DNA of 64,000 nucleotides from assembly GCA_963921275.4 (NCBI GenBank), contig OZ001293.3:3488001-3552000 (forward strand). The letters are read 5' to 3'. The notes beneath the pieces were generated by a model. That model worked only from the letters and a program-made list of their open reading frames with translations, was not told the origin of the DNA and searched no databases. This DNA comes from an uncultured Hormoscilla sp. (lineage in GTDB: Bacteria > Cyanobacteriota > Cyanobacteriia > Cyanobacteriales > Desertifilaceae). The translations under genes were made by a program, and so were the position numbers. This document shows positions 1-64,000 of this stretch, in pieces. Every line of letters begins with the position of its first letter. Position 1 is the first letter of the stretch.

Positions 1-265
1 TCCAATCGCCGGTTAATTATCTCTTCTATTCCTATTTCATCGATGATTCCGGCAACTAATCCCAGATGATCTAGATTGGTAATTTCCATGTGCAAGTATC
101 TGAACTTCTTTGACTTTCAATTATAACTCAATTTTGTGATTTTGAGACAGATTTTTTCAGCATCCTGAGTATAAATACTCAGAAATGCCTAAAGGTACTA
201 CATTTGTGTTGCAAGATCAGATCGTAATACATAGCAGATTACAATTTGTCGTGCGGAATGTGGGT
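1..265 (-). mobile_element. IS1634-family element end with transposase N-terminus (continues beyond window start)
   Basis: Minus strand from ATG at 89 reads MEITNLDHLGLVAGIIDEIGIEEIINRRL (DUF4277-like start); terminal-like GTGCGGAATGTGGGT at 251-265 abuts the LysR fragment. Confidence 0.75.
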
Positions 266-524
266 TCAAGGGGTAGTCCACCAAGGAGAACTGATCGCCC
301 TGTTACCCCGATCGGCATTAATGCAGGCACGCCTTGACCCGACCCTGGCCGTCAGAGCGATCGCCTCGGGCAATCAAGAGCATATATCATCTCCACCCTT
401 GACGAGTCAAGTGGTATTGGTCACCACCCGCGATCGACTCCAGATTCCCCCAATTGGCCATTTCCGCCAACTGGTCAAAGGGCTTTACCCACAGTTTCAA
501 CCTCAGCTATCAGCAGTCAGCTGA
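266..524 (+). pseudogene. C-terminal fragment of LysR-family regulator, cut off by the IS1634 end
   Basis: GVVHQGELIALLPRSAL...VVLVTTRDRLQIPPI resembles cyanobacterial LysR C-termini; no N-terminus in the window. Confidence 0.6.
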
Positions 525-649
525 AAATTGTCAATTGACAATTGCGCGATCGTAAGTGCGGATTGCTTCGTTCAGAGCAACACAGGCGAGCGAGCGCTAT
601 AAATATGAATAAATAAATCTACCTTCCTCAATTCTCAATTAACAATTGC

Positions 650-1488
650 TCAATTCTCAATTTCCAGACTCATGCCTTCCCTGGCTAGCAAGCTATCAGG
701 AAAGACTGATTTTAATTTGGCTTCCATAAGTTCTAGAAACCGATCGTTGTGGCAGGGGTCGTGGTGACAAATTACCAGCTTCTGAACCCCAGCCGCCTTT
801 GCCACTTCAATCCCCGTCTTCCAGATAAAATCTTTCCAGTCAGTGTTAAAGGATGGAAACCTTACGCTAACCGACTCTATTGTTGCATCGTAAATCAGTA
901 TATTCGCGTTCCGGGCTAAATGCAGCAGACTTTTATCTAAGCGATCGGGGCGCAGTAATGTATCCGTAGCGTATACTGCTGTATTTCCCTGACAACTCAC
1001 CCGGTAGCCAGTAGCGCAATTAGTTGGGTTGAGACAGACCGTTTCAATCGCCACCTCCCCTAGGGCCAGTTCCGACTCCGGTTCCAGATCGTAAAACTTC
1101 ATATCCGACCCCATGATCCCAATTGGCACTGGGAAATTAGGCGGCAGCATCTGCTCGAACAGGCGCTGTTCCATCGAAGCCCCATTAGCTGCCGACGCCC
1201 CGTAAATGTGAAAACGATTTATCGGAATAAAACCTGAGACAAAAAACGGGAATCCTTGAATCCGGTCCCAATGACAGTGAATCAAGAATAGATGGGCTTC
1301 CACAGGCATCTGGCTGAGTAGATGCTTTCCCAGCACCCTCACACCGGTGCCCGCATCAAAGATCAAGAATTGATTAGCCACCCGCATTGTCACACAGGAG
1401 GTATTACCCCGTAGCCCATTGTCTCCCTGCCCGGGGTGGGAATCTCCCCTCGGACGAACTGGACAGTAAATTCGCAATCAGCGCTCAT
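650..1488 (-). pseudogene. MBL-fold metallo-hydrolase, frameshifted near its 5' end
   Basis: Natural start MSADCEFTVQF-VRGEIPTPG...YG (ATG 1488) is out of frame with GNTSCV...DAGTG...HCHWDRIQGFPFF...HHDP; shift near 1410 in a G run. Confidence 0.7.
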
Positions 1489-1532
1489 AACATTCTTCGC
1501 CTTTTCTGGTGAAGATTTTGGCAATGCGGCTA

Positions 1533-1619
1533 CGATGTGCTCTGCGCGCTCGATGTCTCCGGAGTAGTGCGATTAGCGCTCTCCGGAGACATCGTATTCG
1601 CACTACCCATCGCACATCG
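1533..1619. repeat. Nested pair of ~44-bp hairpin micro-elements (inner copy 1551-1594)
   Basis: Inner CGATGTCTCCGGAG-16nt-CTCCGGAGACATCG inside outer CGATGTGC...GCACATCG that resembles the 42201-42244 copy. Confidence 0.75.
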
Positions 1620-1827
1620 TGTGATGGTTCATTATCTGAGCCTGCCAGTTGCTTCCTACCCGCACCCCAGCATGCTCAGACTACCGCCAGTTACTATTTT
1701 TAGCGTAGCGTGTTGCACATTTTGGGGATGATGCCATTGTTTGCACCAGCAAAACGTTACTGAAAGTGGCTTATAGTCTACGTTTAAGACTTATGCAAAG
1801 AGACCCATCATCCCGTCCGAAGTGCAA

Positions 1828-2340
1828 CTATTTTTGTGCCGCGTCAATACATTTTTTCACCAGAGGCCTCACCTCTGATATATCTTTCCAGCCGAGTATT
1901 TCAGTAACTTTTTTCTCTAAATTTTTGTAAGTTCTGAAAAGTTCGGCAATTTCATCCAACCGATGGGGTGCCACATCTTGGAGGGATTTTACCTCAGCAT
2001 AGCGCGGGTCATCGTCGGGCACGCAGAGAATTTTTTCATCCCGATCGCCCCCGTCAATCATTTCCAACATTCCTATTGGCCGCGCCGCTATCACGCAACC
2101 CGGGAAAGTGGGCTGATCCATCATCACCATACCATCGAGGGGGTCGCCATCGTCGGCTAGGGTATTGGGGACAAAGCCGTAATCGTAAGGATATTGTACC
2201 GAAGCATAAAGCACCCGGTCTAGGATCAAGGCTTGCATATCCTTATTATACTCGTACTTATTTTTGCTTCCGGCTGTGATTTCGATCAATACGTTCAGCA
2301 AACCCGGTTTTGGTTGGGCTGGTATCCGCGATAAATCCAA
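1828..2340 (-). CDS. ppa: Inorganic pyrophosphatase (family I)
   Basis: (M)[12 protein letters not shown] start at TTG 2340; [25 protein letters not shown] motifs. Confidence 0.95.
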
Positions 2341-2622
2341 TTTAATACTCCTCGCTAACAGTAACATTCCGACCCGCGTCAGTTCAAGGCAGTCCGAGTC
2401 GGGTTTGGGGTGTCGATCTGCATGGGGTCTCGGCACCCCCAAAGCTAATTGTAGGGGAATACGTTTAACTCGAACAGGTCAAAATTCTTTCTTCAAATTC
2501 TTTCTTCAAAATTGACCACTGACTTAATATATTTTAATAGTTATATATCTTATTATTGATTAATCGATTATAAAGGGACGGGTGGTCAGGACTTACACGG
2601 CGGACATCGCTACATCTTGACC

Positions 2623-2673
2623 ACCAGTCACCAGTCACCAGTCACTAGCCACCAGTCACCAGTCACCAGTCAC
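2623..2673. repeat. Heptamer tandem repeat (ACCAGTC)n, STRR-like
   Basis: About seven tandem units, one imperfect, directly visible. Confidence 0.85.
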
Positions 2674-3299
2674 TTGATCCGTTGGTAAAGTCCCTTGGCG
2701 ATATCCAGCAGGTTGATTAATTGCTGCCATTCTGGAGCATCAGGATGGTGGCTGTTGGCCCATTCTATCTTCAGGCTTTTTTGTAGCAGATCCAGCAATA
2801 AGTCTGGAGATTGCAATTGGCCAGTCGAAATGGCCTTTTGCGGCTCCTCTGTTGGCGTTGACTCTGTGGGATCAAAGGTAGTTGACTCTGTGGGCTCAAA
2901 AGTAGTTGATTTTGTTGGTTCAAAGGTAGTTGACTCTGTCGGTTCAAAGGCAGTTTCCTTGATTTTCTGTCCTTGCTTAGCCAGATCCAGAGCCTTCTGA
3001 GATACAAGGTCTGGTAGCTTGGGGCGATCGGATAAAGAGATGCGAGATAGTTCGCCCAACAGGGAGATCACCTGCTCTACCCACTCCAGAGATGAGGACT
3101 GCCAAGCATTGGCACCACTTTGGCTGTTACCTTCCTCTTGGATGCTCTTTGCCTTTTTAGCTAGTGGTATAGCTCTTATAGAGATATTTTCTGGTAATTT
3201 GGGGAGATCTGACAGACCTGCACGAGCGATATCCCGTAACAGTTGAATCACCTGCTCTACCCACTCTCTCTCTTCTTTCTGCTTCTTCAAGTCATTCAT
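2670..3299 (-). CDS. Hypothetical protein with duplicated ~45-aa helical module and 8-aa tandem repeats
   Basis: EWVEQVI..L..I.R..LSD.PKLP..S..A..LAK occurs twice; (F-E/D-PT-E/K-ST-T) x4. Confidence 0.65.
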   Translation of the reverse strand: MNDLKKQKEEREWVEQVIQLLRDIARAGLSDLPKLPENISIRAIPLAKKAKSIQEEGNSQSGANAWQSSSLEWVEQVISLLGELSRISLSDRPKLPDLVSQKALDLAKQGQKIKETAFEPTESTTFEPTKSTTFEPTESTTFDPTESTPTEEPQKAISTGQLQSPDLLLDLLQKSLKIEWANSHHPDAPEWQQLINLLDIAKGLYQRIK

Positions 3300-3474
3300 T
3301 TTTCACGCTAGTAGTTTTCAATATCTCAGACTCGGATATTAGGTAACTTCTCCCGACTCCACTCCAGACTGTCAGGGGACTCCAGAGCATAAAATCTTCA
3401 TTAAATCTGCTTATAATACCATTTTGAAACAAGATTGCTACAGATGGGGAGTCTGGAAGTCCCCGATGGTCCAA

Positions 3475-3519
3475 CGGTTTCTCCGGAGTAGTGCGTAAGA
3501 GCGCTCTCCGGAGACACCG
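3475..3519. repeat. ~44-bp hairpin micro-element
   Basis: CGGTTTCTCCGGAG-TAGTGCGTAAGAGCGCT-CTCCGGAGACACCG; a further variant lies at 3664-3712. Confidence 0.75.
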
Positions 3520-3795
3520 AAGATTTTGGCAATCTCAGATCGTTGCATCTCTTCAAGGTATAAGCTGTTTTTGGGATCCACCGGGCAGGCATGGGATAAA
3601 CCCTTTATTTCGGTTTGTTTGGACACCGACCCACAGCTGGCCAATAGGTGAAGGGCCGCAGTTCGATATCCTCCAGAGGGGACGCGCTACTCGCACTACC
3701 CCAGAGATATCGCCGCCTCCCATACGCTGATTTTTAATCCCATCGCGTTCCGTCTAGCCTCCCGATAGCGCTGCGCTGGGGGCGCAGCCATAGCG

Positions 3796-6700
3796 TTATT
3801 TTTCCGTCAGCTTCCAGACTCCATCCCAAGTTTCATTGGGTGGTTGGTCTTCAAACAGCATACAACGCTGTATGTGTAATTTAGCCGCCTTATTCTTCGG
3901 ATCGATGTCCAGAACTGCTTGAAACTCACCCTGGGCGTTCTCAAACGCTTTCTTCGCCTTATCCGTAAACTGCTGCTTGGCTAGCCCGATCAGTTTCCAG
4001 ATCAGAGCTTGTGACATTTCCTTGGCCTCATCGGATAACATCTGTTGGTCTTTTTCTTTAGCGCAGAACTGAAGAAGCTTAGCGGTCAACAGCTTCTTGA
4101 TCTCCCGGGGGGGAGTAAGCTTGATCTCCCGATCTGCCAAGGACTTTGTCGTGTCTCCGGAGTAGTGCGAATAGCGCTCTCCGGAGACACGGCGGGCTTC
4201 TGAAGAAGGCATCTGCTTGAGTTCCTCTAATGACAGCCGCTTGATAGCATTGGACCCTAAGATTTGCTCTAGTTGAGCTAATGACAGCTGCGAGATCGTA
4301 TCCCGTAAAATTTTATCCTTACGATCGGCAAACTCCTTCTCCTCGGACTCTGATACCTCTTCTGGCAGCTGTTCTAACAAAGATATCATCTCGTCTGAGG
4401 ACAATTTTTCCCTTGCCGGTTGTAGGTAATACTCGCGCCCTTTGTGATAGTGGTCGATCGCCTTCTGCTTTTCCTCTGGAATCGGTCGAGCCAGCGTGCT
4501 CCTGCCTGGCTGGATCCCCACCAGTTCGTATATTCTCACCGGTTCGCTTTTTCCCTTCACGGTAATAAAGTCCAGCTCCCTGACTATTAGCCGCCTCGCA
4601 TAGGGTTTATAAGTATTTTCGCTGATGACTATGTCTGTGCCATATTGCTTGCTCGTCCCTTCCAGACGAGAGGCCAGATTGACACCATCACCAATAGAAG
4701 TCAGTTCCATGCGTTTGCTGGAGCCAATATTGCCACTCACGACTTCATCGGTATGGATCCCCATGCCAATGCCGATCGCCATCTTACCCTCTGCAATCCG
4801 AGCCTCATTGAATTTCTCCAATCGCTGGCGCATGGCGATCGCCGTTTGCATCGCATACCAGGCATGATCGTTGAGGGGCGCTGGCGATCCAAACACCGCC
4901 ATCAGGGCGTCACCTATATATTTATCAAGAGTGCCCCCGTAGTGCAAGACCGCGTCCACCATTTCTTCAAAATAGCTGTTGAGCATCACCACCACTTCTT
5001 CGGCTTGCATTTTTTCCGTCAATGTGGTATAGCTGCGAATATCTGAAAACAGCACGGAGACATGCTTGCGCTTGCCTCCCAACCCCGTATCGCCACTTGC
5101 TAGCAATGCCTCTGCCACTTCTGGCGTCATGTAACGATACATCAGATTTTTGACCTGCTTCTCATCGGAGATATCTTCCATGACCACTAATGCCCCGTTT
5201 ACTTTGGTGGGGTCGCTAGCATCGGACATTGAGTTAATCGATAGATTTATACTCTGCTGTACCGTTCCGGAAAAATAGGAGTCTTTAGACAACAAAGTTT
5301 GATCTGGGTAATACTGTTGCCGTTCTTTTTCATCTAGGGGTGAGAGGGCTGCGTCAAACCATTTGCCAAAATCACCTTCCTTGAGTTTCAGCAAGTCCCG
5401 CATCAACTTACCCTCTATGAATTCGTTGGAGCCATACCCTAATAATTGCTTGGCCGATTCGTTGGCGGCCATAACGATACCCTTTTTATCCGTGGAGATC
5501 ACCCCATTGGTCAAGCTGCGCAGGATATCCTTCTGAATTTGCTCCTGCTGCTTCACTTCCGCAAACAGCTTCGCATTTTGCAGGGCTACACCGGCTTGAA
5601 TGTTAAACGCCTGCATGAATTCTTGGTCAGAACGATTAAAGCTCGCCTTCCACTGTTCCGGGGCTTTGGGCCAATCATTTGGGTCATAGGGCGGGTACTC
5701 TCCCTGTTTCTTCTTGTTGATTAACTGCGTCACCCCGATCAACTCGTCATTGGCGTTAAACACGGGCATGCACAACATACTGCAAGTGCGATAGCCTGTC
5801 TTCTGATCCGTTTGTTTGGAAGTTTCCGAACGCCCATCTTCATACAGGTCAAAGGGAATCAGCAGGGGCTGATGAGATTCCGCCACCATGCCTGCGAAGC
5901 CCGCTGTCCTGGGGATGCGGATTTCTGTTAACTTGCCTGCGATCGGGATTTTCGTCCACAGCTCATCTTTTTCGTGGTCTATCAGCCACAGGGTGCTGCG
6001 ATCAGCGTTCATCAGTTCCTTGGCCTGATCCATCACCTTTTTCAGGGTGTCTTCTAAGTCCAAACTGCTCTTGGACAGGGAGTTTACCGCGTTCATCAGG
6101 GCTGCCGCCGCCCGTTGTTTCTGGGTTGCTGCATAGAATGATTTAGAGGACTCCAGTATGAGGAGAATGGATGGGGCAAACTCTCTAAAAACTTGTTCGT
6201 CTTCTGATGTGAACCCCTCTATATCGATTTTTTCTGCCAATTCTGCGTAGGGGTACTTATCGTGCTTTAATTTATTTATCAGTTGCACAACCGCCACCAA
6301 CTCTCCTGTCTCCTCATTCAACAGGGGCATCGCTAGCATGGTGTAGGTGCGGTAGTTGTTTTTTTTGTCAAATTCCTTGGCCGCCACTGAACGGGGATCA
6401 TCATAAAAGTCGTAGGGGATATTGACCACTTTTTTCCATGTGGCCACTTCTCCGGCAATCCCTTTATCTGCTGGAATTCTAATTTCTAGAGCATTCCCAT
6501 TGTCATCCTTGGCTACAATTGTAAACAGTTCATTTTTTTCTTCATCGAACAGAAAAATGCTGCTGCGATCTGTATTTAGCAGTTCCCCCGTTTTCATGGT
6601 GATGGAACGCAACATCTCATCCAGAATTGCGTCAAACACCTGATTTTCCAGATCCAGCATCGACAGGGTTTGATTGACCGTTTTTAGTTTATCTTCTACG

Positions 6701-7005
6701 TCGGTGACAACTTGTTTGAATGTGTCCTTTTTCAGCGAGGCCATAAATTCTGAGAAACTGCCCTTGGCTGTGACTAAGGCACCCCCAGAGGATGCTTTTA
6801 GGGGCGCTGTTGAGTTTTCTACCACTTCCGGACTTTCCCTATCTATCACTGTGCCAGTCCCCTGCCCAAGGTCGCCCTGGTCTAGATGGTTGTAGTTTAC
6901 CTGTTTGGGGGCATCTTCATCAATTATTATAGTGGCAGTAGCATCCAAAGTCTGCTGATGCTGAGATGAAGCTTTCATAGATGTCACCAAGGCTTTGATT
7001 GACAA
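3796..7005 (-). CDS. cyaB: GAF-GAF-PAS class III adenylate cyclase (CyaB type)
   Basis: Tandem GAF domains with QLINK...F...D motifs, PAS, cyclase motifs LFSDIRSYT, DKYIGDALM, GDGVNLASRLE, and C-terminal WDGVWKLTEK. Confidence 0.9.
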   Translation of the reverse strand: MSIKALVTSMKASSQHQQTLDATATIIIDEDAPKQVNYNHLDQGDLGQGTGTVIDRESPEVVENSTAPLKASSGGALVTAKGSFSEFMASLKKDTFKQVVTDVEDKLKTVNQTLSMLDLENQVFDAILDEMLRSITMKTGELLNTDRSSIFLFDEEKNELFTIVAKDDNGNALEIRIPADKGIAGEVATWKKVVNIPYDFYDDPRSVAAKEFDKKNNYRTYTMLAMPLLNEETGELVAVVQLINKLKHDKYPYAELAEKIDIEGFTSEDEQVFREFAPSILLILESSKSFYAATQKQRAAAALMNAVNSLSKSSLDLEDTLKKVMDQAKELMNADRSTLWLIDHEKDELWTKIPIAGKLTEIRIPRTAGFAGMVAESHQPLLIPFDLYEDGRSETSKQTDQKTGYRTCSMLCMPVFNANDELIGVTQLINKKKQGEYPPYDPNDWPKAPEQWKASFNRSDQEFMQAFNIQAGVALQNAKLFAEVKQQEQIQKDILRSLTNGVISTDKKGIVMAANESAKQLLGYGSNEFIEGKLMRDLLKLKEGDFGKWFDAALSPLDEKERQQYYPDQTLLSKDSYFSGTVQQSINLSINSMSDASDPTKVNGALVVMEDISDEKQVKNLMYRYMTPEVAEALLASGDTGLGGKRKHVSVLFSDIRSYTTLTEKMQAEEVVVMLNSYFEEMVDAVLHYGGTLDKYIGDALMAVFGSPAPLNDHAWYAMQTAIAMRQRLEKFNEARIAEGKMAIGIGMGIHTDEVVSGNIGSSKRMELTSIGDGVNLASRLEGTSKQYGTDIVISENTYKPYARRLIVRELDFITVKGKSEPVRIYELVGIQPGRSTLARPIPEEKQKAIDHYHKGREYYLQPAREKLSSDEMISLLEQLPEEVSESEEKEFADRKDKILRDTISQLSLAQLEQILGSNAIKRLSLEELKQMPSSEARRVSGERYSHYSGDTTKSLADREIKLTPPREIKKLLTAKLLQFCAKEKDQQMLSDEAKEMSQALIWKLIGLAKQQFTDKAKKAFENAQGEFQAVLDIDPKNKAAKLHIQRCMLFEDQPPNETWDGVWKLTEK

Positions 7006-7264
7006 TTAATTTTATTTATATTTATTTATCGACAAATCTACTATTTGTCAAGGGTGAATGAGCTGGCTGACGACAGACTCTTCCTTAGTTTACTCTGTAA
7101 GAGTTATTTGAGTATGGGTATTAGTGTGATTTTCTGGGTCCAGATAAATGGGCTCGTTCGTGATTTTGGCATTAAAAGCATATTTATATGTGTTGTATTT
7201 TACCAGGAAGAGCCGATCTCGGCTGATGATTTAATAATTTGGCTTGCCCCCGATCGGGCAAAAT

Positions 7265-9019
7265 TTACACGCTGCCTTGGGTTAAGCTCAAGGATTGACG
7301 CAATTTGGCGGCTTCAGCTAGGAGAGATTCGGCAAAGGCGTAGGCTTGAGTGGCTGATTGTCCCCCTGTCAGCTGTGCTAGTTCGGCGCAGCGCTGCTGG
7401 TTGTCGAGTTCTTTAACTCGGACAACGGTGCGTTCTGCTTCCCTTGGCTGCGGTATGACTTGTTTGTTGACGTGGAAGTGATGGTCGGCCATCGCTGCCA
7501 CAATGGGTTGGTGGGTGACACAGAGGACTTGGTGCCGTCCGGAGAGTTGATGCAGCTTGGAGGCGATCGCCCCTGCAATTCGACCAGAAACTCCGGCATC
7601 TATTTCATCGAACAGGAGTGTCCCAGCGCTGTCTACCTGGGAGAAACAGGCTTTCAGGGCTAGGAGAAAGCGGCTCATTTCACCTCCAGAGGCTGTTGCT
7701 GCTAAGGGTTGTAAGGGTTCTCCTGGGTTGGAGCTAAACTCAAATACGACCCGATCGGATCCGGTGGGGCTGGGGGAACTTGGTGTTAAAGTTACCTTAA
7801 ACTGTACTTTGGACATTGCCAAGGGTTTGAGCTGTTCTACTAGATGGGTTTCTAATTTATCTGCTGCTGCTCGCCGCTGCCAGTGTAGCTTTGAGCAGGC
7901 GTCATTCAGGTTTTGCAGCGCCTCTTGATAGCTTTTTTCTAGCAGTTCCAGGGTCTGAGTGTCACCAGTTAGTTCTTCTAGTTCTGAAGAGATGCTCTGG
8001 TAATGGGCGATCGCCTCTGCTAATGTGGGTCCATACTTGCGGGCTATCAGCTTGAGTTGCTGTATTCTCGCTTGTATTTCTTCCAGTCGTTGGGGGTCAC
8101 TTTCCAGGGCCGTGCTATAGGAGAACAGCTGTCTGCCTGCTTCGGTCACTTGAATATAGGCCTGAGAAACCATTTCTAGAATTCCCTGCAGTGAGCGATC
8201 GTAGCCGATCATCTCGGACATTATTCTCTCGGCTTTACCCAGCAAGTCTGCTGCTGCCTCGGAGTCCCGATCGCTTTGGTATATTGCTTGATATACCTGA
8301 TAGCTCTGCTGCTGCAATTCTACGCTGTGAGCGAGTCGCTGGCTTTCTTTTTCTAGCACCTCCAATTCGTCAGGGCTGTCTAGGTTGGCGGCTGTTAGTT
8401 CCTGTAGTTGGTATTCTAGCTGATCTATTCTTTGTAGCCGCACCTGCTCCGATGTCCGCCGCTGTTCTAGAGTCTCTCTGGCTTGTTCGCAAGCATCAAA
8501 GGCGGCGGCCACCGAATCGCGCATTGACAGCACTGCCTCCCCGCCGTAAACATCCAGCCATTCCCGCTGGAGTGATGGTTGCCCTAGTTGTACCGTTTGA
8601 CCTTGAGCTGTGATTTCTACTATACGAGAGCGCAATTGCTCCATCTGCTGCCGGTTTACTACTATGCCATTCAGTCGCGATCGCCAACGTGATCGCCGGT
8701 TCTCTTGATTGCTGGCCAGTTCTCGGCTACAAACTAGGAATATCCCATCTAGCGGTTCTATCTCTTGGTCTTTCAGCCATTGGACCCCATTGGCATCCAG
8801 TTCAAAGGTTGCTTCCACTACCGAGCGATCGGCACCCGCACGGATGGATCTACTGCTAATTTTGCCTCCTAAGGCTGCATCTATTGCTTCTAATATGATT
8901 GACTTGCCAGCACCTGTTTCTCCTGTGAGCACTGTCATACCGGCACCAAATTGCAAATCTAGACTATCTATCAGAGCAAAGTTTTCTATCCGCAGTCCGA
9001 CCAGCATGGATTCGCTCAT
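7265..9019 (-). CDS. recN: DNA repair protein RecN
   Basis: IENFALID, Walker A TGETGAGKS, ASGGEMSR, FDEIDAGVSG, VTHQP. Confidence 0.97.
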   Translation of the reverse strand: MSESMLVGLRIENFALIDSLDLQFGAGMTVLTGETGAGKSIILEAIDAALGGKISSRSIRAGADRSVVEATFELDANGVQWLKDQEIEPLDGIFLVCSRELASNQENRRSRWRSRLNGIVVNRQQMEQLRSRIVEITAQGQTVQLGQPSLQREWLDVYGGEAVLSMRDSVAAAFDACEQARETLEQRRTSEQVRLQRIDQLEYQLQELTAANLDSPDELEVLEKESQRLAHSVELQQQSYQVYQAIYQSDRDSEAAADLLGKAERIMSEMIGYDRSLQGILEMVSQAYIQVTEAGRQLFSYSTALESDPQRLEEIQARIQQLKLIARKYGPTLAEAIAHYQSISSELEELTGDTQTLELLEKSYQEALQNLNDACSKLHWQRRAAADKLETHLVEQLKPLAMSKVQFKVTLTPSSPSPTGSDRVVFEFSSNPGEPLQPLAATASGGEMSRFLLALKACFSQVDSAGTLLFDEIDAGVSGRIAGAIASKLHQLSGRHQVLCVTHQPIVAAMADHHFHVNKQVIPQPREAERTVVRVKELDNQQRCAELAQLTGGQSATQAYAFAESLLAEAAKLRQSLSLTQGSV

Positions 9020-9245
9020 GTCAATTTTCCAACGGTCCTACCGTTCCGGAAAAATCGGACTGCGACTGGTCAGCGGGACAATTCGCGGTCGGTAGTCCGA
9101 TTGGATCTAGTACGCGGCTTCTATTGTACCACATTTTTGGCCAATTATCTCTGACTTCAGTCTAACTTCTGTACCGCTAATTTCCGCAGATCCCCAAAGT
9201 TGAAGAAAAAGTTAAGCTGCTCATTGTATTGAACATTAGCAACTT

Positions 9246-9263
9246 GTTACAATTGTTAACAAT
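9246..9263 (+). promoter_or_regulatory. HLR1-like (RpaB) direct repeat upstream of ABC1 kinase
   Basis: GTTACAAT-TG-TTAACAAT resembles the (G/T)TTACA(T/A)(T/A) pair at 10-nt period. Confidence 0.4.
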
Positions 9264-9291
9264 TGTAGCTGGCAGAGTAGATAAATATCCC

Positions 9292-20672: not shown

Positions 20673-21429
20673 GTAACGAGGGTGCGCCAGATCCTGGCTA
20701 ACCTATTGGACAATGCGGTTAAATTCACGAATCAAGGGGAAGTGGTGGTCTCAGTCACAGCTGGCCTCCGAGACAACAACTCCGGCGGGCAGTCAAACCA
20801 GGAAGACCAGAAATATGAGGTCCATTTTACGGTCAAAGACACGGGCATTGAAATTCCAGAAAGCTGCTATCATCTGCTGTTCCAGTCTTTTTACCAGGTA
20901 GATAGCTCGACGACGCGCCCATACCCAGGCATGGGTTTGGGATTAGCGATCGCCAGACCTCTGGTGGAAATGATGGGCGGGAATATCTGGGTGGATAGCA
21001 ACGAGGGCGAAGGATCGACATTTTATTTCACGATTGTTGCCCCTGTTGCTGCTAGAACTGTCCGGATAGATCTTGACCAAGTGCAAGCCCAGCTGAGTGG
21101 CAAGCATCTGCTGATTGTAGAAAAAAATGCCACCAACAGACATATTCTCAGACAACAAACGCTCAAATGAGGCATGGTTCCCCAAGATGTCGCTACTAGC
21201 GAGCTGGCACTGGATTTGATTCGTCAAGATGCTCATTTCGACCTGGCGATTGTGGATATGCAGATGCTAGAAAATGCAGATGGCTCCCTGGTAGAGGAAA
21301 TTCGCAAGTATCGCGACCCGAGAACTCTACCCGTGGTGATGCTGACGGACATCGGTCATCAGTCGATCGAGCAAATGCCAGGGAATGTTGTTGCTTGCCT
21401 GACTAAACCGATCAAACCCTATGGGCTCT

Positions 21430-22300
21430 GTGCGATTCGTTCTAGCCTAACGTGGTCAAACACGGAACGCTAGCCCGGTTTCATTAGCCGGGAACTCTGA
21501 CCGCATGGGGGTTAAATTCCCCTCCCCCCAGGTACGGGGGTGACACCGGTCCTCGGTGCTACGAAGCGACATCATCGTGGTGCTAAGCGAGGACTCAAAT
21601 GTAGGATAACTGGCAGCCTAAGCCGGTGACGCCGCTAGGAAAGATATCCAAGGTTAGAGCAGGCAAACATGTGCAAGCCTCGTTATAAGGAACCAGCGAA
21701 ATAAGGCTATATGCGCTGGCCTAAAAAGGAAATGGTAGCTAGTATTAGTTTTAGACTCTGGCTAATATAGTACTCAAATAGCTCCCGGGGTATAGTGTGG
21801 ACCTAAAGGTATCGCGAAATGTTGTTAGGGAACGAAGTAACCTCTCGTGTGCTGTCCATCAGGACAAGTTAGATGTTAAGCGCAAGCCACGGGGGGAGGG
21901 ATGGCCCAAGAAGCGAATGCCCGGGGTAATTCCTGGGATAACATCTACAGTAATGTAGATGATGCTGGGTAGCCAGCGCTGACGTGGGTCGGTGATACTA
22001 GGAAGCTGCTGGAATGAGTAATCCTAAAAAGCCACGGAACTAATCCGAAACGCAAGTGGAGGATAAGGTATGGATAACTGGTAAAACTGACTTGAAAATG
22101 GTGATACTAACGGTTATCAGAACAACCACTCGCTAAACCAGGAAAGGGAAGAAAAGACAGGCGGCAAGGGCTAACGGAAGTAATTCCTATTAAGTCTACC
22201 TATGAAAAGGGCCTAGTACCCAGTAGCCGGATGCGGTGAAAATCGCAAGTCCGGTTCCGAAAGGGAGGGTCGGGAAGCGATTCCCGGCTCGACCCCATCC
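21430..22300 (+). mobile_element. ORF-less group II intron 3 (871 nt), near-identical to intron 1
   Basis: GTGCGATTCG start, intact DV/DVI, ends CGACCCCATCC; removal gives KPIKPYGLYNTLMNIF with a split T|AC codon. Confidence 0.95.
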
Positions 22301-23203
22301 ACAATACCCTGATGAATATTTTTGCCCACACGGGATTCACCAAAACCACTAACGATCTAACTGCCGAAAGCTGGCAGATGCCGCAGTTAACGGACTTGGC
22401 GAAGAGGAACCCCCTACGAATTCTGGTGGCAGAAGATAACGCAGTCGGTCAAAAAGTGATCTTGCGGATCCTCGATCGCTTGGGTTATAGCGCTGATGTA
22501 GTCAGCACCGGTGTAGAGGTGTTGTCAGCGTTGTATCAGAAATCCTACGATTTGATCCTGATGGATATCCAAATGCCAGAAATGGATGGTCTGACAGCGA
22601 CGAAATACATTTGCCAGCAATGGCAGCTTCCTATGCGTCCCCGGATTGTGGCCATGACTGCGGGGGCGATGCCAAATGAACGTCAGAAATGCCTGGATGG
22701 GATGGAAGATTACATCAGTAAACCAATCAAGGCGGAAGCTTTGCAGTCGGTGCTGAAACGGTGCTTCAAGGAAGTACAAAGTCCCTCCTCAGACCAGACA
22801 GGATCTCGGGATGGGGCTGTGCCGCAGCAGGAAGTTATGATACAGGAGTTATCAATGGATTTGGTTGACATGAAAGCGATCGCCCAGTTAGCCGCACAGA
22901 TGCAGATAGACATAAATTCAGATATGCTGTATGAGATAATTTACGATTTTATTTGTGATACGCCACCGATGTTTGGGACTATGCGCTCGGCGATCGCCTC
23001 GGGGGACTCTCGGACGTTGCAGCGGATAGCCCACAATCTCAAGAGTAATTGTCGCACTTTTAGCATAGGTCGCATGAGCGAGCTATCCTTGTCTTTAGAA
23101 AAAACAGCTACTTCCGAATCTCCTGAATACCATAAACAAATTGTAGCTCAATTAGAAGCTGAATTTGTCCGCGTCCAGCAGTTTTGGCAAGACAGTAAGT
23201 GGG

Positions 23204-24169
23204 CAGGGTAAGCGCAAGAATCATGCTTGGGGCATATATTATCAACTATCATGAGAATGATTGCTTTCTGGTAGTGATAAACATGTAGTGATGGCACAAC
23301 TAACCCGACAAGCATTTGTTGTAATCATGCACAAAATACCAAATCGCGTGATTTTCTTCTTAGAAAATGATAATGTTTTCCGAACCAAGCTACTAATTTT
23401 TTGTCTCGTTGTTTAACCTTTCAATATGATTAGTTTTTCCAGTTTCTTTACCTACCGCAATAGTAACGCTTTTTCGGTATTGTTATATGCTTCCCAAAAA
23501 GTAAAAAACCGCGTCGATAAACAGGAGGTAAATATTTCCACAATTTTTTTGCTGAGACTGCTATCGCTCAACTCCTACAATTGTTTTTGTATCAAGTGCC
23601 AATGTTTGTTTCTTTATTCCCAAGACCACATTTCATCACAAGTCAATTTTCCTTTGGGCTTGTCTGAAACCTTTAGATCACGGCAGATTTTTTATTAACG
23701 TTTGTGAAACCTTTACTCGACGCTATTCTTTCAAGTAATAGCTCATCTATATTCTTTTTCTTTTCGGACGATACCGGCTGTCGGGTTTTCAATTTATTGC
23801 CTATTTTTACATATTTTTGCTTTTTATTATGAGTACTATCATTTTTTACTGTTCGCTCACAATTACAATAAGGGCAATTGGGTCGCGACGATGATGATGT
23901 GTTCATAAGTCTATACTCGCTTTTGACTAATAACATAAGAGCATTTTTCTGATGAGCTATACATGAGAATATTTTATCATTGCTATCAATTTGGCTAAGA
24001 TAAAGAGCTGTTATATCATTCCTAAGAAAAGTAAGGATTAATAGAGGGATGGAATGTTCTATCACTACATATTTATCACTACCTGCTTTCTTATTGCGAA
24101 TCGGGCACAGTACCCTGGCAATTTTCGTGGCTCCATACCACATGCACAATTTTTCTTGCGCTTGCCCTG
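23204..24169. mobile_element. MITE (~144 bp net) with 17-bp IRs and 10-bp target duplication, carrying a nested IS1 remnant
   Basis: CAGGGTAAGCGCAAGAA / TTCTTGCGCTTGCCCTG; AGTAAGTGGG on both flanks. Confidence 0.85.
23270..24083 (-). mobile_element. IS1-family remnant, copy 1
   Basis: IR GGTAGTGATAAA / TTTATCACTACC, 8-bp duplication TGCTTTCT; CPYC.C..TVKN InsA-like zinc ribbon. Confidence 0.85.
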
Positions 24170-24224
24170 AGTAAGTGGGGTATTAATTAGTGGGAGCATG
24201 TCAGTTGTCAGTTGTTAGTTGTTA

Positions 24225-24344
24225 AGCTGTCGCGCATTTAAATTACATCTTCAAAGTTGGCCATTCTGGCTGAAACGCTTAGGGGTCGAGGGTTGCCACG
24301 ATTTTGCCCGATAGCCAAATATGCAGTTTAGATGAGCGACAGCT
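24225..24344. mobile_element. 120-bp MITE-like element inserted in a heptamer repeat tract
   Basis: Imperfect IR AGCTGTCGCGCATTTAAATTACAT / ATGCAGTTTAGATGAGCGACAGCT, TA flanks. Confidence 0.7.
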
Positions 24345-24583
24345 TAGTTGTTAATTTTAAGAGTTTGAAGTTTAAGTCTTGACAGAATTTCTTAAGTAGT
24401 TCATAGTGAGTAGTTAAGAAGAATTAGACAGTTTTAAGTGCCAAGCAGCGAAACAATAGCAGACAATGAACAAAAAACAAAAGCATTGATTATGGATTTG
24501 GGACCGAAAGGACATCATTTGGGCAAAAAACAGATCGCGCGCAGTCCCACTGCTAGCAAAAATTCCCTGAGATTTTCAGGGGG

Positions 24584-25081
24584 TTAAAAGCCGATCACAT
24601 ATTTTCTCCATTCGCTGTGGGTGCCACTCTTGATATATTTGGTCACCTCAAAATAGAGACTGCTGTAGGGTTTGCCTGGGGGGTTACGTAGTATCATATT
24701 AGCTTCTCCAGGTGTACGGTTTCCTTTTTTGATGTTACAGCGGACACAAGCAGTGACTATGTTCTGCCAACTCTCCCCGCCGCCACGCGATCGGGGCAAG
24801 ACATGATCCAAAGTCAAATCATCTCCAGAATATCCACAGTATTGACAAGAGTGACCGTCTCTATGCAAGATATTCTTACGAGTGAGGGCAATTTCCTTAT
24901 AGGGAACCCGAATATAGTGACGCAGTCGAATGACCGTCGGTAGGGGGAACTCTGCATACAGGTATTTACTGGTATGTTCTACCTGTTCTGCTTTGCCCTT
25001 GATCAATAAGACAACCGCCCGCCGCCAGCTGGTGATGTTGAGCGGTTCATAGGAGGCATTCAGCACCAGAACCTTGCTCAT
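24584..25081 (-). CDS. HNH endonuclease (McrA-like)
   Basis: VLVLNASYEPL, RDGHSCQYCG, LTLDHVLPRSRGG, CVRCNIKKG. Confidence 0.92.
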   Translation of the reverse strand: MSKVLVLNASYEPLNITSWRRAVVLLIKGKAEQVEHTSKYLYAEFPLPTVIRLRHYIRVPYKEIALTRKNILHRDGHSCQYCGYSGDDLTLDHVLPRSRGGGESWQNIVTACVRCNIKKGNRTPGEANMILRNPPGKPYSSLYFEVTKYIKSGTHSEWRKYVIGF

Positions 25082-25373
25082 TAATTTTTAGCCTACGAAT
25101 TTCCTTCAGGTTAACACAGCCTAGTTTCAGAAGCTGCGATCGGCGATCAGTTGCCAGTAGGGTGGGCACCGCCCACCAGACGCTACCAGTAGTGCATAAT
25201 ACCGTTTTATCAAAACAATGCTTACAATTTTTAACCATTATCCTATTAGTCGGTTTTAACCGACTATATCTATTAGCCGGGGGTTTTAACCCCTGGCGAG
25301 CTATAAGCGAAGTGTAGCATTTATTTTAACAAATGCTATAATTCCTGCGCAGATATTACCAAGTCAGTCATCC

Positions 25374-26558
25374 ATGAAGTGCCCGAAGTCAACCTCCCTC
25401 ACAACATCGAGTCCCAGTCTGGCATCCCTGCGGTGCGATCGCGCCTGGGTTGAAATTGAATTAACTGCCTTAGCACATAATACGCGAAAAATCAAGCATA
25501 TTTTATCACCAGGGACAGATATAATGGCCGTAGTCAAGGCAGATGCCTACGGTCACGGGGCAGTGACCGTAGCCGAGACTGTGCTAGCAGCCGGTGCTAG
25601 CTGGCTGGGAGTAGCAACTATTCCAGAAGGAATAGAACTGCGAGAAGTAGGCATTAAGGCTCCAATTCTGATATTAGGGGCTGTCAACGCTCCTAAAGAA
25701 ATCCAGGCGATCGCCCATTGGCAACTGCAACCAACCCTGTGCAACCCCAAACAAGCCTTAGTATTTTCAGAGACTTTAGCAGCAGTAGGTAAAAGTATAC
25801 CCGTACATCTGAAACTGGATACAGGGATGTCCCGACTGGGGACAGCATGGCAGGAAGCAGCAGAGTTTGCCAGACTTGTAGAGCGATTGCCTCATTTAGA
25901 AATAGCGAGCGTGTATTCCCATCTGGCCACAGCTGACAGTCCAGATCCGAGGATAATGAACCAGCAGCATCAGCGGTTCCGCCAGGCGATCGGGCTGCTG
26001 CGTGCAGCTGGCATCACCCCACCCAAGCTACATATTGCCAACTCAGCTGCTACCTTAAATGACCCCAGCTTGCATTACGATCTGGTAAGAGTCGGTTTAG
26101 CACTGTATGGTTTACATCCAGCAGCCCATCTCCAACCAGTGCTCTCACTCAAACCAGTAATGCAAGTGAAAGCGCGAGTAACGCAAATAAAAGAGATTGC
26201 TACTGGAACCGGTGTCAGCTACGGTTATCAATATATCGCCCCACGGGATATGAAGCTAGCAGTAGTGGGTATTGGCTATGCAGACGGCGTCCCCCGTAAG
26301 CTATCTTCCAAGATGCAGGTTCTTATCCGAGGTAAGCTGGTACCGCAAGTGGGAGCAATTACAATGGATCAGCTGATGCTGGACGTGAGTGCTATTAATG
26401 ATTTACAGATAGGAGAAGTGGTCACCCTCTTAGGGCAAGATGAATATATAGAAATCTCAGCAGATGACTGGGCTACCATGCTGGGGACTATTTCCTGGGA
26501 AATTCTCTGTAGCTTTAGACATCGGCTACCCCGGGTCGCCCGAGTTAGCGTCAGCTAA
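25374..26558 (+). CDS. alr: Alanine racemase
   Basis: AVVKADAYGHG PLP-lysine motif, DTGMSRLG, VSYG, IGYADG, TMDQ. Confidence 0.96.
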   Translation: MKCPKSTSLTTSSPSLASLRCDRAWVEIELTALAHNTRKIKHILSPGTDIMAVVKADAYGHGAVTVAETVLAAGASWLGVATIPEGIELREVGIKAPILILGAVNAPKEIQAIAHWQLQPTLCNPKQALVFSETLAAVGKSIPVHLKLDTGMSRLGTAWQEAAEFARLVERLPHLEIASVYSHLATADSPDPRIMNQQHQRFRQAIGLLRAAGITPPKLHIANSAATLNDPSLHYDLVRVGLALYGLHPAAHLQPVLSLKPVMQVKARVTQIKEIATGTGVSYGYQYIAPRDMKLAVVGIGYADGVPRKLSSKMQVLIRGKLVPQVGAITMDQLMLDVSAINDLQIGEVVTLLGQDEYIEISADDWATMLGTISWEILCSFRHRLPRVARVSVS

Positions 26559-26589
26559 AATGAGACCAGCAGGATGGCACTGCACTGCT

Positions 26590-27744
26590 ATGACTTATAT
26601 TAATCCGACATTGATAAACGAAGTCAGAGGTTTAAGACTGACTAGCGAGGAGAAACAGTACATTCTCAGTAAAATGCATCCGGCAGCCCCAGACGGTTAC
26701 AGATATGCTGATGCCGTGTTTGAAGGGGGGGCATAAAAGGCATTGCCCTGTTAGGGGTAATGCGCTGCTGCGACGATCTAGGTCTGCGCTGGCGGAAGCT
26801 AGCAGGCAGTTCTTCCGGTTCCCTCACCGCCGCCCTGCTAGCAGCCAACTTTGCCATCGATCGGCTAGAACAGGAACTGGGTGAGTTGGACTACATGCAG
26901 TTCCTCTCTCAGAAAACTAGCCCCCTGATTTTCTGTGGCGATCCACGAGATGACATGAAGTTTCCTTTCTGGATGCTGTTTTTCCTCTTAGTGACCAGAA
27001 GTTTGGGACAATATTCCTCAGAACCCTTGCACTCTTGGGTAGCCTCAACCCTGAAGTCCCGTAAGATAAAAACCTTTCGTGACCTGGAAAAGGGCGAGAG
27101 ACAACTCAAGGTAGTAGCTTCCGATATCAGTCGGCGGGAGATGCTGCTGTTACCCGACGACCTCAACCCCGCAGCGCCCAACTTGGAGAACCAACAGCGG
27201 ACTGTTCGGGAAAAGATCCTCAGATCTTACTGCCTGGAAAGTTATCTTGACTATCGCTGAAGCAGTGCGACTGTCACTGAGCATACCTCTGTTCTTTGAG
27301 CCGGGAAGACTCGGTGACTACATGATTCTGGATGGAGGGCTATTGAGTAATTTCCCCTTATGGATATATGATGTCCAGCCACAGTCCGGTCAACCGGCAC
27401 GTTTCCCCCGCTGGCCGACCTTTGGTTTCCGCTTACTGGACAATTCAACTGGACGACAATCCCAGATTAAGGGGGTGTTTGACATTTTTTCCGCCTCCTT
27501 GAGAACTATGGCCGAAGCGAGAGACAGATATCACCTGCGAGAGATCGATCGGGGCCGGACGATCGAGATAGATGTCACCAATGCTGGGGTGACCACCACC
27601 CAGTTCAACGTTAAGCCGGCGGAAAAAGCCACACTCTACCGACTGGGATACGAGTGCACGAAAAAATTTTTTCTCTCCGATTGGAATTGGTCAGAACACT
27701 TGATACAGCGTGGTTTCAGCCGTCCGATCGCCCAGGTGGCGTAG
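26590..27744 (+). pseudogene. Patatin-like phospholipase with two frameshifts
   Basis: DAVFEGGG, AGSSSG nucleophile motif and DGG lie in three different frames (shifts near 26730 and 27250). Confidence 0.85.
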
Positions 27745-27827
27745 CCATGGGAAAAAATTTTTAGTGAAGACCTGCCCAATTTACGATCTCGGAGCTAGAA
27801 TCTGTTATAGTAGTAATCGATAGACCT

Positions 27828-27917
27828 GGAGAGGTGGCTGAGTGGTCGAAAGCGGCAGATTGCTAATCTGTTGACGGAACTAGATTCCGTCCGAGGGTTC
27901 AAATCCCTCTCTCTCCG
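27828..27917 (+). tRNA. trnS: tRNA-Ser(GCT)
   Basis: GGAGAGGTGGCTGAGTGGTCGAAAGCGGCAGATTGCTAATCTG, long variable arm, GGTTCAAATCC. Confidence 0.95.
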
Positions 27918-28255
27918 TTCAATCCTAGGCAAACTCTGGTCAGGGCGATCACATTTGCCACCGGCAGGCGATCGCCCTGATTTGAGATGCTGTGCTCAAG
28001 ACATACTTCACAAAATTACAAGGGTGCCCTGTAAAATTGTATGATACCAAATCAGATTAATTATCCATGTTGAGGCGGAGAGCTGATACAAGCATGGGCA
28101 GAGGCAACGAACAGCTGCGATACTTGTTAGAGGGCGCGAGTGACTTATTTGGGATTATCGATCTCGATGGAAAACTGCTCTATGCCAATCAGGTATGGCG
28201 AGAGGTTCTAGGCTATAGTGAAGCAGAACTGTCGGGGATTTGCTTTTTTGACCTA

Positions 28256-30344
28256 GTGCTATGACCATTGGTAGTGATAAACATGTAATGATGGCACAAC
28301 TAACCCGACAAGCATTTGTTGTAATCATGCACAAAATACCAAATCGCGTGATTTTCTTCTTAGAGAATGATAATGTTTTCCGAACCAAGCGACTAATTCT
28401 TTGCCTCGTTGTTTAACCTTTCAATATGATTAGTTTTTCCAGTTTCTTTACCTACCGCAATAGTAACGCTTTTTCGGTATTGTTATATGCTTCCCAAAAA
28501 GTAAAAAACCTCGTCGATAAACAGGAAGTAAATATTTTCACAATTTTTTTGCAGAGACTGCGATCGCCCAACTCCTACAATTGTTTTTGTATCAAGTGCC
28601 AATGTTTGTTTTCTTTATTCCCAAGACCACATTTCATCACAAGTCAATTTTCCTTTGGGCTTGTCTGAAACCTTTAGATCACGGCAGATTTTTTATTAAC
28701 GTTTGTGAAACCTTTACTCGACGCGCAATACCTGCCTATTCTTTCAAGTAATAGCTCATCTATATTCTTTTTCTTTTCGGACGATACCGGCTGTCGGGTT
28801 TTTAATTTATTGCCGATTTTTTACATATTTTTGCTTTTTATTATGAGTACTACCATTTTTTACTGTTCGCTCACAATTACAATAAGGGCAATTGGGTCGC
28901 GACGATGATGATGTGTTCATAAGTCTATACTCGCTTTTGACTAATAACATAAGAGCATTTTTCTGATGAGCTATACATGAGAATATTTTATCATTGCTAT
29001 CAATTTGGCTAAGATAAAGAGCTGTTATATCATTCCTAAGAAAAGTAAGGATTAATACAGGGATGGAATGTTCTATCACTACATATTTTACCAATACCTG
29101 ACCATTTTTATTTGACGGATAGACATAAAATAGATAATATAGAGATTTGCCCCTCAAATGACTTGCCAGTCCCATGCCAAAAAAGAAGTACATCGTCACG
29201 CTCACTCCGTCGGAGCGTGACGCATTGTCCCAACTGACTCGTTCAGGTAAAGCAGCTGCCTATAAAGTTAATCATGCTCGGATCGCGGTTGTTAGCAGAT
29301 ATCAACCAAGACAACGGCGGTTGGACTGATTGCCAGATTAGCGAAGCCCTAGATATCAGTCAGGCCACCATTGAGCGGGTACGGCTTCGTGGAAGAAGGT
29401 GTGGAAGCCGCATTAAATCGCCAACCTCGTAGTCAGAACAAAAAGCGTCGCTTGGATGGAGAAAAAGAAGCTCACCTCCGGAGCTTTGGCCTGTTCATCT
29501 CCCCAGAGGGTCATGCAGGCTGGACTATAAGATTGTTAGCCGATAAACTGGTGGAATTAGAGTTAGTTGAATCTATTTCCCCTGAGACAGTGCGACAGAC
29601 ATTAAAAAAAAACGCTCTTAAGCCTTGGCTCAATAAGTCATGGGTGATTCCACCAGAAGTAAATGCGGAGTTTGTTTGTCAGATGGAGATGTGCTTGATG
29701 TCTACACTCGTCCCTACGACCCTGACTATCCTGTAATTTGCGGGAGATGAAACAACTAAGCAATTAGTTTTTGAAATCAAACAGCCTCTGCCACCAGACA
29801 AGAGCCAATATAACCGAAAAACTCCTGGTCAGATAGAGCGATATGACTAGGAGTACAAACGTGAAGGTGTTTGCAATTTGTTCATGGTTTTTGAGCCTTT
29901 TGCGGGTCAAGGTCATGTTACGGTTACAGACCAACGTACAGCTATTGCGGCCCGCCCATATTATGCAGAATGTAGTAGATGTTTTCTATCCTGATGCTGT
30001 CAAAATTATTGTTATTCAAGATAACCTTAACACTCATACGCCCGCTTCTCTTTACAAGGCTTTTAAGCCAGCTGAAGCTAAACGCATTCTGGAAAAGTTA
30101 GAGTTTCACTATACCCCCAAGCATGGCAGTTGGCTGAATATGGCTGAAATTGAGTGAGCGTGTTTTAGCGAGGCAATGCTTAGATTGTCGAATTCCAGCC
30201 TCTGAAAACTTTACTTCAAGAGGTGGCCGCTTTTCAACAGCGCCGCAATCAGGATTCTGGTCCTGTTAACTGGCGTTTCACCACTGAAGATGCTCGGATC
30301 TTACTGTTACGGCTCTATCCATCAATATAAAGTGGTCAAAGCAC
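28256..30344 (+). mobile_element. IS630-family element (degraded) with nested IS1
   Basis: IR GTGCTATGACCA / TGGTCAAAGCAC, TA flanks; MPKKKYIVTL, WTIRLLAD, QDNLNTH, YTPKHGSWLNMAEIE. Confidence 0.9.
28270..29098 (-). mobile_element. IS1-family remnant, copy 2, inserted at the IS630 left end
   Basis: Highly similar to 23270-24083; 8-bp duplication TGACCATT. Confidence 0.85.
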
Positions 30345-30457
30345 TAGTGCATTGGGAAAGTCGCCCAGGTTTCCTCGAAGCATTCCAGTCTGTGCAAGCT
30401 AGCGATGGGGGTCATCACCTGGAACTGACCCTGATGGCCTCCGATGGGAAGCAGATT

Positions 30458-31359
30458 GTGCGATTCGTTCTAGTCTAACGTGGTCAAACACGGAACGCTA
30501 GCCTAAGAAATTAGGAACTCTGGTAATCATGGGGGTTGAATTCCCCTTCCCCAGGTACGGGGGTAACACCGGTCCTCAGTGCTGCGGAGTTACATCGCCG
30601 TGGTGTGGAGCGAGGACTTAAATGTAGGATAATTGGCAGCCTAAGCCGGTGATGCCACTAGGAAAGATGCTAATGGTTAGAACAGGCGAACCTATGTAAG
30701 CCTCGTTATCTCAAACCAGCGGAATAAGGCTTATACGCTGGCCCAAAAGGGAAATGGTAGTTAGTACTAGTTGTATTTTGTGGCTAATAACGTACTCGAA
30801 GAACTCCCGGGGTAAAGTAGGGGCCTAAAAGCATCGTGAAATGATACCAGGGAACGAAGTAACCTCTCGTGAGCTGTCCCCATTTGGACAAGTAAGATGT
30901 AAAGCGTAAGCCACGAAGAGGAGGGATGTCCTAAGAAGCCAACGCCCGGGGTAATACCTGTGGATATGCAGACGTAGGACGGATATGGTAAGAAGTCTTT
31001 GGGAAAAGTAGCCTTAATGTCGCAAAACTAGGGAGAAATTCCAAATAGTAGGAATGTTGGATTAAAATCTTAGCCAGGTAAAGTTCAGAGCCCCTACGAA
31101 GAGCGGAAAGCAGAATGGGGAAGATGTTAGTAAAGAGCAGTAAGTATGGTTTGCTGAACTATCCTCCGCGAACCTTCCGCAGCTCAGTACTTAAACGGTC
31201 CAATAGGATTGACCATAAGGGGTAAGGGACAACGGGGGTAACCCCCAGTAATCCTACTGATGACAACAGCTTACCAACCAGTAGCCGTGTGCGATGAAAG
31301 TCGCATGCACGGTTTCGCTCTTGGAGGGTTGGGGAGTGATTCCCAGCTCAACCCCGACC
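30458..31359 (+). mobile_element. ORF-less group II intron 4 (902 nt)
   Basis: GTGCGATTCG start, DV GTAGCCGTGTGCGATGAAAGTCGCATGCACGGTTTC, ends CTCAACCCCGACC; in-frame exon junction. Confidence 0.94.
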
Positions 31360-32914
31360 TTAGTAGAAGGAAGGTTAAGTTATCAAGTCCAAGCTGGTTG
31401 TGAACCAGAAATCTGGAGTCTCTGGCGCAACAATAGCGATCGCGATCGGACAAAAGACGGAGTTGCCAATGAGTCGGATGGTAACCGGTCACATCTTTAC
31501 GAAAGCGTATATCGCTCACAGCCTTTCCAGCAGATGATGTGGTCCCAGAGATTTTTGCATAATATCCTCAATGCCATTGCTGACCCAATTTTTGTCAAAG
31601 ACTCTCAACATCGGTTTGTGATTGTCAACAATGCCTTGTGTCGGTTTTTGGGGTACAGCAGGGAGGAACTAATTGGCCGGAGGATTATGAATTATTCCCC
31701 AAAGAGGAAGCGGATGTATTCTGGTCCAAAGATGAACTGGTTTTTACCACAGGCAGGGAAAACGAAAATGAGGAATCATTGACTGACGCTGAAAGTCAGA
31801 TTCATGTAATTTCTACGAAAAAATCTCTGTTTGATGATGGGGCGGGGAATAAAATGTTGGTGGCGGTAATCAGAGACCTAACCTTACGCCACCAGGCAGA
31901 AGAGGCGTTACGGAAAAGTGAGGCCCGCTATCGGTTGCTGGCAGAAAACTCAACGGACATGATTTCCAGACACTCGCCAGATATGAAATTTTTGTATGTT
32001 TCGCCCGCCTGCCAAACAATACTTGGATACTCTCCATCCGCACTGATGAGACGCTTCGCTTATGAGTTTTTTCACCCTGAAGATCGGGCGGGACTGGAAA
32101 AACATTATGCCAGGATCCTTGAGGCAGCCAAAAGCTCTAGTTTAACCTATCGGATGCGCTGCCTTGATGGCAGTTATATCTGGTTGGAAACCACCAGCAA
32201 GATTGTCGAACCCAGAAACAGGTGCAGTCCTCGAAATTGTCGCAGTTTCTTGGGAAGTTACAGAACGCAAGCAGGTAGAAGCAGCCTTGCGGGAAAGCGA
32301 GGAAAGATTCCGTCTGGTGTTTTCAGATGCAGCGATCGGGATAGCACTCTACGATCTGGATGGCAGGTTTATCGAAGTGAATCCAGCTTTCTCGGAGATC
32401 TTGGGATATACAGAGGAGCAACTGAAGCAACTAACCTTTAGGGATATCACCACTCCAGAAGATATGAAAAAAGAAATCCCATTAATCGAACAAGGGCGAG
32501 CGGGTGAAATCAGTAGCTATCATATCGAAAAGCGTTACATCAAGAGTAATGGTGAAATTGTCTGGGTGAATCTGACGGTAAGTATGCTGCGAGACGGAGA
32601 GGGTAAGTTACTATACAGATTGGGAATGATCGAAGATATCGGCGATCGCAAGCGGGCAGAAGCAGAAATACTAAAAGCCTTAGGGAGAGAAAAAGAACTG
32701 AGCGAAATGAAGTCTCGTTTTGTTTCCATAGTATCCCATGAATTCCGCACACCCCTAACCACCATTCAGTCGGCTGCTAATATCCTAGAGGAATTCCCCT
32801 GCACGGAAACAGAAAAAGAGGAATTGTTTGGTCAAATAAAAGAGGCCATTACCCAGATGGTTCGACTGTTAGAAGATGTGTTATTTATTGGTCGCGCCGA
32901 AGCGAGAAAAATTG

Positions 32915-34069
32915 ACTGGAGATTTGGCGATCCAGGCGGTGGTAGAACGTCTGAGTCAATGTGTGGGCCCCCAAGACACTTTGGCCCGATTGAGTGGGGA
33001 TGAATTTAGTATCCTGCTGACACAAATGGTGCTCAAAGAAAATGTAGAGGCCTTGGTAGAGGTGATTCTGGAGACCTTAGCGAAACCCTACGAACTGAGC
33101 TCGCCCAAGGTTTCTATCCAGACGAGCATCGGTATTTCCCTCTATCCTGACCATAGCAGCAACCCAGATCAATTGTTGATTCATGCGGACACGACCAGAC
33201 GTTGGTGCCAGCAGCAAGGGGGCGGCAGCTATGAGTTCTATAGTCCTCAGATGGATGCCCAGAAGGAAGAACGGCGGTTACTGGAAATCGATCTGGGGAC
33301 GGCACTGGAAAAATCAGAATTTGAACTTTACTACCAGCCCCAGGTAGATATAATGACTGGACAGATAGTTGGCATGGAAGCCCTTCTACGTTGGTGCCAT
33401 CCCCAACGGGGGATAGTCTCTCCGGAACGCTTTATACCGGTTGCAGAAGAGACGGGATTAATTATCAGCATTGGAGAGTGGGTGCTGCAGAGGGCTTGTG
33501 CTCAAGCTCAAACTTGGCAGAAATCCAGTGGTAGGCCGCTGCAAGTTTCGGTTAATCTGTCGGCCCGTCAGTTCCAGCAGGAAAATCTGGTGGAAACCGT
33601 GGCTTTGGTATTGTCAGAAACTGGTCTAGACCCGCAACTCCTGGCGCTGGAATTGACTGAAACCAGCGTGATGTCCGATGTCAATGCTAGTATCAGCATC
33701 CTGCAAGAATTGAAAGGAATAGGAATTAAAATCTCGATCGATGATTTTGGTACGGGGTATTCCTCCCTGAACTACCTGAAATCTTTACCTATCGATACCC
33801 TAAAAATTGACCGGTCTTTTATCTCCCAAGTTACTTCAAATGACCAGGATGCGGCGATCGCCAAAGCTATCATTGGGATGGCTCATAGTTGGCAGCTCAA
33901 AGTAATTGCCGAAGGGGTAGAAACAGCAGCACAACTTGCTTTTCTCTGTCAAGAAGGTTGTCACAGAATTCAGGGTTATTTCTACAGTACGCCCCTGCTA
34001 GCAGCTGAATTTACGCAATTGTTAGCGGCAAACAAGCCCTTACATCTAATGTTTCAAGATGAAGAATGA
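32915..34069 (+). pseudogene. 5'-truncated GGDEF-EAL protein (EAL domain intact)
   Basis: TGDLAIQAVVERL...ARLSGDEF, then YYQPQ, MEALLRW, DDFGTGYSS, AEGVET; no N-terminal GGDEF part or convincing start. Confidence 0.8.
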
Positions 34070-34246
34070 AGTGCTCGATCAATATGACTGGTAAACTACC
34101 ATATTTTTCTCTCCTATATCAGACTTTTGTTCTATTTGTAAGTCCATAATAGTAGAGTTTTTTTACACTTCATCCTCCATCTTGATTATGGGTAATTCAA
34201 CTGTATGTACCTAAATAACATGAAAATCAAGGGATTCAACAGGATA

Positions 34247-34987
34247 TCAGCGGTTAATTAATGCAGGGAAGTTGTAAGCAATGCCTAAGATAATTCCTAC
34301 ATCGGTTGTCTCTTCCTTAAGGAAAGCAACATTAATTCTGGCGGTTGCAGTCAAGTCCTTCGAGACAGGATAATCAACACCACCAGAGATCAGGGGACCA
34401 CTATAGCCCTCATCAATTTCAAAGGCGACACCACCGCCAACGAAGGGGGCTAACACTACTGATTCAAATGGTTCCCGATCGATGGGAAAGTCATAAGCGA
34501 CAGAAAGCATTAAAACTATGCCATCGCCAAATGAACTAGCGGTGCGCAAAGACAGATTGTCGGTAAATCCAAGTTTGCCGACTGTAGCAAAGCCACTTTC
34601 CCCTAAAGCCGTGTCGCCACCTAAACCTATATCGGCACCAATTCCCAGGTAGGTGTCAGCAAGGGTGCGATCGGTTTGAGGGTCTCGACGCCTTCCCAGG
34701 TAGGTGTCAGCAAGGGTGCAATCGGTTTGAGGGTCTCGACGCCGTTGAGCGATGACCGCATTATTTTCCGATGTATTTTCAGATCGGGTTTGCTGACTGT
34801 CGCTAGTTGGGGGTTGAGCTATTAGCGCCTCAGCAGTGGTTAAAGCGCTACCTGGGAAGGAAACAGTTGTACTCAATGGTGGTAATGACTCGGAAGTCTG
34901 AGCTTGAGCGGATAAGCTATTAGCAGCAGTGGCGATCGCCATGCAACTGAGTAGGGAAGCTGTACGCCATAGGTTAATAGTACTCAC
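34247..34987 (-). CDS. Exported outer-membrane beta-barrel-like protein with 51-nt internal duplication
   Basis: Signal peptide ending AQA; RRRDPQTD(C/R)TLADTYLG twice; PFVGGGV and GIAYNF C-terminal strands. Confidence 0.7.
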   Translation of the reverse strand: MSTINLWRTASLLSCMAIATAANSLSAQAQTSESLPPLSTTVSFPGSALTTAEALIAQPPTSDSQQTRSENTSENNAVIAQRRRDPQTDCTLADTYLGRRRDPQTDRTLADTYLGIGADIGLGGDTALGESGFATVGKLGFTDNLSLRTASSFGDGIVLMLSVAYDFPIDREPFESVVLAPFVGGGVAFEIDEGYSGPLISGGVDYPVSKDLTATARINVAFLKEETTDVGIILGIAYNFPALINR

Positions 34988-35961
34988 AATTCACTCCTCG
35001 ATGATTGATTCAGGGTGCCCATCGCTTCTACCACTTGCCCAGAGATAAAAGGCAGGATGGCGGATGATTGACTTTGAGCTTTCCCCTCTGTAAACACTAC
35101 CAATAAATAGGGTTGCTTGTCTTTAATTTCTATGTAGGCGCAGTCATGGCGGACTTGGCTGTTACTGGCTTTTGGCACCAGTCTGCTGGGGCATGACCAA
35201 AGCCGGGCATCGGTGGGGAGTCCGCCGCCGAGGAAGCTGGTGTATGAATGGTTGGGGTCTGTTTCTAAATCATCTGGGTTGAGGGTCCGGTGAATTAGAT
35301 TCATCATGGCCTGGGTTGCCTGGGAGGATACGGCGACACCGCCTACTATACTATGGAGCAGGCGGGCGGTGGCATTGGTGGTGAGCATATTGCGATTTTC
35401 TTGTCTCGAGCCCAAAAAGGCCCGATCGCGTCCGTAGGCACCGTCACTCCAGGTTTTTTGATTGACGTTGATGCTCTCAAATTCTGGCCAACCGAGGGAT
35501 TGGAAGTAACGGTTGACGATATTGCGCTGGAACTTCCAGGTCTCAAAGGGTCCAGGGGGCAGTTCTGGACCGCTAGTAGTGCCAGTGAGGACATCTACCA
35601 CAAGACTGGTGGCGTCGTTGCTGTCTCGAACAATCATGTCACGAATGGCTCGTTCCAAGTCAGCTCCAGTTTCGATCATGTTTTTGTCTCGCCACTCATA
35701 GATAGCTACCAGATAAAATAGCTTGACCACATGGGCGGGGTAAATGCGTTCCACGCCACGATAGCTGAAACCTCGGACTTGGTGTCTCCAGAATTCGGCA
35801 GTAGAGAGGGCACCGCCAGTGTTGACGGGGAAAGGTGGATCGTAGAGGATCCAGGTAAGGGCAATTTGGTTGCGGGCTAGTCCTGAGAATTGTGCCCAGG
35901 TCTTCTCCAGGATGCGATCGCCCAATTTTTCTAGTTGTTCGTCTTTGCGGAAGAAAATCAT
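34984..35961 (-). CDS. Serine hydrolase, class A beta-lactamase-like
   Basis: YPAHVVKLFY (Ser of SxxK replaced by His), SNDAT, RHDCAYIE. Confidence 0.8.
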   Translation of the reverse strand: MIFFRKDEQLEKLGDRILEKTWAQFSGLARNQIALTWILYDPPFPVNTGGALSTAEFWRHQVRGFSYRGVERIYPAHVVKLFYLVAIYEWRDKNMIETGADLERAIRDMIVRDSNDATSLVVDVLTGTTSGPELPPGPFETWKFQRNIVNRYFQSLGWPEFESINVNQKTWSDGAYGRDRAFLGSRQENRNMLTTNATARLLHSIVGGVAVSSQATQAMMNLIHRTLNPDDLETDPNHSYTSFLGGGLPTDARLWSCPSRLVPKASNSQVRHDCAYIEIKDKQPYLLVVFTEGKAQSQSSAILPFISGQVVEAMGTLNQSSRSEL

Positions 35962-37613
35962 GGTTGAATTACTGCAAGCAAGCCGAGGCTCTGCTCAATC
36001 TACCACTGTTGAGTACAGTTGCCGCGTCAATCTGGATCTGTATGATGGGTCTGAATGTGCTAGTTTAGCAACCCAGGCTGCTGCGGGGCGTCAGTTGCGA
36101 GTGCTTTCGGTGCCACCAGGCCAGGAGGCTGTAGAAGTCTGCTTGTGCGAGGATGATTATCGCTGCTGGCTGTCAGGGCTAGATTTGCCGAAGCTGTCCT
36201 TAGCAGAAATGCCTTATCGGGCGATCGCCCTTTCGGACGCTGAGATTAAAGAACGCTTGCCAGGGGCGATCGCCTTTGCGCAAGAGGCCATGCAGCAGGT
36301 TAATTATTACCTTTGGGGCGGTACAGTTGGACCTAACTACGACTGTTCTGGTTTGATGCAGGCTGCTTTTTGCTCAGTAGGTATTTGGTTGCCTAGAGAT
36401 TCTTATCAGCAGGAGGCGTTTGTGCAGGAAATCCCAATAGTAAAATTACAACCAGGAGACCTAATTTTCTTTGGTTCGGCAGAGAAGGTTAACCACGTGG
36501 GACTATATTTAGGTGGTGCGATTCGTTCAGGCGTAAACTGGCGACGGTGAAGTCTGGTCTGGTTTCATTTGCCGGATAACTCTGGTTATCATGGGGGTTA
36601 AATTCCCTCTCCCCAGGTGTGGGGGTAACACCGGTCCTTAGTGCTGCGGGGTCACATCGCCGTGGTGCGGAGCTAGGACTTAAATGTAGGATAGCTGGCA
36701 GCCTAACCCAGTGACGCCGCTAGGAAAGATGCTCATGGTTAGAACAAGCGAACCTGTTAAAGCCTCGTTACATAGAACCAGCGGAATAAGGCTTATACGC
36801 TGGCCCAAAAGGGAAAATGGTAGTTAGTGTTGGTAGTCATCTATTGCCAGCATCGCACCCAAAGAACTCCCGGGGTATAGCAGGGGCCTACAAGCATCGA
36901 GAAATGATACCAGGGAACGAAGTAACCTCACGTGAGCTGTCCCCATTTGGACCAGTTAGATGTAAAGCGCAAGCCGCGAAGAGGAAGGATGTTCTAAGAA
37001 GCCAACGCCTGGGGTAATGCCTGGGATATGCAGACGTAGGACGGATATGGTAAGAAGCCTTTGGTGAAAGTAGCCCTAACACGTCGCAAAACTTAGGAGA
37101 AATCCAAAAGTATGAATATGGACTAGAGTCTCAGCCGGGTAAAGTTCAGAGCCCCGATAAATTGCCAGAATGGGGAAATGTTAGAGAAGAGCGGCTAGAA
37201 TGGTTTGCTGAACTACCCTCCGCGATCGCGCAGCGTGCGCGCAGCGCATACCTTCCGGAGCTGAAATCATTAACGGTCCAATAGGATTGACCATAAGGGG
37301 TAAAATTACAGAGGGTAAGGGGAATACGGGGTAACCCAATAATCCTACTGATGACAACAGCTTACCAACCAGTAGCCGGATGCGGTGAAAGTCGCAAGTC
37401 CGGTTCCGAAAGGGAGGGTTGGGGAGTGATTCCCAGCTCGACCCCGACCAGGGCAAGTACATTCATAGTTCCGGCAAGGATATGGGCAGAAATGGCATCG
37501 GCATTGACCTCTTATCGGAGCAAGGAGATGCTATTAGTCAAGCTTATTATCGCCTGTTACGGGGTGCTGGGCGGGTGCTTACCAGTTATCTACCAGGGGA
37601 TGGTAATTGGTGA
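35960..37613 (+). CDS. NlpC/P60 (C40) peptidase, split by intron 5; join(35960..36515,37450..37613), 239 aa
   Basis: YLWGG..NYDCSG, LPRDSYQQ, PGDLIFF, NHVGLYLG-E-GKYIHSSG; spliced length 720 nt with no other lesion seen. Confidence 0.9.
36516..37449 (+). mobile_element. ORF-less group II intron 5 (934 nt), intact
   Basis: GTGCGATTCG start, DV GTAGCCGGATGCGGTGAAAGTCGCAAGTCCGGTTC, ends CTCGACCCCGACC. Confidence 0.95.
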
Positions 37614-38056
37614 GAGTCATCTCGTTCTCATTCTGTGTTATGATATTTCTCGTTACCAGGCGAGCGCCTGGTAACGCATATCCAGAGGCTCAGCCTCATT
37701 GTTAAGTATAACTAAGATGCCATGTCAAAGCAAGCCAGGAAAAGGAAAAAATTAACGAGCTGTTACGCCGGATTTTATCGAAAAAAATAAATCCCGACTA
37801 TCGGCGAAGGGATGAAATAATATTTGGGGAAGCGTAAAAGCGATCAGCGTGGGTATTTCCTCGAAAATTTCAGGATTTGATCATAGAAAAATTAGAACAT
37901 CTGTTGGCAGAGTATTTTGCCGCTCCAGAGGATTTTTTCAGAGATTCTCCGACAATCTAGGAATTCTATGACTTTGCCGCGATTTGTGCCAAAAAGTGAT
38001 TCAATACCCAATTTATGGGGTTTGTTACCTATCTGACTTATAATTAGCGGGTATAT

Positions 38057-38765
38057 ATAGCATTTCTCAAAAACATGAGGTACGAGAGTCAAGAATATAT
38101 GGAGGAGAAAGCCATGAAACCCTATTCAGTATATCTACAAAAATCGGTCTATAAAAATGATAATATATCACAAAGAAAACTGGCGAGCATATTTAGGGTA
38201 GCTCGCCAGTTTTGTTACCAAAATCATCCAGCAGGATCGGCGGCAATTTGTTACCTAAGAAAAGTCCTGATCGTCCACGAAAACTTAAGGATGAAGAACT
38301 GGCAATTATTCATAATTTAGTAAAGAAAAATAATGACTGGACCTTAGAAGAATATCAATCTAGTCTTGAAAAAGAGACCGGTGGTCAGCCGTTCGACAAT
38401 AGATAGGATGATAAAGAAGTTGGGATTTACCGTCAAAAAAAAGCGTTACATCCAACAGAGAAAAGAAGTGATAGAGTCCAAAAATTAAGGGTAGACTACT
38501 GGAAAGAAATAGAAGGAATAGACCCTTTTGACTTAATCTTCTTGGACGAATCCGGTGTTAACCTGGGGTTAACACGCATTTATGGTCGCATGTGGTCAAA
38601 GAGCCCATGGAAGTAAGCCAAGTAAGCGAAGAAAAACGTTTCGATAGTCGGAGCATCTTAAGGGAGTAGTGAATTCATTCAAGATTTTAGGTTCTTATGA
38701 TAGCTTAACTTTTGAAGCTTTTATAGTTAGACATTTAGTTCCTCGTTTATGGAAAGGAGCCTGCT
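38057..38765 (+). mobile_element. IS630-family remnant
   Basis: MKPYSV.., NDWTLEEY, FLDESGVNL fragments in broken frames; left end TATAGCATTTCTCA shared with 60991. Confidence 0.75.
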
Positions 38766-38789
38766 CATGGACTGCTTACCCAACTTAGG

Positions 38790-39370
38790 AAACTTTTGTG
38801 GAGTTCTTCGGGTTCGAGCAATGCAAATACCCGACCGAAGGTATCGTGGGATGGTATACCATGGTTTATACGATCTCAACTACAAGGAGGGCTTGATACA
38901 GATTGGGACATCTCATGACACTTGTGAAGTGACTCAATTAGCTATTGGTGGCTCACTTACGGCTCTATACTGTATCCATTGGCAAGCTCAATTTTATTGT
39001 TATGTGATGGCGGTGGTAGTAACAGCTCCCGCTCTTACCTGTTTAAGGAAAATCTGCAAAAGCTTAGCAACAAGCTAGGCATTGAAATTCGGATGGCTCA
39101 TTATTCCCCCTATACCTCTGAGTATAATCCCATTGAACATCGGTTGTTTCCCCATGTCGAACATGTGAGGGGGTAATATTCGACAAGGTGGAAACCGTCA
39201 AAAATTTGATAGCCACAAGGACAACAAAGACAGGATTAAAGGTATTTACAACCGTAATTGATAAGGTTTATCAAACAGGAGTGAAAGTTGGCTCAAGTTT
39301 TAAGGAAAATATGCGTCTTTGACAATATTCTCCCACAATGGAACTATACAGCCAAGCCACAACCGATGTA
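38790..39370 (+). mobile_element. ISAzo13-family transposase remnant
   Basis: IGTSHDT, LLCDGGGSNSSR, AHYSPYTSEYNPIEHRLF. Confidence 0.8.
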
Positions 39371-39599
39371 GGGCGCTAGAGAGCGTTGAGGGAGCACTAA
39401 AAATCAGGCATCACGGAAAAAAGGCTCTGCTAGATCCCCTGATGGTCCAGATCGCCCCCCGCCAAATCGGAAGGATCTGACAGTATTAAAATGCAACAGG
39501 ATCAACCTTACCGCGATCGCCCCTGGAGCCCCCTCCGTTCCCCGTTCCCTACCGTTCGTAGTAAGCACTTTAGTGCTTCCCAGGCGCGATTGGCGCCTA

Positions 39600-39740
39600 G
39601 AGCGTCGGTCCATTAATAATACTTGACAAATTAAAACATCTGTGAATCAACGAAAAATCAACATATTCTCGCCTCTCCCCCATGTCCTCCCTCTCCCCCT
39701 CATGATTTTACCCAAAATTTGTTGTACTGGACCGATGCTC
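39600..39740. mobile_element. MITE copy A
   Basis: IR GAGCGTCGGTCCA / TGGACCGATGCTC in CTA|...|TAG context; related to 60538-60736. Confidence 0.75.
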
Positions 39741-40196
39741 TAGCATTCTCCAGCCAAGCAATGATAGGAGAGATTGCTGCAATCAAAGGGCGATCGCCCC
39801 TAACCCGCGCAGGCCAGCGTAAGCAGCCGCGAGATCGCCCTGGCAAAAGGCAATCGTCATTTATCTCCGAAAAGATAACGGGAGCATCTCACTTTTGGCT
39901 CTGTATTTGCGAATGGTACGGTGCTAATTGCGAATGACTCAGGGAAAATGGAGCAATTCTCAATTTTATCTTCTCAATTTTCAATTTTCAATTGCTCAAG
40001 AAGCAAAACTGAGATGCACCCAAGATAAAAGATAACACTATCACAGGCAATTATACTATCTTTAATTTCCTCTAATCCCGCCATGTAAGCTACTGCATCT
40101 TCTCCCTGCCCAAGTTGGCGTTTATTGGCATTATTTTGGATTTTGAATTCCTTAATAGGTGGGCTAATAGGTGGGCAATGCCCACCCTACTTCTGC

Positions 40197-41117
40197 TCAA
40201 CGCTTTGGTTTCTTCACCTCAGTCTGTTTAATCTGCTCTTTGGGTTTAAACCCGTAACCGAGATTTAATTTTCTGATTGAGGCATTTGCCGATTTTCTCA
40301 CATCACCCACCGCATCATTTAAGGCACGTTGCAGAAATGGTAGCACCTTGTCAGACTTAATCACCCCCAAAGCTTCCACAGCAGCTTGACGCACTTCTGG
40401 TTTGGCATCTTGACTTAACTTGCCCAAAGTCGGGATTAGTCGCTCAATTTCTGCTTTCATGCTATTAGATGCCGCAATCTTACCTAATCCTGACGCCACT
40501 AATCTCCGCACATCCCCATTCTGGTGATTAGTATATCTGGTTAACTGCCCAATAGATTTAGTTTGACTTGACTCTCCCCAGGCTGTCACATTCTGATATA
40601 ATTCTGGCAACGATGTCTCCTGGGTAGTACGAATAGTGCTCCCAGGAGACATCGAAGTCACCTCCTCTACAGGCGATCGCCTCTTTTTTTTTTCTTGCTC
40701 AATTTGTGCCAGTTCAGCTAACTGGACTTGTTTCCACATAATCTCATATTGCTGTCCCAGAAATTTGGTAATTTCTTGGCTCCGTTCTTCGGACGCCCTT
40801 TCTAATTGAGCAATTTTCTGCCGATTTTCTTCTAACTCCCTCTCATATTGACTTTGCAAAGACTCGCTTTGAGCAATTATCTGGCGACTTTCTTGCAACT
40901 GACTCTCATATTCCGATCGCACAGATTCAATTCTTTGTTGCATTCGAGACTCATGACTTCTCTCTGCTTTGGAAATTGCTTGACTAGCTTGCTTTTTGTG
41001 CTCAAGCTTTTGCTTAGCCAGTCTTTTTTCCATTAACCAGTAGGATATTGCTATTCCGGCAGCCAAACTGACAACCGCTGTCACAATTAAAATCCCTTCC
41101 ATAAGCAGCCCCTCCAT
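40197..41117 (-). CDS. Membrane-anchored coiled-coil HEAT-repeat protein
   Basis: N-terminal hydrophobic helix, coiled coil, DVRRLVASGLGKI / EVRQAAVEALG / DVRKSA repeats; contains the hairpin element at 40611-40654. Confidence 0.8.
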   Translation of the reverse strand: MEGLLMEGILIVTAVVSLAAGIAISYWLMEKRLAKQKLEHKKQASQAISKAERSHESRMQQRIESVRSEYESQLQESRQIIAQSESLQSQYERELEENRQKIAQLERASEERSQEITKFLGQQYEIMWKQVQLAELAQIEQEKKKRRSPVEEVTSMSPGSTIRTTQETSLPELYQNVTAWGESSQTKSIGQLTRYTNHQNGDVRRLVASGLGKIAASNSMKAEIERLIPTLGKLSQDAKPEVRQAAVEALGVIKSDKVLPFLQRALNDAVGDVRKSANASIRKLNLGYGFKPKEQIKQTEVKKPKR

Positions 41118-41631
41118 ATTTACTTCAGATTACACCACCACCACCCACCACCTACACTCAGATCATTTAACCAAAGGACTATGCACCTTGACAAATTACC
41201 ACAAACTTCCCTTAAAACAAAAAGTGTGAATTAAAAACAATATTATTAAATATAATGCTGATCGCGCAGGACTAGCGCTCCTGCGAGTCTCTAATGTGGT
41301 CAGTGGTCAGTGGTCAGCGGTCAGTTGTCAACTAACAACCCACAACTAACAACCCAGTCAAGTGACATCGGCAGGACATCTCGAACTGATTTCAAGCACT
41401 GGTAACTGATTACCGATCGCCGATCGCTGACACTAGCACCTCTGCTTAACAAAACTTAACCTATCGGCGTCGGGTGTCTGTCAGGGACGATAACCCGATG
41501 GGCAGATCCCCAAAAATAAAGATTTATAAAGGTATGGTCTAATTTTGTAACTAAGGAACCTATCTTTGCTTAAAATATGAGTTTAAGTTCACAGAGCGTA
41601 TTTTCACCACAAAGAGGAGAAGCAAGCAATT

Positions 41632-42129
41632 ATGGCCGATACCGAGATTATTAAACCCTATAACGACGACCCCTTCGTGGGTCATCTGTCCACTCCGATC
41701 AGTGATTCTGATTTTACCAAGGCTTTCATCAGTAATCTGCCAGCCTACCGGACAGGGCTATCTCCCCTTCTGCGGGGGCTAGAGGTTGGGATGGCTCACG
41801 GCTATTTTCTCTATGGTCCTTTTGCTGTACTTGGTCCCCTGCGGGACTCAGACCTGTCTACCGCGGCTGGCTTGCTAGCAACAGTTGGCATGGTTATGAT
41901 TCTGACGATCGCTTTGTCTATTCACAGTGCGGCGGATGCTCCCAAACCTCCAGTGACAGCTGGTGTCCCAAATCCACCCGCAGAACTGTGGACCAAACTT
42001 GGCTGGAGCGAGTTTGCTGGTGGTTTCTTCCTTGGCGGTTGTGGCGGAGCCTTTTTTGCCTATATTCTTTGCCTGACACCTCATTTAGCGCTACTACAAA
42101 AGATTGTTAGTAGCGTATGGTCGTCTTAA
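41632..42129 (+). CDS. psaL: Photosystem I subunit XI
   Basis: DPFVGHLSTPISDS, NLPAYR, RGLEVGMAHGYFL.GPF..LGPLRD. Confidence 0.95.
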   Translation: MADTEIIKPYNDDPFVGHLSTPISDSDFTKAFISNLPAYRTGLSPLLRGLEVGMAHGYFLYGPFAVLGPLRDSDLSTAAGLLATVGMVMILTIALSIHSAADAPKPPVTAGVPNPPAELWTKLGWSEFAGGFFLGGCGGAFFAYILCLTPHLALLQKIVSSVWSS

Positions 42130-42339
42130 CTAAGATATAGATATTTATTGGATGTTTGCCGGTAAGGACAGGATTCTCTCTTGTCCCTTACCATCGGCTT
42201 CGATGTACTCCGGGCGCACTACTCGTACTGCCCGTCGCACATCGATCGCGAATATTTTCGGATCGCATCGATAGACTTTTGGCTCTCAAACGTCATATCC
42301 TTGTGAAAACTTTGTAACTTTACAGGAGGAGAATTTGGT

Positions 42340-42450
42340 ATGGCTACTACAGCTTCATACTTGCCCTGGATTTTTGTTCCCTTAGTTGGTATGGTCCTGC
42401 CTACTGTGGCAATGGGGCTTTTCTTTATTTATGTTGAGAGCGAAGAATAA
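42340..42450 (+). CDS. psaI: Photosystem I subunit VIII (36 aa, absent from ORF track)
   Basis: [36 protein letters not shown] with AGGAGG RBS upstream. Confidence 0.93.
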
Positions 42451-42611
42451 TCTCTCAGAGCTCTTAGCGATCAACTCAGTCTGCTGAGAATCACTCTGTG
42501 TCCCCCGGGAGCGCTAAGAGCACTTTCCCAGGCAGAGCCGTGGGAACGAGGGGGGGACACAGCACGGAAAATCCTCTGCTTTCGGGTGGGGGATTTTCTG
42601 TATCATTCATC

Positions 42612-42641
42612 AAAATCCCCCACCTGACGGCGGGGGATTTT
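42612..42641. terminator. Probable bidirectional intrinsic terminator between psaI and psaB
   Basis: AAAATCCCCC...GGGGGATTTT hairpin between convergent genes. Confidence 0.7.
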
Positions 42642-42671
42642 GTTTAGTTACCTACAACAGTAGAAAGCCGA

Positions 42672-44891
42672 TTAACCGAACTTCCCAGACGTCGAGGCAA
42701 TTAGGAATGCCGCGTAGGTGATCACGTTGCCCGCTGTGAAGTGAACCAGACCGACCAAGCGAGCTTGGACGATGGACAGAGCAACTGGCTTGTCCTTCCA
42801 GCGAACCAGGTTCGCCAGAGGAGTGCGCTCATGTGCCCAGACCAGAGTTTCGATCAATTCTTGCCAGTAACCGCGCCAGCTGATCAGGAACATGAAACTA
42901 GTAGCCCACACCAAGTGTCCCAACAGGAACATCCAGGCCCAGACAGACAGATTGTTCGTTCCATAGGGGTTGTACCCGTTAATCAGCTGAGAGGAATTCA
43001 GCCAGAGGTAATCGCGGAACCAGCCCATCAGGTAAGTAGAAGACTCATTGAACTGAGCCACATTACCTTGCCAGACAGCTAGATGCTTCCAGTGCCAGTA
43101 GAATGTTAACCAAGCTACCGTGTTTAGCATCCAGAACATAGCCAGGTAGAACGCATCCCAAGCAGAAATGTCGCAGGTGCCGCCCCGGCCAGGACCGTCA
43201 CAAGGGAAGCTGTAACCGAAGTCCTTCTTATCGGGCATCAGCTTGGAGCCACGAGCATCCAGCGCACCCTTGACCAAAATCAGGACAGTTGTGTGCAGAC
43301 CCAAGGCGATCGCGTGGTGAACCAGAAAATCGCCAGGGCCAATGGTTAAGAACAGAGAGTTAGCACCGCTGTTGATGGCGTCGAGCCAGCCTGGTAGCCA
43401 TATGCCATTGGCCGCTGAAGTCGCTATCCCGTCAGGATTAGACAACAGCACATCAAAGCCATACAGAGCTTTACCGGAAGCCGCTTGAATCCACTGAGCA
43501 AACACCGGCTCAATCAGGATTTGCTTCTCTGGAGTACCGAAAGCTACGACCACATCGTTGTGAACGTACAGACCGAGAGTGTGGAAGCCCAGGAACAAGG
43601 ACACCCAGCTCAAGTGAGAGATCAACGCCTCCTTGTGCTCTAGCATCCGGGCCAACACATTATTCTTGTTAGCTTCCGGATCGTAATCCCGCACAAAGAA
43701 GATCGCACCGTGAGCAAAGGCCCCCACCATAATGAAGCACGCAATGTACTGGTGGTGGGTGTACAGCGCTGCCATCGTGGTTTCGTCCTGAGCCAGGAAG
43801 GCGTAGGGCGGCAGCGCATACATATGCTGGGCTACCAAGGAGGTCACCACACCCAGGCAAGCTAGTGCTAGACCCAGCTGGAAGTGCAGGGAATTGTTGA
43901 TCGTGTCGTACAGCCCCTTGTGACCTTCACCCAACATACCGCCAAAGGGCGTGCCCTTGGGGGGATTGTGGGCGCTCAGGATCTCCTTGATGCTGTGACC
44001 AATACCCCAGTTGGTGCGGTACATGTGACCCGCCACGATGAAGATCACTGCGATCGCCAGGTGGTGATGGGCCATATCCGTCAGCCACAGGGACTCGGTC
44101 TGGGGATGGAAACCACCCATGAAGGTCAGAATCGCCGTACCTGCCCCTTCTGCTGTCCCGAACACATGCTGAGCCGTATCTGGGTTCTGGGCATATACTC
44201 CCCAGTTCCCCGTAAAGAACGGAGCCAATCCTGCTGGGTGCGGCATAGTAGTCAGGAAGTTATCCCAACCCACATGCTGTCCCCGAGATTCGGGAATCGC
44301 CACATGCACCAGGTGACCAGTCCAAGCCAGAGAACTGACCCCGAACAGACCCGCCAGGTGATGATTAAGACGAGACTCAGCATTCTTGAACCAAGACAAG
44401 CTGGGACGGAACTTCGGCTGCAAGTGCAGCCAGCCTGCGAACAGCATCACCGACGCCAGCACCAAGAGGAAGATTGCCCCTTGATATAAATCGCCGTTCG
44501 TCCGCATACCGATGGTGTACCACCAGTGGTATACACCTGAGTAACAAATATTTACCGGATTAGAAGCACCAGCTTGATTGAACGCATCTACTGCTGGTTG
44601 TCCAAATTGAGGGTCCCAAATCGCGTGGGCGATCGGACGTATATTTAGCGGATCTTGAATCCACTGTTCAAAGTTACCTTGCCAGGCTACATGGAACAGG
44701 TTGCCCGAGGTCCAGAGGAATATGATCGCCAGGTGACCGAAGTGGGAGGCAAAAATCTTTTGGTAAAGATTTTCCTCCGTCATGCCATCGTGGGTTTCAA
44801 AATCGTGAGCCGTCGCTATCCCGTACCAAATCCGACGAGTTGTCGGGTCCTGAGCGAGGTCTTGGCTAAACTTAGGAAATTTTGTTGCCAT
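42672..44891 (-). CDS. psaB: Photosystem I P700 apoprotein A2
   Basis: [10 protein letters not shown] start, [14 protein letters not shown] motif, [11 protein letters not shown]. Confidence 0.99.
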
Positions 44892-44910
44892 GTTTAAGTC
44901 CTTCTCGCTC

Positions 44911-47160
44911 TCATCCTACAGAAATGATTCGAGCCAGGAAGAATGCCCATGTTGTGACAATTCCTCCCAGGAGGTAGTGAGCTACCCCCACAGCCCGACC
45001 CTGAGTGATACTCAATGCTCGGGGCTGAATCGCTGGAGCTACCTTTAGTTTATTATGAGCCCAAACAATCGACTCAATCAATTCTTGCCAGTAGCCACGG
45101 CCACTGAACAGGAACATCAGGCTAAAGGCAAAAACAAAGTGACCCGCTAGGAACATGATGCCGTAAGCCGACAACGCTGAACCGTAAGAATTGATCACCT
45201 GGGACGCCTGAGCCCACAGGAAGTCGCGCAACCAGCCGTTGATCGTGATGGCACTTTCAGCAAAGTTGCCATCGGTAATGTGATACACCGTACCATCTGG
45301 ATCCAACGTACCCCACACATCTGACTGCATTTTCCAGCTGAAGTGGAAAATCACCACTGAGATACAGTTGTACATCCAGAACAGACCTAGAAACACGTGG
45401 TCCCAAGCCGACACTTGGCAGGTGCCGCCACGTCCCGGACCATCACAGGGGAACCGGAAGCCCAGGTTTGCCTTATCGGGAACCAAGCGAGAACTGCGGG
45501 CGTATAGCACACCCTTGAGCAGAATCAACACTGTCACATGAATCGTGAAGGCATGGATATGGTGAACCATGAAGTCTGCCGTACCCAGAGCTATTGGCAT
45601 CATTGCCACCTTGCCCCCTACAGCCACCACATCACCGCCAAAAGCTGGGCTTACGCTTGCTAGAGCATGGGGGGCTGTGGTGCCCGGAGCCAAATTGTGC
45701 AGATTTTGTACCCATTGGGCAAATATCGGCTGTAGCTGAATTGCCGTATCCGAGAACATATCTTGGGTACGACCCAGCGCCCGCATCGTGTCATTGTGGA
45801 CATATAGACCAAAGCTATGGAAGCCCAACCATATGCAGACCCAGTTCAGGTGCGAGATGATCGCATCCCTGTGCCTGATCGCCCGATCTAGTAGGTTGTT
45901 CACATTTTTAGCTGGATCGTAATCGCGCACCATGAATATGGCAGCATGTGCCCCAGCACCCACAATCAGGAATCCCCCAATCCACATGTGATGAGTGAAC
46001 AGCGATAGCTGAGTCGGATAGTCTGTAGCGATGTAGGGATAGGGAGGCATCGCGTACATGTGATGGGCCACTATAATGCTCAGAGAACCCATCATTGCCA
46101 AGTTAACCGCCAACTGAGCATGCCAAGATGTTGTGAGGATTTCGTACAGACCCTTATGACCTTCACCTGTGAACGGTCCTTTGTGAGCCTCCAGAATTTC
46201 CTTCATGCTGTGGCCAATGCCCCAGTTTGTCCGGTACATGTGGCCTGCTATGATGAACAGCACCGCCAATGCCAGGTGATGGTGCGCTGTATCCGACAAC
46301 CACAGGCCACCTGTAGTGGGGTTCAACCCACCCTTGAATGTTAGGAAGTCTGAGTACACTCCCCAGTTCAAGGTAAAGAATGGGGCTATGCCCTTGGCAA
46401 AACTCGGATACAAATCTGCCATCAAGCTGGAGTTGGTCAGGAACTCATGAGGCAGCGGAATATCTTTTGGTGCCACCCCAGCATCCAGCATCTTGTTTAT
46501 TGGCAGAGAAACATGTATCTGGTGACCTGCCCAGGACAAACAACCCAGACCCAATAATACTGACAAGTGGTGGTTCATCATCGACTCCGCATTCTGGAAC
46601 CATTCCAGTTTGGGAGCTGCTTTGTGATAGTGGAACCAACCAGCAAACAGCATCAGACCAGCCATCACTAGAGCACCTATTGCTGTGGCCAGTAGCTGGG
46701 TCGAATTTATGAAGCCTGAAGCACGCCACAACTGGAATAGGCCAGATGTAATCTGAATGCCTTGGAAGCCACCGCCTACATCAGCATTCAAAATACCTTG
46801 ACCTACCACTGGCCATACCACTTGAGCACTGGGCTTGATGCCAGTGGGGTCGGTCAACCATGCTTCGTAATTGGAAAACTTAGCGCCATGGAAATAAGCG
46901 CCACTTAGCCAGACAAAAACCACGGCTAGGTGACCGAAGTGAGCGCTAAATATTTTGCGAGATACATCTTCTAAGTCACTGGTGTGACTGTCAAAATCGT
47001 GAGCGTCGGCATGTAGGTTCCAAATCCAGGTTGTGGTTTTGGGACCCCGAGCTAAGCTGCGGTCAAAGTGTCCTGGTTTTCCCCACTTCTCGAATGAAGT
47101 TGGCACCGGATCCTTATCAACTGCAACCTTTGCCTCTTGCCCTTTTGGGGTTGTCGTCAT
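44911..47160 (-). CDS. psaA: Photosystem I P700 apoprotein A1
   Basis: ATG 47160 after [40 protein letters not shown]. Confidence 0.99.
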
Positions 47161-47774
47161 TGAGACTCTCCTCTCGTTCGACAAGCTTCGACAAGCAACG
47201 TTTTTTGAGAAAGCACGAGAACTTCTAATTCCCTCGGTTATTTACTGATGTTATCACTGCATCAGCTCTCAAGTAGCTTTTCCTGCTTTTCTTTTTCCCG
47301 AAGTGTCTCCTGGGAGCGCGGTTGAGCACTACCCAGGAGACACCGCCCAGACATTTTTTCTTACGCCTGAGGTGCTGGAGTCCCACCTACAGATGGGAGT
47401 GCATTGCTTGCTTCCCACCACATATCTGTTGACTCCGAAAGCCAGGTTCACCACCAGAGGGCTGTTAGCGGACCTAGCATGAACCGTCAAATCATGCTAT
47501 CAAACTTTGCCAAAAATATCAAAAATTTCCCAAAATTCCAGGGAATCTCAGAAAATGTCAAGGTTTTTGACCTCTGTCGTTAGCCCTTGCTACACCAACT
47601 CGCATCTGGTGTGGATGAGTCAGTCATGGTAACGCTTTGGTTGTCTGGTTGGTATGATTTTCCCCAGGCTGTCCGCCAGCTTACCGCTAACTCTCTCATC
47701 TTGTTTTTCGGTGCTTGTGAAGCATACTACCATATCGGCAAAGTTCCTTTGCAATCTCTTTCCACTTCTTTTTT

Positions 47775-47784
47775 ATTATACACA
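47775..47784 (-). promoter_or_regulatory. Candidate extended -10 (TGnTATAAT) for psaA
   Basis: Reverse complement reads TGTGTATAAT, facing psaA. Confidence 0.4.
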
Positions 47785-47842
47785 ATATAGATATATGTCT
47801 ATCGCATATTTCCCAGCTGCCGCAGAGGCTATAGGCTATACC

Positions 47843-47999
47843 ATAAAGCCCGACATCAAGGTACTGCACTGTGTTAAGAAATGTAAACTATCTTCAATAG
47901 GCACAGCTGCGCTGTGTTAAGAAATGTAAACAATAAAGCCCGACATTAAGGTACTGCACTGTGTTAAGAAATGTAAACTATCCTCAATAGGCACAGCTG
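47843..47999 (-). promoter_or_regulatory. Tandem duplication carrying three HLR1-like (RpaB) motifs upstream of psaA
   Basis: CTGTGTTAAGAAATGTAAAC x3; reverse complement TTTACATT-TC-TTAACACA. Confidence 0.6.
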
Positions 48000-48059
48000 A
48001 TAGGGTTTGAGGAAACTTTACAAAAGTTCATAGTGGTGACAAAAACTTCCATCTAACTA

Positions 48060-48988
48060 GGGCGTGTCATCAATTAAGCCATATTACAGCTGCCGCGAGG
48101 TAGATGGCACCCAAGAAATTGCGAGCGGTTTTATCGTAGCGTGTCGCCAGAGCCCTGTATTGCTTGAGTTTTTGGAATAGATATTCAATTAGATGCCGCC
48201 ACTTGTACATTTCTTCATCGTCTTCTCTGTGTTCTGTGCGGTTACTTTTTGGAGGAATGACAGCCATCCAATCCGCCTCTTTCAGGCGCTCGAGCACACG
48301 TTGTTCCGCATCATAGGCTTTATCTGCAAGCAGCGCGCCAATCTCACCGATTTTATCCAATAGCACGTCAGCGCCTTTCCCGTCGTGGGCTTGGCCAGGG
48401 GTAAGCCTTTCCCGTCGTGGGCTTGGCCAGGGGTAAGATGAAATCCTGTGGGATTGCCTTGGGCAATCGCAAGTGGCATGAATCTTTGTCGATAGTCCCC
48501 CTTTACTACGGCCTATGGCTTGGGTTTCGCACGTATCTGAGGGTGTTTTTTTTTGCACCCGCACGCTCGTTGATGGGCACGCAGGATGGTGGCATCAATC
48601 GCGGCGTATTCGTTATCGGCGTCTGAGGCCAAGACATCGAATACCTGCTTCCAAACTCCCTTTTCAGACCAACGGGTATGGCGGGTATGAACAACCCGAA
48701 AATCCCCAAAACACTCCGGTAAATCCTGCCAGGGAATGCCAGCACGATATCGATATAACACGGCAGAACACGAATAATCTCTTGTTCTTGGCTGTAGCGC
48801 CTGGGTCACCCTCTTTACCAGGTAAAAGGTGTTCGATCGCGTAGCGTGCGCGCAGCGCAATCCGTTCCCACTGGTCGTCTCGCAAACCATAGCGTCTCAT
48901 ATCATGCCCTCTTGATTGTTATTGCTGGATAAGGACTCCATACCGTATCCATCTACTTCTGTCAAGCAATTTGATTGATGACACACCC
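48060..48988 (-). mobile_element. IS5-family element copy 2, with internal 32-nt duplication
   Basis: Same IRs and TA flanks as 12276-13171; GCCTTTCCCGTCGTGGGCTTGGCCAGGGGTAA repeated in tandem. Confidence 0.92.
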
Positions 48989-49560
48989 TAATTAGTGACT
49001 GGGGTTCTAAGTCAGTAGTTATGCTTTGAAAGGGATCGACTTGAGAAGAATGGAGAAGAACGTGTCATGGCGAGGGGGGCCCTTCCAGTATCACTTGACA
49101 TAGCGTGATCTAAAATATTATCACGCTGGTCAAGTGATACTGCCCCGAGATTGCCTCAACTCCACGCCAGACTCCCCCGTTAGCCCCAGCGCGTTAGATA
49201 GGAGATTGCTTCGCTAGCGCTGCACTAACGGGGGGGAGTATCTCATTGAGCACAAATATCTCTCAATTATCCCCCCCTCGCAATAACATTCTTTACGGCC
49301 CCAAAAAAGCGCAGTTCCTGACCGTTCGCAGTATAGCAGTCAGTAGTCAGTAGACGGTCTGCCCGAAATGACCACAGATAAAGGGTTTAAGCTAGTTTAA
49401 CAAAAATTAACACAGTGACCAAAACTTGTGGGAGACGACTTAATCGGAAAATCAAGTCAGTACATGATATGAAGAAAAAAGTCAAGAGAGTGAAGTAATG
49501 GTTCTCTGAAGCTCCCTTACCTGGGAAAATTATTCTTAGGCTATGGTTTGTAAGTAGGTA

Positions 49561-51423
49561 TTGGAGTATAAAGGAGTGTTTGGCATAAATTGGCGGTGGA
49601 CTAGGGTACTCAAATTGTTTAGGTCCCTGATGGTAGTGATTCTAGTTTTGGGGGTGACCAGTTGTGGCGATCGCCCAGAACCCCCCCCTAGTTATAGTGG
49701 TAGGTATCCTGTCTGGCAGACCCAGCCAACAAACATTGAGGAGGTTGGGACTCCTCGGGTGATTCAAGATCTGCGGCAGCTATTGGAGGTTTACCAGCCC
49801 CAGGTAACTATTTTGAGTCCCCAGCCAGATGAACTATTCAACGACAGCACCGTTACCGTTGATATAGCAGTGGAGGATCTGCCGTTGTTCAAAGATCCGC
49901 AGCTGGGACTGGGGCCCCATCTGGAAGTCATCCTTGATAACCAGCCCTATACAAAAATTTACGATCTTAAAGTTCCCTTAGTTTTGACAGATTTACCTCC
50001 GGGAACCCACAGCCTGCGGGTTTTTGCGGACCGGCCCTGGGACGAGAGCTTCAAAAATGAGGGAGCCTACGCTCAAACTACCTTTCACATCTTTACTAAA
50101 ACAGAGGACAACAACCCCGATCGGGCATTGCCTCTGTTAACTTACAACAGTCCAGATGGCAGCTATGGATCGGAACCTATTCTGCTGGACTTCTATCTGA
50201 GTGATGCCCCTCTACATCTGGTAGCTCAGGAATATCCAGACGACGATATCCTAGATTGGCGGATTCGCTGCACTATCAACGGCGAAAGCTTCTATCTAGA
50301 CCAGTGGCAGCCTATCTATCTCAAAGGCTTTAAGCCTGGAAAAAACTGGGTGCAATTAGAATTTATTGATGAACTGGGTAGGGCCGTTAAGAACGAGTTC
50401 AACAATACAGTGAGACTGATTACCTACGAACCCAATGGCCAAGACACCCAATCTCGGTTGCTACGGGGAGAACTGGCAGCAGCAGCCCAAGCTATTGTAG
50501 ACCCTAACTATACTCCCTCCTCTACCCCGGAAGAAGCACCAGCTCCACCCGAAGTCCTGATTTCCGAACCAGAAACGATATCAGAGACGGAAGCGATTGC
50601 AGTCCCAGAGGCTCAACCTTCTGAGGCTGCCCAACTAGAAACTACCTCCCCAGAGCTGTCGATAGAGGCCCCAGCTACAGAATCAGAATCCCAGAATATC
50701 TCTGAAGAAACTACCACCCCTACTGAGGCGACACCATTAGTCGAGCCAGAATCTGCACCTGAACTGGTATTAGAAACGCTGAAATCTGGGGGATTGTTTG
50801 AAGGATTGTTGAGCCGCTTCCGGCGGACAGCACCGTCGGAACTTTCTCCCGCCCCGACTATCTCCGATGATGCATCCCCAGAGGTGATTTCACCATCAGC
50901 CTCAGAACCGGCATCTGAAGTAACACCGACATCAGAAACACCGAAATCTGGCGGATTTTTACAAGGATTGTTGAGCCGCTTTCGGCGGACAACACCATCG
51001 GAACTTTCTCCCGCCCCGACTATCTCCGATGATGCATCCCCAGAAGTGATTTCACCATCGTCGGTTGAAGAACAGACAACTGCTTCCGAAGAGAGACTGG
51101 CCACAGAAGAACGGACAACTGCTTCCGAAAAGACGCCCACTACAGAGGTGACACCATCAGTGGATTCTGAGCAGGCACCAGTTCTAGAGCCGACTTGGCA
51201 GGAGGCCGAAACGCTCGCACCGCCTGCTTCTAAGACGCCCGCCACGGAAGTCAAACCATCGGTGGATTCTGAGCAGGCGCCAGTTAATGAACCGTTTCCG
51301 ACAGCAACTGATGCACCTGCCATAGAGATGACACCATCAGTTGAGCTTGAGCAGACACCGGTTCGAGAGCAGATATCCTCTGAGTCTGAAACAAATGCCA
51401 CAGAAGTAAAAGCTTTGCCTTAG
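49561..51423 (+). CDS. Hypothetical lipoprotein with acidic Pro/Ser/Thr-rich repetitive C-terminus
   Basis: Lipobox-like GVTSC; PHLEVILDNQPY, PGTHSLRVFA.RPW.ESFKN; duplicated KSGG..GLLSRFRRT.PSELSPAP block; start codon uncertain. Confidence 0.75.
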   Translation: MEYKGVFGINWRWTRVLKLFRSLMVVILVLGVTSCGDRPEPPPSYSGRYPVWQTQPTNIEEVGTPRVIQDLRQLLEVYQPQVTILSPQPDELFNDSTVTVDIAVEDLPLFKDPQLGLGPHLEVILDNQPYTKIYDLKVPLVLTDLPPGTHSLRVFADRPWDESFKNEGAYAQTTFHIFTKTEDNNPDRALPLLTYNSPDGSYGSEPILLDFYLSDAPLHLVAQEYPDDDILDWRIRCTINGESFYLDQWQPIYLKGFKPGKNWVQLEFIDELGRAVKNEFNNTVRLITYEPNGQDTQSRLLRGELAAAAQAIVDPNYTPSSTPEEAPAPPEVLISEPETISETEAIAVPEAQPSEAAQLETTSPELSIEAPATESESQNISEETTTPTEATPLVEPESAPELVLETLKSGGLFEGLLSRFRRTAPSELSPAPTISDDASPEVISPSASEPASEVTPTSETPKSGGFLQGLLSRFRRTTPSELSPAPTISDDASPEVISPSSVEEQTTASEERLATEERTTASEKTPTTEVTPSVDSEQAPVLEPTWQEAETLAPPASKTPATEVKPSVDSEQAPVNEPFPTATDAPAIEMTPSVELEQTPVREQISSESETNATEVKALP

Positions 51424-51679
51424 AAGCTGTTGTCAAAAGCTTATAGTGCAGCATGGCGAAAATTTTTGACTACTCTGCCGCAGGCGCGGTGGGAGATATA
51501 GAACTGATTTCAAGCGCTGGTAACTGATCGCCGATCGCTGAGCGCTGACACTAGGTGGGTTACGGCGCCCAAAAAGCTAATCATCATCCAATAGGTCGAT
51601 AATTCTGCGCCTAACCCACCCTACTATATACTTTTCAAACCTTGGCTTGATTTATTGTTTATTGTTCATTATTCATACT

Positions 51680-52408
51680 TTATATTTCTAAACTACTCAG
51701 CACCTGTAGCAGTTTGTCTACATTATCCAAATCACCTACAATTCGGCGTATTGGTCGGGGCCATACTTTGACTAGGGTAGGTGTGGCTGAAACCTGATCT
51801 GCCTCTGCTTGCTCGGGATATTTGATAACATCGATCACTTTTAGGGTGTAAGGATGTCTCAGAGACTGCTCTAAAATTTCGTGTAAACTCAAGAGTGTAC
51901 GCTCGGTGGCAACATTGTTACCAGAAACAAACAGCCGCATTACATATCCTGGCGTTTCTGGTCTCGTCGGCATGTCAGAAGTAGTCTTTTCCCAGTGAGT
52001 ACCTGTCTTTTCCCAATGCACTATTAAGTCATGCTCTTCCCAGAGTTGGGGAAACAGAGTCCGATAGGTTGCCAATACTCTCGGATCGCACAACCCCTCT
52101 TGCCAAGATGCTGCTTGCCACTCTATATTACCTGTGTGAAAAACTGCATTCAGCAATGCTTGATACCGCAAAACTGGCGGATATGCTTCCGCAACAGATC
52201 TCACTTGCTGCGTTTGGGGGTCTAACCATCGATCGATCGTTGCTGTGTATCCTGGCACCAAAAAGTGGGGGGGTTCTGGCAAACCTAGCATTTCTTGCAG
52301 TGCGGCACAGAGATCTAAATGCCATCGACTTTGCTTGTTTTTGTCGATGCAATAAATTAAATCCCCCCCTGGTGTAAATAGGGCAATTCCCTTGAAGATT
52401 TCTGCCAA
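51680..52408 (-). CDS. KaiB-domain protein (long, N-terminally extended type)
   Basis: FKGIALFTPGGDLIYCID N-terminal domain; C-terminal YVMRLFVSG...LKVIDV...PEQAE...ATPTLVK..P.P.RRIVGDL. Confidence 0.88.
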   Translation of the reverse strand: MAEIFKGIALFTPGGDLIYCIDKNKQSRWHLDLCAALQEMLGLPEPPHFLVPGYTATIDRWLDPQTQQVRSVAEAYPPVLRYQALLNAVFHTGNIEWQAASWQEGLCDPRVLATYRTLFPQLWEEHDLIVHWEKTGTHWEKTTSDMPTRPETPGYVMRLFVSGNNVATERTLLSLHEILEQSLRHPYTLKVIDVIKYPEQAEADQVSATPTLVKVWPRPIRRIVGDLDNVDKLLQVLSSLEI

Positions 52409-52544
52409 TTTTGGTTGGTGCCTTTCTACTGTTAATTGCTAATTATTGATGGTTAATTGAGAATTGAGAATTGCCCAGACCTCATTCGCCATTTTCTATT
52501 TTCTATTAGCCATTAGCCATTCTCTAGATCCGACCTCTGATGAA

Positions 52545-53879
52545 CTACGCCATTTCATTGGGAGTTGGGGATTTTTCTAGAGCTGTTTCTTCGGTAATCC
52601 GACCTTCAAGATAAAGGTTGTACAATGCTTTGTTCATGGTTATCATGCCGTCAAAGTCCGATCGCAGCATGATTTGAGTAATTTCCTCTAACTGACCCTT
52701 GACAACGTATTCTTTAACTGCGTCAGTGGCGATCAGGATGTCGTGGAAGGCTGCACGCTTGCCGTCTGTGGTCTTGCACAAACCTTGAGCTACGATCGCC
52801 ACCAAAGATTCCGATAGAGCAACTCGGAAAGCTAGCTGTTCTTCTGGTTTGAACATCCTCATAACTCGCTCGATAGTTTTTACAGCGCCATTGGTGTGCA
52901 GAGTTCCCATCACCAAGTGACCAGTAGAAGCAGCTTTCAGAGCGATATTCATCGTCACTTGGTCTCGAATTTCCCCGACTAGCATCAGATCCGAATCTTC
53001 CCGCAAAGCCGCCTTGAAAGCATTCTTAAATTCTAGAGTATGCCTACCGACCTCCCGGTGCTTGATCAGGGATTTTTGACTCCTATGGACAAACTCCACC
53101 GGATCCTCAATAGTAATAATGTGATAAGCCATATTCCGATTAATGTAATCAATCATCGCCGCCATCGTGGTGGACTTACCCGAACCAGTTGGTCCCGTGA
53201 CCAAGATCAGTCCTTTGTGGTAATGGCAGATGTTTTTGAAGACATCTGGAGCCTTGAGCTGTTCTAGGGAGAGGATCTTGGATGGAATGAGTCGCAACAC
53301 CATCGCTGGACCGGCGAGGGAGTCGAACACGTTGATCCGAATGCGTACAAAGCCAAAGTCATAGGCACCGTCAAAGTCTAGGTGGTTCTGAAATTGGCGG
53401 ATTTCCTCGTCGGTCATGCATTCGTGCATCCAGCTGATGAAGGTATTTAGGTCTGTGACTGGACACTCTAGGGTGGTGATGTCACCACGTTTGCGGTAGC
53501 GGGGTGTTTCATTGACTCCCAGGTGAATGTCAGAGACTCCCTCGTCATTCGCTCTGCTGACTAGCTCTTCTAGAGTGGGGTTTCCCTCGGAGGGGCTTGG
53601 ACCTTTAGGGGCTGCTGGTGCGACAGGTTGCGCCCCTGGTTGTGCTGCTTTTGTTTTTGGTGGTGGACTTGGGGGTGCTTTTGTCTGAGCAGCACCTGAT
53701 GCTGCTGGCATTGGCATCGTTTTTGGTTGCCGCGAAGGCATTTGCATAGTTTGATCTGCAATATTTTTCGTATTGGGGTTGGCCCGCGCTTTGGGTGGGG
53801 CGGTGCGGGGAGGTACGCGGGGTGGAGCTGGTGAATCTGGCGGACGAAAAGTTGGTGGGCGTTGTTGTGATTGTGTCAT
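52545..53879 (-). CDS. pilT: PilT/PilU-family type IV pilus retraction ATPase (PilT2-like, Pro-rich N-terminus)
   Basis: SDIHL, GPTGSGKST, TIEDPVE, ALRED.D..LVGEIRD, TGHLV.GTLHT; stop may be 7 codons early. Confidence 0.9.
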   Translation of the reverse strand: MTQSQQRPPTFRPPDSPAPPRVPPRTAPPKARANPNTKNIADQTMQMPSRQPKTMPMPAASGAAQTKAPPSPPPKTKAAQPGAQPVAPAAPKGPSPSEGNPTLEELVSRANDEGVSDIHLGVNETPRYRKRGDITTLECPVTDLNTFISWMHECMTDEEIRQFQNHLDFDGAYDFGFVRIRINVFDSLAGPAMVLRLIPSKILSLEQLKAPDVFKNICHYHKGLILVTGPTGSGKSTTMAAMIDYINRNMAYHIITIEDPVEFVHRSQKSLIKHREVGRHTLEFKNAFKAALREDSDLMLVGEIRDQVTMNIALKAASTGHLVMGTLHTNGAVKTIERVMRMFKPEEQLAFRVALSESLVAIVAQGLCKTTDGKRAAFHDILIATDAVKEYVVKGQLEEITQIMLRSDFDGMITMNKALYNLYLEGRITEETALEKSPTPNEMA

Positions 53880-54211
53880 GGCAACTGTTGAATAATAATG
53901 AGCAATCTATGTCTCCTATGCATCTGCGGCTAAAGCATCAGCCAAGTAGCAAGCGTGAAATCGGGTATAAGAGTGCCGCTATCTTACAGAGATCGATACT
54001 TTGACTAGAGTTACCCGGTTTCGGTGCCGACTATCGCTCCCAGTTTAGATCTCTTTGCCAAGGCTAGCATAGCTCTGGGCTACCCTTGCCGGTATATTTT
54101 AGGATTCCCAAATATGGTTGCGATCGATCGGTTTTGGGCAAAATTTGCTTGCGGTGCTAGCCGCATGACTTAGGATGAATCTATGTTTCCCACTTTGGAC
54201 TGTTCAATTCC

Positions 54212-55330
54212 ATGTCACAGTTTCCTGTCCGAGTTGGCATTACTTTGGGCACTCGTCCTGAAGCGATTAAACTTGCTCCGGTGATTCGACTGTTCCGTCA
54301 GTCTCCTGCTTTTGATACCCGGGTGATTTTGACGGGTCAGCATCAAGAAATGGTCGCGCAAGTGATGCAATTATTCGGTATCAGCGCTGATGAAGATCTG
54401 GAGATTATGCGGCGTATGCAATCTCTGACTGATATTACTTGTCGGAGTTTGCAGGGGTTGGATTCTATTTTTAATAAACTAGAGCTACAGATGATTTTGG
54501 TGCAGGGAGATACGACGACGGCTTTTGCGGCGGCCCTGGCGGCTTTCTATCATCAAATTCCTGTGGGACATGTGGAAGCTGGTTTGCGCACGGACGATCT
54601 GTTTAATCCTTTTCCAGAGGAGGCTAACCGGCGGCTGATTTCTCAGGTGAGTCAGTTGCATTTTGCTCCTACTGCTACTGCTGTGGCCCATTTACGCAGT
54701 TCTGGGGTGCTGGGGGAAATTCATCAAACTGGCAATACGGTAATTGATGCTTTGCTGATGGTGGCCGGAGATCGGCCAGAATGCAAGATTCCTGGTTTAG
54801 ATTGGAGTCGGCTTCGGGTATTGTTGGCTACTGTTCACCGGCGGGAAAATTGGGGTACGCCTCTGGAGCATATTGCTAAGGGTTTTCTGCAAGTTTTGGA
54901 CCGCTTTCGGGATACGGCTTTATTGTTACCTCTACACCTTAATCCTCGGGTCCGTTCTCCCCTACAGGTCCTTCTGTCCGGGCACGATCGGGTGTTTTTG
55001 ACTGAGCCTCTGGATTATGCTACCTTGGTGGGAGCGATTTCTCGCTGCTATCTGCTGTTGACTGATTCTGGCGGTTTGCAGGAGGAAGCTCCTAGTCTAG
55101 GTAAGCCTGTCCTCGTTTTGCGCAAGACTACGGAAAGACCTGAGGCGATCGCCGCTGGGACGGCTTCCTTGGTTGGTACTAACTCTACAGATATTTTTAC
55201 CGCAGCGGCTGAGTTATTGGGCGATCGGGTTGCTTACGAGCAAATGGCCACGGCGATCAATCCTTTTGGTGACGGTCATGCGGCCGAAAGGATATTACAA
55301 ATTGTCGAGAATTATTTGATCAATTCGTAG
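54212..55330 (+). CDS. wecB: UDP-N-acetylglucosamine 2-epimerase (non-hydrolysing)
   Basis: GTRPEAIKLAP, TGQH, VQGDT, HVEAGLR, PEEANR, HRREN, TDSGGLQEEA. Confidence 0.96.
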   Translation: MSQFPVRVGITLGTRPEAIKLAPVIRLFRQSPAFDTRVILTGQHQEMVAQVMQLFGISADEDLEIMRRMQSLTDITCRSLQGLDSIFNKLELQMILVQGDTTTAFAAALAAFYHQIPVGHVEAGLRTDDLFNPFPEEANRRLISQVSQLHFAPTATAVAHLRSSGVLGEIHQTGNTVIDALLMVAGDRPECKIPGLDWSRLRVLLATVHRRENWGTPLEHIAKGFLQVLDRFRDTALLLPLHLNPRVRSPLQVLLSGHDRVFLTEPLDYATLVGAISRCYLLLTDSGGLQEEAPSLGKPVLVLRKTTERPEAIAAGTASLVGTNSTDIFTAAAELLGDRVAYEQMATAINPFGDGHAAERILQIVENYLINS

Positions 55331-56049
55331 TACCTGGGTTCGTAGTAAACGCTAAAGCGTTTACCTGCCAGAGTCCCTCCGTACTGGCATGGGAAGCGAT
55401 CGCCCAAGCATCCGAATGTTAGCTTGCTGGCCCATGCACAGCAGCTCAGAAACCCGGTTTTTCCAAAAACAAACCGAGGGCGTTGCACATCTTGAGGAAT
55501 GATTGTTGCAGCGAAGCTAATTCTTTCTTCAAAATTTTTTCTTCAAAATTCCGAATTGCTAATCACAGATATTTAGCTAGATATAGATATTTATCGCCAG
55601 AACCGATGCAGGTCACTCGGCATAGTACGTGGTCACTGGTCATTTATTATCCCGCCCTTGTACAACGCCCAGAAAATATACTATCGGGCAATGATCGTCT
55701 CAATGTCGCACGTGGATGGTTGTTTTTTTGCTGGCTCCGCGTTTTGCTGGCTTTGCCAATTGTTGACATACATAAATCCTACATTCTACACTACAATCGT
55801 AATACCCTAAATAATACATTGGTCTTCTCAACTCTTACACTATCACAAATATGGGCAAATATCGCAACACAAACTCCCTTAAAATACCCAAAAAATTATA
55901 CCAATCAACAACAACAAACCTACTTCATATAAAATCACTAAAATTTCCCTTTTATTGCTCACAAGAGAGCTACTCAGAGGTAAATACCCCTCAGTTATAC
56001 TCATCACTTGAGCCTGTGTTTTCACATAATTTACGCCAGTAAATAGTAA

Positions 56050-56670
56050 CGCTGACATGCTGGGGGAAAGAATTTCACGCGCGTGTGCAAACGCTCCTTA
56101 TTAATATTGGAAATCTGTTTAATACCGCGATCGACATAGATATGGCTTGAGATTTGTAGTTATGTTTGGGGAGAACGAGAGATTGTTAAAGTTGATAATG
56201 ACAGGGATCGACAAACTTCGGAATGGTGCATTGAACATTTTGACTAAGGAATTTATTGTTTTACATTACTCAAGTGGTAATAGTAAAATACTGTCAAATT
56301 TGTTGAAGAGCTTTCATTGTCGTCATCCGCATCAACAAATTATATTAATTTGGGATGGTGCTTCTTACCGAAGAAATGAAAAATATTTTAGCCAAATATA
56401 ATGATGGATTACCTAAAGAGGAATGGTTAATTACTTGTGAATTATTTGCCTTATGGACCAGCTGTGTCCCTTGCAAGGGACACAGGAAGAAAAGCCCGTC
56501 GAAGGAATAAGGTTACAAGTAAAAAATTTCATTCGACATTTTTATTACAAGTGTAAAAATTTCAAAATTGTCAAACACTTGTTTCAGTTTTTCTTTGAGC
56601 TAAAACTATTCAATTCTCCTAATTTGGAAAAATATGATGCGTTTGCACAACTCATGAACGACTCGCTATA
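56050..56670 (+). mobile_element. IS630-family remnant
   Basis: GALN, LIWDGASY, EEKPVE..RLQVKNFIR fragments; end resembles the GACTCGCTATA at 61129-61139. Confidence 0.65.
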
Positions 56671-56699
56671 TACAACATTATATACAACATTTTTTCCGA

Positions 56700-56975
56700 A
56701 GTAAACGCCTCAACATCGAGCACGTTCGTTGCTAAAATAAACCTACCTGCTTATTTTTTTAACGGTGACTTCGGGACAAAGACTAACAGTTGCTTGAATT
56801 TTATAGTAGCAAGAGTCCGAACCATTCTCATTTTTTCTGAAAATAGCTTCAGTATTTATTGAGGCAAATTTATGATATGATATTTTTACTTTTTTAATAG
56901 CTGATTAGCTGCTTTAATAGCATCCGATTTACAAGCAAAGTCCTGATTGCTTAAATCTTTCAATTTCTTTTTGAT
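56700..56975 (-). mobile_element. IS1634-family internal transposase fragment
   Basis: Minus strand reads KKLKDLSNQDFACKSDAIKAANQL. Confidence 0.55.
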
Positions 56976-57816
56976 AACACCCTAACAGGACAGTGGGAAG
57001 TTCTTTCGATGTATGCCATTAGAAATACGAAGAAGGGAACAGAGGTGGGACAAAAAACACTCCCGCAGGCTTGGCCACAGGAATGTTATATACTGGTAGA
57101 GTTATGGAGACTCAACCAGTAGAAATCAATTATGGGCATTCTAGATCTCGTAGAGGAAATATTGAGCGCGCTCCGTTCGCGCAGCGTGGCGCAGCCATAA
57201 GCGTATTTAGTCTGGCTTAGGCTAACGCGCATAGCTACGCGATAGTCGCACTACCCCAGAGATATCGGTGACTCCTTATCTGAACGGGGTGAAGCGAATA
57301 CTACTACCATCAAGCATTGCACTGGTTTCATTCCCATCGATCTCTGCTCCTTGCTCTTGTCCCAAGGGACATGGCTGCGCCCCCAGCGTAGCGCCATCGG
57401 CACACAGGAGACATCGGAGCGTGGTTAAGCTATCACAGACTTGGGCTCAATACTTGATCAAACACCCCAATTTACATCGACTACTCTGAAAAGCAGCGAA
57501 TGGGGATTCAAAAATAGCGGTAGCGTGTTGCCTGTCCTGAGACTAAGGGGAAATCTCAAGGCAGACATAGCTCTTTTTATGTTGGTCAGCATCTCCAGGC
57601 TAAAACGGAGAGCAATTGTGCCCAAAAACTGTGAAGGAACTTTGGCAAATTAACCGCCGTTTCATCAAGCATTATAAAAAAGGACAACGTGCCATAGAGC
57701 TTGCCCTATCTACGTTCTAACCCGCCTTGTCCCCCGATCAGGATTAAATCACACCCGAGCTACCAGAATCTTCTTGCCTACGAGGCTATAGCATCCTAAT
57801 TTTGTCCGGAGTATTG

Positions 57817-59355
57817 CTAGGAAAACTTAGTAAGTAGTCCCAGGAATTTTTTAGTGTTAGGAGTCAGGAGAGTTCGCCTGTAAGCATCAGCAGCTTTCTT
57901 GATACCCTCCGCCTGAGTGGGATAGGGATGAATAACACTAGAAAGCTTGCTCAAACCCACTTTATTGACAATTGCTGTGCTAACTTCACTAATCATCTCT
58001 CCGGCATGGCGTGCTACTATTGTCGCACCCAGAATTTGGTCAGAACCCTGTTTGTGATGGATCTTGACAAATCCTTCTTCTTCACCATCCGCGATCGCCC
58101 TGTCCACGCTACTCATGAGAATCTTAATCGTATCGATCTCAATCCCCTGTGTGTGGGCCTCATGCTCGTACAGTCCCACATGGGCTATTTCTGGGTCAGT
58201 ATAAGTCACCCAAGGCATCACCAGACTGCTGAGTTTGTAGCGTCCGAAACCAAAGGGAGAAAACAGGGTATTCTTGATCACAATCCGGGCCGCAGCGTCA
58301 GCGGCATGGGTGAACTGCCACTTCATGCAGATATCCCCAGCGGCATAAATCTGGGGATTTGCGGTCTGGAGATGATCGTTGACCTTTACCCCCCTTTTAT
58401 CGTACTCCACGCCGACTGCTTCCAAGTTCAGTCCTTCCACGTTGGGAGCCCGACCTGCACCTACGAGAATATCATCAACTACAATTGAATCTTCCCTACC
58501 ATTTTCAGTAAAGTAGATTACCTTGCCTTCACTGGTTCTCTCTACCCGATGCAGCTTGCTGTTGAGTACGAGGCGAATTCCTTCCCGAATAAATTGCTGC
58601 TGGATAATTTCCGCTGCATCGGCATCTTCTTTATTCAAGATATGTCCGCCACGATGGAAAAGCACTACCTCAGATCCTAAGCGATGGAAGGCTTGCGCCA
58701 ACTCGCAGCCGATCGGTCCCCCGCCAATTACCGCCAGGCGATCGGGGCGTTCCGTCAGGTTAAAAACCGTCTCGTTAGTGAGAAAACCCGCCTCTTGGAT
58801 TCCCTCAACCGGGGGGCGCACTGCCCTAGCACCCGTGGCAATCACTGCTTTTTTATACTTGAGTGTTTTACCCGCAACTTCAATCGAGTTATTACCGACA
58901 AAACTCCCCTTTCCTAGAAAGACATCGATCCCCAGGTTACTGAAGCGTTCAACTGAATCGTGATGGCTAATCCCAGCCCGCAGTTTCCGCATCCGCTGCA
59001 TTACTGCTAGAAAATCTACTTCAATCTTTTCTGGCCGACGGATGCCAAAAAGTTCCGCATCCTGCATATCGGCGACTACGCGAGAGGAACGGATGAGGCA
59101 TTTGGAGGGGACGCAACCCACATTTAAGCAATCTCCCCCCATGAGATGTTTCTCAATCAAGGCAACTTTCAAACCCACATCTAATCCTGCTGCACCTGCG
59201 GCAACCACTAACCCGGCTGTGCCAGCACCAATCACTACTAAATCGTACAAATCAGCAGGGGTGGGATTAACCCAATCTGGTGGATGAACATAACCAACCA
59301 ATTGCTGGTTATATTCATCCATGGGCGGGACTGTAACTATTTGCTCATTTGTCAT
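57817..59355 (-). CDS. MerA-like FAD-dependent pyridine nucleotide-disulfide oxidoreductase
   Basis: GAGTAG, GGDCLNVGCVPSK redox pair, GGGPIG, HPYPT..E; no C-terminal CC. Confidence 0.9.
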   Translation of the reverse strand: MTNEQIVTVPPMDEYNQQLVGYVHPPDWVNPTPADLYDLVVIGAGTAGLVVAAGAAGLDVGLKVALIEKHLMGGDCLNVGCVPSKCLIRSSRVVADMQDAELFGIRRPEKIEVDFLAVMQRMRKLRAGISHHDSVERFSNLGIDVFLGKGSFVGNNSIEVAGKTLKYKKAVIATGARAVRPPVEGIQEAGFLTNETVFNLTERPDRLAVIGGGPIGCELAQAFHRLGSEVVLFHRGGHILNKEDADAAEIIQQQFIREGIRLVLNSKLHRVERTSEGKVIYFTENGREDSIVVDDILVGAGRAPNVEGLNLEAVGVEYDKRGVKVNDHLQTANPQIYAAGDICMKWQFTHAADAAARIVIKNTLFSPFGFGRYKLSSLVMPWVTYTDPEIAHVGLYEHEAHTQGIEIDTIKILMSSVDRAIADGEEEGFVKIHHKQGSDQILGATIVARHAGEMISEVSTAIVNKVGLSKLSSVIHPYPTQAEGIKKAADAYRRTLLTPNTKKFLGLLTKFS

Positions 59356-59371
59356 TGCTTAAAACCCTAAA

Positions 59372-60118
59372 TTAAGATACTTTCTTTTCCAAAGCTTGGC
59401 GGGCGATCCGAGTCACGTAGACAGTGACAGCAACGGTGGCGATAAAACCAATAATCCGAATTGCCCATTGCACGGCGGGATTGGTGGGTTGTTCCCCAGT
59501 CCCGATCGTGGCCAGATCTTCCGCCAATGAACCAATATAAACGTACATGATCGTTCCTGGAAGCATGCCAATGGAGCCGAGGACATAGTCTTTCAGCCCC
59601 ACCCCCGTTACACCATAGGCGTAGTTTAATAGGTTGAAGGGAAACACTGGAGACAGTCTTGTGAGCAGGACGATTTTGAATCCCTCTCGGCCTACTGCTT
59701 CATCAATGGCTTTGAACTTTTCCTTCCCGGCAATTTTCTGGACCACCCGGTCCCGCGCTAGATAACGTCCAACTAGGAAGGCCGCGGTGGCGCCAATGGT
59801 TGCCCCGATGAACACGTAGATTGAACCGAAAACCACGCCAAACACGACGCCAGCACCGAGGGTGAGAATTGACCCTGGTAAGAAGGCGACGGTGGCGATG
59901 ATGTAGATGACAATAAAGGAGATCGCCCCCACCGGTCCCAAGCCTTCAATCCATTCTAAGGCGCTGCGCAACCATGCTTGGGAATTAAATCCACCACTGG
60001 TGGCGGCCTCCTGAGCTAAGGCTGCGGCCGTTGCTACCAACAGCCCGATCGCCACTATTGGCAGTATTTGCTGCCACTTTCTCCCACGACTTTTCCTTGT
60101 TTGAATCATATCACTCAC
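59372..60118 (-). CDS. TVP38/TMEM64 (DedA superfamily) membrane protein
   Basis: LPGSILTLGAG, GATIGA..AF..GR, LTRLSPVFPFNLLNY. Confidence 0.9.
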   Translation of the reverse strand: MSDMIQTRKSRGRKWQQILPIVAIGLLVATAAALAQEAATSGGFNSQAWLRSALEWIEGLGPVGAISFIVIYIIATVAFLPGSILTLGAGVVFGVVFGSIYVFIGATIGATAAFLVGRYLARDRVVQKIAGKEKFKAIDEAVGREGFKIVLLTRLSPVFPFNLLNYAYGVTGVGLKDYVLGSIGMLPGTIMYVYIGSLAEDLATIGTGEQPTNPAVQWAIRIIGFIATVAVTVYVTRIARQALEKKVS

Positions 60119-60537
60119 TTTCTACTTGACTACTGGCTTGCTACCTATGTATAATCTAAGATGCCAATGCTCTTCTTATATCGAGATAGTCACAACCAGT
60201 ATCTTCATCTTTTCGGTAGCTAAGATGAGGATCTGCTGAGAACAAAATAAGAAGCTCTTATTTCCCCTTGCGTTTTCTACCGTACCGATAACAGAACGGC
60301 GTTGCACAATAACGGGATGATGAGCATCGTTGCAGAAGTTTTAAACCTAGACTACAAGACATTCGATGTGCTCGGGGCGCCCATGGCTGCGCCACGCTAC
60401 GGGATAGTCGCACGCTCTTCGGACACATCAAAGAATCAGTTGCTTGCCACAAGGTATTACAGTTAATACAAACCTGATTTATACGGCTTGGGACTTCGAT
60501 AATGTAAGTTACGCTTTGCGGTAGCTTACTGTTACTA

Positions 60538-60736
60538 GAGCGTCGGTCCATTAATAATACTTGACAAATTTAAACTACTGTGTATGTCCGAAAAATAAGT
60601 ATATTCTCGTAAAAATATCTGGCCTTCACTCCCTCTGGACATCATGATTTTATCCAAAATCTGTTCTACTGAACGGGCGAGCGGGCATATACACATTTTC
60701 TTTTTTTTGTCAACCCCCTCTACTGGACCGACGCTC
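60538..60736. mobile_element. MITE copy B
   Basis: Perfect 13-bp IR GAGCGTCGGTCCA / TGGACCGACGCTC in CTA|...|TAG context. Confidence 0.75.
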
Positions 60737-60799
60737 TAGCTTTCCATATAGTTTGACTGTAGAACTGATAAAGGTAGAGGTATCATCTTCGAGAGTTCT

Positions 60800-60880
60800 G
60801 TGCGATTCGTTTAGTGTAAACCACCGATGAAAACCAAGTGGGGACCACTAGCTAGGTTTCATTAGCCTAGACAACTTACA
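60800..60880 (+). mobile_element. 5' fragment of a sixth group II intron
   Basis: GTGCGATTCGTTTAGTGTAAAC...GGTTTCATTAGCC resembles the 5' ends of introns 2/3/5; no DV seen downstream. Confidence 0.6.
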
Positions 60881-60990
60881 GATATTGTCTGCTCGGAGTG
60901 CTGTTGTAATCGGTGGAATGAATGCGCCAAACTATGGGCACAGCTTCCAAAGCATCAACAGAGCCTATCGCGCAGCGTGGCCCAGCCATA

Positions 60991-62045
60991 TATAGCATTT
61001 CTCAGAGTTATGAGGTACAATATAGTAAGCCTTTCAGGAGTCGGGCAGCGATTTTTGCTCAAACAATTACCCTGCAAGGGTTTGAGCCGCAGGTGCTCGG
61101 GAGAGCGATATTTGCACAAATGATGCCCGACTCGCTATAATAAAAGTAAGTTCAAAAAGGAGTGTTAGGAAAGCGATGAAACCATATTCAATAGACTTTA
61201 GACAAAAACTAATAGAAGTTTACGAACAGGAAAAGACATCTATTCGTAAATTAGCTCAAGGTTTTCGGCCAAGAGTTTTATTCAAAACTTGATTAAGCAA
61301 TATAAAGAAACAGGCGATATTAGACCCAAACGTCGGTAGTCCACCGACTAAGTTGAATAGTGAGCAATTAGTTAGTTTAGTAGAAATTATGGAGACTAAT
61401 AATGATGCAAGGCTTGAAGAGTTATGTGAATTGCTTTATGAAAAAACGTGGGCGACAATGGGAAGAATTACTCAAAAATTAAACTACCAAAAAAAAACTT
61501 TGCACAGAAAAAGAACGATGTACTTGAAAAAAGAGTAAAATATTGGGAAAACAGACAAAATATTGGGAAAACAGACATTAACCCTAAAGACTTATTATTT
61601 GTGGATGAATGTAAATTTAGCACTGGATGTATGATAGAAGTTTAAAAGGAGAAAGGGTCAGAGGGAGTAAACCTCAAAAAAGAGGAAAAAATGTTTCATT
61701 TATTGGTGCTTTGTCATTAGAAAAAGTAGTAGCTATAAGATAATTTTACGGCGATAACTTTTGAAGCTTTTATAATAATAGATTTAGTACCGCAGGAAAA
61801 ATGCTTGTGTAGTCATGGATAATGCTAAAATTCATCAAGGTAAAATGCTTCGAGAAGCTATTGAAAAAGTAGGCAATTTATTTATCTCCTTATTCTCCTT
61901 TTCTCCAATTGAAAACTTTTGGTCTAAAGTTAAAGATTTTTTAAATAAAATTAAAGCAAGAACCTATAAAGATTTAATCGAGGCAATTGCAGATGCTATT
62001 CTACAGGTAAGTCAGCAAGACATTCACAATTGGTTTGCTCACTGC
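60991..62045 (+). mobile_element. IS630-family remnant
   Basis: MKPYSIDFRQK, FVDE, MDNAKIH, FSPIENFWSKVK, WFAHC in broken frames. Confidence 0.8.
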
Positions 62046-62781
62046 ATCGGTATTGGTATAGGTGAAATCTAAATCATCTCCGAAGCCGAGTAAATTCCCC
62101 TGGTGGATCTCCACGCCCCGTCGCCAACTACCGACGCTGGGAGTACGACCATTATTCGTAACCACGACAAAGTTAAAATTGTCAGCTTCAGTGACATCAA
62201 CCTCAAGAAAACTCAACTCCGGGCGCGGGCCAGCAGAGAGTTGGGCCGATATATTTTCAATCAAAGGGTTCAGCTGTAACAATTGCATCGCCTCCAACAA
62301 CCGGTTTTGATTCAGAGGTTGTTTCGCAGCGATGCCCAAGCGCGATCAGACATAACTAGGATGAATTCGTCCCGTCACCCGCACATCAATATCTGCGACT
62401 CCCCCCTCAACGATCTGGATTGTAATTATCGACTCAGAGGGAGAGAAACTTTGGTCAGCGGGGATTGTCGCCCCAGAATTAACATAGCCTGCATCATTAT
62501 AGAGCTTGGTAACCACAGATTCCACTTCCAGCAGTTCCGCGAATGTCAGAGGTCTACCGGTGTAATCTTGAGTTAATTCCGCCAACTCGGCATCGCTAAA
62601 AGCTGTATTACCCTGAAAGACAAACTCTTTGACAACGATCCTGTCAGGAATGGGTGCAGGGGCGCTAGTCTGGGTCGAAGGAGCTTCCTGTGCTATCACC
62701 AAAGGAGTAGTCCCTATTACCATTAAAATCACTGGTGCTATCAGCCAGTTCCGATAATATTTTAACAACACTTTCGCTCAC
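62046..62781 (-). pseudogene. ShlB/FhaC/HecB (POTRA) outer-membrane transporter, truncated
   Basis: GNTAFSDAEL, TKLY..AGYVNSGA, IVEG; in-frame TGA at 62346; cut by IS630 after GFGDDLDFTYTNT. Confidence 0.85.
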
Positions 62782-62868
62782 ATGCTCTCATAATGTTGTA
62801 ACATTATCGCACCCTATGAACCCATTCTAAGCCCTTTCTCCTGCAAAAGTAAGGGTTTAACCCTCACC

Positions 62869-63855
62869 CTACAGCAAAGCCCCACCACAGCTAGAACCCG
62901 AACCCGCAGTGCAACCATAGCAATAGTTAGCCGTTTGCACTTGCTCGATCGCCTGCAAACTCCCCGCCGCCAACAAAGAGGCCACTGTCAGCTTTTCGCC
63001 ATCAGCAGTTACAGCTGGCAAACCCGACATCTGATTAAAATCGCAGTCGTAGACATTGCCCAGATAGTCGATCGAGAGTTGATTGCGGCACATCAAGTTC
63101 TCCACTGTGGATCGATTAAAGTTATCTGCCAAGAAATGCAGATAAGGTTCGTGCAGTTGGCGCCGTTGTAGATGTAACTTCGTCCGCCCGAGCGGGATAT
63201 TAGTAATCGTCAGCAATTGGTTAAAGCCAATATCAAAATGTTCTTGCAGATAAGCTTTATAATCCCGTTCCAACTGACGCTGTGCGGGAGGGAGAGAGAA
63301 ATTTATGTCAGTCGGTATTTTCGGATTATACACCATATCCAGGACTAGCTGCGGGTCTCGACCATAGCCCAAGCTATTCAACCATTGTAGCGCCCGAATC
63401 GAATCATGATAAACCCCAGAGCCGCGCATTTTATCCACATTATCTTCCAGATAGCAAGGCAGAGAAGCCACCACCCGCAGCTGATGTTGAGCGAAATATG
63501 CAGGTAAATCTTCAAACCCCTTGACAAAGAAAATAGTCAGATTAGAACGGACGATCGTCTCCTTTCCAGCGCTGCGGGCCGCTTCCACCAAGGGCTTAAA
63601 ACCATAATTCATTTCCGGTGCCCCCCCAGTCAAGTCAACAGTTTGAATTTGCGTAAATTCTTGAATCAGTTCAATCAATTGGCGACAAACCTCTGGAGAA
63701 AGTTCTTCAGTCCGTTTCGGCCCAGCTTCCACATGGCAATGGCTACAGGCCAGATTACAACGTTTCCCCAAATTAATTTGCAGAACGGCGATCGGCTTTT
63801 TCTTTAAGGGTGAACCCAGCCGCCTTGAGAAATTCGTTAATGCTGTCTGCATCAT
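62869..63855 (-). CDS. arsS: Arsenosugar biosynthesis radical SAM protein
   Basis: LQINLGKRCNLACSHCHV (CxxxCxxC), DLTGGAPEMN, ASLPCY, YDCDFNQM, CYGCTAG.GSSCGG. Confidence 0.9.
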   Translation of the reverse strand: MMQTALTNFSRRLGSPLKKKPIAVLQINLGKRCNLACSHCHVEAGPKRTEELSPEVCRQLIELIQEFTQIQTVDLTGGAPEMNYGFKPLVEAARSAGKETIVRSNLTIFFVKGFEDLPAYFAQHQLRVVASLPCYLEDNVDKMRGSGVYHDSIRALQWLNSLGYGRDPQLVLDMVYNPKIPTDINFSLPPAQRQLERDYKAYLQEHFDIGFNQLLTITNIPLGRTKLHLQRRQLHEPYLHFLADNFNRSTVENLMCRNQLSIDYLGNVYDCDFNQMSGLPAVTADGEKLTVASLLAAGSLQAIEQVQTANYCYGCTAGSGSSCGGALL

Positions 63856-64000
63856 CTTTAATCTTCACTTCTAAATCTGCTGCTCTGACATCATAGCATA
63901 GCCAAATCATAAACTCAACTTAATCTAATCTGAGATTCAGCTGATAAATAGCTGAAATAACCCTGCCTAAAGGGTAGGGCTACAGAAACAAAGCCCGCCG

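Follow-up and report, generated by a model that had tools for sequence, protein, structure and literature searches.

Can a single-copy peptidase gene that is split by an ORF-less group II intron still give rise to its full-length enzyme, and what would remove the intron? This question is raised by an NlpC/P60 peptidase gene in a 64,000-nt stretch of DNA (hereafter the window) from an uncultured Hormoscilla sp. The gene is the sole PF00877 match across the genome, and its two exons total 720 nt, specifying 239 amino acids plus a stop codon. The features of the gene are as follows.

35960..36515, + strand: exon 1, codons 1-185 and the first base of codon 186; holds Cys129 and His179
36516..37449, + strand: ORF-less group II intron of 934 nt, starting with GUGCG and ending with GACC
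36548..36550, + strand: premature TGA, which ends the ORF 35870..36550 in unspliced RNA
37450..37613, + strand: exon 2, the remaining two bases of codon 186 (Glu), followed by codons 187-239 and a TGA stop; holds His191

Exon 1 matched two Pfam families, SH3_16 (PF18348; 3.2e-14, 52.9 bits, residues 27-72), which corresponds to an N-terminal SH3b domain, and NLPC_P60 (PF00877; 3.1e-22, 79 bits, profile positions 3-73 of 105), and its top PDB match was 2hbw_A (1.4e-70, residues 12-185). The 53 aa of exon 2 by themselves gave no Pfam match, and the exon 2 product was colinear with the C-termini of orthologues. The Cys-His-His triad, kept in 12 of 12 aligned sequences, consists of Cys129 (codon 36344-36346) and His179 (36494-36496) in exon 1 and His191 (37464-37466) in exon 2. 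The spacing of the two histidines, 12 residues, equals that of His291 and His303 in the triad of YkfC as described in PMC2954226. The start MVELLQ is common to the peptidase and its same-genus orthologues. By these similarities the product carries an SH3b domain and belongs to the AvPCP type, with predicted activity as a gamma-D-Glu-diamino-acid endopeptidase. While the genes of the solved AvPCP-type proteins are uninterrupted, the present one is split by an intron. A scan of 35500-37900 for promoters and terminators yielded one promoter-like site, located within the gene, and no terminator, which is fewer than in shuffled sequences and carries no information.

The intron is inserted six codons past His179 and five codons ahead of His191, in agreement with an earlier note on this DNA that had placed it between the catalytic His (NHVG) and the third-position His (YIHS). 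The same note had claimed that the two exons make up 720 nt and 239 aa with no other lesion, and comparison with relatives bore this out: the joined exons were colinear with the orthologues at all 11 relatives' loci and gap-free against three of the four intronless same-genus orthologues. At additional cyanobacterial loci, 80 of 80, a single HSP also ran across the junction; the three closest of them coincide with three of the 11 loci. The split codon G|AG encodes Glu186, the same residue as in the same-genus orthologues, all four of which read LYLGEGKYIHSSG at the junction; the junction peptide of the spliced product is VNHVGLYLG-E-GKYIHSSG, with VNHVGLYLGEGK as a peptide across the junction. 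Translation of unspliced RNA ends at the TGA whose last base is 36550, just where the note had read the stop, and would give a 196-aa product without His191. The full-length 239-aa enzyme is obtainable only from spliced RNA, and the note's central claim, that the enzyme can be made only by splicing an ORF-less intron, stands. Annotation pipelines would call a truncated protein of 196-226 aa at this locus and miss the third catalytic histidine; the correct 239 aa requires splicing.

The ends of the intron were fixed by 44 full-length genomic copies with unrelated flanks; used as the query, the intron recovered 43 sister copies, which align from its first base, GTGCGATTCGTT. Its 5' end, GTGCG at 36516-36520, fits GUGYG, and its 3' end reads ...CGACCCCGACC. 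Group II introns usually end in AY. The final 'Au' of the RF00029 model aligns to AC at 37447-37448 and one extra C precedes the splice site; the reading frame and the 44 copies set the 3' splice site after this extra C. The RNA elements on which splicing would depend are located as follows.

36503..36508, + strand: IBS2, CUAUAU; five of six bases pair with EBS2, with one mismatch
36510..36515, + strand: IBS1, UAGGUG; pairs with EBS1 through five Watson-Crick pairs and one G-U pair
36770..36775, + strand: EBS2, ACAUAG, within domain I, in a stretch left unpaired
36838..36843, + strand: EBS1, CAUCUA, within a domain I terminal loop
37374..37405, + strand: domain V, with AGC triad, 8-bp lower helix, AA bulge, 5-bp upper helix and GAAA loop
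37441, + strand: candidate branch-point A, a bulged base of domain VI that precedes the last intron base by 8 nt and aligns to the bulged A of RF00029

Domain V, described as intact in the earlier note, is indeed canonical, all eight pairs of its lower helix being formed in this copy, and RF00029 matched domains V and VI (37371-37448, model positions 1-77 of 77) with 47.7 bits against a gathering score of 40. The model alignment makes A37441 the candidate branch point. RNAalifold analysis of 16 of the 44 copies gave 216 consensus pairs, 74 of them with compensatory change, and this copy forms 215. The EBS1 loop and the EBS2/IBS2 pairing covary with the flanks over four intron subfamilies (A-D); EBS2 candidates at intron positions 122 and 305 showed no covariation with the flanks and were rejected. 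The EBS1 pairing, which had been called perfect, is complete (six of six) but includes one G-U pair; with this pair and the IBS2 mismatch, exon binding falls slightly short of that at a perfect homing site. The intron contains no ORF of at least 70 aa, the longest being 66 aa, and tblastn with 23 IEP frames of the genome detected no IEP remnant in it, including domain IV (best E = 0.11); it is therefore an ORF-less derivative.

We consider it likely that this intron is spliced with a maturase supplied in trans, and we infer both the splicing in vivo and the need for help in trans. In the proposed course of events, reverse splicing and reverse transcription would have placed an ORF-less copy of the family very recently in the NlpC/P60 gene, on its sense strand, so that the primary transcript would yield the 196-aa truncated protein and, after intron removal, the 239-aa enzyme. 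Domain I would grip exon 1 via the EBS1-IBS1 and EBS2-IBS2 pairings, the bulged A37441 would attack the 5' splice site after G36515, and the freed exon 1 would attack the 3' splice site after C37449, restoring the GAG codon of Glu186. A maturase/reverse transcriptase from one of the many ORF-containing introns elsewhere would assist, since the intron encodes no protein and its splicing in the cell is most likely helped by a maturase from another part of the genome. Candidates for such a trans-acting helper, which the earlier note had suggested as a possibility, are abundant: the genome has 75 GIIM (maturase-domain) matches, 20 of 23 IEP frames examined measure 520 aa or more when counted from the first Met, and one, of 590 aa, was shown to carry RVT_N, RVT_1, GIIM and HNH. 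Some six lineages can be told apart among the IEPs. None of the maturase candidates lies within the 64,000-nt window. The IEP-bearing introns resemble the peptidase intron only over approximately 125 nt of domain I (73-76% identity), and neither pairing of 5' and 3' end motifs nor blast searches against 7-kb stretches around 30 GIIM matches found one that matches it over the full length. With the resemblance confined to this segment, no intron can be singled out as the source of a cognate maturase.

The insertion is very recent, because this copy has no private nucleotide state in comparison with its 18 closest copies. The 95% upper bound on its age, 0.32% divergence, corresponds to some 6% of the interval back to the nearest species split and allows no more than 2.3 expected neutral changes across the 720-nt CDS. 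The intron is absent from the peptidase site in all four same-genus genomes. With an insertion this young, an unbroken host gene and an intact domain V are to be expected anyway, and the intactness of the gene is uninformative on function. The proposal in the earlier note that selection maintains splicing is therefore not supported, as recency alone accounts for both observations. A dN/dS comparison, which that note had suggested, did give a value below 1 on the branch of this genome (G000), with 13.5 N to 10.5 S and P about 0.01-0.03; most of this branch, though, predates the insertion.

The same youth leaves room for another reading, namely that the intron landed recently in a dispensable gene and is spliced poorly or not at all, so that the gene is off and has not yet gathered further lesions. 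The absence of private intron substitutions and the small number of neutral changes expected in the CDS are compatible with this, as are the imperfect target (a G-U pair in IBS1 and a mismatch in IBS2) and the vacant site in all four same-genus genomes. Because no match to the peptidase gene was obtained in six of 40 relatives, the enzyme is probably dispensable and its loss tolerable. Compatible too is the state of the other intron hosts in the window, called pseudogenes in the earlier note: the hybrid histidine-kinase gene is one, carrying a frameshift near 19600-19640, an in-frame stop at 21168-21170 and one antisense intron, and the PAS fragment at 30206-31779 is probably a pseudogene as well. 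That description does not extend to the whole genome, where at least ten other intron hosts look intact. We nevertheless regard a nascent pseudogene as rather unlikely, since the ribozyme has its full structure, the intron lies in sense orientation within a single-copy gene, and close sister copies sit in housekeeping genes. One of them (copy c01), identical to the peptidase intron outside intron positions 135-376, the exon-binding segment, splits the only G6PD gene of the genome exactly between positions 137 and 138 of Pfam G6PD_C. Another (copy c14), 88% identical and with the same domain V helices and AA bulge, splits the only ribonucleotide reductase (RNR) gene detected in a genome search that gave one match to PF17975 and none to PF02867, PF00268 or PF13597. 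One of the two GOGAT genes also carries an ORF-less copy. Judging from these hosts, the sister copies must splice, at least the RNR copy if the cell is to survive. G6PD is uninterrupted in all four same-genus genomes; for RNR, two of them lack an interruption at the c14 site, and the remaining two carry one elsewhere. In these two genes the four genomes offered no old, shared insertion site that could have attested long-term splicing.

Excision by the ribozyme without any maturase is very unlikely. Every core RNA element is present and domain IV has no recognisable IEP-binding or ORF remnant, both of which would suit a protein-independent reaction, but group II introns rarely self-splice at physiological salt, and the cyanobacterial precedents, in the accounts given in PMC4649490 and PMC2882425, required an IEP. 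Still less probable is a polyploid cell that retains intronless alleles and makes the enzyme independently of splicing, for although the insertion is very young and a proposal in PMC8919778 links the ability of CL-type introns to spread in cyanobacteria to polyploidy, the intron is present in the assembly consensus, and contigs of sequencing runs X1 and X4 show exon-intron junctions while none joins 36515 to 37450. Run X1 covers both junctions and X4 the 3' junction, and X5 and X6 gave only short pieces and other copies. The 36515-37450 join was found in the contigs of none of these four runs; rare variants are lost from contigs, and the runs, four of six of unknown kind among which none was listed as RNA, may be the assembly's own source and are uninformative on expression. 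One contig joint that appeared to go back 1550 is a unitig bridging the previous intron copy's end and this one's start, a repeat artefact.

The peptidase intron is a recent insertion, one of hundreds of such introns that the genome carries, and its kind is known already from other cyanobacteria; the genome-wide bloom of ORF-less copies is more notable than this single intron. Approximately 290 full-length ORF-less copies are present, and intron candidates number 867. Sense insertions that restore an open frame (at least 50 codons on each side) exceed the antisense control, 38 versus 18 of 156, which favours splicing. Because the lower helix of domain V is non-canonical in 46 of 156 family copies, about a third, many copies may be dead. 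In bacteria, conserved genes are usually spared by group II introns. A search of the literature for Hormoscilla together with group II intron, or with intron, found no paper. One broader idea, which we put forward tentatively and lean slightly against, is that this may be the most intron-laden bacterial genome seen, with some 290 full-length ORF-less introns, copies of which sit in housekeeping genes (the only RNR, G6PD and NlpC/P60 genes and one of the two GOGAT genes), and 75 maturase-domain matches, in which the cell would depend on a shared trans-acting splicing machinery and could serve as a bacterial stand-in for an early step toward organelle- or spliceosome-like splicing. Its most recent client would be the NlpC/P60 intron, which looks like a fresh recombinant that combines a canonical core with the exon-binding sites of a subfamily whose domain V is otherwise non-canonical. 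If this were true, a genome with many split single-copy genes would be a natural system for studying how common maturases serve many degenerate introns and how intron load grows under relaxed selection. To this the peptidase intron adds a single clean and very young example with precisely defined pairings.

Two cyanobacterial systems are the closest precedents. In Trichodesmium erythraeum, 17 group II introns splice in vivo, of which 10 are ORF-less and many lie in protein genes, and maturase help in trans was shown in E. coli (PMC4649490). As described there, those introns resemble the present one in being ORF-less, in lying on the sense strand of a conserved protein gene with the exact frame restored on removal, and in their inferred reliance on maturases encoded elsewhere. 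They differ in that their splicing in vivo is documented, whereas here it is proposed, and the NlpC/P60 host, the intron family and the far higher copy number are particular to the present genome. In Thermosynechococcus elongatus, TeI3 introns, which lack an ORF, are mobilised by 'driver' IEPs of TeI4 introns (PMC2882425). According to the same account, TeI3 is likewise a compact ORF-less family whose subfamilies differ in their EBS and which, with IEPs acting in trans, spread to sites where EBS/IBS pairing is good yet imperfect, and nested (twintron-like) insertions occur in both genomes. The T. elongatus introns keep visible remnants of ORF ends, unlike the peptidase intron, in which none was detectable, and while that genome is described as having 28 introns in total with few within genes (PMC2882425), at least ten conserved cellular genes are split here.

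The genome under study is cyanobacterial (7.03 Mb, 47% G + C), and the ORF that starts at 35960 encodes SH3_16 and NLPC_P60 domains (Pfam) and is the sole PF00877 match in this genome. Its best solved relative is 2hbw_A (1.4e-70), described as AvPCP, a cyanobacterial gamma-D-Glu-DAP endopeptidase (PMC2954226). The locus is organized as follows:

34984-35961 (-), divergent 325-aa ORF with a Beta-lactamase2 domain, adjoining the peptidase start
35960-36515 (+), first exon of the peptidase gene
36516-37449 (+), intron
37450-37613 (+), second exon of the peptidase gene
38075-39320, downstream short ORFs in several frames, resembling by eye broken transposase pieces

The start codons of the two divergent ORFs overlap by 2 nt (CAT/ATG, 35959-35962); unless one start is miscalled, each ORF would have its promoter within the coding region of the other.

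Up to ...VNHVGLYLG (36515) the peptidase ORF follows the family alignment; the unspliced frame then leaves it and ends 11 codons later at a TGA (36548-36550). The open frame from 37450 reads (E)GKYIHSSGKD...GNW and then stops, and the exons together comprise 720 nt. The joined product gave full-length alignments with orthologues at all 11 relatives' loci, gap-free in three of the four same-genus genomes, and residues 175-200 were crossed by a single HSP at 80 of 80 further cyanobacterial loci (the closest three coincide with three of the 11). The split codon G|AG becomes Glu, and the four same-genus orthologues have LYLGEGKYIHSSG there. The proposal in the earlier note that the enzyme depends on splicing holds. 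Its placement of the intron between two histidines was also borne out: His179 and His191 flank the element and, together with Cys129, are kept in all 12 aligned sequences; their His-His spacing, 12, is that of the YkfC triad (PMC2954226).

The intron opens with GTGCG, and 37371-37448 matched the Rfam group II intron model RF00029 over its full length (47.7 bits; gathering score, 40). A blastn search of the genome with 36516-37449 returned 832 HSPs, including 44 full-length copies that have unrelated flanks and align from the first base of the query to the last, ...CGACCCCGACC or a close variant. Since these copies share both ends but not their surroundings, the element was defined as these 934 nt. 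When 16 representatives of the 44 copies were folded with RNAalifold, 216 consensus pairs were obtained, in 74 of which both partners have changed, and the peptidase-gene intron forms 215 of the 216. Its domain V (DV) consists of an AGC triad, an 8-bp lower helix, an AA bulge, a 5-bp upper helix, and a GAAA loop. No ORF of at least 70 aa and no detectable remnant of an intron-encoded protein (IEP) was found in it; by its RNA, the element is a group II intron without an IEP.

In the 44-copy alignment, a terminal loop of domain I (EBS1) varies together with the six bases 5' of each copy (IBS1), and across the same four subfamilies positions 255-260 of the intron (EBS2) change in step with bases -13 to -8.

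EBS1 loops and IBS1 flanks of the four subfamilies
Subfamily A: CAUCUA; UAGAUG-like
Subfamily B: AUUUGC; GYAAAU-like
Subfamily C: CUGUAC; GUACAG
Subfamily D: UGCCUC; GAGGCA or GAGGUA

In the peptidase gene, EBS1 (36838-36843) and IBS1 (36510-36515) form five Watson-Crick pairs and one G-U pair, so that the pairing described earlier as perfect was slightly overstated, and EBS2 (36770-36775) leaves one of the six IBS2 bases (36503-36508) unpaired. As a target, this is a good ectopic site rather than a perfect homing one.

We surveyed DV in 156 short copies whose 5' and 3' end motifs could be paired. All eight lower-helix pairs are present in 105 copies, five in 31 (5' strand AGCCGUGU, 3' strand UUCAGGUU), and three or fewer in 15 (5' strand AAGCCCCA), and the other 5 are devoid of the upper helix. 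Because DV is non-canonical in so many copies, an intact DV is not trivial in this genome; the earlier description of DV as intact was correct, and it sets this copy apart from its nearest target-site relatives, the seven other copies with its EBS1 being all of the AAGCCCCA type. Non-canonical examples are C1:4184504-4185438 (AAGCCCCA type), C1:529246-530172 (UUCAGGUU type), and window 19737-20672. Both non-canonical subfamilies are nonetheless dispersed over many sites whose IBS fits their EBS, with some copies in ORFs that look intact (chromate transporter, SpoIIE phosphatase). The non-canonical DV must either function with assistance or have been spread by gene conversion once the copies were in place.

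A fairly strong, indirect case can be made that the peptidase-gene intron would be spliced in vivo. Its host is the sole PF00877 gene of the genome. One sister copy (c01; C1:6446752-6447684), identical to the intron outside the EBS segment, splits the only G6PD gene of the genome between Pfam G6PD_C positions 137 and 138. A ribonucleotide reductase (RNR) gene of class II is split into parts open for 112 and 1070 codons by another copy (c14), which is 88% identical and shares the DV helices and AA bulge. This gene alone matched PF17975, and searches with PF02867, PF00268, and PF13597 returned no match. The reductase is indispensable for the life of the organism, and as this is the only one detected, c14 must be removed in vivo. 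At least 50 open codons on both sides were present for 38 of the 156 copies in the sense orientation versus 18 in the antisense control. We examined 10 of the 18 non-redundant hosts with at least 100 codons on both sides (GOGAT, G6PD, class III aminotransferase, chromate transporter, SpoIIE phosphatase, RNR, alpha-2-macroglobulin, ResIII helicase, protein kinase, and histidine kinase), leaving out eight (a mobile-element ORF repeated three times, and five others). Pfam matches were obtained in 19 of the 20 exon halves, and the families run on across the junction. The RNR gene is also interrupted elsewhere in two same-genus genomes, with a gap of ~1.17 kb after query residue 189 in one genome (G002:C6:337474-339555) and an open frame of just 440 aa in another (G001:C57:17911-18813); this gene seems to have been struck by separate insertions in different species.

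Splicing of ORF-less group II introns in protein genes with trans help is established in Trichodesmium (PMC4649490), and so are, in Thermosynechococcus, ORF-less families with diverged EBS sites that are driven by the IEPs of other introns (PMC2882425). The peptidase-gene intron probably works likewise. The genome contains 75 matches to the maturase domain GIIM, and 20 of the 23 long IEP frames examined extend for at least 520 aa from the first Met; no maturase candidate lies within the 64-kb window (C1:3488001-3552000). These frames comprise several lineages at 66-100% identity and one outlier at ~41%, and one IEP tested has RVT_N, RVT_1, GIIM, and HNH domains. The ORF-containing introns match the family of the peptidase-gene intron only over ~125 nt of domain I. 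Several IEP-containing introns (e.g., around C1:2409200, C1:1059481, and C1:4453641) have a shorter ORF-less copy within them or immediately 5' of them, in the same relative position each time, a twintron-like nesting that recalls T. elongatus.

The earlier suggestion that selection maintains splicing was not demonstrated. Compared with its 18 closest copies, the peptidase-gene intron has no private nucleotide state. All of its 22 differences from c01 fall within intron positions 135-376 (window 36650-36891), where each state is common to other copies, including the subfamily-A EBS1 and EBS2. The intron thus combines a c01-like backbone with an exon-binding segment of subfamily A and carries no mutation of its own; this mosaic suggests recombination or template switching creating new target specificities. 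The 95% upper bound of its divergence is 0.32%, under which no more than 2.3 neutral changes would be expected in the CDS; it corresponds to ~6% of half the nearest-species synonymous distance, and gene conversion between copies could blur this age estimate. The superfamily was found in all four same-genus genomes (identity up to 85%) but not in the single next-genus genome examined, and the peptidase-gene site is intron-free in all four. Pairwise dN/dS of the gene was 0.27-0.47 with no excess in exon 2, and the terminal branch carries 13.5 non-synonymous versus 10.5 synonymous changes. Because the insertion is young and this branch mostly predates it, the lesion-free state of the gene cannot show selection for splicing.

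Genome-wide, the family is spread over 455 merged loci that add up to 346.6 kb, or 4.9% of the genome, and 290 loci measure 800-1000 nt, giving about 290 copies (e.g., C1:5580677-5581511, C1:6446752-6447684, and C1:848632-849545). We scored 150 of 867 candidates with RF00029, and at least 148 among the 150 matches listed passed the gathering score. The top count reported in a 2022 survey was 101 introns per genome, in Arthrospira platensis (PMC8919778). ORF-less copies split GOGAT, the only G6PD, the only detected RNR, and other cellular genes. No paper on Hormoscilla introns was found in the literature searched; subscription journals and supplements may have one.

The window contains other introns with their hosts, and one further motif match:

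18046-18916, antisense intron just upstream of the kinase gene
~18932-23208, hybrid histidine kinase/response regulator/Hpt gene
19737-20672 and 21430-22300, two sense introns in the kinase gene
30458-31359, intron within a short PAS fragment
60800 (+), match to the intron 5'-end motif GTGCGATTCG, with no paired 3' end among the 3' motifs searched

When its two introns are taken out, HATPase_c and Response_reg are restored in the kinase gene. Besides the antisense intron, the gene has its reading frame shifted near 19600-19640 and closed by an in-frame stop at 21168-21170; this host is a pseudogene, as had been claimed.
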